From NCBI GenBank assembly GCA_047495785.1, contig JBLDXI010000002.1, positions 2,790,001 to 2,854,000 of the forward strand: a DNA stretch of 64,000 bases. Direction: 5' to 3'. The position numbers and the translations under genes are program-made. This stretch comes from Lepidodermella squamata (taxonomy: Eukaryota > Animalia > Gastrotricha). The notes under the pieces were generated by a model. That model saw nothing but the letters and a program-made list of their open reading frames with translations. It made no database searches and was not told the origin of the DNA. Below are positions 1-64,000 of this stretch, piece by piece. How positions within the stretch are numbered: the stretch's first letter is position 1; every line of letters begins with the position of its first letter.

Positions 1-449
1 CAAATAACAATACTTGAAATTTGCAATTCAGACTGGGAATAGGTGCTGTTTTTTCCGGGTCAGACGGGGTGAGTAATTGCTGTTTTTTACCGTTGCACTT
101 TCGCAACATCAATTTAATTGCCATTTCGAACTTCGATGAGTGCGAGCATATATTTATCGGCATGTTGTTTTCTAGAAAATAAATAAGGTCAATTTCAGTT
201 TTATTCATCATTAAGCAAACATTTTTTTAATTGTAAGTGGACATTGGACAGCCTACGCCACTATGCCGGCATTTAAACCCCATGGGTGTAGAATCTGCAC
301 AACTTGCCATTTTCGGCCCATGGGACCAATATTAATAATATCACGTCCTATATTTAGCTCACGATGTTTCGCTCTGAAAATGATTGTCTGGAAGCGATGC
401 AGAATTGCCCGGCTTCCATAGCCCCCGCTGCCCGATCCAAGACCTCTGA

Positions 450-456
450 TATATAA
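450..456 (+). promoter_or_regulatory. TATA-like box upstream of secreted peptide gene
   Basis: TATATAA about 65 nt upstream of ATG 520; a matching AATAAA lies at 923-928 after the stop. Confidence 0.4.
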
Positions 457-519
457 TTATAAATGTGTCCCATTTTTGATTCGTTAGAAATTTTTCGCGA
501 ATTTTTAAAATCTTCAACA

Positions 520-828
520 ATGATCGTGAATCGGTTCGCGTATTACGCCCTCATCGTAGCATGTCTGTGGATTGCCGTAGCCGCGAGTTCTTCGCCGGGT
601 TTTTATTTCCGCAATTCGAGGCCTATCAGCCGCCATCAGTCAAGTGGAGGCGATAGCTGGGCGCTGAAAAACGCTTACTCCTTGTCGAAACTTGGCGCTG
701 CAGTAGATCAACCACGGCGTGTTAAACAGGAGCCCGCCCAGCAAGTCATCAGCATTATCACCGACGACAGCGACGAACTTGCTTACAATCCACGATTCGG
801 AAAATACGAAGTCGACCTAGGAAAATGA
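520..828 (+). CDS. Small secreted protein, candidate RFamide-type neuropeptide precursor
   Basis: ATG 520 begins a signal peptide (MIVNRFAYYALIVACLWIAVAA). The C-terminal part has ELAYNPRF-G-K (amidation Gly plus basic residue), with an upstream RR. Single exon flanked by TATA and AATAAA. Confidence 0.6.
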   Translation: MIVNRFAYYALIVACLWIAVAASSSPGFYFRNSRPISRHQSSGGDSWALKNAYSLSKLGAAVDQPRRVKQEPAQQVISIITDDSDELAYNPRFGKYEVDLGK

Positions 829-983
829 GTATCGCCATATGAAATTTTGAGGAGGATCGGCTACGACCGAAATCTTCTAGTCTCTTCTATCATCTTGCCG
901 TTTATTTTTCATTCCATGTTTCAATAAATGTAATACCAACATTTTAATATAAAAAAATCGTTTTTGAAGTGATAATCTTTGGG

Positions 984-2651
984 TTATAGGCGGTAGGCAG
1001 CTGTGCTAGCTTGCGACGCGACAAATTTCTGCGTCCTGCGATGGTAGCTAGGACAACACACCTCCGAGCAAGTCACCAGCAAATTATCGAAAGAGCAGAA
1101 AAATGTCCCAAGAGTCTGCATAATGACCGCTGACAAAATGATGTAGGTTCTATAGAGCAAAACGCAAAACGAATAATCTTAATTTACTGCTGAATCAACC
1201 ATAAACAGACAACTTACGCAATGGAGAAGTGTATGAAAGAGGGCTCGCTCCTCATTTTTATGCAAATATATGTTGTTGTTCCGGCGAGAAGAAATTCGTT
1301 TACGATTAGCAGCTCCGCAGTTGAATGAATTCGGTACACGTACTAGAAATAATATTGAAGATATAAAGTCGATGCTGTGAGTTTGGTGCCTACCTTTCTG
1401 AGGTTGCCACCACGGCCACATTGAGCGAACATGATGGCGAAGCAGGCGATGATGCTGGACAAAAGATAGGCGGCATACACGCATAGGACCTTGAGCCGCC
1501 AGCCGAAGAAGTCTTGAAATTCAGGCGGCAAGTCGGTGCAACCACCGACCCCCGACGAGTAATCCTCGTCGTGGTCGTCACCTTGGATTCCCCGGCCGAT
1601 CTCGCCCATTAGCGTAGAATTATTGATAGACTCAAACAGGTTCTTAGCTTTGTCGCCGAGATATGATATGTCCCACAAACCGAACACGCATTCACCGCCG
1701 AATGTTGCGAACCGGTTCCACGCAATGCCGACCATGACGAGAATGAAAGCGATGAAAGTGAACAGCAGAGAGAATAGACGGAACTTGTGGAACATCGGCG
1801 TGTCCCAAACTAGCATCAGGGCGTTTGACGCTTCGTCCGTACCGGCACCGGGTATTATACTCATCGCCTTTTTCATCTGCCGATTGTTCGCTGAACCTGC
1901 ACCTGCTGCTCCATGCGCCCCACTGAGTCCCTTTGCTGCTTTACTGAGGTCCTCAAGGCTACCGCCAAGAGCTGCTTCTGTGTTCCACGATTCGACGCTC
2001 TTGAAGAAAACCGCGGCCTCTTTGCGCGCTAAAATGTTGAAAATAATCCAAAAAATCCAGCTTAATTAAAATTTACTGATAAATTAATCCTATAAAATTA
2101 GAATTTTTATTGCGCTGTTTATATTGCGAAGAAGTTATTTTGAATTGCGATTAATTCAATCCTAATATCTTTCATGAAAATTGATTAATATGAGGTTTGT
2201 TACTCCTCAATCTCCTTTTCGAAATTTCGATTTTTCAGAATTTATCTCCTGATAATTTTCTGTCTTTCATGAACGATTCTGCCGCTTTTTAAAGCGTTTA
2301 AAAAGGTTCTGATTGAATTATAAAAATTCGAGGAATCACATATTAGACTAATACACCGTACCTTTCAATCTGGCCAATGCGAATCTCTGCTGGGGATTCG
2401 GCGTCGCTGCGTGGGACATTGTCTGTGTCGGCGTTTTTGTGCCGGCCGCAAACTTGCTCGATGTCGATGCTACCCGTTTAAGGCTGGCCTGATTAACTGT
2501 AGTTCCGGGTGTCGATGTAATATTTGTAATCGCCGAGTTTACGCCTGGCGTCGCTGTCGCAGAACCCGACGTCTGTATTACGAAATAGTATAGACATAAT
2601 AGATATTACGAAAATGCGATCGCATCGGCGACGAACCTGCCGAACACTCAT
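984..2651 (-). CDS. Four-TM claudin/PMP22-like (tetraspan) protein with long Ser/Thr/Ala-rich N-terminus, about 383 aa
   Basis: Exons 2651-2637, 2572-2362, 2028-1394, 1342-1218 and 1149-984 join in frame through GT-AG introns. Four hydrophobic segments, and an FGLW motif plus Cys in the first extracellular loop. Confidence 0.7.
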
Positions 2652-4067
2652 TGTAGCGGCTAATTAGGCTCGGATAATATCAGACCAGGGGCTAAATTGT
2701 ATCGCCTGAATGGTTCGAGGATTTACAACGCCGATGGCAGTGATGTCATCGGCACGAGTCTATATAATTGAGAAAAAACGATATGCTCTGATGATAATGA
2801 TTGGAAACTGCTGCGCCGCGTGAGTTGCAGCCGCAAAGTTGTAATGTAAGCGATAGAAAGGATGCAAGACGTATCGATTTGTTGCGCTCAGATTGAAATC
2901 TGAAATTCGCTATTTATCTAACGTGTGTTCCGCCGTGCTAGTCGCAGATATCGCCAATGCTTTGCGGGTAATTGACAGCGGAGAAAAGCGTAGCGAACAG
3001 GCTTTATTCTGCTCTTTTCATGTTCTATTATGCCCGCGTATTGAATACGCTACTCTACCTTGCCGCAGCACATCGAAAAGGCACTCGGGCGATCGGCTGC
3101 GAATTTTATTAAAATAATTCAATGTGCTCGCTGGTACTCAGCTTGTTTGCGAGTGCCGCTAATGCAATTGTCGGCGCGGCTGAGCAAGCCGCAGGACTCA
3201 TTTACAATCGGCAACCTCATCGTCATCATCGCCACGGAGAGGGCGAAATCAATCGCCAAGTCCCGCAGTGCCGGCCGATAAAATTTCGCCGTGCGTGTAA
3301 TCGTATTTGTGTCGTGAGCGTTTTTTTACGAGCGATAAAAATGCGCGAGCAGAGACGTAAAAGAGCGACGTATCCAGGCAACAGCTGGCACGCGTCTCAG
3401 TTTTTTCTCGAATAGGAATTTTTTACCAAAGGCCGAGATGACCTCAGGGTGACCAATACTAGTTTTAAGAGCTCCGTGTCGCAGTATATTTGCTTATCAA
3501 CCTCAAAATTATTTCTCGTCAAATCGGCAATATTTTTTTGCTCAAGTGGATTGTTTTGAGCGGCAGTCAGCTTTCATCCAACGTCCAACGTAATCGACAG
3601 GATCAGCTTCATTGATTCCTAATTATCCAATTATCATACAATGAGATCAGCCATGGTGCTAAGATTTGAAATCGAGATCATACTTCATTTTCTGTCAAGT
3701 TATCGAAATTGAGAAAAAAAACACAAGAGACAAAATACTGATGCGATTCCTTAAAAGTATGTATCGTCGACTATTATATGATTATAATGATCTGGGTGAT
3801 CTAGTCTCGGAGTTCCAATTCAGGCTGTAATGCTTTTGTCCATCCTGGTGAAGAATCGGAAAAAATCGAAAATAATTCGAAAAAATTAACTGAAAATGTG
3901 TCGTCTTCACGCGGGCTTAACTCATCAAAAACCGCGCAGAAATGCACTTTACATTGATAAGGATGCACCGCAGTAATCTGTTTGGTCTTATCTTTCTTCA
4001 AACAAACCCAATTGAGCTCGAAAAGCGAGTCGCTGTTAGGCAGTGGAGATAAAGCCTTGGCTTTGAA

Positions 4068-5711
4068 ATGAAGCTAGAATTATTATTCTTGACCCATATT
4101 ATACATCTGGTCTGCAGTTATGGGACAAGCGGTTACTTCGATTCGATAACAGGTAACCCTCAGGTACCGACTGACTGGGATAGAATTGTAAAAGATGCAC
4201 AGTTACCTGCTAGCTGCAAACTTGTCCATGTAAATTGAAATAGTTCAAATTTCATGCTGAAGATTAAGTCAATTTTCGCTTAGATTCGAGGTGTTCTTCG
4301 CCACGGCACGCGCTCTTTCGAGGAAGCCGATGAAGATGATTGCAAGAGTGCCATTAAGAAGATTGCGAAAGCTAATCCGAAGCCAGACTCGTCCAATGGT
4401 GGTCTCACAAAAAAACAGTTGAGCGCAATCCTGAACTGGAAAAGCTCAGCTCCAACCGAAAAGGAATTGTTGCCAAGAGGTTTCCAGGAGCACGCCTTTC
4501 TCGGCGAGAATTACTACAACATCACTGGAGGGCCTAATTCGTTAATCGACGTCAATACTGTCATTTTCGAAGCTTCGAATGTCGAGCGAACTATCGACAG
4601 CGCTGGTTCTTTTCGGGAGCGTTGGGCTAATCTAACGCTGAATCGAAACCTCAGCGCAGTTACTGTGAATGATGCTCGGAACCATTTTCACAAAAACTGC
4701 ACGGCTTACCGTATTCGAGTAGCGAAGAACGACTCAGCAGATCCAGAGAAGAAGCGGGCGAAGGATTCTGATGATGGGAGAAGCATCATTTACAAGGTTA
4801 ACTTTGTGAAACTTGGTCTGCACACAGAAGCATTAGGCTGGCGTGAGTCGGAATTTAAGATTTGATCGATTAAAATTTCAAGAAAAATTTGAATTTCAGA
4901 TGAAATCAAAGCTCTATACGTCATGGCCGCGTATGAAATGGCAGCTGACTACGATACAGGATCAGTTTTCTTGCCTCTTTTTGACGACGAAGATCTCGCG
5001 TACCTCGAATACGCCGAAGATATCGACAATTATTGGGTGAAATCCTACAGCTATGACGATGTTACCCGGCGAATGAGCTGTCCACTGACTACGCATATTT
5101 TCCAGACCGCAGAACGGGCTTACGCTAACAATACAGAGCCAAGCATGTTTTCATTCGCCCACCTCGAAGCGGTATTGCCAATATTCGGAGCCTTCGGGTT
5201 CTACCACGACCCGCCCGAAGTATTTCTAGCTAACACATCGAGGTATTTCTATCTAAATCGCCAGTTTGACACGTCAAAGATCGGAGTTTTCGCGACGAAT
5301 TTCGCTTTCCTATTCGTAAGAATTATTACTTAACATTTTACCTTGGGCAAAACTTTTTTATCGCAGTTCCAATGCCCAGCTGAAGCGTACCCACGCGATA
5401 AACTTGTAATGTTTGTGGCGAACGGGAAGCCAGAAGTGCTGGCTGCAGCTTGTCCGTATAATCTGGCGTGTCCGTTTGAACAGGTGCTACAGGGTTATCC
5501 ATACCCGACCGGCTTCGAAACTGTTTGCAATTACGAAGAAATATGCAGCCTAAATATAACTTCGACCACTACTGTTGCTACTACAGCTAATACAGGAGCT
5601 ACTCAACCTATTGTAGGAAGTTCAACCACGGCCAAAAGCAAGAGTAATTCGCTGCATTTCAATATTTCGATGATAGTAGTTCTAGCGGCGTTCGCGATAA
5701 GCCGAGTTTGA
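4068..5711 (+). CDS. MINPP1: Multiple inositol polyphosphate phosphatase-like histidine acid phosphatase, about 493 aa, probable GPI anchor
   Basis: Exons 4068-4229, 4284-4842, 4900-5315 and 5367-5711 join in frame. Signal peptide MKLELLFLTHIIHLVCS, catalytic C..VHIRGVLRHGTRSF, second motif FAHLE, then a Thr-rich stalk and hydrophobic C-tail. Confidence 0.8.
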
Positions 5712-6197
5712 AGCGAATAAAAACACAACACGAAATTCGTTCATCAATGTCATTTATTTTCTTCGAAACAATTTCCTTTTTTTGGCATCATATTCAGAAA
5801 TTTTCATCTCTCTCTCAATATCAACAACAGTAATGAAATAATATTAAGAAATTTTGTGTAAGATGCGAAATTTACACTTTGACTATCATCATCGCCAGTT
5901 TGCTTTTGCCGCTCGTCATCAACAGAAAAAACGTAAAAACACAAAAGTTCATCTCATGATAGCGAAATAATAATATGATAATAACCTGCAGTTTACCAAC
6001 GTGGAACAACAACAACATAAATAAAAACTATTCTCCAAATTTGATGTAAACCGATTCTGCGCGAAAAACTTCGAGCGCTACGTATATAAGTTAAATAAAG
6101 TATCATCTGAAAAATCGAGAGCTTTTGAACAACGAAATCAGCGCAGCTCATTCAGCTTTTATCGAGGCAATTGAAGAGAACACAGCAGCAGATAGGT

Positions 6198-9100
6198 TTA
6201 CACGACAGATTCGGGCGCGTTCAACGGCTGGCCAGTTCGCAAAAGGCGCTTGAATGACTCGCGCAACCGCCGCACGCTAGCAAGGCAAAAAGCACCAAAG
6301 TTGCCTTCGAGGTTGTACCACGTGGCGGATCGGCCGCGGTAGTCGACGCGTGCGATCATGAACACCTGCGAGCGCCCGGCACCCGCTGGTCGAATGACGA
6401 AAGCCGTCACGAGGTTGATGCCGCGAATGCTGTGGCTGGACGCTGAGGCGAGTCGCGGCCGGGAGCACGAATCGTCGCTTGTTGTCGGCTGATCTGCGGG
6501 CGGGTTAGCGGCAGGGTGGTCGATGGAGGTGGCGACGACGAGACATTCTTCTTGGCGCGGGTCGACGGTGCAACTGCGCTTGAGCCAGGTGCGCAGTTCG
6601 ACGAATTCGCGCGGCGGTTCCGGCGCCATCGATGCGACACGGTACGACACGATCTCTGTCGCCATGTTCAGCTTTTGAAGTATCCGGAATTCAGCGACAT
6701 CAGGATCCCAGATATGTCTAATAAATGATAAATAAAAAAATGGCTATTTTATGCACACAAATTAAAAAAGCCAGCTTAAAAATTCCACACATTACCCCTA
6801 ATAATAAATCTACACAAAATTACCACGTAGAAATCTTCGATATTATTAATTAATTAATGAGCACAACCGAACGGTCTTTCTAAGCTGAATGATGATTTTA
6901 TAGGCTCACCTCTCTTGATAGATCTTGCGAAGAAGCTCCATGGGCGGAGCGTCGACGAGGGTGGAGGACCGCCACAACCGAAGTGGGTGGCCGTCAGCAG
7001 GGCGCTGGTACGCCAACTGGCACTCGGCGTCCACGTTTGAGCAATCGACAGATATCCAAGCACGATTATTTTCCTCGTTAACCTCCTAGAAAAAATGAGT
7101 TAATTCCTAATTGAACGGAGTCCCAATAAATCGAACCTTGGTTATCCGGTGAATTAACGAGTTGAGGTAGTTTTCGAAGCCGCCGTGCTGTTCGCTAATC
7201 TGCGTCAGCGTAAGCGGGAAGCTTTGGTCAATATACGAGAAGCGACAGCAGCGTAGTGTGTCTTGGGAAACCTGCGAAAAAATGCCGAAATTTCAAACAA
7301 AATTCGGGTAAAAAAAATTAGAAATTACCGTAAAAATGCGTTGGCAGTTGTTAATCATAGTCGCCAGACATTCGTGAGCAGTTTTCTGTTGCATCAACTC
7401 GCGATGGTTTGGAATCTCAGGCAAAACGACCGCCGATTTAGACGACGCCTTCCGCGATGAACCCGACTTATTAGCACCGCCCCGCCGTTGCCCACTCGCC
7501 GCTAACGATGGGTGTTGCGGCGATCTGTCTGGCAGCGCATCCGCCGCCAAAATCGTCGAAAGCGAGAAGAGGGATGGCGCGAAACAAATCGCTAGGTTGC
7601 TCGCTGTCATTTGATGAGTTTCGGCATGCGTTGCCACGTCATGTAGGAACAACAGCAAACAGTGGAGGACCTCGCGATTTTCGTCCGGCAGCAATAGCAG
7701 GCAATTTTCGATAACTTCGAGCCATCGCTCGGGCGGCGCGCGTAACATCACAGCTGAGAGTTGCGCCGTGAAGAGACAGGCCGGCAGCTCGCGGAAATAT
7801 TGCTTAATCAAATCGCCGACATCGTACGGCGACAGGCCTTCGAAATCCGTGCGTTCCGGGTTAGACTCGAGTTCTTCCTTCAACTGCTGGATGCGAGTTC
7901 GAACGCCACTTCGCCGGAAAATTCCAAGCGCGTCCTTGCAGTTGTGTAGGACGTAGCGCATCGCGTGGAGAATGCACAGCGGAAGAGGCTGGCCGGTGGT
8001 TTGCTGAACGGCGCTGAGAGGGGCGCCGAACACGCGAGGAGCGCCCGATTTCAGGGCGTCGAACATCCCACCAGCGTGCGAGCCGACCCGCTGCGGCTTT
8101 TTCACCAACGCATTCAGTTCGAGCAGTAAATCCGCCGACGAAACGCGTTCATGGCCATCTTCCTTCGCCGCCTCGATAATCGCGGTCAAGTTCAAAACAG
8201 CGACCTTCCGCAGCATGTTCAACTGGCCGGCAGTCATGCAGGAGATGTGCCGCCGGTCTTGGGCGCAGAACCCGGGCACGTGACTCTTCTGGAACGAATG
8301 CCACCGCACTCGATGCCGCCGTTGCTGCTCGTTTGGCGAGCGGGTGATTGAAGAGCCAACGCCAGAATCGTGCCGTTCCCTCGTACGAGGCGCGGGTGCC
8401 TCTACAACAGCGGTCGGTTGTAGTTGCTGTTGATTGCTGTTAGTCTGCCGCTGCGATTCAAGAGTTGTCGGCTTTGAATCACTAGGCGAAGACGAAGAAG
8501 ACACGCCGCTGTACGATACATTAACCGCGAGCTTCGAACCAGGCGCTGGCATGGCGGGAGGGGGCGGGATATGCCTCAAACCGCTCAAGTTTGACTCATC
8601 AATGAACCGAAGACTCGAGTCTTGAATAGTTGCTGAGCCATCGATTGATTTCTGTAGGACGTCCATCGAGTTTTGAAGCTCGGCGAGTATGTCGTCGAGG
8701 CCATCGGGTTCAGTGCGAATCGGGGCGGCGGCAGCAGATCGCCGTTGGTTCGACTCGTCGAGGTTGTCGTAGAGGCTGTGTCTCGAGGCGGACCGAGGCG
8801 CTACCGCTACGTCCATCGGCGTGAGTTGCTGCGATAAGAGGCGATTCCGCGGCACCATCGGCGTCGCATTTGCATCGGGCTGAGCAATAGTCGCCAGCAA
8901 CTGGTCGAGTGCCGACCGGGTCGGCGCCGCGTTTTCATCCGCGCGCTGGCTGCGCCCGGCTTGTTCCGCGAATAATTGAATCTCACTCTGTAGTATCGAG
9001 GCGCACTCTTTGAAAACGGTGCTGATTTCTTTGAAGCGAATATGGTCGCGGTACGAGGCCCGACTCGCGGTCTCACTCGCCAGCGATGCTTCGGACAACC

Positions 9101-10757
9101 CGCGAGATAACGAGTCGGCCGCGTATTCGCACGAAGTTGAGCGGAGGTTTTTAGTCGAGGCGGTTTTCGGCGCAATCGCCGGCGCCTGTAAGTAACTCGG
9201 TATCGCAGAAATGGGCCGGTTATTCGGCGTCGACGCCAACAGCGGCCGGGCTGGTTCTGGATAGAGGTAAGACACGGCAGAGGCACTGGATGGCTCCGGT
9301 GTAGATCCACCGAATTGCTGGGCGCGCCACGCCTCGGGGGTGATGCCGGTCGTTAGGCGCCGACTACGGCTCATTTTCGAACCGGAAACGCCGAGAACTG
9401 TGCGCCCGGGCGTAGGCGGGCAGTTCGGCCGAGCGCCTGATTTCGAATTGGCGTCCGACACGGAGCGTTTTATACTGCTCGAGCCGCCGGTTGTAGCAAG
9501 TTCCGGCGGCACGGGCGGAGGCAGGGCGGTGGCGTTTGCGGCCGGGAAAGACGCGGCTGAAGGCGAGGCAGTGAGAGGCGGCGCCGGGGTGCCGGCCTCG
9601 GGCGACGGGCTGGCGTCGCTCGAGGCGCTAGTAACGGCGCCGACGGGTATATGCGGCAAGCTTGCGAGGCTCAGGCCGCGGTGATAATTCGCGGCGGCAG
9701 ATGCGAGAACAACCAGCGACGTCGCATCCTCGGACGGCTTCCGCGACCCTGGGCCATGATGGCCTGTGGCGTTAGACTGGTGCGCGGAGGTTAAAATGCG
9801 CCGAGGCCGCGGAACCGACGAATTGCCATCATGGCCGTCCTTGGTAGCGGTCGACTCGCGGCGAGACCATCGCCCGACAGATAACTGAAATTTCCAACGG
9901 TCAGAAAGCGCACAGTCTGTATCCAATTCATCATCTTCAGCATCATCGTCCAACTCGGTCATCTATAAGAAGAAAAGTTTGGTTAAAATTGCACCTTATA
10001 GCGAACATTTTCCTACAATGTCCCAAATTTAGGATATTTTAACAAAGACCCAAAAAAGATAGGCGACAATGGGTCGTAGTATTTTTGAAATAGAACAATT
10101 AACGAACGCGCGAAGGGGACGTTTAAAAATAGTTTTCTAATAAAAAAATTCCTCCTTAATAATTTGTTGCTTCACAATTGAGCTAAATTTAAAAACTAAA
10201 ATGACGTCTTGAGAAAATAATTTACCGTGTCCGATGTGTTGGTTGATGCAGAAGAGGGTTTATTGCTTTTGTTGGTCGCCGAGGACGGCCGTTCGACGAG
10301 GCTGCGCTGCGACTGTTGCAGGCGCCGGCTCGTCGACGCAGTCGCCGCGTTCGTGCAAAATTCATTAAGCAGCCGTAGTCGCTTCAACAATGGCTGTAAC
10401 AGGTCGATATCTAGAAAATCGTGATCACGCTCGACTTGTTCCAAATCGACAGGGAACTCGTTGTCGAGGAACATCTGATAGTACTGCGGGAAACCGGCCG
10501 CTTTTAGCCATCGTAAAGCGTTTGCAGCTTCGGCTTCTGTTCAAAAAAAACAAGAAATCGATAAAAAATCAATAATTAACAGTAATTAAAGTTAAAATTT
10601 TGGCGCGATTTTTCGTAAGCATCTATATCTAGAATAATGGCCCGCTTATTGCTGAATAATAACCTAATCTTCGGCGTATCTTGGCGTCGAGGCGCGACGC
10701 AGAGCCGAGCGTGACGGAGGAAACCTTGCCGACTATGTCGCGCAGAGCCTTCTTCAT
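6198..10757 (-). CDS. DLC1: SAM-RhoGAP-START protein (DLC1/STARD13/crossveinless-c family)
   Basis: Exons 10757-10664, 10536-10226 (SAM: WLKAAGFPQYYQMF), 9962-7329 (RHDSGVGSS, RVRWHSFQKSH, GAP GIFRRSG, MTASNLAICFAP), 7271-7137, 7085-6910 and 6717-6198 (START, ends PESVV) are phase-compatible. The 5' end is uncertain and may extend to the 15.3-16.4 kb exon. Confidence 0.92.
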
Positions 10758-11914
10758 GGCTCGCGGCGCAGTCACGGCGTCGAGAAACACGGAGTCTGGT
10801 GGCTACACGTCGACATGATGAGCTGACGGCCGACGGCAAGCTGGGCGAGGCGTGCGAAGAATAAATGGCGCGGTCGAGTCGCTCTATTTTCTCACTAGTT
10901 TATTTTTTCCCCTATAATATAATAGCGAGGCATGAAGATGATGATAGTTTAATGATGCGTGTATGGGTAGGTAATGAGGATCGTACTACTACTACGATGA
11001 CAAGTGTCGCACGTCCGACAATGCATGCATAAATGGCTGACTGGGTAAACAGAGGTTCACACAAAAATAATAATATTATCATTTCGTGGCCAGGGGATAT
11101 CGTTGCCGTATCGACGGCTGCGCTTGAGAAGTGACCGAGCGTAGGTCTCTCGACAGGTCTCTTCCTCTCGCAGTCATTCTACTGCGGCTACTCGACGTGC
11201 AAATAACGGCATGGCGACAAAAAACAGCACGGCCAGGTCCCTTATTATTTGTACGTACGGGCCAGCAGCTAAATGGCTTTAAGAACTTGCGAGCGAGCGA
11301 GCGGGCTAAGGCAGGCAAGCTCGGCTCGAGCAACGCACGACCACGGGTTATTTGCCGAATAGTAAATAGAAATGTAAATGCAAAGTGGGCGGCGCGGCGG
11401 ATATATCATGCACAAGCACGGCTGCTACTGGCACCACAACTACTACTGCATCTTCTGCTACTACTACGAGCAGCGAATCTACTACGAGCGAAATCAAGAA
11501 AAAGAAGAACTGCGCGACTACTACGCGCGAGTGTATGAATTCGCATTATTACGCTCGACGCAACTTAGGCGCGCGCGCGCGCCGGCTGTGGAAGACGATG
11601 GCCCTCGAAAAGAACTCCCCTATTGCGGTATTATCATCATTCGCTAAGATAAATAGTCGAACAAAAACGCAGAAGCGCAGCGCTCGTTCGCTACTCTCGC
11701 GCTGCTCAAGTTTTTGCGCGCGCGCGCGCAATGTTAAACAAAGTCGGCTCGCGCCCGCGAAAACAGCCCGCGCGCCGGGACGTGCCTCATCAGCGCCGGC
11801 TCGCGCATCGACGGCAATAAAGCCCGCGTTAACGCTGTGCGCTGCGAGCCCTGACATCTGGCCGCGCACGCATATAATATCGCAACAACGAAGAAGAAGA
11901 TCTCATCGTTTGCC

Positions 11915-11941
11915 GATCGATCGATAGATAGATAGATAGAT
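11915..11941. repeat. (GATC)2(GATA)4 microsatellite in CpG-rich upstream/intronic region
   Basis: Read directly; an (ATT)5 also lies at 12115-12130. Confidence 0.8.
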
Positions 11942-14900
11942 CAATATGTCGGGTGCGTTCGCCCGCTCGCCCGGCCGGCGCCAGGCGCTGAGTGAGAACG
12001 GCCGTTCGAGCGCTAAAAGGTAGCGACGATGGAGCGGCGAGCGGTCCGAGGAATGCCGAAATCTCTCCTCTCGCTTGAAGCATAAAAGCAAAGCGGGGCT
12101 TTGATTCTTTCGATATTATTATTATTATTATCACGAGTGCGCGCCCGAGCACTTGCGCTCGCGCAAAAAACAACAATTATCGATGGCAATAAAGCGAACA
12201 CGCAAACCTTGCGCAGCGGCTGATTGTCGCCGCCGCCGCTTCTTGCGCCGCCGGCCCAACACACCGCCGAAACAGCCCGTTTCCATGGTCAAAGGACCTT
12301 GTCGTCGGAAGAGCCAATGTACAAAACACGCCACAACAACAGCAAAACAACAGTAGTCGAGAGTCGAGAATTCAAAATAGACCGCACAACACCTTTCTAA
12401 GAATAATCTGGTTTGTTTTCTACTAATACTCGCTATCGGCCAAAGCCAGGAAGAAACAGCCAACGGTTATTTCTTGTCGTCGATTTGCAGCAGGAATTAT
12501 ACACGTACTCTCGTTACGAAAAAGTTTTATCTTATCGCTGGAGGCGAGCGGCGCAATTACGAATCGCAGCACAGCCACCACCAACACTGAAAATTCACGG
12601 GTGGTGGCGATGGCGGCGGCGCAGTAGTAGTATTTGTGTTGTAAATGTAAAAGAATGGGAAAGCCAGCCAATTTGCGCGCGATAAAACGAGAAAAACGCG
12701 AGTGGGGCGGAAACTTACGTTCGTTAGCCGCGGCATCGTTTTTCCCACCACTTCCACCGCCATTTTTCCAGCCAAAAGTCATGCCGAGCAGGTGAGTTGC
12801 AGCCAACGCCGGCAGTGGACGATTACGCGTCAACATTTGAATTCGACTCAGAGACTGGCCGCTTGAGCGATTCCCATTTACCACCTTGAAAAAAACAAGA
12901 ATGAATAAAAATGTTAAAATCTTGAAAAATATGATATTCAAATTTTATGGCTTAATTTTGACGCTGTTCAAATAACTCAGAGGCCATTGTTACAAGGCAA
13001 TGAAATACTGCCATTGATAACTCTAGTGCAGCCATGACTTTGGTTTAGGAAGAACTTGATGTGCACTCGAGTTTCGAGGGCTAATACTAGGGAAAGGACG
13101 AAGAGGTACGTATATACCCACACGAGTAAAAAATATTAAGGAGGATTTTCATCGTGTTTAGACCTTGTGATGAGTTTTAGGCACATTGCTACTGCCCCTT
13201 CGCCAGCGTTTCGAGCTAAACAATGAGACTTTTTCGGTTGAGCTTGGCGAAGACGGCGTCGATCGGGTGGTACGACGCTGTTCGATGGCAGCCGCACTGC
13301 CTGGTGGTGATGACAGTATAACCGTGTCACCGCCCTCGGTTATAGCTGGGCGATCGCCGAGACATAGAAAATAGCGCGACAATGACGACTTGCGGCGCCT
13401 GCTCGACATTATGCGCACGAGCGAGTCTTGGAGTTATTGGAAATGAATCATAAATAAAGACATCGCGCCTTCTTTTTTCAGCGCGTCAGGTCATTGTAAA
13501 GAAACCTATAACTTCAAGGCCGTACGGTGAATAATCAAGTACATTGAAGCATGAATCGGGTGGATGAAAGAACGAGAAATCGGACAACGAGAAAAGGAGA
13601 TTGATTAACGCGATTGCACTGTGTAGTAAATCGTCGGAGCTACACGCTGAGAAAAAAACTAAGCGAGCAGATAAGCTCATATAATTTCGGGAATAGATCG
13701 GCGCCAGGTAGTAGTTGTAATAATAGTTGTAGTTAAATCGGGAGTAATTTGTTCGTATCTGGCGCTGGCATCAGCGATTTGGCATACAGCAAGCAACAGG
13801 CGTGTTCAGGGAACACACGCGTTTGGCTGCAATAACGAAAACAACGGCTGGTATTAATAACAACACATCGCAGTGTCGGCCGCCACAGGACTGTAAACGC
13901 TTCACTAGTACCACAATATGCAAATGAGCTTGGCGAGCAGGTAACAACACGTTGAAAATGATCGCTCTAATCGTGCTAGTAATGAAGATGATGATGATTA
14001 CCTATGATGAATGTGTCGACGAACGAACGACTCGCCGCATTATAGGGGTTATATTCGTTTACGCGGTGAAACCGCCTTAATAAATACAGTGGGTCTAATC
14101 CACTAGGTAGCCACGTTTATCTGCTGCCGTAGTGGTAATAAAGTCAAGTACGAGGCGCGCAATGCCAGCGAACCCAGCCGGGCTCTCGAGATTAATGACA
14201 TGGAGCCGCCCCGGGCCGTGCCACCCCCTCTAAATATCCATATTCAACAGCAATAGCCTCACTTGACAACTAATATTACCAGCAAATAACAAAGCTCGCG
14301 GGGAAAAAACAAGGCACTTGAGCGAAATCTATATAGGAAAATAAGTCTATAGGAACTTCACTAGAAGTCAACTCAATATAGCCGGGCGGAGGAAGAGTGC
14401 AAACAGAAAATACTAGGGTGGTAGGTAGCAACCTAAACAAGTCAACACATTGTTCTTTAAAGATGATATGAGAACAAAATAATTTATAAATACATGCGTT
14501 GGTTCACTGAATAATTTTAGATGGTGGCAGAAAGAATTGTCAGGTCGTGAATTAACGATGATGGGCGAGAATATAACGGGCGATGAAAGTAAATCTTAAG
14601 CACGTGCAGGCAGGCTCACGGTGAACATGGATTAAGTGAAGAGTTGTTGCAACAGTCAGGTAAAACAAGACTGAATGTATGCGGAGGATTTGCATTAAGT
14701 GCCATAAAAAATGCGATGTGGTCGTAAAATCGGGCGGTTATATATTATTTTTGCAGTTCGGTTGAGTAATTATAGCACATCCCAGCTCGGGCCGTTTTTC
14801 TCGCAGACTCTTTCAGGTGAGACAGAGACTTTTTTATCGCACTACATATGTTATACAATAGACGTGATGAGATGCTGCGCTGAGTTACAGCCGATATAAA

Positions 14901-15294
14901 AAACCTATTTATGCACGGTTTTTCGCTCCTTGAAACCGCTATTCAATTTTTTTAGAATCTGGAATAACACGATTTGTCAGAGACCCGGTGAATAAGCTAT
15001 ACTACACAAGAGACAAAAATGCGCTCAAGAGGCCAAAAAACGGAAAGAATGGTTTTCAGTCTCTTGAGCAAAAAAACATTAATCAGGCACGCCGGGATCA
15101 AGGTCACTTGATGGATTATTTAATTGCCTCATGCCTCGCCCATTTTAGTTCCAAGATGATCAAAATTTGATCCTCAATCCACCTTAATATTCATCAACAA
15201 ATAATCGGAAAATTAAATAACTAACTAAACTAAAATTCCAAACTATTAATTTTTTAATAAAAAGGCTGCTATTTCACAAAGGGGCAGAACATAC

Positions 15295-16470
15295 CTCGGG
15301 TGAAGACAGGAAATTGTGTCCACCGCTGCTATCATGAGGATCGGTCTCATCGCTTGAAGACGATGATGACGACGAGATGCGGGCCGAAGATGACGACAAC
15401 GTCGACGAGTTTGACGACCCACCCACTGTTGTCTTTGATCGCCTCGGCCGACTTGGCCTCACCACCGCAACTGGTTTATCGCCCGAAGATGGAGCCACGG
15501 GTTCAGTCGACCGTAACAGTTTCACGCTGCCGCCGAATCGCAGCAATCGGCTTGCTGCTGAATTCCGCAGCGTGCCATCGTTCGCCTGTTGCTCGCCGAC
15601 CACCTCTGGCACAGGTTTCGACAGCAATGACGCGACTTGCTGTTGACAGCCGTAATACGCTTTATGCATACGATCGAGTAACCCGGTACTTTGCGACGGG
15701 GACGACGAGAGCTTGGCTTGATCGGCTGACGGGCGGCGGGTAACGGGTTGATGCGCAAGTTCCCTGGTACTGCTGACATCGGCGACTCGCAGGGAGTCAG
15801 CACTCGGCTGGCGCCGCGTCTTACTTCGAAACGACTTTCGAATCACCTGAGGCGTGACGGCGAGAATGTGCATTAGCCGGCTTCGAACATTGCTACCATG
15901 CTGTTGCTGGGTGTCTTCCTCAATAGGCTTCGATAGAGTCCGCCGGTCGACGGTACTAGCAGCGCTATCGACTACGCACGATTGGGTCATCAAGTCAGGC
16001 GGAACGAATTGCCAATCGGCATCGATAGCTTCCCGTTTCGAACTGCGTGACGAGGCGCGGCGAATCAAGCCAGGAACTTGTTGCTGGTGTTTAACAGTCG
16101 ACTCATTCGACGAGGCGGCTGATGAGCTCGGCGATGATAAAGCCTGGTAAAGGCTCGAGGTCATGCGATCGCCCCCGGAAGAGTACGCCTCATCCGGCGA
16201 CATCGGCACCATCATCGACTGCGACATAATATCAAACTTCTTATCACTTCGCCGGAGAACCAGCGGCGTTGCATGATACGTAGTTTGGCGGGGTAGGTGA
16301 CGAATCGAACTTCGCCCAAGTTGGGCCGAATTGTTGCTTTTGATCGACATTGCGAGGCAATGGGGCCTGGTTACGACTTCGCGTTTGCAACTCGCTTCGC
16401 CAGAGGAAAAATCGTAATAGTTTTCTTCATCGATCTCTTCGATAAATTCCTTGACAAAAGAAACAAACAA
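15295..16470 (-). CDS. Large Ser-rich disordered coding exon, probably an alternative 5' exon of the RhoGAP gene
   Basis: About 390-codon open frame, similar in composition to the RhoGAP low-complexity region. Strong donor GAG|gtatgt at 15295 (phase 0), compatible with a weak phase-0 acceptor at 10802. Confidence 0.55.
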
Positions 16471-19400
16471 ATGTAAGTATAATGTCTTGAAATAATCGAC
16501 GCCGGAAGCAGGCTTAATGTCACGACGCTTTTTAACTTAGGCCTAATGGTCGTCAAGACGCGCTGACTGCCAAACGCGATCTGTCTATGCCGGCGAAAGG
16601 ACGGGCGCGTCTGGTCGGCGACGTCCGTCCGTTGTTTACGCCGTGCCAGCGTTTCGCGTTCGTTTTCTGGCGCCCGGACGGACGTATCTTTGCGTTTCTT
16701 TGCGCGCGCATCGCAATTTCACGCGCTTATTTGAGCGCTGCTGACCACCCGCCCACCATCGCATATCAACTTAATACAGGGCAAACAACGCTACAAAATT
16801 CACGACGAGCAATCTGCAGTGTGTTTATAGAAAATAACTCGGATAACGAACGTTAAAACGATTGTCACAATTTCTTTAACTCAATTCCGCCGCGATGATG
16901 GCATTGTTTGTTTATAGCGAGATGGCACTTGCTTCCTGCGCTCCCTAATCATAAATAACATCGCGGGCGGCAAAATATGCGCAGTCGCATCAAAAGTTGC
17001 GAAAATCGAATCACGCGCTGGTCAAGAAAAAACAGTGTCATAAAATTTAAATCAAATTTTAGCAACGAGTCTCCGTCGGATAAAGGCGCCAATTTTTTAC
17101 AGGCCTGATGGGGTCGAGAACGCGCGGCGGCGTGTTGCATCTTGTTAAATGCCTTGTTTTGCTGGTATTTTCGCCTTTGTTTTGTGCTGGAGATGAATGC
17201 CGGCAATGAGCTCATCGCTGTGTTTTTCCAAGAGACATAGCACTAACAAAAAGTAATGATCCACTTGTAAAGCCACCGTTTTTACGCGGTTTTTACCGGT
17301 AAAAATCTAATAAAGTGAAGTGACGAAAATGCTAATTTCCTGGCTATAACAACGGCTCGCTCGCTCGAGGGTCTATTATACCGCAGCCATATCTTTGACT
17401 GAAAAGAAGCTTTGTCACTTGAAACCGGCCGCGTTAAATAATGCATTTATTGAAAATTCTTAGTCGCAGATTTACAGAAAAAGCCAACCTAATAATAACC
17501 GAGTCGCCAGTAGTAATATTGCGGCTATACACAGGGCGCTCGCTGCCTTAATCCAAATGCACGCACAGTGAGGGGAAAAAAATTACGCGCGCATAACTGG
17601 GATTGTTAAAATAAAATGCTATGATAATATACCACGATTTATGAAAAAATTCGCTATAGAAGGTTCGCTGCTGCAATCAGTTTTATTGCTGATTATTATC
17701 ATTTAGAAAAAATGCGCCGTGAAAATATTTGCGCATCGAATAATGAACAAGGCGCGCAACGCGCAACGCTTCACGGCGCCGCCCTACTGGTATTTTTATT
17801 TATTACCAACTGACTGCAGATGAAACAACACCTTTTGAAAAGGCGAAAGAGAGGGAGATGTCGATCGAGGGCGTTAAACAACACGCGCAGGCAGATTGTG
17901 TTGCCGATAATCGGGACGCAGTTAACACAAAAAACAGCAGCAGGCGCAGCAGTGCCTACTCATCGCGTTGGCGCCCACTACAGCTAAAGTGACTTGTTCC
18001 GACCTCTACTATAAACGCATGAAAGCTTTCAGCCTGTTTTATTTGTTCGACGATGATCGAAGAGTGTAAGTATGTAGTTGAAATGGGGTGGGGGCGGTAA
18101 AAGCGCAAGTTTTCGGTTACTATTCCAGCAGAGATTATACCTACTCATCATCGCAATAGTATTGTTTTTAAATAGAGCAGCGATTTATTAGCCGTATAGT
18201 ATAGAGCGCGCTTCCTTATCGCAGCTCGCTAATTCGGCCCGTGCGATGGCGCGCTGTTTGTACAAGTGCTTGCCCTTCCGCTCATCGTACATAGTGGATG
18301 ATAAATAAAAAATAGCTATCAGCAGTCGTCGGGCGCATCATCAGCTTTGCTTGTTTTGCTCGATTGCCGTTTAATTAGCTGCTGGGCACTCTGCTGGCCC
18401 CGCTCGGCCATACGACCAGTTTTTTTTACCTGCTGGCCCTTGTAAGAAGCCACCGCCAGCAGATAACTCGCTATGATAATCCGACCACTCGGGCGTGCTT
18501 TTTTGTTGTTGGTTTAACGACATTGTTACTGCCGCTGGGATAATAATATAAAAAAAACAAAGCCGGGAACGCGGCTCCAGTACGCGAACCAGGGCAGATC
18601 GCTTTCGCTGACGACGTGAGAAAACGCAGAGGGGCGCTGCTAATCACGCAAAAAACCACGCGCGCAGTAAAATTAAAGACGATGATGATGCGGACAACGG
18701 AACAGAAAACGAAGGGAATATGAAGAAGAGATAATGTGGGTCACGGCGCTATGTTTTTATTGCTGGGGGCCTCGCGTTAAATGGTAACAAATATTAGGCC
18801 TGTGTCTGCGCCGCGTGTTGGTTGACCTGCCTTTTCGACTTGGTAGTCGCGAGCGACTGGTAAACACGTTTGCGGCTCAGATCGAGGCCAGCACGTCCGA
18901 TGCTGAGCGGCACCACACAAGGCTCTGTAACTCTTTGTACGGGTCAAACAAGGCGCTGGTGATGGCGTTACGAAATGCGACAAAAAGTGACAAGTTACCC
19001 CGGCGGTTGCCTAATCGAAGGCACGCGCGGTGGAATTTACTAGAGTGCGCGCATACCATCTATGACTTATTACACGTGACTATTATAACTCACCTGCATC
19101 ATCATGTTCTTTTTCTAGTGCCAGAATCAGCAGAAAGCAGCTCGACGTGGCGGTCCAAATTTACATAATGAATTAATCGATTGATAAAACGTTAAATATA
19201 CACATATTCCTACGTAGAAAACAGAGTGTTTTTCGATAAAAGTTTGATTAAAGCCGGCGTTTATGCATTTTTAAGGTGGTTGCCGGGTGAAAATGACAGA
19301 TGACAGGTTGTTCTTCTTACATCGCTTTGTTTATTGTCGTTTAGCCCGTTTGTTTACGCGACGCCATTTGCTGCCCGTTTTGTTGCCATTTGTGCCAACT

Positions 19401-22400
19401 GCAGTAAAAATCGACTGGAATTACCGGCCGCATGGACGCTAAACGATAGTACTGTAAAACTACGAACTGCGCCATCGCCAGTCAATCATCGTCAGCGAAT
19501 GTAGTTTAAATAATGACATATTCAGCTTGCCGCAAATACAACATGGCCAATTTGCATTATTTTTAGCGCATGGCCGAGGTGGGATGCTAAAGCGTATATT
19601 ATGGCGATATACTGAGGCGTAATAACCAAGGAAAACAAAAAATTAATAGCGGTAATTGCCTTTCCTATAGCAGCTCTATGATCGTTAGACAAAGATAGAG
19701 TTGGGTACATTTGGAAAAATTTGACGAGAAATATAATTTCGAACGAACGAACGCCACCCGCCCGCTCATAATCTCGGAAGCTGTGGTATAGACGGGTGTA
19801 TACTATAAGCCAATAGATAAATATCGCAGTAATAAATAACGATGGAGAGATATGCGGATTAATGAGGCTACTCTCGAGGCCCAATTACACGCCCGCTCGT
19901 TAGTTATTGTAGGATACCATAGCGATGCTGAGGCGCGGGCGCCAAAAGATAACCCGCATAAACATCTGTCCGAATTCGACGTTTATGCGCCGGCGTGTGA
20001 GGTCACGGCCTTCGATTGGCGTTAAATAAGTCTTGCGCAATGGCTTTGCTCATTAGTCAACTAGCTGAGGGCAGTCGAGTCAGACGGCCGGACAAATCCA
20101 TCAATTAAAATTCGAAAAAAGTTGCACGCTTTCGGGAATAATATGCGAGCGACAATATAATGCGTTGGCAAAAATAAAGCAGTCTGTGTTGGAAATGTCA
20201 CGTATAGTTGCGACGTGAACAAACAAACAGGTTGCTGAAAACCGATAATTATATTACAGTTAGTTTCAAAAAGGGAGCGTCAAGTTGCTTGCTCAAGTTG
20301 CGCGCGTGTCTCGCGCCAAAATTATAATATTTAAAAGTGTGTCGCGATGCGTCGGTGCCTCTCTTCAGACGTATTACAGCTAGACAACGCGGCTTATTGT
20401 AAGACCCTCCTATCGCGCATATCAATATAGTAATAATAGTACAGCCCAGGCTACCAGCAATCGCACTCAACCCATCACAGACACGCTATGCTTGGGTCAC
20501 TCTCTTTCTTTATTGCAATAATGCCTCTGTTGAATTTCAGCATGACAAATAATGATATAGTGTTGCCGCTGTTGCGTTCCCAGTTTTCGTTCGCTGGGAG
20601 AAGAAATAATTTTGATTCAAAGCGCACGCTCTCATGTATGCGCCCCAATTCATGGTAACAAATTGGTGAATTAGCTGACATGCATGTAGCTCGTTCGCCG
20701 AGAATACGAAGCCAGCTCTGGCCTTGGGCTCTGGCGCATAAACCCGAAATTGCGAAAGTGAGTTAAACTTGATATTCAGGTACGCGAATGACCGAAAACA
20801 CTGAATTATGCGTTCCTGTGGCCGCATTGCACGAATTCTCCGGTGGAAATGGTCAAGCGATCAAGCAACTGCAGAGCTTTCTTTTTCGATTATAAATTTA
20901 GGCAAAACGCAGTCGCGGGTGAAAATTGAAAAATAATCGAACGGTAATGGCGATCAAGGCGAAGAGACTAATCGAACGGGGAGGGTGGCCGACGCAATGA
21001 TACACATTTTCCCATTGTATCATCTGATTTGTCAAATCGTTTGCTGCTAACTACCTAACTCATGTTTAGCGGTTGAATTTCGTATTTTCAATTGAGAACT
21101 GAGGATAAATGGCAGCGCATTATCAACGCTGCCAGCGTGATCGGCTGATGTCTCGATTTGCTTTTGCCAACGTCAACTTGAAAAATTATTCCAAACGCTT
21201 ACAATTTTGATTACATTCTGATCCGGTAGACCAAGCAACAGCGAAAACACCAAAAAACAGGCGATGGTTGATCTTGCTTTATCTGTTTCGAATAAATCCG
21301 GGTAAATTTCGATTCAACTATGTAATTTCATTAGGTATCCCAAAATGATAGAATTTTTTTCGAGTCAGATTCATTTGCGAATGAGGCTGCCGTGTACATT
21401 TTTTCGAGCAATCGCATCTAAATGTTGATGAAAGTAGTCGAATATAAAATTGAAATAATTTTCGAATATATTCGAATTTGAAGCATTTTCGAAATACAGA
21501 CAGCGTTTTCCGCAGCGAGCGTGGCAATTCGAATTCAGCTTCGAATTCTGGATTTGGGCATTTCTTCTTCAAATATCTCACTTCAGATTACCTTCAGAAA
21601 ATAGCATAAAGATTTATAGCGCATATATTTTTTTTAAATTCTAGATCAACTGAAATTTTATTTAGCGCGCATTTGCAGAAATTAATCTTTTTATTGGTAT
21701 ACTTTGAAGCCTATTTTCCAGCAACCTATCAACCTCTCTTTGATATCGTTTGACTCGACTCCTCGGCGATTATTGATCTCGCAAGCAGCATCAACATATC
21801 ATGGTGTCAAACATTTCGTTAAACCCTACTTTTCACTTGTTATAACAGTCGAATGTAACATAAAGATCGCAAGTGATTAAAGTGCGCATTTCGAATTCAG
21901 CGTAGCGTGTTATGCATTACGCATAGTTTCTATTTGAGATGCGCGTCAACCTACATCGAAGGTCATATCGCTGTAGGTAGACATCTTCTTGGTCCCATCA
22001 ACGCGGCTCTTGTTTAGCCGAAAACCCCAGCGGCATGTTAGGGAATCTGCTGCGTTTTACCGGCAAACGGGGAGACTTTGCCAACCGGGGTAACTTTTCC
22101 ACAGAAAAATGGGGCGACTTTCGCTTAGCTATATCTCAGAGGTATCCAGATGAAGACCCCTTGAGTGGGATACCGTCGGAAAGCCCAAGAAATGACCAAC
22201 TGGTAGGCCTTGAACATACTGGATACAATACCTGGCGATTAAACACAGGTAAAGTTGAGCGAAATAGCACAGTTTTCAGCAGAATTTAGATGACTCCAAA
22301 AGTCGACCAGGTGTGATCATAATGAAATAACCTTGTCATTTTCGAACAGTCCCTGACACAAGTTATCCAGCGGTACCCCTCTTGTGAGGCATCCGGCTAC

Positions 22401-24291
22401 AACGTATATAATTAAATTCTCCATCATCGGGGCTTTCCACTGACATCCTACTTGTTATGTATCATGCCTGAAAAAATGGCATCGTTTGTGATCTAAACTC
22501 GATCGCAAAAACCTATGGCAATGTCACCCCACTCGCTAAAGTCTGATGCTAGGTATTTTGACGGTAATTTTGATGCTAGAAATAAAAATTGCAGGAATGA
22601 TTTAGACCATTCTTTTGATTAACAACATTACTTCTTACTGACGTTAAATTCCCTACCCGAAAATTGGCAGATTGACGGCATACCTATAGTATTGTTAAAT
22701 GTAGGTATAGCTGTGAGACTTCCTCGTGAATCGCATAAGTATTGTTCGGATTTGCAACGCCACTTGGTCTCTATAGTGTTCCAGCGGTCGTTTATCTGGC
22801 GATTGAACCTTTTTCGAACTTCGTGATCGAAATTCATATAAAGCCTTTTGTCGGAAGTTCCTATTTTTCCAATTTTTCAATTTGGATAAAAAGTACTGGA
22901 AAAACTAGGTTATCACCGGAATCTGTCAGCTTTCAGTTGGTATATCATCTGAATGAATCCTAGTCGAAAATATGAATTCAGAATTCTGCAATAACGACGC
23001 TTTTCGAAGCAACAGTAAACAATCTGACAGCCGGCCGTTTCTCGGATTTCATTCACCTACAACCTGCCTGCTGCCGCGTGCTCGAAGGTTGAGCTTATTT
23101 TTGATCATCGAGATGTAAACACCCCGTTTTTTGCCAGCTGTTTTCGCCAAGTTTGTGAATTGCACGAAGGTTAGCGCGGGTACGACGTTCATTTTTTTTT
23201 GTTTTGATATAAGCCTTGAGCGAAATCCTAGCCACACGGCGGCGTTGAACTTGCTACTACAGCTAGTAGTAGTAGTTGTGAACCTGTTTCGGCCAAAAAC
23301 AAATTAATTCAACCTTGAAAGTAGACTGCGCACAACCTGACCATATTCAACGTTTATTAGATATATACAGCAAAAAATAGAATAATGTAGTTGTATTATT
23401 AATTGTGGCTGTAGTAGTAGTATATAGTAGTAGTATTAAATAATGGTAACAGCGCATTTCTAACATTTTCAATAAATATTCCAAGTAATACAATATAGCA
23501 TGACGCTTTAATCTTATGCGCTGTGCCTACAAACCATGTTTACATTTTAGCTTTGAGTGAAATTCTACATTCTAAGTATTGGTTTTTTGCGTCAGTGTTT
23601 TCAAGTCAGAGAGTCACGCGTTACAAAATTTGCCGCTGAAATTATATGAAAAATCGATCGGCGGGGCGTGACGTTCTCCAGTATATAGCTTTTTTCGGAC
23701 ACGCCGAGAAAATAACGTCTGCACTCGCGCAGTAGTACAGGAAAACCCGACAATCGTGCGTTACGCTGCGATTCAGATATACACGAATTAATCGATAAAT
23801 TTAAACAGGTGAGAAAGAGACAGCGTGTGCGCAGGGACGAGACGCCGTTTCGGCGCAGGGTAGCAGCTATGTGTGTGCATATATAGACGAATTAATCATT
23901 GAGGCGGCTGGGAACTACTACACGCCGCCACAACCTGATCAACAATGTGCGTACGAATACTTTTGCAGCCGACTACACATAACAAGAAAAGCCCCGTCCA
24001 AAATGCAGCAACGCATCACGTGATCACGCGAACGATAGCATTACAGTCCCAGAGCAACAAATCATGTAGTATCGAGAATGATTTAGCGTAAATATAGCCG
24101 CGGTTGCTCTACTAAATATCAGTATACGCGCCTATAGCAACCGGAAAAGTGCGATTTTTAACGCGCAGGCAACACTGGATATTATTATCTTGGTCTAAAA
24201 AAATAACAAGAACGAACCAACTAAGTATAGATATGTAGTAGCGCAATCAGAAAAAAAGCAAATCAAGTTCAAAGACAATTCCGTTCATGAA

Positions 24292-26894
24292 TCAAGCAAA
24301 AATGCCCTGATTGATCGGGGCGGAGTTGGCGACCGGAGTTTGCTGTGATGGGCTCGGGGTGGAGGCGGCCGATGCGGTTGGACTGGACGCAGGCTTGTTC
24401 AACTGCGTAAGACGGCCGTGAACCTCACTCAGCCACGGGTCCATGTTGATGAGGCTGGGGTAGTGGTGACCGAAGTCACAGAGCAGCCACGAGAAGAAGC
24501 GGTAGAACGACCGGAAATACGACAGTTGCGAGTAGAACAGCGAAATGCGAGATGCGGCCGACGTGGAGCCGTTCATCGCGAAATTACGGCCAATGAAAAT
24601 TTCGGCGGCGCGCTGGTACTCGTCGTAAATTCTCCGCACACGATGCGGTTCCGCGAGACCGGGAACGTCCGGGTTGAAGTACAACAGGCCGCAAATCATC
24701 GAAAACTCGATGACGCAAAGACGGGCTTGTTTCATCGAAATTCCGGCGTCAACCATCGACGGCTCGCATAAACCGAGGTGGTAGAAGTAATTGAACGCAA
24801 GTTGCCGGCCTGGTCCGGGTTCGAGGCCGCATATGTTAGGCGTTTGGCTGACCTCGTCGTAGTCGAGCGAAAGCTGGGCCGAGAGCAGCGGGAACATTGA
24901 CTCAATGAAGAGACGCGTCCGGTCCTGCAGGCAAACTGAGTCGAAGCCAGGCAGCGACTTGACAAACTGCAGGACGAACCGCGAAAATGTGTCAAAGTGA
25001 CCCACCATAGACGTGAAAACATCTGTGGGGCTCATATCTGGCCGAACCACCTAAGAAAACAATAAAAATTAAAATTAAAAATTATTAAGGTGGAATTTTT
25101 TAACATACCGTTCTGACTGAAGTGATGTTCCCGATGAGGCGCGATGACTGGACTACACGCCGAATAATCCACTGAGCTCGTGTGACATCAGGCATAGGCA
25201 GGTGCGACCCAACCAGGTTCTCCGGCATCACCTGGGAATAAAGAATTACAACTTGTTTCTATTAAAAATAGCAATTTTATTACCGGTGTTACGAAGAAAT
25301 AATCGTCCAGAATGCGAAGTGGATCTTTATCGACGGTCGACAGCGAATTACCGGTAGTCGGGCGTGGGTTAGGCTGGCGCAGGTCAACGTATTCCTTCGC
25401 CGAGTCGTAGAGCCAAACATAGGGTGATTTTTCGCACGGCCGCTTCATTCGCTCGATAGCATCTTGAACTGTTTCAGTGCGTGGGCTGCCTGATCCGGCA
25501 CTGCCCAGATCCGGGCTATCGGCACCCATCGACGCAAATATGTCGGAATCAGCTGGCGAATCTTCGGCTGGGAAAGATGTGGGCGACAGCTCACTCAACT
25601 GAACCAGGGCCTGGTCAACCGGCATCTCGCACCGGGCTCGCTTAACAGTCTCAAATCCATAGCTGTTAGTATTATTATTATTCATATCATCGCCATCATC
25701 GCTTAGCACGTCGCTATCATAGCCGCCCAACACAATCGGGGCATCAAGGTTCAAACCAATCGGACTCGGCTCGCCACTAGCCTCCGACGCCGAGGGCGTG
25801 ATGTAGTCCGGCATTTTATTCCCGCAATTCATTGGCGAGAAAATCTGCGGCTTTTGAGGCATCACAGACGGCGCGACAGAGGGTGGGGCTGTCAGCTCGC
25901 CGTTCTGCTGCAGCTGGGCCAGGTGCGCTTTCGTCTCAGCTCGCAGCTGATAGCTGTGTCGTCCGGTACGGATTGCGGCAAGAGACATGCCCAGCGCCGT
26001 GCATTTAGCGAAACGACATTTTTTGCACCGCCGACCTGCCTGCGATGTGATGTCACAGGCCTCGCCGTTATTCGTCTCACACACATAAGTCGGCTCGAGC
26101 TGATGGTGAATAGTTCGCCGAAAGAAGCCCTAAAGATAGCGAAATCGCAACTAGTTAAGCGGATTAAAGGACTGAATTAGCACTCACCTTGCAGCCTTCA
26201 CAGCTAATGATGCCGAAGTGGTAGCCGGATGAAGGGGCAGCGCAGACCGCACAGGGCACTGAATGCAGGTCTATCGGGCCTTTCAGTGAAGCTTTCACTT
26301 CGTTATCAACAACAAGCCCGAGAGAATGGCACCGTCGGAATCGACACCACCTGCACATATCAGCCAGGCCTCGGTCAATTAAGCTGGACTGGTCGAACGG
26401 CGTAGCCTGCCCGTCCTCGGTTCGCGCCAGTTTCCGACACCCGCATTTAGTCATCCAATCCTCAGAATCGCCGCCGCTCTTGTTGCCTTGAATGCGAGTG
26501 GCAAATCGGGAGCAAAACTTCTTGCACGCCTCGCAAACGACAACAGCCCCACTTCGAGGCGCGACAGGCAAGCTCATGTTTTTGCTGACTATGTCCAGGG
26601 TGGGGTCGGTTTCGGCCGATGGTTGAACGCCTCGAGCGACAACGGACGATTTCGACAATTTCCCACATACCTGAGATGAAAGGAATGGTGAAATTATGTC
26701 TGAAGTGATTTGCTAAAATATACCTGGCATGGCACGTCGGCAATAGTAGACGATCTGAGTCGTTTAGTAGTAGCGAGCGAAGCTGAAATAACTTCGTTCG
26801 AGTCGCCCAGCATAACTTTTTTCAAGCTACGCTTTTGCGGAACCGAGGCTGCGACGGAGCCAAGGTCCGCTATTCCCGCACTCGGTTCTATCAT
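24292..26894 (-). CDS. Nuclear receptor with two tandem DNA-binding domains (2DBD-NR), about 793 aa
   Basis: Exons 26894-26724, 26670-26188, 26129-25284, 25231-25109 and 25050-24292, all phase 0 with 52-58 nt GT-AG introns. DBD1 P-box CEACKK, DBD2 [27 protein letters not shown], LBD signature FVKSLPGFDSVCLQDR and YFNPD. Confidence 0.92.
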
Positions 26895-27623
26895 TCAACT
26901 CGTCATCAAATTTTAAAAGCTAGAAAAAAATAATCACATGGGTGATACTGAATGATTGACAAGGGGAAAGCTTTGAAGCACTTCTGCTGTCAGATTTGTT
27001 GAGCATTCACAGTGCTAATATTGAGAGGGTTATCGATTTTTAGCAACCTGTGCTCATCACTCTCTGTCCGTATGCCTACGCACCAGAAGTTAACAACTAA
27101 AAAAAGTAGACAACACAGTGCGACTAGGTAGGGGAAATACACAATTTCATAACATTTAACGTTGCAAATATTTATGCAGCCTAAAATAAAGCGTTGAGTA
27201 ACAGGTCCAACTATTTAAACGGGAAATTATTTTCTCTCTTAGAATTAAAAATTCCACAAATTCGAATTATCTTTCATAAGCTTGATTATGATCCAACTTC
27301 AACACTACAGAAGTTCAATCGTCAAAGAGCCATGGTATTTTTAGATATATCGCAAAAATGGTGAAGCTTTCACCAGGATCTCAAATAAGAGTGAAAGAAA
27401 GTATGCATAGAAAATGATGATTGACATTGATCGCTATTGATGATTGGTATTATCAAGAAGTGTAGTTTTCCCCAGTAAACAGTTCACGTAATTTTTGACA
27501 AATCTTTAGTCTTCAATATATATGCACAGTAGGACAAACAATGAGTACCATGAGTACCTAATTACCTGAGGCGAGATGAAACGAATCCCTAATGTTGAGG
27601 AGAAAAAGGGCCTGGTAGCTGCG

Positions 27624-27693
27624 CCACAAGAGATAGTAGTCTCCACGCGTAACGATTCCCACAAGAGATAGTAGTCTCCACGCGTAACGATTC
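27624..27693. repeat. Perfect 35-bp tandem duplication
   Basis: CCACAAGAGATAGTAGTCTCCACGCGTAACGATTC occurs twice with no spacer. Confidence 0.95.
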
Positions 27694-29340
27694 GGTTCTG
27701 AAAAGGTCACGACATATTCCTATAGCGCTCGCTACTTGTTGCATATACTAGAAATTGAATCGGACAATTTAGGGAGTTCCACGTGCATGTAGCTATCAAC
27801 CAGCAATAACTGGTCATAAAGAATAATAATCTTTTTCCCATTTGGTCACTAGGTTCTTCAATCTAAAAATTAAGATCATACAGGGCTCATACACATTATT
27901 TACTTCTGCATGGTGCAATTAATTCATGCTTCAATTCACTACGTCCCTCGCATCAATCTTATAGCAACTGAGCTTCAATTAAGACCGAACTCGCGCTCCT
28001 GTGGGTCCGTCCTGCGTCCAGTCAGGCAGGCAATGGTCGTACAACCGATCGCTATCCTATTCAAAAGCGACCGTGTCCAAGTGTAGAGCTAGACACGGGA
28101 TCTTAATGAGATATTAAGCAGCTGATGTCCCGCGAATTAACTTCTATCCCACTCGTCCATTATTAATCAAGCGCTCCGCCCAAGGAGTCTTGAGTCTGCG
28201 AAGTGCACATGCAGTTAAGGTGTTAAAAGATGACAGCTGACCGACATGGTAGATATCCCTTACTTTTCACCAAGGGAAATCGCCGTAAATGTCATCATCA
28301 ACGGATGTTTGAACGAATCCGTGTCGGAGGAGTGCAATTTTTCCATCCAAGATGGTTTCTTTGAATTGCGATAAGGTTTTAGAGAGGTATTTTTCTCATG
28401 AAACTGTCGTGTTGTTGGGGCACAACCTTAATTAGGAGACGAACCAGAGGTTTTTGAGGCAACATCAGAAGCAGGCAATTGTCGACAGCATTCTCATATG
28501 ATACACCATTCAAACGCACCGCTCAGGTGTTACTGAAACATCAATGACGTGCTTTCAGCGACGGGGAATATTTTGGTAATAAGTCTGTCCAATGCATGTC
28601 GGCTTTGAAAAATAAACTTTCCCGGTCGAATAGATTGACAGTTGACCCTGTTAACTATTAACTAGCATTTATCATTGGTTCGGTTTCCAATATTCGACAG
28701 GTGTATGCGTGGGGGATCACACGACCAATTATCCAGGTACTTTTAAGAACGCTTAAAAAAACTAGGATGCCAAAAAAGCAATAGTCGAGACGGAAGCTAC
28801 CACATTGAGCTGTAGGACACGCGCATAACAGAACCACGATCAACAACGGATCCAACCAATCGCACAAATCACACCTATATCTGTTACACGTGACCCATGA
28901 TGACGTATCATGGCATCTCGACTTTGTCCGAAACTGGGTATCAGCAAAAAAAGCTGGCAAAAAACTAGGTAAGGGGTCAAATCCAAGTACTCGGGAAACT
29001 CTTTGATAAGGCGCGGGGGCGCTCCAACATTGCCCGAGAGGTGAACATCGTAAATAGTAAAATGGAATTTTTCAAAAATGTGACCAAGATGATTGACGAA
29101 AATATTATAATAAACAAGTTATAATTATTATAAATTCTATCGTCGCAGGAGAAAAACCGCAAAACCTCGGGAACTTTTCTGATAATGCTAATTGGAAATG
29201 GAAGAAGAATTCTGCTGCCTTCTGGGCTATCTTCTGGCTTGTGCTGCCGAACTCGATCTCAAAGCGAGCAACAATCTTCGTGAATCACAACCGCCAACGT
29301 CACAATCGACTCTGCGCGCTAGGCACCCAACGGAACCTAG

Positions 29341-30717
29341 CAGCGCGCTTCTAGACAGGTGAGAATTGTCAAAAGAAAGATGAGTTTTCTTCCAGCAGCA
29401 ACATAATGAAACGTAATCCAGGGATGTTCTTCTTCCGCCCGAGTTTTCAGTGATATGTATCCCAATTTTACTGTTACTGGTATCAATAGCTTGAACTATT
29501 AAGCATCATTCGGACAATGATTACTCGAAGTAAAAAATTAAAAATTGAAATTTTTGCTAACAGAAGCTATTTTACAGGGGCCACAACAAGACGCAGGGGG
29601 CTAAGTTGTGCAAACTTTACAACTGCAGGCGATTTTGGCGGCCGGAAATGTCTCCAACCGGCCGCAATGCATGCATATTTTTCCTGTCATCGGCCGAGGC
29701 AACTGATTTTCTTTATTTTCTCTAAATCAACATTCCGATGTGAAATTTCAAAATTGAAATCTATTACCAATTGTCTACGGTGGATGACCTAGAACATTTT
29801 ATGAGACTACCCGAAAATTGCCACCTAGCCTTCTCGATTAAAGTGATTGATTCCCTGTCTTGGTACCAGTCGTGGGGCCGCTTGGAAACTACAGATTTTT
29901 CTACATGTATTCAACACAACATGGACTTCAGAACTACATTTAGAAGAACAGTAGAACCTCATAAATTTAATCAATTTCATAAAATTACACAAAATTGCCT
30001 TGAACTGAATTCAGAATAGAGTCTTATTATGATGCTCGCTGGAATAAGACACCTTACCTTTTCTTGGCAATCCTCACCTGTCCAGAAGGTGCTGATAGTA
30101 AAATTAACATCACCAGCGTTTTCAGCGCCAATTTTTACCATATAGGACAAAGTCCCACGTTTTTTATGATATGCTGACAGTTATAACAAATAGGGTAATA
30201 TAATTAAATTCGCACCCATCAGAAACTTGATTAAGCGGCTAGGTCACGTGATCAATTAGCCACGTAGCAATCAGTTTTATTGATTAGACAATAGCATGGT
30301 TGAATTCTGCATCATTGTTTACCCTAGTGCACTCATTATTAGACACACACATTGCCATGTTGAAGAATCCAAGTTTCCGCTTCCAAGCGAGTAACTCTTA
30401 TTATAGACTGACAAATTGCTATAATCTGTGTAATGTCATTGTATTTCTCATTTCGTGAGTTATGTGCATCAGAAATTCATAAAACTTCGTGAATACCAAT
30501 AATTTACGACGGAGAATCCGAAAAAAATACTCTCGGGGTCATGAGACGCACCCTACCTGCTCAGGTAAGCCACCTTACCTGGATTTTTCGATCCACACCT
30601 GTCCAGGTGATGCTGATAGAAAAATAAAAGGCACCATCGCAATCAGCGTCATTCGTTACGTTGTATAACAAATTCTCACGTTTGTTATGTGCTGCTGTCG
30701 GATATAACAAATGGGGT
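29341..30717. repeat. Diverged about-145-bp repeat: direct copies at 30051-30195 and 30572-30717, partial inverted copy at 29341-29410 (old TIR-element ends)
   Basis: Shared core ACCTTACCT...CACCTGTCCAG...TGCTGATAG...TATAACAAAT.GGG; the inverted copy reads CTAGACAGGTGAGAATTGTC. Confidence 0.55.
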
Positions 30718-31504
30718 CCCAAATCGATGCACCCTTTTTACAGTGTAAAAGTTGAACTTAGCAGCAAAAGTTGGCAGCACGCCAACGGAAGGTGATGCAA
30801 ATGTAATTTTTGTTTCTACCAACTAGTATTGGTCCATAACAATCCATAACAAATGATGAGACTTCCAGGATGAGTGGAAGTCAGTGCTGATGAAAACCTG
30901 CTGCCAAGTTCAAAGCGGTCGCTAGGCACTCTTCATCTCAGGGCAAAGCTGCGGTTCGGGATTCCCGCTATGTTGCAGAGGAAGTACCATTTCCTGTGGT
31001 GTGGCCAAAAGGACACCTGGAAGCCAGTCAGCAGTGAAGAGCAATTTACCACCAAATGCTCCCATTGCAAGCGCTAGTTTCACGCTGAGTGCGTTGGTAT
31101 TTATGTGCAGGTCGATAGGATTGTCTTTGGTAACGAAACGTTCTGGTCTCGTTGGCGAAAAATCGCAATTCATGCTTCTCAAGCCATACCTCTCGATTTT
31201 GTTTTTTTATTGACGCACAAATTTCGACTGTTTTTATCACGGTGATGAGGCGTTCACACTCTTTTTGAAGCGTTCGATATCAGCACGTTGCGGGAAGCAA
31301 GTTTTTGCATGAAACACCGCTTGACCGGTGCCGTGATTGTCGGTGATGCAAAACGAGACCAGCGGCATCTTGCGGTCGTTGACTTTGTGAGGGTGGTGAG
31401 TATGGTGAGTTATTAAAAAATTGAAAAAATATGAAATTTTTATATCTAATGGCATTGTTTTAGATATGACCTACCATCGATGTGCAAGACTTCAGGATAC
31501 AAAT

Positions 31505-32165
31505 CGTCGTCGGTGCGGCCAAAAGTAATATGTCCATCCAAAATCGAAAATGAGATTTTTACAGTTTCGAGCTCAGAATTTAACGCCGGTCATTATTCTG
31601 AAAACCGCATCTCAAAATTCGCCAGGGATCAAAAGTAATATGTCCACTTTCGTGACTTTTTTATCAGGTCAATTTGTCGGCAGAATCAACAGTAATATGT
31701 CCATGGCACGAGTTCGAAAAGGGCACCAAAAGTAATAAGTACAGCAAAAAATCACTCAATTGCGAGCAAAATGGTAGTGTAAAAATCGTCGAAAAAAATA
31801 GATGCGCGCATGAGGGATCGAACCACAGCAGCGCGATGTTGACGCCAAGTGAAAAATAATCCTCTTCCTTCACGCTTAAAAATAAAATAGCTTAAAAAAT
31901 GGATGCATGCACGGGGACTCGAACCGCCCTATAGAAAAATACCATAACAAAATAACAAAAAAAGTACAAAACAGTAATATGTCCAACGAATGTCTCAATG
32001 GCGCAAAAACGGTGCATCACCGGTAGAAATGGCCGGCGCCATTCGATCCGCCGTAATCAATTACCCCCTTGGTCGTCTCGGTGACATATTTTACTGACAA
32101 TTTCGAAAATAAAGCTGTTTAAATTATCACTCTTGGACATATTACTTTTGGCCGCACCGACGACG
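31505..32165. mobile_element. 661-bp non-autonomous DNA transposon (Sola1-like MITE)
   Basis: 32-bp perfect TIR CGTCGTCGGTGCGGCCAAAAGTAATATGTCCA, 4-bp TSD AAAT (31501-04 and 32166-69), internal repeats of AGTAATATGTCCA. Confidence 0.85.
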
Positions 32166-32367
32166 AAATTGGCCAGTTATTGCAGCCGTTGAGTCTGGAC
32201 GCAAATCGCAATAACATCGCTAGTTTCTTCATCGACCAGGACTAGAAAGTTGAGAAAGCGTTGCAGTGTTGCCCACAGGCGGTCTTCGACTTCGCTAATC
32301 CCTTTGAGCCCTGTAGATGGATGTGACAAAAGTTATATCGAAATTCTTTAGGTTTGTTTAACAAACT

Positions 32368-34046
32368 CTTGTGAGGAATAGTGTTATGGAGACCACACTC
32401 ATGGATAAAGCTGTTAACGCAAAATGGAAAATCAATAATTTGTGGATGAGGCAAAAAATCAGCAAAAAATGGTTATTTACAATTTATTACGCACCCTTTT
32501 TCAGCCACTCGCCATTACGCTCGTAAAAAATGCCAGTGGCAGGTAGTAGGCGCCAGTATTCTCCGGTTTGGATGCCGATTTTACCAATTTTGAACACATT
32601 TTCAGAATCCTCAGCTCATTTCCAATCGTATCCATGTAACAAAAATTTCTAATTTCCATTTTCGAGTCCTATTTTCTTGTAGATTTTAATTGTAGCCGCA
32701 TTCATGAGGTAACAGTTCACAAGCTTTATCGCGACAAAAATTCTTTAATTTAGTTTCCCATAGATAGAGAGATACTTTTCCAAGACAAAGAACCTATAAA
32801 AGTCTACGGCAAGATTTTTGAGAAATTATTTCGTTGCAAAACTTCACTGGGAATGTTAAGTTTAACGAATTCCTTGCATGTTTATTCGAATGTCGCTCAG
32901 CAGGGCGCTTAAGCAAATGCCTTGAAATATAGCTGAAAGTAAATAAAAGGCAAGCCCTTTTAATTTTCTAGGAAATTTCTAGGAGCACGCCATTTTCATG
33001 CTATTGGCTAAATGATAGTTTATATAAAGTTTATATAAATTGAATTTTCTTTATTGTGATACCTAGGAAAAATATCAATGACTTGAAAATTGTCCCTAAA
33101 ACGAGCCTGTCTTATGAACGGCTCAATTAAATCTAAATTAACCAGTAAATATTATGTAAGCACAATTGCGCGCGTAGAATGCTGGCGATTGGAATTCGCA
33201 CAACGGATGTCTCAGGCCCATAACTATCGAAGGAAAACTATACTTTTAATACAGTGATAGTGTGGTAGTGATCTACAGTGATAGAAAATCGAGGACCATT
33301 CGATAAAACCGTTGTATTCTTTTTTAGTATATTTGATTATTAATTCTTCCTTTGATAATAACATTTCTCACTCAGCATACCTGGAGACGCTAATTTTCAG
33401 TAATTTTTCGGGAAATTTAACCTGGCAACGCTGATTACCTTCCTGCATAACGACTCTGAGCCATGACGCGTGAATTTTGATAGATTCCCAGCTGAGATTT
33501 CGCGAGAATGATTCCGACTATAAGGATCTAAATTTCATTCATTAGACGAAATCTAATAGCGTTACGTGAAACTCATGCTAAAAGCACCAGTGTAACCAAC
33601 AACAACAGAATCGGCAACGGTACAACTGTTACTTGTTTCACCTCACAGCTTTCTTCAGAGCGGTAAATATTGCGTCACCAAACGTAAATGATTAGGTGGA
33701 TATTAAGGCCGAATTCTACGCCTTGAAAAATCTGCAAGAAAATAGGACTCGAAAATGGAAATTAGAAATTTTTGTTACATGGATACGATTGGAAATGAGC
33801 TGAGGATTCTGAAAATGTGTTCAAAATTGGTAAAATCGGCATCCAAACCGGAGAATACTGGCGCCTACTACCTGCCACTGGCATTTTTTACGAGCGTAAT
33901 GGCGAGTGGCTGAAAAAGGGTGCGTAATAAATTGTAAATAACCATTTTTTGCTGATTTTTTGCCTCATCCACAAATTATTGATTTTCCATTTTGCGTTAA
34001 CAGCTTTATCCATGAGTGTGGTCTCCATAACACTATTCCTCACAAG
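32368..34046. mobile_element. 1679-bp non-autonomous foldback-type DNA transposon with about 320-bp TIRs
   Basis: 32368-32687 and 33727-34046 are near-identical inverted repeats starting CTTGTGAGG. 8-bp TSD AACAAACT (32360-67 and 34047-54); no internal ORF. Confidence 0.92.
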
Positions 34047-34204
34047 AACAAACTTCGTAATTGATCCGAAAAATTTTGGATATCTTTACGTGTAGGCTGG
34101 CGTGCCGTCGATTTGCGAAGCATTCGGTCTGTTGCTGCCGGTTTCTGGTGTCCGTCGATAGCCGCCTCAGCGATGATACGATCAGCCTTCGAGGCCTTTG
34201 ACAT

Positions 34205-36532
34205 CGTTCGTGTTGCGACGTAAGAGACCGCGTTAGGCAGTACTTCCATGCTGTTTGTAACAAAATACTTGGTATAAGCTACTTTTTATTTGCCGGTAAT
34301 AGCTTCATTATTTCGGCGCATCTGACACCGAACGGTTGCAACGCCTACCAGAATGCGAACTACGCACAAACGCTTCAGAACATTTCTCCGTTATCATGGC
34401 TAAATTCTTAATATCAACCAAATTTATCCTCCCTTCGAGCGTAGGCTAGGATAATTCTATCAATTTTATAATTATAATAATATAATTTTTATTTTGTAAT
34501 TCCATCAATTCTATCAATATCCATAGGGTAAACTCATAGGGTAACGTCTCTGTCTCTGTCTCTCACTCTCTCTGCATAGTCTTGTTGAACCATGACTATA
34601 ACCACTTATTGTTCAAACATGACCAGAGTCTGCTTTCGAATGGGCACAATTTTTGGTTTCCAATTCCTGGAGCGGCCCATGCAGTTATCATCACGAAAAG
34701 TGCATATTACAGAATTATGGACTATGAGCCAATTTTTATACTATAATGAAAATGCCAAGAGTGCACTTTTTACGCTATTTTGTGGTTACCCTTCTCCATC
34801 ATCTCGCAGCTCACAGGCAATTCGATATCCTTCTTAAATTTTATTGCATAAAGCGATCAAGTATTTTCCTAATCGCATTTCATTCAAATATGAGCCGTTG
34901 AGCTGTTGCGACAAACTGAACTACAACCTTGCGCGAAGCGGAATCGCTAAAGTAGATTCGCAGCCACATGAGGTCAATAGTGGTATCACCCTAAGTTTGT
35001 ATCATTCGAGTTGGTATCATTCGAGAATTGCCAGGATGACTTTTATCCCTGCATCCTAAGAAAGATAGCGGATTGTCTTGGTAATGTGATCTGGTTAGCG
35101 ATTTAGCTATGATTGATGATTAGCAATTAGCAACGAAACCGCCGTATTCGAGGAATGCTTGACATGCAACTCGCTTGGCATGATTCGTATGCGACAAAAC
35201 GTGACCCACCATTTAAGTTTAGGTTTCACGATTTTTGCGCGGACTTCTTAATGAAATAGTACGTCACATTTAGTCTGATGGTGTAGAACCGACTGCAAAA
35301 TGCCACAGACTAATAGTTATCAAAGAAAGCAATCATGCGCAGAAGTATAATTTACAATGCGCATCCACTTGATCATTTTAGCTGGAATCTTAACTATAAT
35401 TAGGTCAAGCAGGAATGCCTAAGGCACTTCAATCTAATGGCGAAAATGCAGAAAAACTTTCAGGGCAGTGTGATCCAAAGTGTGACTTCCAAGTCATTTT
35501 GGCACTTTTTTGATTTTTTTACTCAGGTGTGACTCCGATTTAATTATATACTAAGCCGAGCTTGACTCAGAAAAGAGTCACAAAAATTAACCTAGCTAAA
35601 CTTGAATCCGGCTCTCAGTTTGACTCCAAAATGAGATGCTTTAACTCCACTCTGCTATAACCTTTTACTTGTCACTGACGTAAACTTGCCCAAATCAGAG
35701 TTATTCAACGACGCTAACGCTCCGATATCTGTGGCTTATCAATTTAGTTATCGTTAGTTAGTTAATTAGTTAACCAATGGAGTATCACCGTCATCGATTC
35801 TTCAAAAGTGTTAGTTCATTTCGGTTTTAAGTGATACATTTTCAGAAACCCTTTAGGGTTTGGGAGTGTCCAGAGTTTGCCATTGATTTGTACGAAAACT
35901 AGATTTGTACTGAAAGATGGTGATTTTTTGTTTGATCAACACGGCTTGTTTAATTTGCTATAACTTGGATTCGGTCCGGATCTCTTGAGCGAAATTTAGG
36001 GGAGTAAACCATTCTTCACGGGCTTTTCAACGGTGTAAGGTATGTGAGAATCGGAGCCGAAATGACCGCGCTGTGCTGGCTCTTTCGATATATTCAACCT
36101 GTTATCGCCATTTCTGTTAAACAAGGTGTGATGAATTATTCTCTTAGTTTCATTTCCTTGGTTCGTTTTCAATTATTTCGCTGCATTGAAAATAAAGATT
36201 TACGGCACCGAGTCACGGATAATAATAGTTTTTCATTGGTCACGGCAGCTCGTTTTCCGCCAGTAAAATCTGCAATCAAAGAATTCCAGAAGAACGCGAG
36301 AAAACTTAGAAGAATGATAGCAAAGGCTGTATTTCTCTTACCTCTTCAAGAGTCCGAGGACGCACCATAGCAATCGCAGCTAATGGCTAATGGCAATTTT
36401 ATAGCCCTTGAACCAAAGATAGTAATTTGGGATGCAACCGCTCCGCAGTTGTAAACAACCGCAATATAGCGGTATAATGATATATAGAAATATGCGCTAG
36501 TACTGGCGGTCCCTTACGTCGCAACACGAACG
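34205..36532. mobile_element. 2.3-kb non-autonomous DNA transposon with 4-bp TSD (Sola-like)
   Basis: 27-bp TIR CGTTCGTGTTGCGACGTAAG(A/G)GACCGC with one mismatch and TSD ACAT (34201-04 and 36533-36). Removal restores the host frame AAM|SKASKA. Confidence 0.85.
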
Positions 36533-36719
36533 ACATAGCCGCCGTCCTTCTCAGCCAGTCAGCCTCGGTTCGCAGGTGATTGTGTTCCATGGAGCGCGAA
36601 GTAACAGTGTAGCCCGTATCATCTTTGCCTTGAACTTCGTTTAGTTTAACATGCACTTGGAAAAGGCTCTCCTTCTTCTTTGCTCTTGTTAACTGTTCCC
36701 CTCCTTCGTCGCGGTGCTT

Positions 36720-37162
36720 CCCAGACCGGCACAAAATGAGCTGAAATGTGCTGGAACTGATTTCATCAGCTGAAAAACGCTGAAATAAGGCATGGCGCCC
36801 TCTTCACCCACTGAAATACGCTGGACCTGATTTCTGGGCTGCGCACATTTCGGCAGATTTTTAGCCAAGTCATGATTTTTTGCTGTACATCTACGCACTG
36901 TGCTGACATACGCTGAAATGAGCACGCGGCGACATCGACAAGCTGAAATACGCTGAAAGAGCATGATGCCACGCGCTGAAATGAGCTGAAATAAGTTTTC
37001 CTCGTCTGAAAAGAGCTGAAATAATAAGCTGAAATACGCTGAAATAATTATAAGCTGAAATACGCTGGAAAAACGTTAAGCTGAAATCGACTGAAATAAT
37101 TTGCCAGCTTATTTCAGCTTAATTATTTCAGCGTATTTCAGCTTATTTCGTGCCGGTCTGGG
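36720..37162. mobile_element. 443-bp EnSpm/CMC-like MITE
   Basis: Termini CCCAGACCGGCAC...GTGCCGGTCTGGG, 2-bp TSD TT, and more than a dozen subterminal GCTGAAAT motifs in both orientations. Removal restores SR|KHRD. Confidence 0.85.
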
Positions 37163-37270
37163 TTTCTCGAGCACCAGCACGCATAAGTCCGTTCGACGAC
37201 AGAGTCCCCTAAGGGCGTGAAGTTCTTCTTGTCCTTGTTCTAGCATATCAGACAGTTACATCGAAAGTTC

Positions 37271-37460
37271 TTTGAAAATAAATAATTACCTTATTATTGA
37301 ATGCCTGTTTCTTTATGCTCTGGGGCATAAAAAAATATAAAAATCTTTATTGTTGTCCTCTTTCCAAATAACAAAATAACAAAATAAAAAATAACTCGAC
37401 AAAATAACTCTCTAATAATAAGCATAATAAGCATAATAAGCCCGAATAGATTGTTTTCGG
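37271..37460. mobile_element. 190-bp AT-rich insertion flanked by a 9-bp direct repeat
   Basis: CGAAAGTTC at 37262-70 and 37461-69, with internal short tandem repeats (ATAATAAGC, AAAATAAC). Removal restores the transposase frame. Confidence 0.55.
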
Positions 37461-40104
37461 CGAAAGTTCATTGATTCCTCCATTTCAGTAAAATTTTTAA
37501 AAGCGGTACCTACAGCTATCGCCGGCCCAGCGTAGTTGGGAACTTCATGCACAGAAACAGCCTGGGGCCCAGGATTCATTTCTACGTCGTTCGCTAGTAG
37601 TAAAACGCGATGATGTAAGTTCCAGTCATACAAAATGAATTTGGCAGATGGCTGACAGAAATGATATGTCTCCAACACGTAGTTTTCGTTGCCTTTAATG
37701 AAACACAACCTCGGATAAAGAACTTGCTGCTTCGAATCATATGAAAGCTTCATCAGAACAATCAAAGCAATAGCATAAACCCAGATGGAAAGTCCATACA
37801 CATGTAACGTGGTTCTGCGATAGGAATAGAGACCAAGGAAAATCCAAATGGCTAAAACCGATAAAAGGTAGACGCGGAATATGATCATGAGAACCAGACG
37901 AGGAAATGTGTAACAAAGAAAGGCAACAGCGAAAACTAAGAAGACTTTACGCCAGTACTTCGATAGATAACCAAGTAGCAATGTCATCGCCAGCGATAAA
38001 AAACACCATGAAATCTTCAGCAAAACCAGTATCATGAAAAAACAACCTTCGACAGGCTCTGCGCCAAAGCAAATATGCAAGTGGTGGACACAACTTGCAC
38101 GAGTAAAGACAAGACCATTCGATAGCACGTTCAAAAAATCAAACAATCCCTGAAACAGGAGGCTGAGTCCGGCTTCATAACGTAATACCGGCTGTAATCA
38201 TCAGCATCTAAAACTACTTCATCCACAAAAGCCACATCCAACACCGCCGACTGATAGCAGGTGATACTACAGAAAAACAGCAAGAATCAAATAACTAATG
38301 ACAAGGGTAACGTTCCCACACCTCCGGTGCAGTTTGACAGTACTCAACCAATCACCAATGTAATACCAATGTGTTTTACAAATGCAAGCCAAAGATTGAA
38401 CCGATTTGGCTATCCAACCGTCTTCTACTTTCCTTTTATTCGGATTAGCCATCTTTAATTATCATCTTCTCATCATTTCCTCATCAACAGCTGAGCACCA
38501 CTTCCTTGCTATTCAATGCCGCTTGATTATAGGTGCTTTGCCGCTCGCGGCCGTCACTGAACGTCACTGAATCTAGATCCACTTGAGACTCGAATCCGAA
38601 CATTTATAGCCGTAACTATAGACGCTATTTTGACTTTAAAATATTTTTCTGTTTATATCATAATTGAAAATTATTGTCCCATTTAAATTGAGAACAATGA
38701 AAATCCCTTGCGCTCGCCATTTCAGAATGTGGGGAAGCCGCTACCCATTAATGTTGCAATAGTGTAGATAAGCAGCCTGGCGACACGCTTTTGCTAACTC
38801 CGATGGATAAAAGCAATAATCATACGCAGAAACGACAGCTTAGGGGATGATTGCCTAAAGAATTTGCCGTCGGTAAGGAGTAACGAAATAGCCCTTGGCC
38901 CTTGGCTTACTTCGGCACCGCCACAGCCACGACCTCCTTCCAATCATTCCATCCAATCAGCTTCTCCATCCCTCGGGAAAATAATTTGCCAATAATTGCA
39001 GCTATTTTGAAAGAAAAGTAAAAAATACCTACCGCTGATCCAAAAAATTGACAAAAATTCCTGTTTTTGAGCCATGTAACCAAATTTTCTATAAATAGGG
39101 CATACATCTTGATAAATCGAAAAATGAGATAAATAACGTAGACAATTTTCAAACTAGGCAGTGAAGTAGGCGCGAGAATATTGCTGTGTTTCTTAAAATT
39201 TTAAACATTATTTAAAAGCTTATTAATGGGCTTGTTCGGCTGGAAATAATCGATTTTCTCCGCATCTCACCTTAATTTCTTCAGCTTGGATCCTCAGACC
39301 TAAAAATAATAAATTCAAATGAGCATTCTCATCAAAGAAATCGAAGCCAAAATTGCAATCAAATAAGGAAAATATTTCAATCAAAATAATTTTTCGAGCA
39401 GGAAATGGATCTTTTTATTTGACTTAGCTGCCAATTGATGCTAGAAAATTCATTTCTAATGAGTCCAATCTCATGAAGCGATAAGAGGAGCCATGATCAC
39501 TGTAGCTGATAATATATTTGATTGATATATTAGGAATTCTTTAACATTTTTTGGGTCCAAATTTAGCGCTACGGCCAACTTAATTATTTTAGTGATAAAA
39601 ATGACAGAAATCTCTCACCGCCATTACCTTAATAATTATTACCGTCAATACTTACGCAATATACCTTCAACACCTCAATAATTACCTCAAAAATGACAAT
39701 AACCTTCAAATTGAAACTCGGATTTCCAACTATTAAAATTTAATTTGGCATATTCATCGCTTGCGGCGATTGCGCAACACGTAATACTACTGTGTGGTCT
39801 CAATTACTATGAACAGTCAGAAATAAATATTTGCTTGTAGTGTAAAAGCGGCTATAATTTAGGATAGACTGCTTACTCATGAGAAAAAGGGTGCTACGCC
39901 ATGGGCGCCGGATAGTCAGCTGATTCATCAGCGCTTGGAGGAAAAGTAAACAAAATATTCGATCGTTTTTTTACTGGTTCCGTGACGGTTTCGATTTCCC
40001 CAAGGGTTTCGTTGACGGATCCAGACAGAGGAAACGCTGATTATTTGTTCGAAATTTGTGAAGGAATTTTGACTGGTGTTATAAAAAATGGTTTCGCAGT
40101 CACG

Positions 40105-40140
40105 AATAAAATAAAATAAAAATAAAATAAAGTAAATAAA
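40105..40140 (+). repeat. (AATAA)n simple repeat, possible retroposon 3' tail
   Basis: Read directly. Confidence 0.6.
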
Positions 40141-41007
40141 TTTCGTGATCTATGAAGTTGAAATTGAAGCAGTATTTTAATGGCCAAGCATGCAGCAGTC
40201 TATAAACTCGCGCACCATTCTGTGAACAGCTCAAGTAAACGTTTCAGTTAAGCGGCTGCTGCCGTGAAATAAACATTATGGCGACTTGATGACGACAAAT
40301 GCAAGCCATAGTCGGCCGAAAACTAACAGCTTCAACTTGATAATGGTTTAGGTTGACGGTTCCTTATGAAATTAATATTCGACCTTAATTTTTGTTAGTT
40401 ATGGATCCGAAATTTACTTGCAATCGGCTTATATTTCAAAAACGGTACTTCCGATACAGCGTCGGTGGCGTAGTTGGTTTGGCGGCACTTGTGCTGCTTG
40501 GGTGCAAAGTTCGGGTCCCGGTGCCGCTGTTGTTTTTTGAATTATTCTTGATGTGTTTGTGCGAGATAGGTCAGAGGTCCTGTGCGGGATAGTGAAGGAG
40601 GCTTGTGCGGGAACGGTGCGCGATAGTGCGGGATATAGTGCGGGTTTTGCTGCGGGATCGTCTCATTCACCGGCACATGCTTCTAGAACATACTACGATT
40701 CGGGAACCTTCCATAGTTCCAGATTATTCCATAGACATTTATAAAGACCTTTTGCTTTCTGTTAGCTTTAGATCGTATTAATGTACAACATATCTGCGGT
40801 TGAATAATACTGAGGTTTTACTGTCGTTGCAAATTCCAGTGTGGTTCCTAGAACGCGCACTTCTGCCATTTTCGAAAAACAATTTTCGCTGTTTTATTTT
40901 TCCTGCTTGACTAAATCGCTGGATATTTTCGCTCAATCTATTGCGTCAACATCTACGTCAACATCGATCGACTTTCCGCGAGCACGTGGCAATTCCACTA
41001 TCAATGA

Positions 41008-42675
41008 ATGGCGTCTGGAAGCAAAAACTCGATGGCGGCATTTCAACAAGTCATGCAAGAACATCCGAAAGCTAGCTTACTGTTTAGAAGCCTTGATGCT
41101 AGAATTCAAATGCAATTCGTATCAATGAATGCATCTGTTCTGCATGGAATCTTCAACATCGTCGACGCAATCATCTCCAACCAGGACAAACAACCGGGTA
41201 TGGATCTTTTGATTCTAATGCTGAAGACTATGATGGATCTACGAGGGAAAGTATACTCTTTGAATGATCCCGAATACGACGACGGCAAACCAACAACTGT
41301 CGAGATGGGTACGCAATCCTGCCAACAACGTGCGAACAACTCTACGCAGATGATCCAAGAGAATCGGCCCAAGCAAATGGTGCCGAAGAAGCATTCAACT
41401 GAGAAGATTTTCGTTAAGACCGACCCGAACTGCGATCGAAAACAAGTGCCCCAACCCCGCCGCCAAGTGCTGCGTCCATTCCAGCTTCTTTCGTGGTTGC
41501 GAGGCCTATCGAGCGCTTGTCAAGGACATTCGGCTGGCCCGGCTTTTCCGTTGCCAAGTTGAACGAGAGCGTGTCTGCGGTCTCCAGCCTTCCTCCGCCT
41601 GACGCGTACGTGCTGTTTGCAGGAGACCTGAACGCCTGGTGCCCCGAGTTTAGGACCCCGCCGTAGAACGACAATGGCCGCATACTCAGCCCGCTGCTAG
41701 CGCTCCTCGGCGTTGTCCTCCTCAGCTCGCCCAACGCCCCCACCCGCTGGCGTGCTGGTCACGTCCCCCGTGTCTTAGGCGTCTAGATGAGCTCGCCGCC
41801 TGTCTCCAGGCCCCCGCTGGTCGGCGAGCAGCTCGGATCAGATCACGCCGTCACGTTTTGCGACTTCTCAGTGCCGCTACGCAACCCCTGGAACGCACCT
41901 CCCTATGGCAACCTTCCCCGCCCGCAGCCCTTACGTTTCGATTTTTCCCGTGCCGATTGGCCGGCCTATGAGCGTGAATGCGACTCCCGTCTTCCCGCCA
42001 TTGTTGGCCCCAAGGGTGGCGACCCGGTCGTTGTGCTGGACCGCTTCTCCGACGCCCTGGTCAAGATCATGTTAGACAGCGATTATTCCCCGGGTTCCCA
42101 TTGGTCGGCTACCGCGGCTCCAGCTGAATGCGGCTGCGATCGAGTTACGCACCTTCTGTGAAGGCCGGCACCGCCACGAAAACTCTGCCGCGTCAAAGGC
42201 CACCTTGAACGCCGCGACACGCCAGGTATCCCGCGAGGTCGCTCTCATTCAGCAAGCGAGCGGAATCTCCAGCGCATCGAGCAGCTCTTCCGCGATAGTC
42301 AAAGCGCCCGCGCCTGGCAGGCTGCAAAGCGCATGCTGGGCGGCCCGAAGTCGCAGTGCCGTGATTTGCCCGCCCTCTGGATTTGGCGGAGCCGTCGTCA
42401 CCTCAAGTGCTGAGAAGGCCCGAGTGTTCGCCCTGACCTGCTCGCCTGTCTTCGTTATGCGCCGTCGACGAGCCCGCACGCGGAAGATGCGGTCTTCTGG
42501 CAGTCCATCGACACGGCCTGTGCGGGTGACCCCGAGCTCCACCCGCTGGCTGTCCTGCCTCACGACCTGCCGCTCCGCATCTCGAGGCCGGCCTTCAATG
42601 CGCAGCTCGCCCGCCTGAAACTGAAGGCACCTGGTGCCGACGGCATGCTCAATCCCCAGTTCAAGCGTGCATTAT
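41008..42675 (+). mobile_element. Degenerate GC-rich Jockey/I-like LINE fragment (possible ORF1 part, APE endonuclease, interdomain)
   Basis: Broken frames contain LFAGDLNA, PTRW, LGSDH, FDFSRADW and KAPGADG; many stops and frameshifts. Confidence 0.75.
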
Positions 42676-42979
42676 AGTCCGGATTTGCAGGATTTGAAGG
42701 TCACATTCAGCAAAAAATCACTCCGCCACGCTGCTTTATTCTGATGCATTTTTTAGGGCTCGTTATTCCGTCGTTTCGTCGTCGTTTCGTCGTCATTTCG
42801 TCATATATTTTTTTCGTCGATGTGATTCTTATCATATTATTTTCTCTGAGCAATATTGATGCCAGAATTTGTGATTAATAGCATATAGCAATAATAAAAA
42901 ATGACAAAATAAAATATTTATATTGATGTGTTTTCTTTTGCATTTTATTGTTCTATGCTGAAAATTATAATTATACTAG

Positions 42980-44380
42980 ATGAATTACTCCGTGCCTATC
43001 GACGTAGATGAGCTTCGGAGAACTATGAGCCGTTCTCGACCGAAGGCCACTTCTATTTTAGGGCTGAACAAGCGAAGCGTATTATCAAGGGCAGGAAATG
43101 CGCAGCTGATCCACTTGCAGCAGTTGCCTTCTAGCCAGCTTGGCACGTCAATGAATGGCGCTGTGATAGAACAGGCTACACTTAAAATAAATTATAGAGG
43201 TTTTGGTGTGGTCGAAACACAGTGGCCTGTTAGCAAGCCTATTCATCCTGAGTCCAGAGCTGAGGCGTGAGCGATACATTTTTTCATAATTTAAAACGTC
43301 AGGGATTTTGTAAACATCGTTACCAGGTTAGTCAGCCTAGGAATTCGTCACAATTTTGGAGCAACTCAATGTTTTGGAATGAGGCTATCCAGATGTGTCT
43401 AAGGATAATTTTTTCCGAGTTCGAAAGGCTATGGGAAATTATCTGCCTATTCATGATGTAAACGGTATTCATACTATATTGAAAATAGGTTTTCAAACTA
43501 TCAACAATTAGCTTTATTCTTAGATATCAGCTCTTGGAGATCGGTGGTTGACTTGGCGAAAATATGGATAGGAAACGGTGAGTTGTCCGCAGAGCGCGTC
43601 AATGATGTGCGACTTCAAATCGACGGAATGAAAGGCCGCACCAGCCTAAATCATGGTAATGTTATCGCAAATTTATGCCTGGTTGATTCGAAAGCTCAAG
43701 TTACCGTTGATGATGAGCACCTAATGGCTTTTTTTCGAGGCTCCGAAACTAGCGAAAATCTCCGATCACTTTTCGCACCTTTCATCGATGATCTAGTCAC
43801 CTGCGTTCGTGATGGCGTGAATTGCGATGACGTCAACTACGATTTTTGCCTAATCGTTTTATGCGATTATTCTTTGCTTACAAAGCTATGATTGGCTTGC
43901 GCTCATCTCAACAGATTATCGGTGCACTGAATGCGAATTTCGTGAGTCGAGCGTAAAGCCTACGTCAAAAGATTCCCCGTCAAGCAAAATGTCAAGTAAA
44001 AGTCGACTACGGCGCCAGTTGAGTAACTCTGAGAAAAAGCTAGCTTTTAAACGCCGCAGATATGACCTATTCAACCTAAGATGTCGCGGTAAGAAGGGCT
44101 GGTCCAAACACCATTCGCCGATGATTAGGCTTCCCCGGAAAAAATTCGTAATTTTGCCGGACATTTTTCACTTGAAGGTTAATGTTCCCAAAATGCTTTT
44201 CCAAGCGGTGAGATCTTAGCTTGGAATGAATTCTGAAATTAACCAAGTCCTAATCAGGTTTTTCGATTTTACTTTTCCGCAAATCTGAAAGGAAGCGCTC
44301 TAAAATTGGCTTCATTTTTGGAATCAACTGATGTAAGAAAATGGAAAATAATTGTTTTTAACAAATGGTGCCCATCTGTG
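42980..44380 (+). pseudogene. RAG1/Transib/Chapaev-like DDE transposase relic
   Basis: Ordered motifs LQIDGMKG, GSETSENLRSL, CDYSLL, IGLRS/STDYRCTEC (across frameshifts) and LPDIFHLKVN. The candidate right terminus reads CACAGATGGGC on the minus strand from 44380. Confidence 0.6.
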
Positions 44381-44723
44381 ACTGGACCCCGGACTCCCCC
44401 AGGTAACTGTAACCTTACTTTTATGCCCGATACTTTTGTTGCCTTGTTGGTGCTGGTCCGCGGCTCCTGCCCCGTGTCTCCTGACCTCCTGGCCTCCTGA
44501 GTTCCCGCTGGGCCACGGGTGGCAGCGCGTGCAAACGGCGGCCCGTGTGCAGCAGTCCGGTCCTTTTCCTGTACACAGACGCTATTTAGTTATACCTCGG
44601 TTATGCTTGTCTATTCGCCATTGTTAACGGGTCTCAAAATTACAAAATTTCGATTTATAAAGTTGGGTCCCCTCGGTTTCTGGTTTTCCTCAAGTGCGTG
44701 CGTCGTGTTTTCGGCCCTGCCTA

Positions 44724-46093
44724 GGGTGTTTTTTTTATTCGACCCGGCTTGCCCGCGCCCGCACTGCCCGCACACGTTCATTTATTCTGCCCAGACTGCC
44801 CGAACATCCACGGGCACCCGAACACATTTTTTTATCCACCCAGCTTGCCCGCACTCCACACATCGCCCATAACGCCCGGCCTCTCAAGACCGGGCAGCTG
44901 CGGGAAAATGATCACGCACGCGATTCGAAGCAGCAAAAAATTGCTAAAAAAATAACGTAGTGCAAGTGATTTTTTTTTCTGATGCTGAATAATGATTCAG
45001 GAAATCATAAAATAAATGCAAATAATTTAAAAATTAATTATGCTCAATAAGAAGTACATTAAAATCGCAGCGATACAAGCAATCCCGGGTGGTTATTTCA
45101 CTTCAATTTATCTCTATAATGGCCCCGCATTGGAATTGCTTTAAATTATTTTTGCTTTCCGCTATCGAACCGAGAGATGTGAAATTTGGATCGCTTTTCA
45201 TCGTAGACTCGTGTATCGAATCACAATAACAGATAACAGTGGAGAAAAATACCGAAAGTCTAAAACCGTATTGATTATCAAATTTTAATACTTAATGCTG
45301 CATTAAACAGCCTTCATCAAATCCAAATTATTGAATCAGTTATCGGTTATTATCTTGATCTTTTCTGATTTTGGAGCTGCGTTTTAGAACAGGTCTACCG
45401 AGTAAACCATGGCAATTTTCGCGAAATTTGCAAATTTTGAATTCAAAAGTCCAGCCTCAGCTCAAAAATTTACAAAATTTCATGATAATTTTAGAATATT
45501 GGTGAATGATGAGATCGAATTTATCCAGATCCGAAGCGAGTCGGACACCGAAATTAAACATTGCATGGCGAATGACCTTGACCATCAGGTTGGTCAGGCC
45601 TGTTTCAGAATATTTTCAGAATGGGAATTTGCGATCAGATATATCATATGAAATCAAACTGAGCATTTAGAACATTTCATTCAATCATGCTGCAAATTTT
45701 CCATCAAAATTCACGGGAATAATCAAGTTAAACTGCAATAATGCGAAAAATATTTTCCCTTGGTTTTTGTGGGCATAAGCATGAATCGCCTATCACAGTA
45801 AAAAATCGCGAAAATAAAGTTATATTAGCACTAGAGCCCGATTACGTTTTTTTACTCGCCCGTGTTTCCCAGCTCGCCCGCGTAGAAGTTGTTTTGATAA
45901 AAAAACGTTTTCGGACCGCCCGCACAGCCCGGATTTTTTTATTCACGTCGCAGTGATGCCCAACTCGCCGCCCGGACGAAAAATCCGGGGAATAAAAAAA
46001 TTTACACGCGCCCGCAAAGCCCGTATTTTTTATTGCTCGCCCGTACAATCCGCCGGATCTCCCCGGGCACAGTGGGGAATAAAAAAAACACCC
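44724..46093. mobile_element. 1370-bp PIF/Harbinger-like non-autonomous element
   Basis: TIR GGGTGTTTTTTTTTATTC / GAATAAAAAAAAACACCC, 3-bp TSD CTA, repeated subterminal TTTTTATT..GCCCG motifs. Confidence 0.8.
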
Positions 46094-47297
46094 CTAGCGG
46101 TGGGGCCGTGGACCTACAGAGAGTCCGTAAAGTCCTGATGGCACTATATCAGTATATAGTATAGTACATTTTATATAGCAAGGCTAAAAATCAATAATCT
46201 GTCATTTTATTGATCGGTTATAATAATAATGTCAGTGCGAGAAATGAAAGAAAAGCCGAATTGAGCACTGTTTGAAGAGCACTGCGAGGCCGATCAGAGC
46301 GAATCCACTGCTGTCAGAGAGAAACGAAGTGCTCTGAATACAACAAAAGCAAAAAATGAAGGAAAAAGGCGTTTTTTACTATTAAAGATAATGCTCTCGC
46401 CATTTCTTATGAATTCGCGGAATGAAAGATGCGCGCATGAGATAGATCTATGCGTATAATCGGGGTATGTATTCGCGCGTGCGGGAAAAAAATATGTGCG
46501 ACAATTGGCCATATATTTGTGTGGTATGACATGAGTAAAAAGTTTATATCTGAACGGAGCCAACCGAGAATTACTAGTCGGAACGAGCCGGAGGCGAGTT
46601 GCGATGAGTAAATCGAGTGCGGCGATTTCAGATATGAACGATTTACGAATGTTATACCGTAAAATATCGAATTGGCTACTCCACCTATATTTTTGGGGAT
46701 AACTCTATATTTTTATCAAAAACTCATTGCCGCGATTTTCTTCTTGTTTCTTAAAGATGAGACAGAAGCTTCGAGAGCTTCCAGGCCTAATTGTTCAGGT
46801 CAGTCTTTTTTGGACCACAACCATGAAGGATAAACAAAGCAGGCTTCTGCTGTCGTTCGTCGTTCGTGGATCGCTTCCTAATCGAAAACTTGCAGCTTGA
46901 TCTGACGACCTAACCAGTTTGGCCACAAATTAGCGCTGAAAGTGATTAGCGCCAAGGGACGGCGAGAGTAAGGACGCATCACCGGCAGGTTGAGTGTTAG
47001 ATGGTCGAGGCGTACCTATGCTAAAGACGTCATAACCCCTGGCAGGTTTGGAATATTTAGAGCGGAAATGCATTTTAGCAGTTATTGGAGCAGAGAGGAA
47101 AGTACCGCTAGGGATGGTAGGAATCATCGCTACCAGTTCAACTGAGTCAAAGACCAAATGGGGCTCTTGTTTCATTAACTTAATCAGCTCTACTGTCCTA
47201 CTTCGCTCTCTGGGTTTTTGGGCTCTCTGGCTTTTTTACATTAGCAAATTCGCTTCGGAGGGTAATTTCCAAAGCTCATTAACGCCGCTATTATGAT

Positions 47298-47481
47298 CCA
47301 TTTGACGGTAAGTATTTTATCGCAGCACGCAAACAATAGAAAGCAATTTTACCGCACGCGATTTGTTGTATGCTTGAGTGTTGCAGTTTAGTGCCGTTTA
47401 CGGTAAATTATTTACCGCCACTAGAGAACAATGGCGAGATGGAGTTACCGTCAAATGGAGAGTTGTATCGAAACGCTAGCG
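47298..47481 (-). mobile_element. Internally deleted, inverted copy of the 50427-50898 MITE family
   Basis: Shares CCATTTGACGGTAA..TTACCGTCAAATGGAGA ends and the CTAGAGAACAATG.CGAGATGGAG segment. Confidence 0.75.
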
Positions 47482-48146
47482 ACGAGTATAGCAGAAAGAT
47501 TATTCCTGCTACACGAGTAATTGGAAGAGTCTAACATGACGGAGCGAACGAAAAAGCATACAAAATGGTGGTATTATGGTCGTATATGCTTAATAAATGA
47601 AAATCCACCGGGTTGATTTTGAAAACCTACGGTACTCCGTTAGATCCCTCCACGAGTAATCGTTCTGAGACTTTTCAACCCGTTTCACCGTACCTTAAAT
47701 TATTAAATCAATTAAAACCAGTCCTGAGTGAACAATTGCCCGCAGGACACACAATTTTCCGAAGCTATTTGTTCTGCGAATGAAATATCAAGAATTCCCA
47801 CGGTATATAGCCGTATTCTTCATTGCAAAGTAAAACAAACCAACAAATGCAGGTTTTAACCGCATTGAATTCTGGGAAACTGCGTATAATTGTTGCAAAA
47901 GCTACGTACTCCAGTTCAAAAAGAATAAGTTCACATTTTACCCAGCATACTCCTTATTATTATATCCTAATCCATACAAAAGACGCCTTATCGATTTTTT
48001 CATTGCGCTTGTTTTTTTAGCAAACTATGCAGATATGTTCCAAAGCGCTGCACAAAATTTCGAGGTAGAAACCTGGCCCCTTTGCGAACCGCACGGTAGA
48101 ATTCCCTTTACAAGGAGATTAATGTTCTTTGCAGTAATTCTTATAC

Positions 48147-48446
48147 TTTCACCGAAGGAAATTTGAAAATATGCGGTGAAAGTAACGGACGAAACCAATT
48201 TTCATGACTTCACCAGCTATTTACATTAGGTTTGAAAGTATTTCTGTGATCATCAGGTGTATTCACGGTAAAAATCGTTTAAACTTGACCATTCGCGAAG
48301 ATGAGATGCAACAAATGAGTTGACCGTGTACAATTAATTAATTCAAAGTGGAACGCTTCGAACCAAGTGGTATTTGGGACAAAAACTCATTCCATCCGAC
48401 ATTAGATGTCTTATTTAATCGAATTTTCAAATTTCCTTCGGTGAAA
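48147..48446. mobile_element. About 300-bp MITE
   Basis: 24-bp perfect inverted repeat TTTCACCGAAGGAAATTTGAAAAT; TSD not resolved. Confidence 0.6.
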
Positions 48447-48715
48447 ATGTTAAGCTTATTAACAAAATCACTTTGGCTAAAAAAAAGAATGAATCTACCG
48501 TCATGACTAGAATGATATCGCTGTTTTCCGGTGAGAATTCGGTAAAAGCAACCTGGTTTTTCATGGTGTTCGCCTGGTTCGTACTTACATTATTATTATT
48601 ATACGATCCAGAAAAAATGCTGTATTATCGATTTTTCTTATGCTATATAATGTACTATGCTATATATTTATATTGCCTCTATGACTTTACGGACTCCCTG
48701 TAGGTCATGCGGTTT

Positions 48716-49632
48716 GGGTGTATTTTTTTATTCCCCGCCTTGCCCGGGGCAGCCCGCCGGATGTCACGGGAAAACAATAAAAAAATCCGGGCTGGGCGGG
48801 CAATGCGCACATTTTTTTATTCGCCCGTGTTTTTCTGCGGATGAGCTAGGATTTTCTGGGAATTGCGGGAAAAAAGCAATAAAAAAATCCGGGAAACGCG
48901 GGCGCCCGAATGCATTCAGCAATACAGCCCAACTCTCCCGCGGGAAAGCGGGGAAACGCGGAAAAATTATTGAATGTTATCGGGCAGATCCGGGAAGTAA
49001 CAGCGCCTGAGCGCGTTTTTGACGATGCGCGTGTTATAGTGAATTGAAAAAGATGGTACTTCAATGCACATCGTTCTACTATCGTTTTACTCTATGTTCA
49101 AGTTGACACTAATTTTAGCTCTGTCAAATACACATTTTGTAATTTGAAATCGTTTTTGTTTTCAGTACCGATGAGTTTTTCATGGACTACTTGATCTCCT
49201 TCGCGCTCGTCAATGTCGTTAACAGCGATACTAAAACTTTCACTCTAAATGGCCCTTTTTCGTAACCCCGGGAAAATTCGAAAAATCGATTCCGTAATTG
49301 GAAAATCGGTATAAAGTTATCACAGATAGGTTAGGCTGAGATGATTAATCGTGTATTCTAGTTATTTAAGTTAAATTAAGTCATTCTTATGGTTTTTTGC
49401 TGTGAAATCGCGTGCCTGATCAATTTTTTGCTTCATCGCCCGGCTTCGCCCGGTCTCAAAAGGCCGGGCGTTACGGGCTGGCCGGGAAGTGCGGGAAACC
49501 AGAGAAAATTGCTGAATGCTCTGCGGACGATACGGGCGAGTCGGGCTGTGCGGGCAGAATAAAAAAATGTACATGGGCTGTGCCCGGCTTTTTTGCGTTC
49601 GGGCAGGCCGGGCTGAATATAAAAATACACCC
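48716..49632. mobile_element. 917-bp PIF/Harbinger-like MITE related to 44724-46093
   Basis: TIR GGGTGTATTTTT..ATTC / GAAT.TAAAAATACACCC, 3-bp TSD TTT. Confidence 0.8.
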
Positions 49633-49699
49633 TTTTATTACAAACGATTTTCGCATAAAAGTACTATGCGCGGCCTTATGCTGCTGTTTTTGCTGTACA

Positions 49700-50320
49700 T
49701 AGCTACACCTACTCCGTGCCTCTCACGTTTTTTGGTCGCTGCCGTCGAATCACTTCGATTCTTCGATATTCTCGGCAATGCCAGCGCCATTGGTGGCGCT
49801 TTTTTCCGACGAGTTCTGCCTGGCGTAAGCCCTGTGGCTTATTCCGGCGGCCTCTCTGGCGGTGCGAGCCTGCCCGACCTGGGGCAGGCTGCCTTTCGTC
49901 CGGAAGCTGCTGTTCTCTGGTCTGCTCTGGCGGTTAAGCGGCCGTTGCCTGTCAATCTATTCAAGTGCATTCAAGTTTCATGTTGGACCCGTTTGACCCG
50001 GTGCGGGTCGGTGCTGTTCGGGAGCCGGTGCCGGCCCGCGACCTGGATGAGGTGGGCGGCGGATGGCTGGCTGTCGGGGTGGTGTCGGTTTGGCGGTGGT
50101 GGATGGGCGGGTGGCTTGTCGCATTTCGGCGACCCGTCTGGCGGCGGATGGCTGGCCGCATCTCGGCGCCTCGACTCAGCCTTTTATGTACATAATTTTT
50201 GTGATCAATTGATTGTTATGAGTGTAGTTGCTAACTGGATGTGAAGCCGCCCACATTTAGCCTGCGGGCTGGTGGGCTGGATTTATACCCGATTAATAAT
50301 AAAACACATTTCTCTCTCTT
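49700..50320 (+). mobile_element. GC-rich LINE 3' end remnant
   Basis: GC-rich degenerate sequence similar in composition to 41.5-42.7 kb, ending in AATAAA and a (TC)n tail. Confidence 0.4.
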
Positions 50321-50349
50321 GATCTTGTTCCAATAAAGGCAACACTTAT

Positions 50350-51012
50350 ATTTATTTATTTATTTATTTGACTCAAAAAGGACCGAGAACAAAACAACGA
50401 TCGGTAGCAATTAAAGGCGTCTCACTCGTTAGCGTTTCGGTATAACTTTCCATTTGACGGTAACTCCATCTCGTCATTGTTCTCTAGTTGCGGTAAATAG
50501 TTTACCGTAAACGGCACTACACTGCGACACTAAAGCGTAAAATACTCGCGTGCGGTAAAATTAATTTCTCTGCGGTAATTTCAGCTCATATTATCTTGTA
50601 GGAACAGTAGGAATTACAAGCATATTATGGAGGAATAGAAATGGAGTTGGAACTGCGCTCAGGTTATTGGTGTGTGCGCGCGCAGCCGCTCGCGTACTTA
50701 CAATACAGCGTGTTACGCAACCGCTGTGGCGCATTGCTGCGAGCCGCAAGTGCTTCTGCGGTAAAAATAACGCCGCGTGCGGTAAAAATTAACTTACGCG
50801 GCGCCGTTAGTTTTACCGCACGAGCATTAAGTAACCTGGTTTGCGTGTTGCGGTAAAATACTTACCGTCAAATGGAGACTTATACCGAAACGCTAACGCA
50901 CTGTAGAAATTAAGAATTTTGTTCTATCCAAACTAGCAACTTATGTCTTGAAATTATTAATTGAACCAGCCACAACATCATATGGTAGGCTATTCCACAA
51001 ATGGACGGAAAA
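50350..51012 (-). mobile_element. 5'-truncated CR1/L2-type LINE 3' end, interrupted by a MITE
   Basis: C-terminal motif FSVHLWNSLPYDVVAGSINNFKT, then a 3' UTR and (AAAT)5 tail at 50350-50369. Confidence 0.75.
50427..50898. mobile_element. 472-bp MITE with 4-bp TSD (Sola-like)
   Basis: TIR CGTTAGCGTTTCGGTATAA..TCCATTTGACGGTAA, TSD CACT (50423-26 and 50899-902), internal GCGGTAAAA repeats. Confidence 0.85.
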
Positions 51013-51351
51013 AGTTGGCAGTGACGACCTCGACGTAATCGCCAAAGACCCCGACGAAACAACCAACTGTCCGGAATTCTGGGCAAGCCGTGATGTCGAA
51101 GAACAGACGTAGCGACAGACGGTCAGACAATCTACACCGGCGAAAGAAGACGAACGAGTCATTCCTATCAGATCATTTACGGACGATTTTCTGGAGGAAA
51201 CGGATCGATTACTACAAGGTTTACCAATAATTCACAGGTGAAACAGTAGTAGCTGGAAACCCTGACACCCTTAGTATGTGGCAAGATTAAAGAAATGGGT
51301 TGCAGCGCAGGCGACAAGCGCCAGCGCAAGGTGTATGTGTTTTGTTTTTAG

Positions 51352-52721
51352 TTGAATCTTTTCTCTTATGTTCTATGGAGTGCCACGATAACTGGAACTG
51401 TGGCGACGCCCGTCGAGCAAGAATTTTGGCAGAAACTGTTACTTCTTGGTCGCAGTCATGAAACGATCGCATGGTACGACACTGAAGTCCCCGTTGTCCT
51501 CCACCACGACCTCCACTTTCGACCACTCCGTGTCCAAGCAGACAAATGGAGGGCCCTCAAAGCCATGGTAGACCAATGGAACGCCAACTTCCCCAAGCTA
51601 ATCCCAATATTCACCGATACCGTCGACAACAAACGCCTCGCCAAACGTGACGTCTGTGAGTATGCGGTGCTACGATGGTCCTACGAACTTTTCAATGTTA
51701 AATGCTCGATTTTGGGCAAGGGCGCCAAAGAAGCACTACTCGACGAAGCCAACACCCTTGCAACGCGAAAACACCGTAGCCCGAATAATCAATGACCAGA
51801 TGGCAACACTGTCGAAGGTCGAAGGAAACCCATCAACTTCATAGCGAAGTCAGCGACATTGAAAACTTTCTCACAAACTTCTATCAAGGTGGAGTGGGCA
51901 ACGCGATCGATTTTCAATTGCTATTAGCAGTGTGGCATTTGTCAAACTTCGTCGAACAACACACTATTTGGGACCTGATCGAACGGTTGAAGGCTGCAAG
52001 TCGCACGGGTAGCTTTGCAATCAGCGATTTGCCGACCGCTGTACGTGCTAAATTCGAAACAGTCGTCATCTCTGCGATCAATGACATTAACGGTACGGAA
52101 CTTACTCGAGCGATGATCCTGGGGCATGCACCGATCTTCTAACGACGACAATTACAATGGGTTACCGAACAGACGCAGGTAAGCTTCCAACTAAGGGCGT
52201 CGCTACCAATCGTCAAGATAGAGAGTTGCCATGTCTTCCGATTGTCACCAGTCACATTTAAAACAAACCGCGGTTGTGTAGGACCTGCCGATAATGCTTA
52301 CAAGGGTAAGTCAATTTTGAAATGTAATGGCAAATACTTTTATTTCGAAGAGAGCCGGCTGGCACAATGTCATCAAGCTAACTCCAGAACCTATAATTGC
52401 GATAACGCCGCAAGCGCCAATCCCGAGTTACAGTTCGGCCGAACGCCCATTCACTCTATGTTCTGGCGGATGGCGCATCAGTCGTGTGCCCGAAATTGAA
52501 TACGATTCGAATCAGTGGAGATGCTGTGTTGTTGACTGGATAAGCCCATGTCAAGTTTACGAAGGGGGAGAACGTCACCGAGGAATTGGCACCGGCTGGT
52601 ACGGTGATGCAAATTCCGTGTGTTGCTTCGCTCCAATAAGTTGCCGACGAGCTACCGCTGATGGTTGTTGGGTCCAACTGTATGGACAATCTTTCGATGG
52701 TGCCATTCGAATTTGCAAGTG
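51352..52721 (+). pseudogene. Viral-type envelope (class I fusion, baculovirus-F/errantivirus env-like) pseudogene
   Basis: Signal-like N-terminus, basic site KRLAKR, helical heptad region, then VSFQLRASLPIV..FRLSPVTF..YFEESRLAQC..TYNC..GTVMQIPC. Several frameshifts and stops; truncated by a LINE piece at about 52722. Confidence 0.55.
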
Positions 52722-53250
52722 CTGACGAGCTCGATTTTACGTTTTTAAGTGAAACATTTTACTTCTCTCTTTTTTCTGTGTTCTTCGATCGTTTCGCCGT
52801 CTTCAGGTGTGATAGGTGCGAACAGGCCCCGGACGGACTCTTTACAGGGGGTTGTGCGGTGGCGGGCGTCCTTAGCGAGCGCAAACTGGCGATGGTGGGT
52901 CGCAAGCGTAGCGAATGGCTCCGTCTGGTCGTTGTCTCTGACCCTCGTGCTGTCGCCCCTCGGCTCGTCACCGGATACTGTCCACCGTCGTCCGATTTGG
53001 ACTTGCGATTTCTCAAACGCGAATTTCAAGAAGCGAACGCCGATCCCACACCTTGCGTTTTTGCAGGTGACCTCAGTGCGAAACCGTCTTCGCTCTGGGG
53101 CGCTGTGGAACCCAAATGGATACAAGCTTCTCCATTTCGCCACTCGGCTCGGGTTAACTGTGTTACGCTGTGCTCCTACGCACATCGATCTGCGAACTGG
53201 TAGTCTATCTACGCTTGACCTGTGGGTCCTCAACACTGCTGTCCTCAACC
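52722..53250 (+). mobile_element. LINE APE endonuclease fragment (Jockey-like)
   Basis: FTFLSET, FRCDR..GGCAV, GYCPP, VFAGDLSAK, PTH..STLDL. Confidence 0.75.
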
Positions 53251-53713
53251 AGGGGACCAAAGGGAGGCGGTGGTGGCGGCGCAGCGGTGTGAGCAAAGCT
53301 GGGACCCAGGGTAACGTGGGCGAAGAGGCCGTACTTGGACGCATCGCTTCAACCACTTGAGGCCATTATCGCGTGCATATACGTAGCTATCTTTATTCGC
53401 GAAAACGATGGGGGCGCCGGGTGGGGGACGCTGGGGATTTTTTGCTGGCAAATCACGAATTGCCACGACAAGACATTATCAATTATAACCAATAACCGCT
53501 TGTCTGACCCGCGTTTATGCTCGGAGCGGCAGTAGCATAAAACACTGATGCGACGGTGCGAAAATCGAAAATCGTGGCTAAATCAGATTTGGTGATTAAT
53601 CAAGATTAATCAACTCATGGCATAAGACATAAGGAGCCGGACGGTGCTGAACTTATTTTCCGTTTGTACCCAGCGCTTATTTACGGAAACTAACATGGTT
53701 GCGTTACTGTATA

Positions 53714-56700
53714 CAGTGTGGTCTGAAAATAGTAAAGGAACGCGCATTTCTTCAAATAATTGCGTTTTCAGATAATGATCACGAGGCTAATCAATTTCTT
53801 CAATCTATTGATCAACTTCAATTCAATGGCGCACATCTGATTAGCCAATTTCGAGGGGGAAAAGGAAATCAGTCCTTATAATTTAAAAATCATGAAAACA
53901 AAGTCGTAATTTGAAATAAGGATTAAGAGAGGAGATGCTATGTTTAAGAGAAGGTTCCTGGTTGCACCTGCGAAAGATGACCCAAAATATCAAAGACCTT
54001 TCCTATATGTATATAGTTGGCCCCAAGCATAGCCCTGTAAGCAGAAAAGCCATATTTAGACTAACCCTCACGGAGTCATCGTGCAGGTGGATCTTCGCTA
54101 AGCATGTGTCCCTACCGCCAATATCGCCGAATTCACTAATATTTCAATGATAAAAAAGCAGATTTTCAGGTCAAGAAATTTTAACGAAGGAAATTTCCCA
54201 GGTTCTCAAACTGTTAATAACAAGTTCAACAATACCTTAAAAAGGCACTTTAAATTCGTCTTCTACCGAAGAATTCCAATTAATTTGGAGTTCAAACCTT
54301 TCGTAAATACTTTGACGTTTACGTAGAATTAGCTCTTTTTTCCTAGATTCGCGTCTTCACCTTCACTTATGCCTCACCTCAATAACTAACTAGGCCAGAT
54401 AATTGAAGGTATGAAAAGGCATATTATTTTTTCTGTCGCAAAAATAAGTCCTAATCATTGTGCTAGAACATTTCACTTTTTCAAATTTTCTTCCGGGCTT
54501 TGGTAAGGGCCCTTCTCATACTGCGTGTCTCCTTCACGGATATGTAATTAGGTAACGCTAAACCGCGTTAGTTTATAGCTTCGATAAACAAGTTTCTGAA
54601 TTCTTTTTAATAAAGTCATTTTCCATTTAAAATAATAATTTTTTTGAAAATGAAAAAAGCTGATGGAGAAAATGAACTCCAACTACTGCGTAGCTACAAG
54701 GTCATGTGCCCATCACATGATAACCATCATTCAATTTAATTTTCAACTACGATTCGCGAATTTTAAGGAGTAAAATGGCGAGCGTCGCAAAAATCTGAGT
54801 GAGCGTCGCAATTTTGAGTGACGTGCGGTGGACACGCAAAATCTGAGTGAATGTCGCGATAATCTGTGTTACGTCGCAATACTTGAGGACCGTAGCAATA
54901 AGCTGAGTGAATGTCGCAACTCAATTTATTTATCGCTCTTTATTAACACTCCTCACTCGAGAGAATCACGTATTATCATTTTTTAGCGTTACGGACCGGC
55001 TGTTGCCGAATAGGTACTGAAATTTTGTCAGCTTTCTTAGCTTTCTCAACTTTCTTAACTTCGCCGCGCTTTTTCGGCGGCTCAGCTTCGGCCCCAGGTT
55101 CGGACAATTCAGGCGGTTGGCGAGCCAAAGCCGAGGCTGTATTTGCTGGCCGACCACGTTTTCGCTTTTTCTCTACCAGCTGTGTAAGGCGAGCTTTGTC
55201 CGGAGCTGTCTCCACCTTGAGCCGCAGGGCCATGCCAAGTGAATGACAGCAGGTGTGTTCTTTCGCGTAGGTAGAACATGAACAGGAGAACGCATGTTGG
55301 CACGAAGCAGTTTTCTTATAAGTTGCGCATTCAGCCGGGCATATGAAATCGATTTTCTTGGCGACGTGGAAAATTTTGCGGGTGAAATCGGTAAAATGAT
55401 CGAAATCGATCCAATCTATTTGCTTGATTTCGCGGCGGTAATTATTAGCCACTTCCTTCGTCATATCGTTTTCGACAAAATCGGCGTAAAAGACGTAGCT
55501 GAGTAAGGAACTGTTTTTGGCCTCGTGCAGCTTTACGTCCTTGTCCTGCCACAGCACGGCATCAGCCCAGCGGGTATCATTAATCACTGGAATTAGCTGA
55601 AATTTCTTGCAATTGATGTTTTCCGGGTCGCGATCGTGGGACCATTGAGGCAACATGACAGACATGACGATGCGGATGAATTCGGGTATGGGCAGGCGCT
55701 GTCTGAAAGTAAAATCCCGTTTTATAATTTCATTTATCGCCTCGATCGCATTATTAGTCGATGGTAAGCCGCTCGCTACGCCTTCAAAAAACGGACGTAA
55801 AACCGGGTCATTGACCGTATCATTAAGCCAGTCCAGGAAAGCAGCTGTTTCAGGGTACTCGCCCCACTTGGCGATAAAGAGCTGAAGAGCGCGCTCAAAC
55901 ACCGCTTCTGAGCCAGCCACCTGCAGGGTGGTCAAATCCAAGCGCACTCGGTCGCGCAAATCCTTCTTAATCGACGCCAGCTTTTTGTCCGCGTTGCGTA
56001 CAACGTGCGCCCAGCAGTTGGCCTGGATCACTTGACCAAACACTTTGACGATCGCGTCCGCAATCGCCGATGCGCCATCACGCACAACAAGGGGAGGCGG
56101 CGGCATAGAATTTCCTGAAATTATCACAATAATATATAATATATTACACCAAAAATAATAAGTAATTTACCGAAAACCAGCTCATAACTTGATTTTACTG
56201 TGCCGAGTAGATCGATGTAATCGTCCTTAGTTTCTCCACTGACAACTGAAACAGCAACAGGGTGGAAGGTGTTGCTTTTGTCGGAAGTGCCGATTACTAG
56301 GACAGGATTGCCGTGATACATTAGTTTGAACGTGCCATCAACATGCAGTGGCCCGCCATGCCCAGCCATGCTTAGCAGCTGCTTGGTCGTAAATACAACA
56401 CGAAACTGCTGCTTCTGCTTACCCACTCGCGGCTTTACATCACAGCCAATGACGAAGCTCTCGTGGTTTGATGCCGGGATAGCCTCGTGTTGTTTTGCGA
56501 GATCGACAAAATCTTGCAGGGACCACTTGCTTCGATTACGGCCACCTGCCTCAAGTAGCCTCATGGCCCAAGCGACTTGACTTTTCTTGATAGAATAGGC
56601 GGTAATTTGTTCGTCTTTCAGTTCCATCAAAGCCGTCCACATCTTGGACGGCTTTTTAATATCTTTTTGCTCACGAATTTCGCGAATTTTTTCGATGACG

Positions 56701-57413
56701 TACTCCGGTAGACCCCGCCCCGCCCAAGCCTCGTGGTTATGGGGTTTACCATTAGTGTAGATTGTTGTTGTAAAGTTGTCATGGTGCCTCACCTCGCGAA
56801 TTTTCGCCTCGCATGTGACCTGCTTGCCGCGGCCGCGGCCGCCACAGGGGCAATAGTAATCGCGAATTTCACCCTCGTCGGTCTCGTAGGCCTTGCGGTC
56901 AAGAGGCCATTTCTTCGCGGATATATTATTGACTTGGAGCAGGATTTTCTTGATGTCCTCTGCCTCCTCTTGCGTCTCGCACCGTTTTTCCAAGGTCCAC
57001 ATCTCCTGTTTTCGTTTATTGCCATCATCATCACTATCAGAATTCGATTCAGAAGAACTGCTGCTATCTGCCGAGAGGCTCGCCTCAACTTCAACCGCAG
57101 CCTCGTCATCTTCATCCAAGGAACGAAAACTCTCCTCCATTGCAAAATAATAAAATTTTATTACTATTGCTACACTAACCTTCGATTTTGCTACAGTCAC
57201 GCCTCGTACTGCTACGATGCACGCGCTTTTGCGGCGTTACACGCGTTTACGCGACGTGTTACGTAACATTGCTACTTGACACGCGATTAAGCTACAACGC
57301 ACTTGGCATTGCGACATTCGCTCACTTTTGTTGCGACGTTCACTCAGTTTCTTGCGACGCTCGCTCAGCCACCCAATTTTAAGTCGCAGCTTTACTAGTT
57401 TCAGACCACACTG
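53714..57413 (-). mobile_element. Apparently complete 3.7-kb Mutator-like DNA transposon
   Basis: 24-bp TIR CAGTGTGGTCTGAAA(A/C)TAGTAAAG flanked by TATA on both sides. Inverted subterminal arrays of TGAGTGA..GTCGCAA at 54778-54920 and 57308-57368 enclose the transposase gene. Confidence 0.8.
54976..57140 (-). CDS. Intact MULE/MuDR transposase with SWIM finger, about 702 aa
   Basis: Exons 57140-56171 and 56114-54976 (56-nt GT-AG intron, phase 1). WRKY/GCM-like C..C..HNH DBD; HVDGTFK, VVRDG, CWAH, TNNAIEAIN; SWIM CSC..YAKEHTCCH; KRKRGRP. Confidence 0.9.
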
Positions 57414-57713
57414 TATATGCTTTCTGTTACTAAGCATTGCGCTCTCCGGTAAAAATACTGTAAAATGGCTAGTGGTAGCGGGCGATGTTAACATTTCTAT
57501 CTTGCTCACAGAACAATAGGAAGCTTTTTTTACTAGGTTTAAGTGGAACCTTATGCGACGACGTTAACGAAGTCATGACGCGTGCCTCAGGCTGCGCGTA
57601 CGCTGGTTGTGCCGCTGGTTTAGCCAGTCGGTAGTTGGTTTTTTATAGGTGGACCAGTATCCTCCTTGACGTGTATTATTTTTTTGTAAGGAGTACGCCA
57701 AGGACGCACAGAC

Positions 57714-58840
57714 TCATATCCTCCTTGACGACTGACAGACGGAACACGACCCACGACAACGGGTGTTCCCCGTCACACGCACGAGTCTGCGGATGACGAA
57801 GCCTGTTATGTAGGAGAGTATCTCATCAGATATAACGGAAAACACTCGTTGACTGTCCAAAGCCTGTCCAAAGCCATTTAGCTTCATAAACCTCGCCTTC
57901 ATGTGTGAACCGCAGAACGCCCCATTTTGCGAAGAGTTTCCTGAGCAACTTCATGCAGTGAGATGCGTCTTGGGACCAGTACACAGTTTGATTCGTAGCG
58001 GGAGGAAATTCGCGGTAGATATTCGAGGGAACGAAAGGCGCTTTGATGCCAAAGTTTTCCATAGTCTTCACATTCGCTCGATGGCCGTCAGCCGTTGTGA
58101 CGAGAGGAATCATATCGCGAGCTCGAAGCTCATCGTAGACCTTTTCCAATACAGCGCTTTGAATGGCCTCGTTACAGCTGCAGCAAGATCTTGGGCATCT
58201 TGGGCAGCTGGGGCTGGCTCGGGCTCGGACGGCTACCTCGACCTCGGCCACTACCACCACCTCGACTAGGTGCAACTACAGCTGTAACTTCAGCATCATC
58301 CGCTTCTTGCGCGTATTCAAGCGCTCGACCAGTACGTGGAGGGCGACCAGCTCGCTTGAGAGTCCTACCTGGGGCTGGGAATGGCAGTGATCAGGTATCA
58401 GTTTGTAGCCGAGTTGATGAGCGACGGCGATCGCTATCAAAACCAAATTAGGGCATTCAGCCGTCTCAAATCCAACACGCGAAGATTGGCGCGCGAGTAA
58501 CGACGTCAAGTGGTTATTCCGCTTAAGGGAACACCGCATCAGAGTCATTGTATTCCGATTAAAAATATTATTATTTAATATATTATATTTAATAAACAAT
58601 AAAAATTAAACGTGACAGTCGTTGCGGATTTGGGCACCTTGCTTGCAATATGCGGGTTTGGCCTGTAATATGGGCACCGATGACGTTGCCGACAGCATGT
58701 CTCCAAATTTCTATCGCGTTTTCGTACTTCTCAGGATCGAAACCATCGATCGCGAGGGTTACCTTTTCTCTTGCTTTCGAAATTGGCGCTAGTCGATCTC
58801 CTCGTCCTAAGGTGAGATTCGACTGCAATAAGATGAACAA
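57714..58840 (-). pseudogene. P-element/THAP9-like transposase relic with internal deletions
   Basis: VTTADGHRAN, QDASHCMKLLRK (DxxH..K..R), and the C-terminal EILSYITGFVIRRL..CSVC; discontinuous frames. Confidence 0.75.
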
Positions 58841-58869
58841 CGAAAGGTTCTACGTTTTGAAAATAAGCT

Positions 58870-59305
58870 GCTGAAGATTCAGCAGCCTACGATAGCGCAC
58901 GCAAAGAAGAGGTAGCAAGGTTCATTTGTGAGATCTGCAAGGCCATCCAGGAGTCCAGAGATAGGGCAGTTCCAATAGTTTTAGCGATGCAGTTGAAGAA
59001 GTATAGTTCGACTCCGCAGATGGCTGCGTTGGTCGAGCACCGACATAGAGCGTTGCTCCAGTACCGTTCTACGACGGGAAATCTTGAGTATCGATTCAGG
59101 GCGGATGCGTTCTACGCTCATTTCAAGGAACTAGCAGCCTTAGCTGAGGAACGCAAGCACACGCGTAATCTCCAGCGGATGGAAAAGTGTAGAAGGGTAG
59201 ATTCAGGGGCGTTTCGTGAGATCACAGCAGAGAGTGGGTCGACACCAGGACCGACGATCCGTACCCTGACCGAGCCGAGTTGTTCCCCGCGATTACTACA
59301 AGTCT
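58870..59305 (+). mobile_element. LINE ORF2 interdomain fragment
   Basis: AIQESRDRAVP..STPQMAALVEHRHRALLQYR resembles the APE-RT linker of Jockey/I-type elements. Confidence 0.4.
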
Positions 59306-59333
59306 CACTGATACACTGATACACTGATTTATT
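59306..59333 (-). repeat. 8-bp repeat tail (CACTGATA)x3 preceded by AATAAA on the minus strand; short retroposon 3' end
   Basis: Read directly; CR1-type elements commonly end in 8-nt tandem repeats. Confidence 0.55.
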
Positions 59334-59589
59334 TTTGCATTTTGTCTCGCGACGTTTAGCAACTAAAAAGGGCCGATGCGCCTCACCCCTGAAACAGCAT
59401 ATATTGTTCTAGTTCACAGACAATGCTTCTAGTAGTCCAGAAATATCTGACATATAGTCGAAATATCTGCGTATCGATTTTCGAATTCTAAGATAGGAGA
59501 CGTGTAGTGCGTACCGGGTTTCCTAACACCCGGTTTCGACAGCGCTAGCACGGTTAAATTACTATTGAACATTTTTATCCAATCCGTCT

Positions 59590-61669
59590 GTGTCGTGGTG
59601 GCTCTGGCGTTGGACTGCAACTGACTCTCGCCGACTGCACCGCGTCACCAAAAAGCAAGTATTACCTGTTTTTTTTACCAATCGCCTATTTTCACTAAAA
59701 CCGGGCTTCGACAAGCCGCTTTCCGTGCCCGGTCAAGGGTCCAAAGTCCAAGTTTTGAATTTGAAATTTGAAATTTTCCGGACTTCAACCTACCACACCA
59801 TCATGTCAACGCGTGCCAGCCAGCAAAACAGCACCAGAGCGGCACGCGCTAGTAAAGCACCGACCTCCAGGGCAAACGAAACGTCAGCACGTGCAGACAG
59901 CAACAAGCTGGTACCGACAGTGCTACTCAATCGTCTTAACCTGCCGTATGGACAGACATCGATCAACGTGAAGGACTTCGAAGCAATATCAGGGTTCGAT
60001 AACCAAAAGAAATCCATGTGTGTTAAATGTGACTGTGGGATTAAAAATTTCCAATCGGCTATCGCATGTCGGCTATGCGGCTGTAGTGTCCACTCGGAAT
60101 GTTCGAAATTGCCCAAAAATGTGTTGATATTGATTGCTAAAATAGACAGTAATGTGGGTTATTTCTGCGGATGCGATAAACAAGTTGACAAGCCTCCTGA
60201 AACGCCCTCGTTCTCTCACCATCTCCTTTCAGTTATGCCAAGTGTAGCTCAAGTCTGCGAATATCGTCCGGCAAAGACCAGCAAAAATTATCAGCCATCA
60301 TTAGCCCCGAGCTTCGAGACATTTTGTACTGACTTTAATATGAAGTTTGAAAGGATGCTTGAAAAACAAGAGATGGTCGTAAAAAAATCTGCGCCATCGT
60401 ATGAGAAATTCATACACCTTCTTGACTCGCACGTGAATATATGTGACTCGCTTATGTTTTCTGAAATCTTCCGTGAATAGGTCATTGGCGCCCCCACTGG
60501 GGAAGAGCAGCATCAAATACAACCATACCTTCCAGTTTTCTACTGTAATGCCAATTCGCTAAATAATAAGATCGATAAGTTGCTATCCAAAATATCTGAG
60601 ATTATTCCGCTGATCATTGTAGTCGTGGAATCAGGCTTTACAAATGACAATAGAAATGTAAATACGTTGGAAAATCTTGGCTATATATCGTTCACGCAGG
60701 ATAGAGTTCTGTTGAAAAGTGGTGGGTCTGCGTGCTTCATCCACAAATCACTTAATCCACGTAAACTAAGCAGCTACTCGTATGATGGACTTATTGAATG
60801 TGTTACTTGTCAGTGTTTAGTTGATGGTGTTGCCTTGCGCATCATCGCTGTTTACCGTTCACCTAATTCTCCGACTAATTCAATCACTAATCTCGTTGAA
60901 TATCTTCAGTCCCAGTTAAATACTAACATCATATGCGTGCTAATCGGTGACTTTAATTTACCAGAATTCGACTGGGTTGCTTTTAGCAATCCGGGTAAAT
61001 TTCTTTATACATCATTCGCTGACTTCATGGTGACTAATGCCTTAATACAATACGTCGACAAACCGACTAGAGGTGATAATATTCTTGACCTGGTAATATC
61101 TAACAGAGCTAATATAATTTCTAAGGTTGAATTTCTTGAGCCGCTTGCTTTGAAATGTGATCACAATGTAGTACAATTCAGGATTAATATTCGTCTCTCC
61201 GCTGTCGAGAAAAAATCAACGATAAAAAGCGTATTCTGCTTTAACAAATGTGACTACGTCAGTTTCTCTAACTACCTGGATTCTATTAACTGGATAGAGA
61301 CATTCGCTAATCTATCTGTGGACCTTTGCTATACTCGTTTTCTTCATGCTCTTTATAAAGGAATCTTGCTGTTTGTACCTCGGCGTAAATCGCGCAAACG
61401 AAAGAAGCGTCGAATGCCGTGGATGTCCTCTGAACTTGTGCGGCTATCTAACCGTAAAAGCCATTTGTTTGCCAATTGGGTAAAAAATGGGAAAACATCA
61501 TCTGACTATGTTCGCTACAAAACTGCCAGTAGCCTTTACGACACCGAAAACCGTAAGGCCCGGCGTAGTTATGAAGACAATCTACTGTCAAATAGTGAAA
61601 TTAATGATTTATACAACTACTTCTCGCTTCGATTTAGCTCTCGTCCTGCTATACCTGCCATCGTGTATG
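59590..61669 (+). mobile_element. CR1/L2-like LINE 5' part: PHD-finger region plus APE endonuclease, interrupted by an RTE insertion
   Basis: PHD CVKC..IACRLC..VHSEC..YFCGC (likely ATG 59803); APE YCNANSL, VVES, VYRSP, GDFN, PTRGDNILDL, CDH; linker PWMS. Confidence 0.88.
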
Positions 61670-64000
61670 ACATAACATAACATAACATTTTCTTTATTGT
61701 TCAGCACTTTTGACATTAAAAGAACAGTAAAAAAACAAAATTAGAAAAAACAACAAAAAGGCGTGCTGAAAATAAAAATCACTCCGGTGTACACACCCTG
61801 CCGGACAGGTCACGGTGGTGACCTGGCAAGCAGAGCGCGTGTCGGAGGAGGACCAGTCTAGGGGACCGATCCTAGTCAACCCGAAATCATTTTTCATCAG
61901 TAATACAAAATATGCAAAAACCCTCGAGAAGAATCATATTCATCACCCCAGACTATGAATTTTCAGCCTCCACTCATTTCTGTCCTTCGCTAGATCATCT
62001 GCATCCTCTAAATTTTGAATTCCCACCCGCCCCAAATTTTTCTTAATACAGTCGAGCCACCTTAGCTTAGGTCTGCCTCTAGGCCGTTTCCAACCCTCCG
62101 GCACGTTCCAATACCGTACTCGGTGGGTTAGCCGTTCGGGGTCCATGCGAGCAACATGGCCGTACCACCTAAGTTGATGTCTTGCTACTATCGAAGATAA
62201 TTTTTGAGTTTCACATTTCTCTCTAATATAATCATTCCTAACTCTGTCTCTCAGAGTGACACCGCAAATGCTACGTAGGCATCGCATCTGACAAACGTTC
62301 AGTCGCCGTTCATCCTCACTGGTCATCGTCCAATTTTCACCCCCAAATTTCGCAACCGGTTCTACTGTACCTCGAAGACACTTCATTTTTACGCTAATAG
62401 GAATAGATTTATTTCCAAAAATATATTTTTTCAAGGCACCGAAAGCTTTGCAGCTTTTCTCTATTCTGGCCCTGATGTCGCTTTTTGAAGCTCCATCTGA
62501 GGTAATTATACTACCTAAATATGTGAAGCTACTAACTTCTTCCAGTCGTTCATTGTAAATAATAAAAGGCTCAACAATTTCATCTCCTTTGTTAATAACC
62601 ATGAATTTGGTTTTTGGTACATTTATTTTGAGCCCTAGACTCTGGCAAGCCTCAACAAAAATATCGATAAGAAGTTGCATGTCGTTCCTATGCATGGCTA
62701 ACAGCCCAGTATCGTCAGCAAAAGCCAAAACATTGAGCCACTCTTCGTCAGTGAGCGGTACTCCGCACTTTTCTAACTCAACTCTCTGGCATACAACGTT
62801 GAAGACGCAAATAAATAACAACGGTGATAAAGGGCAGCCCTGTCTGAGCCCTTTTGTGACCCTGAAAGGCTCGCAAGCAACACCACCAACCCTAACCGTT
62901 GCTATGCTGTCTCTGTACAAGGCCTTTATGTTTTCGATGAGATTTTGTTCTACTCCCAGTCCCTCTAGCGCTTTCCACACTTCTTCGCGGTCAACAAAGT
63001 CGTAGGCTTTCTCCAAGTCCATAAAAGTAATAAAAAATAATTGCTCAAACTCAACAAATTTTTCTATTAGCTGTTTTAGCATCGCCTATGCCTTTACCTT
63101 CCATGAACCCGTGCTGGTTGTCTTCTAAAATTTTCCGAACTTTTAATCGAAGTTTGCGTTCCAAAATACGAGCGTAACATTTCGCGACTATGCTTATTAA
63201 GCTAATTCCTCGGTAATTCGCACATTTTTTCAAGTCACCTTTCTTGGATATCGGAATCAAAATTAGATTAAGAAAATCGTCAGGAACTCGCCTTTCCGTC
63301 CAAATTCTGTTAAACAGTACATACAGCCACTCTGTTCCTATTTCCTCTATTGCAATTAGCATCTCTTTACGCACCTCGTCTTGACCCGGTGATTTTCCAA
63401 GCTTTTCTTTTTTAAGGGCTTCTACTATTTCGTCGCGCGAGATGTTTTCCATGGCTCGTGCCGGTTCATTTACGTCGCATTGATTTTTGAAACCTTGCTG
63501 AGATTCATTTTCTACTTTTGTGGTCAGTTCAACGCCATCTACTACTCCCATGAAATGTTGCCTCCATCTCCCCGCTACTTTCCCTGCTTCCGTCAAAATT
63601 TCACCGTTCTCCCCTTCAATTACCAACCGTTGTTCCAAACTGCCCGAACCTTTTCTAGCATTTTCAACTATCCGCCTCTTGCGGTTTATCTTTTAAGGCA
63701 TAAAATCCGTCTGCAATCTCGACTTTTGCTTTCTTTTTCGCCTTTTCAACCACAATTTTTTCTTCATCTCTGCACAAGGCATATTCGTCGTATAAAGCTT
63801 TGACTTCCTCGTTATCCACATCCCCCTTTTCCTCCGCCACCCTTCTAGCTTTAGTGAAGGTTTTGAACTTGCGCTTCTTTTCCTTGACTTTATTTTTCAC
63901 CTTATTTTTCCACCAGCGGGTTCTTTTCCCTTTTTTTCGAACTCGCTTGCGCCCGCAAATCTTCTCTGTTTCCTCATTAATGCTCTTGAACTCGAGCCAA
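61670..64000 (-). mobile_element. RTE-clade LINE, 3' portion with frameshifted reverse transcriptase (continues beyond the window)
   Basis: KSPGQD, NYRGISL, QHGF, DLEKAYD, GLRQGCPLSP, AFADD, YLGS, LRWYGHVARM, RPRGRP. Two frameshifts near 63080 and 63650; (ATGTT)n tail at 61670-61688. Confidence 0.93.

Follow-up and report, generated by a model that had tools for sequence, protein, structure and literature searches.

A predicted 2A/StopGo peptide between a hydrophobic leader and a Mutator-type transposase in the gastrotrich Lepidodermella squamata

Results

The locus and its open reading frame

The window analysed here is a 64,000-nt stretch of the Lepidodermella squamata genome (GCA_047495785.1, contig JBLDXI010000002.1, positions 2,790,001 to 2,854,000), and its minus strand carries the remains of a transposase gene, whose features are collected in Table 1. 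The open frame at 38146-37412 described in the first-pass annotation is real, and its hydrophobic segments are followed by HHRVLLLANDVEMNPGP at 37615-37565. The frame is continuous, with 193 codons before Gly-Pro and 51 after. The match to D(V/I)ExNPGP is complete (NDVEMNPGP at 37591-37565, DVEMNPGP at 37588-37565), and the Leu-rich lead-in ..DWNLHHRVLLLAN.. that is expected of a class-A 2A/StopGo peptide has been kept in both subfamilies compared below, of which the window copy represents B. In both of them, Asn precedes Asp (ANDVEMNPGP) in the place where class A usually has Gly or His.

A FAR1-like start, VGTAFKNFTEMEES, is found at 37513 in the same open frame, 17 codons past the final Pro (about 15 in the earlier count). 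Pfam had no match for the 58 residues that follow the skip site; we assign them to the FAR1 start because they can be read against the profile positions that are absent from the next exon.

Table 1. Features of the window copy and its surroundings, in minus-strand order; a slash within a peptide or DNA motif marks the predicted skip, splice or insertion site
Feature	Position	Strand	Remarks
Conserved DNA island TAATTAA.GATG..TAA.CCGAATAAAAG	38425..38470	-	Holds ATG 38452 and AATAAA
Conserved acceptor-like TGTTTCAG/GG	38147..38157	-	Directly 5' of the open frame
Open frame, 244 codons, subfamily B	37412..38146	-	Leader, 2A and first 51 post-skip codons
Met87, sole ATG common to both subfamilies (LM(I/F)(I/L)IFR(V/I)YL)	37886..37888	-	Minimal leader start
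Two TM-like helices, about residues 88-107 and 116-133	37748..37885	-	YRRT loop between them
Conserved Cys/His-containing segment (..YVLE.(Y/F)HFCQP..K.I..DWN.)	37616..37747	-	From helices to 2A
2A/StopGo tract HHRVLLLANDVEMNPG/P	37565..37615	-	Predicted skip between Gly 37570-37568 and Pro 37567-37565
Transposase start past the skip site, QAVSVHEVPNYAGPAIAVGTAFKNFTEMEESMN	37463..37564	-	Followed by a 1-nt frameshift near 37463
Insertion of about 100 nt with GCTTATTAT repeats	37335..37431 (approximate)	-	Splits ..FGLIM/PQSIKK.. relative to subfamily A
50-nt GT..AG phase-0 intron	37240..37289	-	After ..QAFNNK
FAR1-type exon fragment NKDKKNFTPLGDSVVERTYACWCS	37166..37239	-	
MITE insertion of about 440 nt, CCAGACCGGCAC inverted ends	36722..37165 (approximate)	-	Splits the FAR1 exon
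FAR1-type fragment GKHRDEGGEQ..MEHNH..	36531..36725	-	69% identity to subfamily A
FAR1 exon end (KASKADRIIAEAAIDGHQKP..SDQLRS)	34052..34213	-	85% identity to subfamily A
Nested 1.68-kb element	32367..34047	.	Inverted ends of 321 nt, 100% identical
RNase-H-like exon fragment (NDPEDRLWATLQRF..)	32165..32299	-	69% identity to subfamily A
Fragments ..YPEVLHIDG (first catalytic Asp region) and NDRKMPLVSFCITDNHGTGQ	31324..31520	-	

Leader and translation start

Four or five hydrophobic stretches can be picked out of the leader by eye, as had been proposed; a Kyte-Doolittle scan of the frame gave three TM-like peaks (residues 25-43, 71-89 and 114-132). Counted from Met87, the leader has about two TM-like helices and not four or five. 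Detectable protein homology between the subfamilies starts just 5' of this Met, and sequences further upstream can barely be aligned. The frame does extend through four stops to ATG 38452, as the first-pass annotation had it, but this stretch is probably not coding. From that ATG to the open frame, conservation is confined to two short DNA islands. The island that contains the ATG is probably a regulatory or processing signal and not a coding start; in subfamily A, its AATAAA is followed after 15 nt by the end of a polyadenylated contig.

No relatives with such a leader were found in a phmmer search of 1.84 billion representative proteins with the 244-aa frame, whose one match was spurious and to a repetitive protein, or in an ESM Atlas feature search with the leader, and Pfam searches with pieces of the leader and 2A returned only noise (Urease_beta, Styelin, Sbt_1). 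Among contigs of the two runs examined, those of the RNA-like run left the exon with the leader and the 2A uncovered, and splice junctions in the sense direction were not found; the single spliced contig over the transposase gene, from the RNA-like run, is antisense.

Remains of the transposase

The window copy is decayed, as had been noted from the letters: it is broken, riddled with insertions and truncated at its 3' end. The short intron corresponds in position and phase to the 56-nt intron that subfamily A has at L013 4122-4177; further introns of L013 are predicted at 4602-4658 and 4830-4918. Inserted DNA of about 2.3 kb separates 36531 from the FAR1 exon end at 34213, and the pieces further downstream are likewise separated by insertions, with the HIDG fragment at about 31520-31473 and the last one at 31383-31324. 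In the window 3' of 31324 on the minus strand, we found no further homologous transposase sequence, and no stretch that would supply the second Asp, the Glu and the SWIM finger turned up in any part of the window. The claim that the frame continues into MULE catalytic motifs thus holds just for the first Asp region; only the first third of the MULE domain is retained. A search of the window with the subfamily-A terminus gave no match, and no terminal inverted repeats (TIRs) were found for this copy.

Related elements in the same genome

Subfamily A consists of 5-6 younger copies elsewhere in the genome, 98-99.9% alike and 13-15 kb each, in which TIRs of 231 nt (81% identical) bound the whole unit. 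These TIR-bounded elements with a MULE-domain transposase agree with the proposal of a cut-and-paste family. Target-site duplications (TSDs) of Mutator/MULE elements are 8-11 bp, and the 4-bp TSDs of the three complete A copies, which lie at different loci (AAAT, ATGG, AAAT), are atypical in this respect. The sole recognisable transposase gene of the A elements reads leader, 2A, FAR1, MULE and SWIM, DVEMNPGP being present in four copies; the other ORFs of a 14.8-kb element have no Pfam domain.

In one copy of the family (C64), MULE (PF10551) had a score of 52.8 bits in the scan of the genome and a further score of 39.5 bits (cut-off 27.6), and ZSWIM1-3_RNaseH-like scored 49 bits (cut-off 27.2). 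About 110 further loci in this genome have a MULE domain. The FAR1 profile reached 22.2 bits against a cut-off of 28.1, with the domain split by an intron and profile positions 27-87 matched, and the SWIM profile gave E = 0.45, with CSCG..CRH visible in the sequence. A protein homologue search with the 462-aa last exon found only two Hydra MULE-like proteins, which have no N-termini; these fragments are the nearest database proteins, at 25-31% identity.

Every copy in the assembly has a lesion. All A copies have a TGA 5' of the conserved Met, and inside the leader they all contain a stop-bearing 165-nt MITE, which lies at 3583-3747 in L013; the coding model therefore needs this MITE to be spliced out; when it is, and reading starts from the conserved Met, the lesions of the A copies are all private, with none shared. 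Subfamily C is a third, dead subfamily, in which a decayed motif, HHRLLLLANDFEMNP.., is retained.

Selection on the tract and the leader

The TM leader, DVEMNPGP and the FAR1 start lie in one exon in both subfamilies A and B, between which synonymous sites are saturated. Between A and B, 15 of the 51 bases that encode the 17-residue 2A tract differ, 12 of them at third positions, with no amino-acid change, while 200,000 neutral simulations of the tract never gave fewer than three changes and the analytic chance of none is about 6e-10. The peptide has remained unchanged while its codons drifted, and therefore the tract has been translated and selected. In the TM block (37748..37885), 20 amino-acid changes were observed against 26.3 expected by neutral simulation (p about 0.004), and the TM, middle and post-2A blocks each had fewer changes than the neutral expectation (p about 0.003-0.004). 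Judged from these substitution patterns, purifying selection at the protein level is extreme on the 2A tract and weaker on the leader.

Occurrence of the motif in the genome

D[VI]ExNPGP occurs at 13 sites in the 121-Mb genome; its reversed control occurs at none and about 0.2 per genome would be expected by chance on our own estimate, so the motif is not a chance occurrence. Five sites belong to the MULE family; of the remaining eight, seven are found at the head of LINE reading frames, where they follow a hydrophobic leader. LINEs with a leader and a 2A in this genome include zinc-finger and RT LINEs and a PHD and APE LINE; RT or APE is found only in these other families that bear a 2A, and FAR1, MULE and SWIM follow the 2A of the MULE family. 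Alignment scores between MULE and LINE leaders were no better than those of shuffled sequences (z -0.2 to 1.3). No site in the genome matched a pattern for a 2A that a phase-0 intron interrupts directly after the Gly codon.

Discussion

Comparison with known systems

StopGo/2A recoding is found among RNA viruses and non-LTR retrotransposons and also in a few cellular genes. Viral class-A 2As (FMDV, TMEV, T2A, P2A) resemble the present tract in having a Leu-rich stretch followed by D(V/I)ExNPG/P, the TMEV core being identical, and in being flanked by two polypeptides of differing function in the same ORF; the tract of the MULE family differs in belonging to a nuclear, intron-containing DNA-transposon gene, in having Asn before Asp and in being predicted. 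In Theiler's virus, DVEMNPGP follows His and about 99% cleavage is obtained (PMC8623073). The consensus ahead of Asp is Gly (GDVE) or, in cardioviruses, His (HDVE) (PMC3708506; PMC12338488), and the residue there varies among G, H and C in tabulated viral 2As (PMC8623073). When predicted class-A peptides were tested, 14 of 17 were active (PMC12338488).

The 2As of non-LTR retrotransposons are located in the N-terminal part of the ORF in L1Tc/Ingi, CR1, Crack, Rex1 and others (Odon et al. 2013, PMC3708506), a paper in which DNA transposons are not mentioned. The likeness to these is that a mobile element carries a 2A just 5' of its first enzymatic or DNA-binding domain, with an N-terminal segment before it; unlike in them, the downstream protein of the MULE family is a DDE transposase (FAR1-MULE-SWIM) and not APE/RT, and the leaders have no detectable homology. 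In sea-urchin NLR-type proteins, as described by Roulston et al. (2016, PMC4981915), a short 2A-like peptide is itself a signal sequence at the very N-terminus. A hydrophobic targeting-type N-terminus combined with a 2A, and two possible fates for the downstream protein, are common to both systems, whereas the 2A of the MULE family begins at least about 105 residues into the protein and behind separate TM-like helices.

Compared with Mutator/MULE elements and their relatives FAR1/FHY3 and ZSWIM1/3, the family has a putative FAR1-like N-terminus, an RNase-H-like core (MULE, ZSWIM1-3) above the Pfam cut-offs, a C-terminal CxC..CxH motif of putative SWIM type and long TIRs, and it differs in the length of its TSDs in subfamily A and in the leader and 2A ahead of the DNA-binding domain. 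The first-pass annotation was not aware of such an architecture among MULEs, and our literature search, in the articles that it covered, found no report of a 2A in a DNA transposase.

Interpretation of the leader-2A-transposase gene

We hold with moderate confidence that the window contains a dead copy of a Mutator-superfamily element, whose living gene combined a TM leader, a class-A 2A/StopGo peptide that causes skipping, and a FAR1-MULE-SWIM transposase. The parts are co-linear within one exon, with protein-level selection strong on the 2A and weaker on the leader. In its living form this would be one spliced gene that encodes, in this order, a leader of at least about 107 residues that contains two or more TM-like helices and the conserved Cys/His-containing segment, the class-A peptide ..RVLLLANDVEMNPG/P, and the transposase. 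The ribosome would leave the Gly-Pro bond unformed, the leader ending in ..NPG would be released, and translation would then go on to yield a transposase that begins with Pro. We infer from this arrangement that the leader may be inserted into a membrane, that tethering to the ER may occur and that the transposase set free would be nuclear; candidate roles of the leader are ER-directed translation, control of transposase dosage and service as a separate helper protein.

The tract could instead be an ordinary part of the transposase N-terminus, such as a protein-interaction or targeting motif, with no skipping and a leader-transposase fusion as the product. Conservation alone demonstrates function and not skipping, Asn replaces the usual residue before Asp, and the motif by itself is insufficient for activity, several retrotransposon 2As with good motifs being inactive (PMC3708506). 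We nevertheless regard a fusion as unlikely, for the full motif far exceeds its chance expectation and is absent from the control, its other sites in this genome lie, with one exception, at the point where a hydrophobic leader gives way to a LINE enzyme, which is the known position of non-LTR 2As (PMC3708506), and a nuclear DNA-binding enzyme permanently joined to TM helices is hard to square with transposition. To a working 2A whose leader has no membrane role we would likewise give only a small chance. Such a 2A would strip off anything translated ahead of it, for example read-through from host or upstream transcripts, and leave a clean transposase, and the leader would owe its hydrophobicity to T-rich sequence; T does make up 39% of the leader sense strand, and the subfamilies barely align 5' of Met87. 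This reading is at odds with the purifying selection on the TM and middle blocks, where differences are concentrated at third positions, and with the TM-rich leaders that unrelated LINE families of this genome also have.

We consider it very improbable that the leader and 2A are the 5' end of a LINE that landed upstream of the transposase and are foreign to the MULE. LINEs with both parts do exist in the genome, and a seven-residue identity, FDFLNVL, is shared by the window leader and one LINE leader, but 46 of 300 shuffles reached this identity. The lack of detectable similarity to LINE leaders of the same genome speaks against a recent LINE fragment, and moreover the 2A and the FAR1 start are in one exon in all three subfamilies and selection on the tract has persisted over the whole of their divergence. 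If the leader and 2A were captured anciently, the module would by now be integral to the gene.

Meaning of the finding

The MULE family offers unusually clean evolutionary evidence that such a peptide is translated and needed, synonymous sites being saturated and replacements in the tract being zero, and the Asn-Asp-Val-Glu core variant may be added as a candidate for biotechnological use. The family would also be a natural system for asking what function the N-terminal product of a mobile-element 2A has and how a nuclear enzyme gets made behind membrane-type helices. Tentatively, and with more doubt than belief, we suggest that the cassette of leader and 2A is a convergent, general, host-specific expression device of unrelated selfish elements, namely the MULE and the LINEs. 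If so, DNA transposons would be a new class of StopGo users. The cassette might bring mRNA under translation to the ER or some other membrane and so keep it away from cytoplasmic silencing or decay, or alternatively it might meter the enzyme dose, with StopGo freeing the enzyme for the nucleus.

The 2A motif and the decayed copy in the window

Inspection of the window confirmed the minus-strand ORF reported by the first-pass annotation, with hydrophobic segments that lead into a 2A tract and a FAR1-like start 17 codons past its final Pro; the same frame can be traced upstream to an ATG at 38452 by crossing four stops. Counted by eye, the ORF has 4-5 hydrophobic stretches; by a Kyte-Doolittle scan, hydropathy peaks like those of TM helices span residues 25-43, 71-89 and 114-132. 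When the 121-Mb genome was searched with a degenerate DNA pattern, D[VI]ExNPGP was matched 13 times, against 0 for the reversed control and a chance expectation that we estimate at ~0.2; the motif is far from chance.

Downstream of the ORF, one transposase gene survives as pieces on the minus strand, and the breaks between them include a 1-nt frameshift, a ~100-nt repeat-flanked insertion, a ~440-nt MITE with CCAGACCGGCAC ends, ~2.3 kb of foreign DNA, a nested 1.68-kb element and a further ~640-nt insert. The claimed continuation into MULE catalytic motifs holds for the first-Asp region; the second-Asp, Glu and SWIM part has no homologous remnant within the 64-kb window, and no terminal repeat of the copy was found there. 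The copy, rightly described as decayed, is therefore a dead, 3'-truncated relic. The 1.68-kb element, whose inverted ends are 100% identical, is a very young foldback-type insertion. A second MULE-domain match in the window (25.2 bits, below the cut-off) sits inside a 370-codon open frame and is unrelated to the copy studied.

Positions of features in the window and in other sequences of the genome (L013 and L020, C48 copy of subfamily A)
Feature	Position	Strand	Remark
ORF	38146-37412	-	244 codons
2A tract HHRVLLLANDVEMNPGP	37615-37565	-
FAR1-like start VGTAFKNFTEMEES	from 37513	-
Frameshift	near 37463		1 nt
Transposase piece NKDKKNFTPLGDSVVERTYACWCS	37239-37166	-
Transposase piece GKHRDEGGEQ..MEHNH	36725-36531	-
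Transposase piece KASKADRII..SDQLRS	34213-34052	-
1.68-kb element	32367-34047		321-nt perfect inverted ends; nested in decayed MULE
Transposase piece NDPEDRLWATLQRF..	32299-32165	-
Transposase piece ..YPEVLHIDG	~31520-31473	-	first-Asp region
Transposase piece NDRKMPLVSFCITDNHGTGQ	31383-31324	-
Second MULE-domain match	56196-56348	-
Met87	37888-37886
Island 1, TAATTAA.GATG..TAA.CCGAATAAAAG	38425-38470; L013 3000-3040		around ATG 38452; contains AATAAA
Island 2, TGTTTCAG|GG			immediately before open frame
Inverted repeats, C48 copy	1329-1556 vs 16120-15891 of L013+L020 joined
MITE, ~480 nt	L013 2490-2968
Leader MITE, 165 nt	L013 3583-3747		family also at window 50744-50898 and 47297-47482
Long X1 contig, 830 nt	L013 4162-5103		skips 4563-4616 and ~4842-4901
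DVEHNPGP	L027 (C11:1196954-1196976)	-	short frame, stops break both sides

Younger copies of the family

Younger relatives of the window copy (subfamily B) were found on contigs C48, C32, C60, C64 and C7, with a fragment on C34. These subfamily A copies are mutually 98-99.9% identical, and over the 2A exon they share 58% protein identity and ~71% DNA identity with the window copy. Their repeated unit of 13-15 kb is bounded by 231-nt inverted repeats (81% identical) that start CGTCGGCGCCGTGCAG. Three copies had both ends examined, C48 (L013+L020), C64 (L015+L022) and C32 (L012+L018). Their flanks differ and carry 4-bp direct repeats (AAAT, ATGG and AAAT, respectively), so each of the three is a separate TIR-transposon insertion. 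The domains and long TIRs place the element in the Mutator superfamily, whereas target duplications in Mutator are usually 8-11 bp; 4-bp duplications beside 231-nt TIRs are unusual for a MULE-domain transposon.

The sole domain-bearing gene of the unit is the leader-2A transposase gene, whose exons match ZSWIM1-3 RNaseH-like, MULE and ZSWIM1/3-helical in Pfam and, with a score below the cut-off, FAR1. The C64 copy is the top MULE match genome-wide; its last exon, with 462 uninterrupted codons, contains CSCG..CRH and exceeds the cut-offs for MULE (39.5; cut-off 27.6) and ZSWIM1-3_RNaseH-like (49; cut-off 27.2). The closest database proteins are Hydra MULE-like fragments with 25-31% identity. 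A third subfamily, found on C10 with ~80% DNA identity to A, is dead and reads HHRLLLLANDFEMNPE.. at the 2A position. A ~480-nt MITE, rich in AAATCAAATC repeats and flanked by the 8-bp duplication ATGCTAAC, is present in the C48 copy only and is therefore a very recent insertion.

Selection on the 2A tract and the leader

The 2A forms part of the transposase gene: a single exon carries leader, 2A and a FAR1-like start (VG..F.N..E.E) in each of the subfamilies A and B. This exon ends ..QA(Y/F)NNK and is followed at the same position by a GT..AG phase-0 intron (56 nt in A, 50 nt in B). In a codon alignment of the 51 bases that encode the tract, A and B differ at 15 bases distributed over 13 of the 17 codons; 12 of these differences fall on third codon positions, and all 15 are silent. 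Neutral simulation of 15 substitutions, repeated 200,000 times, never gave fewer than 3 amino-acid changes, and the product of the single-site synonymous fractions is ~6e-10. In the sequence flanking the tract, synonymous sites have reached saturation (pS 0.74-0.87), with pN of 0.23-0.34, and replacements were fewer than the neutral simulation predicted in the TM block (20 against 26.3, p ~0.004), the middle block (26 against 33.3, p ~0.003) and the post-2A block (13 against 18.4, p ~0.004). Purifying selection, which the first-pass annotation had proposed to look for, is thus indicated in the tract and its flanks. As our main result, the unchanged tract, the saturated synonymous sites and the deficit of flanking replacements together show that the 2A peptide has been translated and strongly constrained during the whole A-B divergence. 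The leader is coding, yet freer to change than the 2A tract. The window copy is a fossil, and the 2A tract of the family bears a textbook signature of protein-level selection.

Leader start and transcripts

Upstream of Met87, A and B hardly align as protein, and the conserved DNA consists of two islands only. Island 1 is kept between subfamilies that are otherwise unalignable in that stretch. A contig from X1, an RNA-like run, ends in poly(A) 15 nt past the AATAAA of this island in subfamily A, so that ATG 38452, noted by the first-pass annotation, more probably belongs to a signal for processing or regulation than marks the coding start. The octamer of island 2 resembles a 3' splice (or trans-splice) acceptor. 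Met87 is the sole Met conserved in both subfamilies, and a start there would make the leader ~107 residues long, with a YRRT loop between two TM-like helices and, after them, a conserved ..YVLE..HFCQP..DWN.HH segment.

All A copies have in common a TGA upstream of the conserved Met and a stop-carrying MITE in the leader, which belongs to a family of >40 copies genome-wide. The length of this MITE is a multiple of three, it begins GT and ends AG, and its removal leaves the frame intact; it seems to behave like an introner and would splice out in frame. If translation begins at Met87 and splicing removes the MITE, the A copies would have no common coding lesion, only private ones: a 2-nt deletion in C48, a TAA and a 6-nt deletion in C32, a TAA 25 codons upstream of the 2A in C64, a 355-nt deletion in C60, and in C7 a truncation and a 180-nt deletion that removes the 2A. 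Given such splicing, the lesions are consistent with a master gene that was intact until recently.

The RNA evidence comes from two runs that contain the sequence, both as contigs, and X1 is RNA-like in its poly(A) ends and uneven depth. No X1 contig lies over the leader or the 2A exon, although contigs cannot prove absence, and sense mRNA evidence for the transposase gene was found in neither run. The one long X1 contig lacks two stretches, of 54 and 60 nt, that are bounded by CT..AC. Read antisense to the transposase these are canonical GT..AG introns, and the contig retains the sense introns; the subfamily A element may therefore have an antisense transcript that is spliced.

Other 2A sites and interpretation

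Canonical motifs outside the MULE family occur at eight sites. Five belong to two related LINE families with a leader, DIEMNPGP (L023, L028, L031) or DIETNPGP (L025, L026), C2H2 fingers and RT; their ORFs have no APE domain before RT, as in an R2/NeSL-like layout; in the literature, 2As of retrotransposons are reported from APE-type elements. At two sites of another family (L030, L033), DIESNPGP is preceded by an open leader, 330+ codons long and with ~6 TM-like segments, and followed by a PHD finger and an APE endonuclease, a CR1/Crack-like layout already in the literature. The DVEHNPGP on C11 could be assigned to no gene and may represent either a decayed element or a chance match. TM-like segments are present in all three LINE leaders. 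Compared with shuffled sequences (z -0.2 to 1.3), none of these leaders is detectably similar to that of the MULE, which disfavours a recent LINE fragment as the source of leader and 2A. We consider a captured LINE module very improbable.

The observation of the first-pass annotation is confirmed, and its interpretation is supported in part. We consider it most likely, with moderate confidence, that the leader is followed by 2A skipping and transposase release: translation would begin at the leader start, the ribosome would skip one peptide bond at ..NPG|P, the leader would be released, and the transposase, now starting with Pro, would be completed and enter the nucleus. The 2A of Theiler's virus has the same DVEMNPGP core, preceded by His, with ~99% cleavage (PMC8623073), and when 17 predicted class-A peptides were assayed in cells, 14 proved active (PMC12338488). 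The residue before Asp is Asn here, which calls for caution, as does the context dependence of the motif, which requires the right upstream sequence and is inactive in several retrotransposons (PMC3708506). A conserved N-terminal motif that does not skip is unlikely. We also give a low probability to a functional 2A with an upstream part that serves no separate purpose. The leader could be a membrane anchor siting translation at the ER, a dose regulator or a helper protein; 2A has been proposed to make the downstream product less abundant than that encoded upstream (PMC3708506).

A full-text literature search, covering the main text of papers, found no paper linking 2A/StopGo with a DNA transposase; in recent 2A surveys, a structural study and Odon et al. 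(PMC3708506), retrotransposons are the sole such elements mentioned. The present family resembles the 2As of non-LTR retrotransposons in having the 2A at the N-terminal end of the ORF and differs in the DDE transposase downstream.
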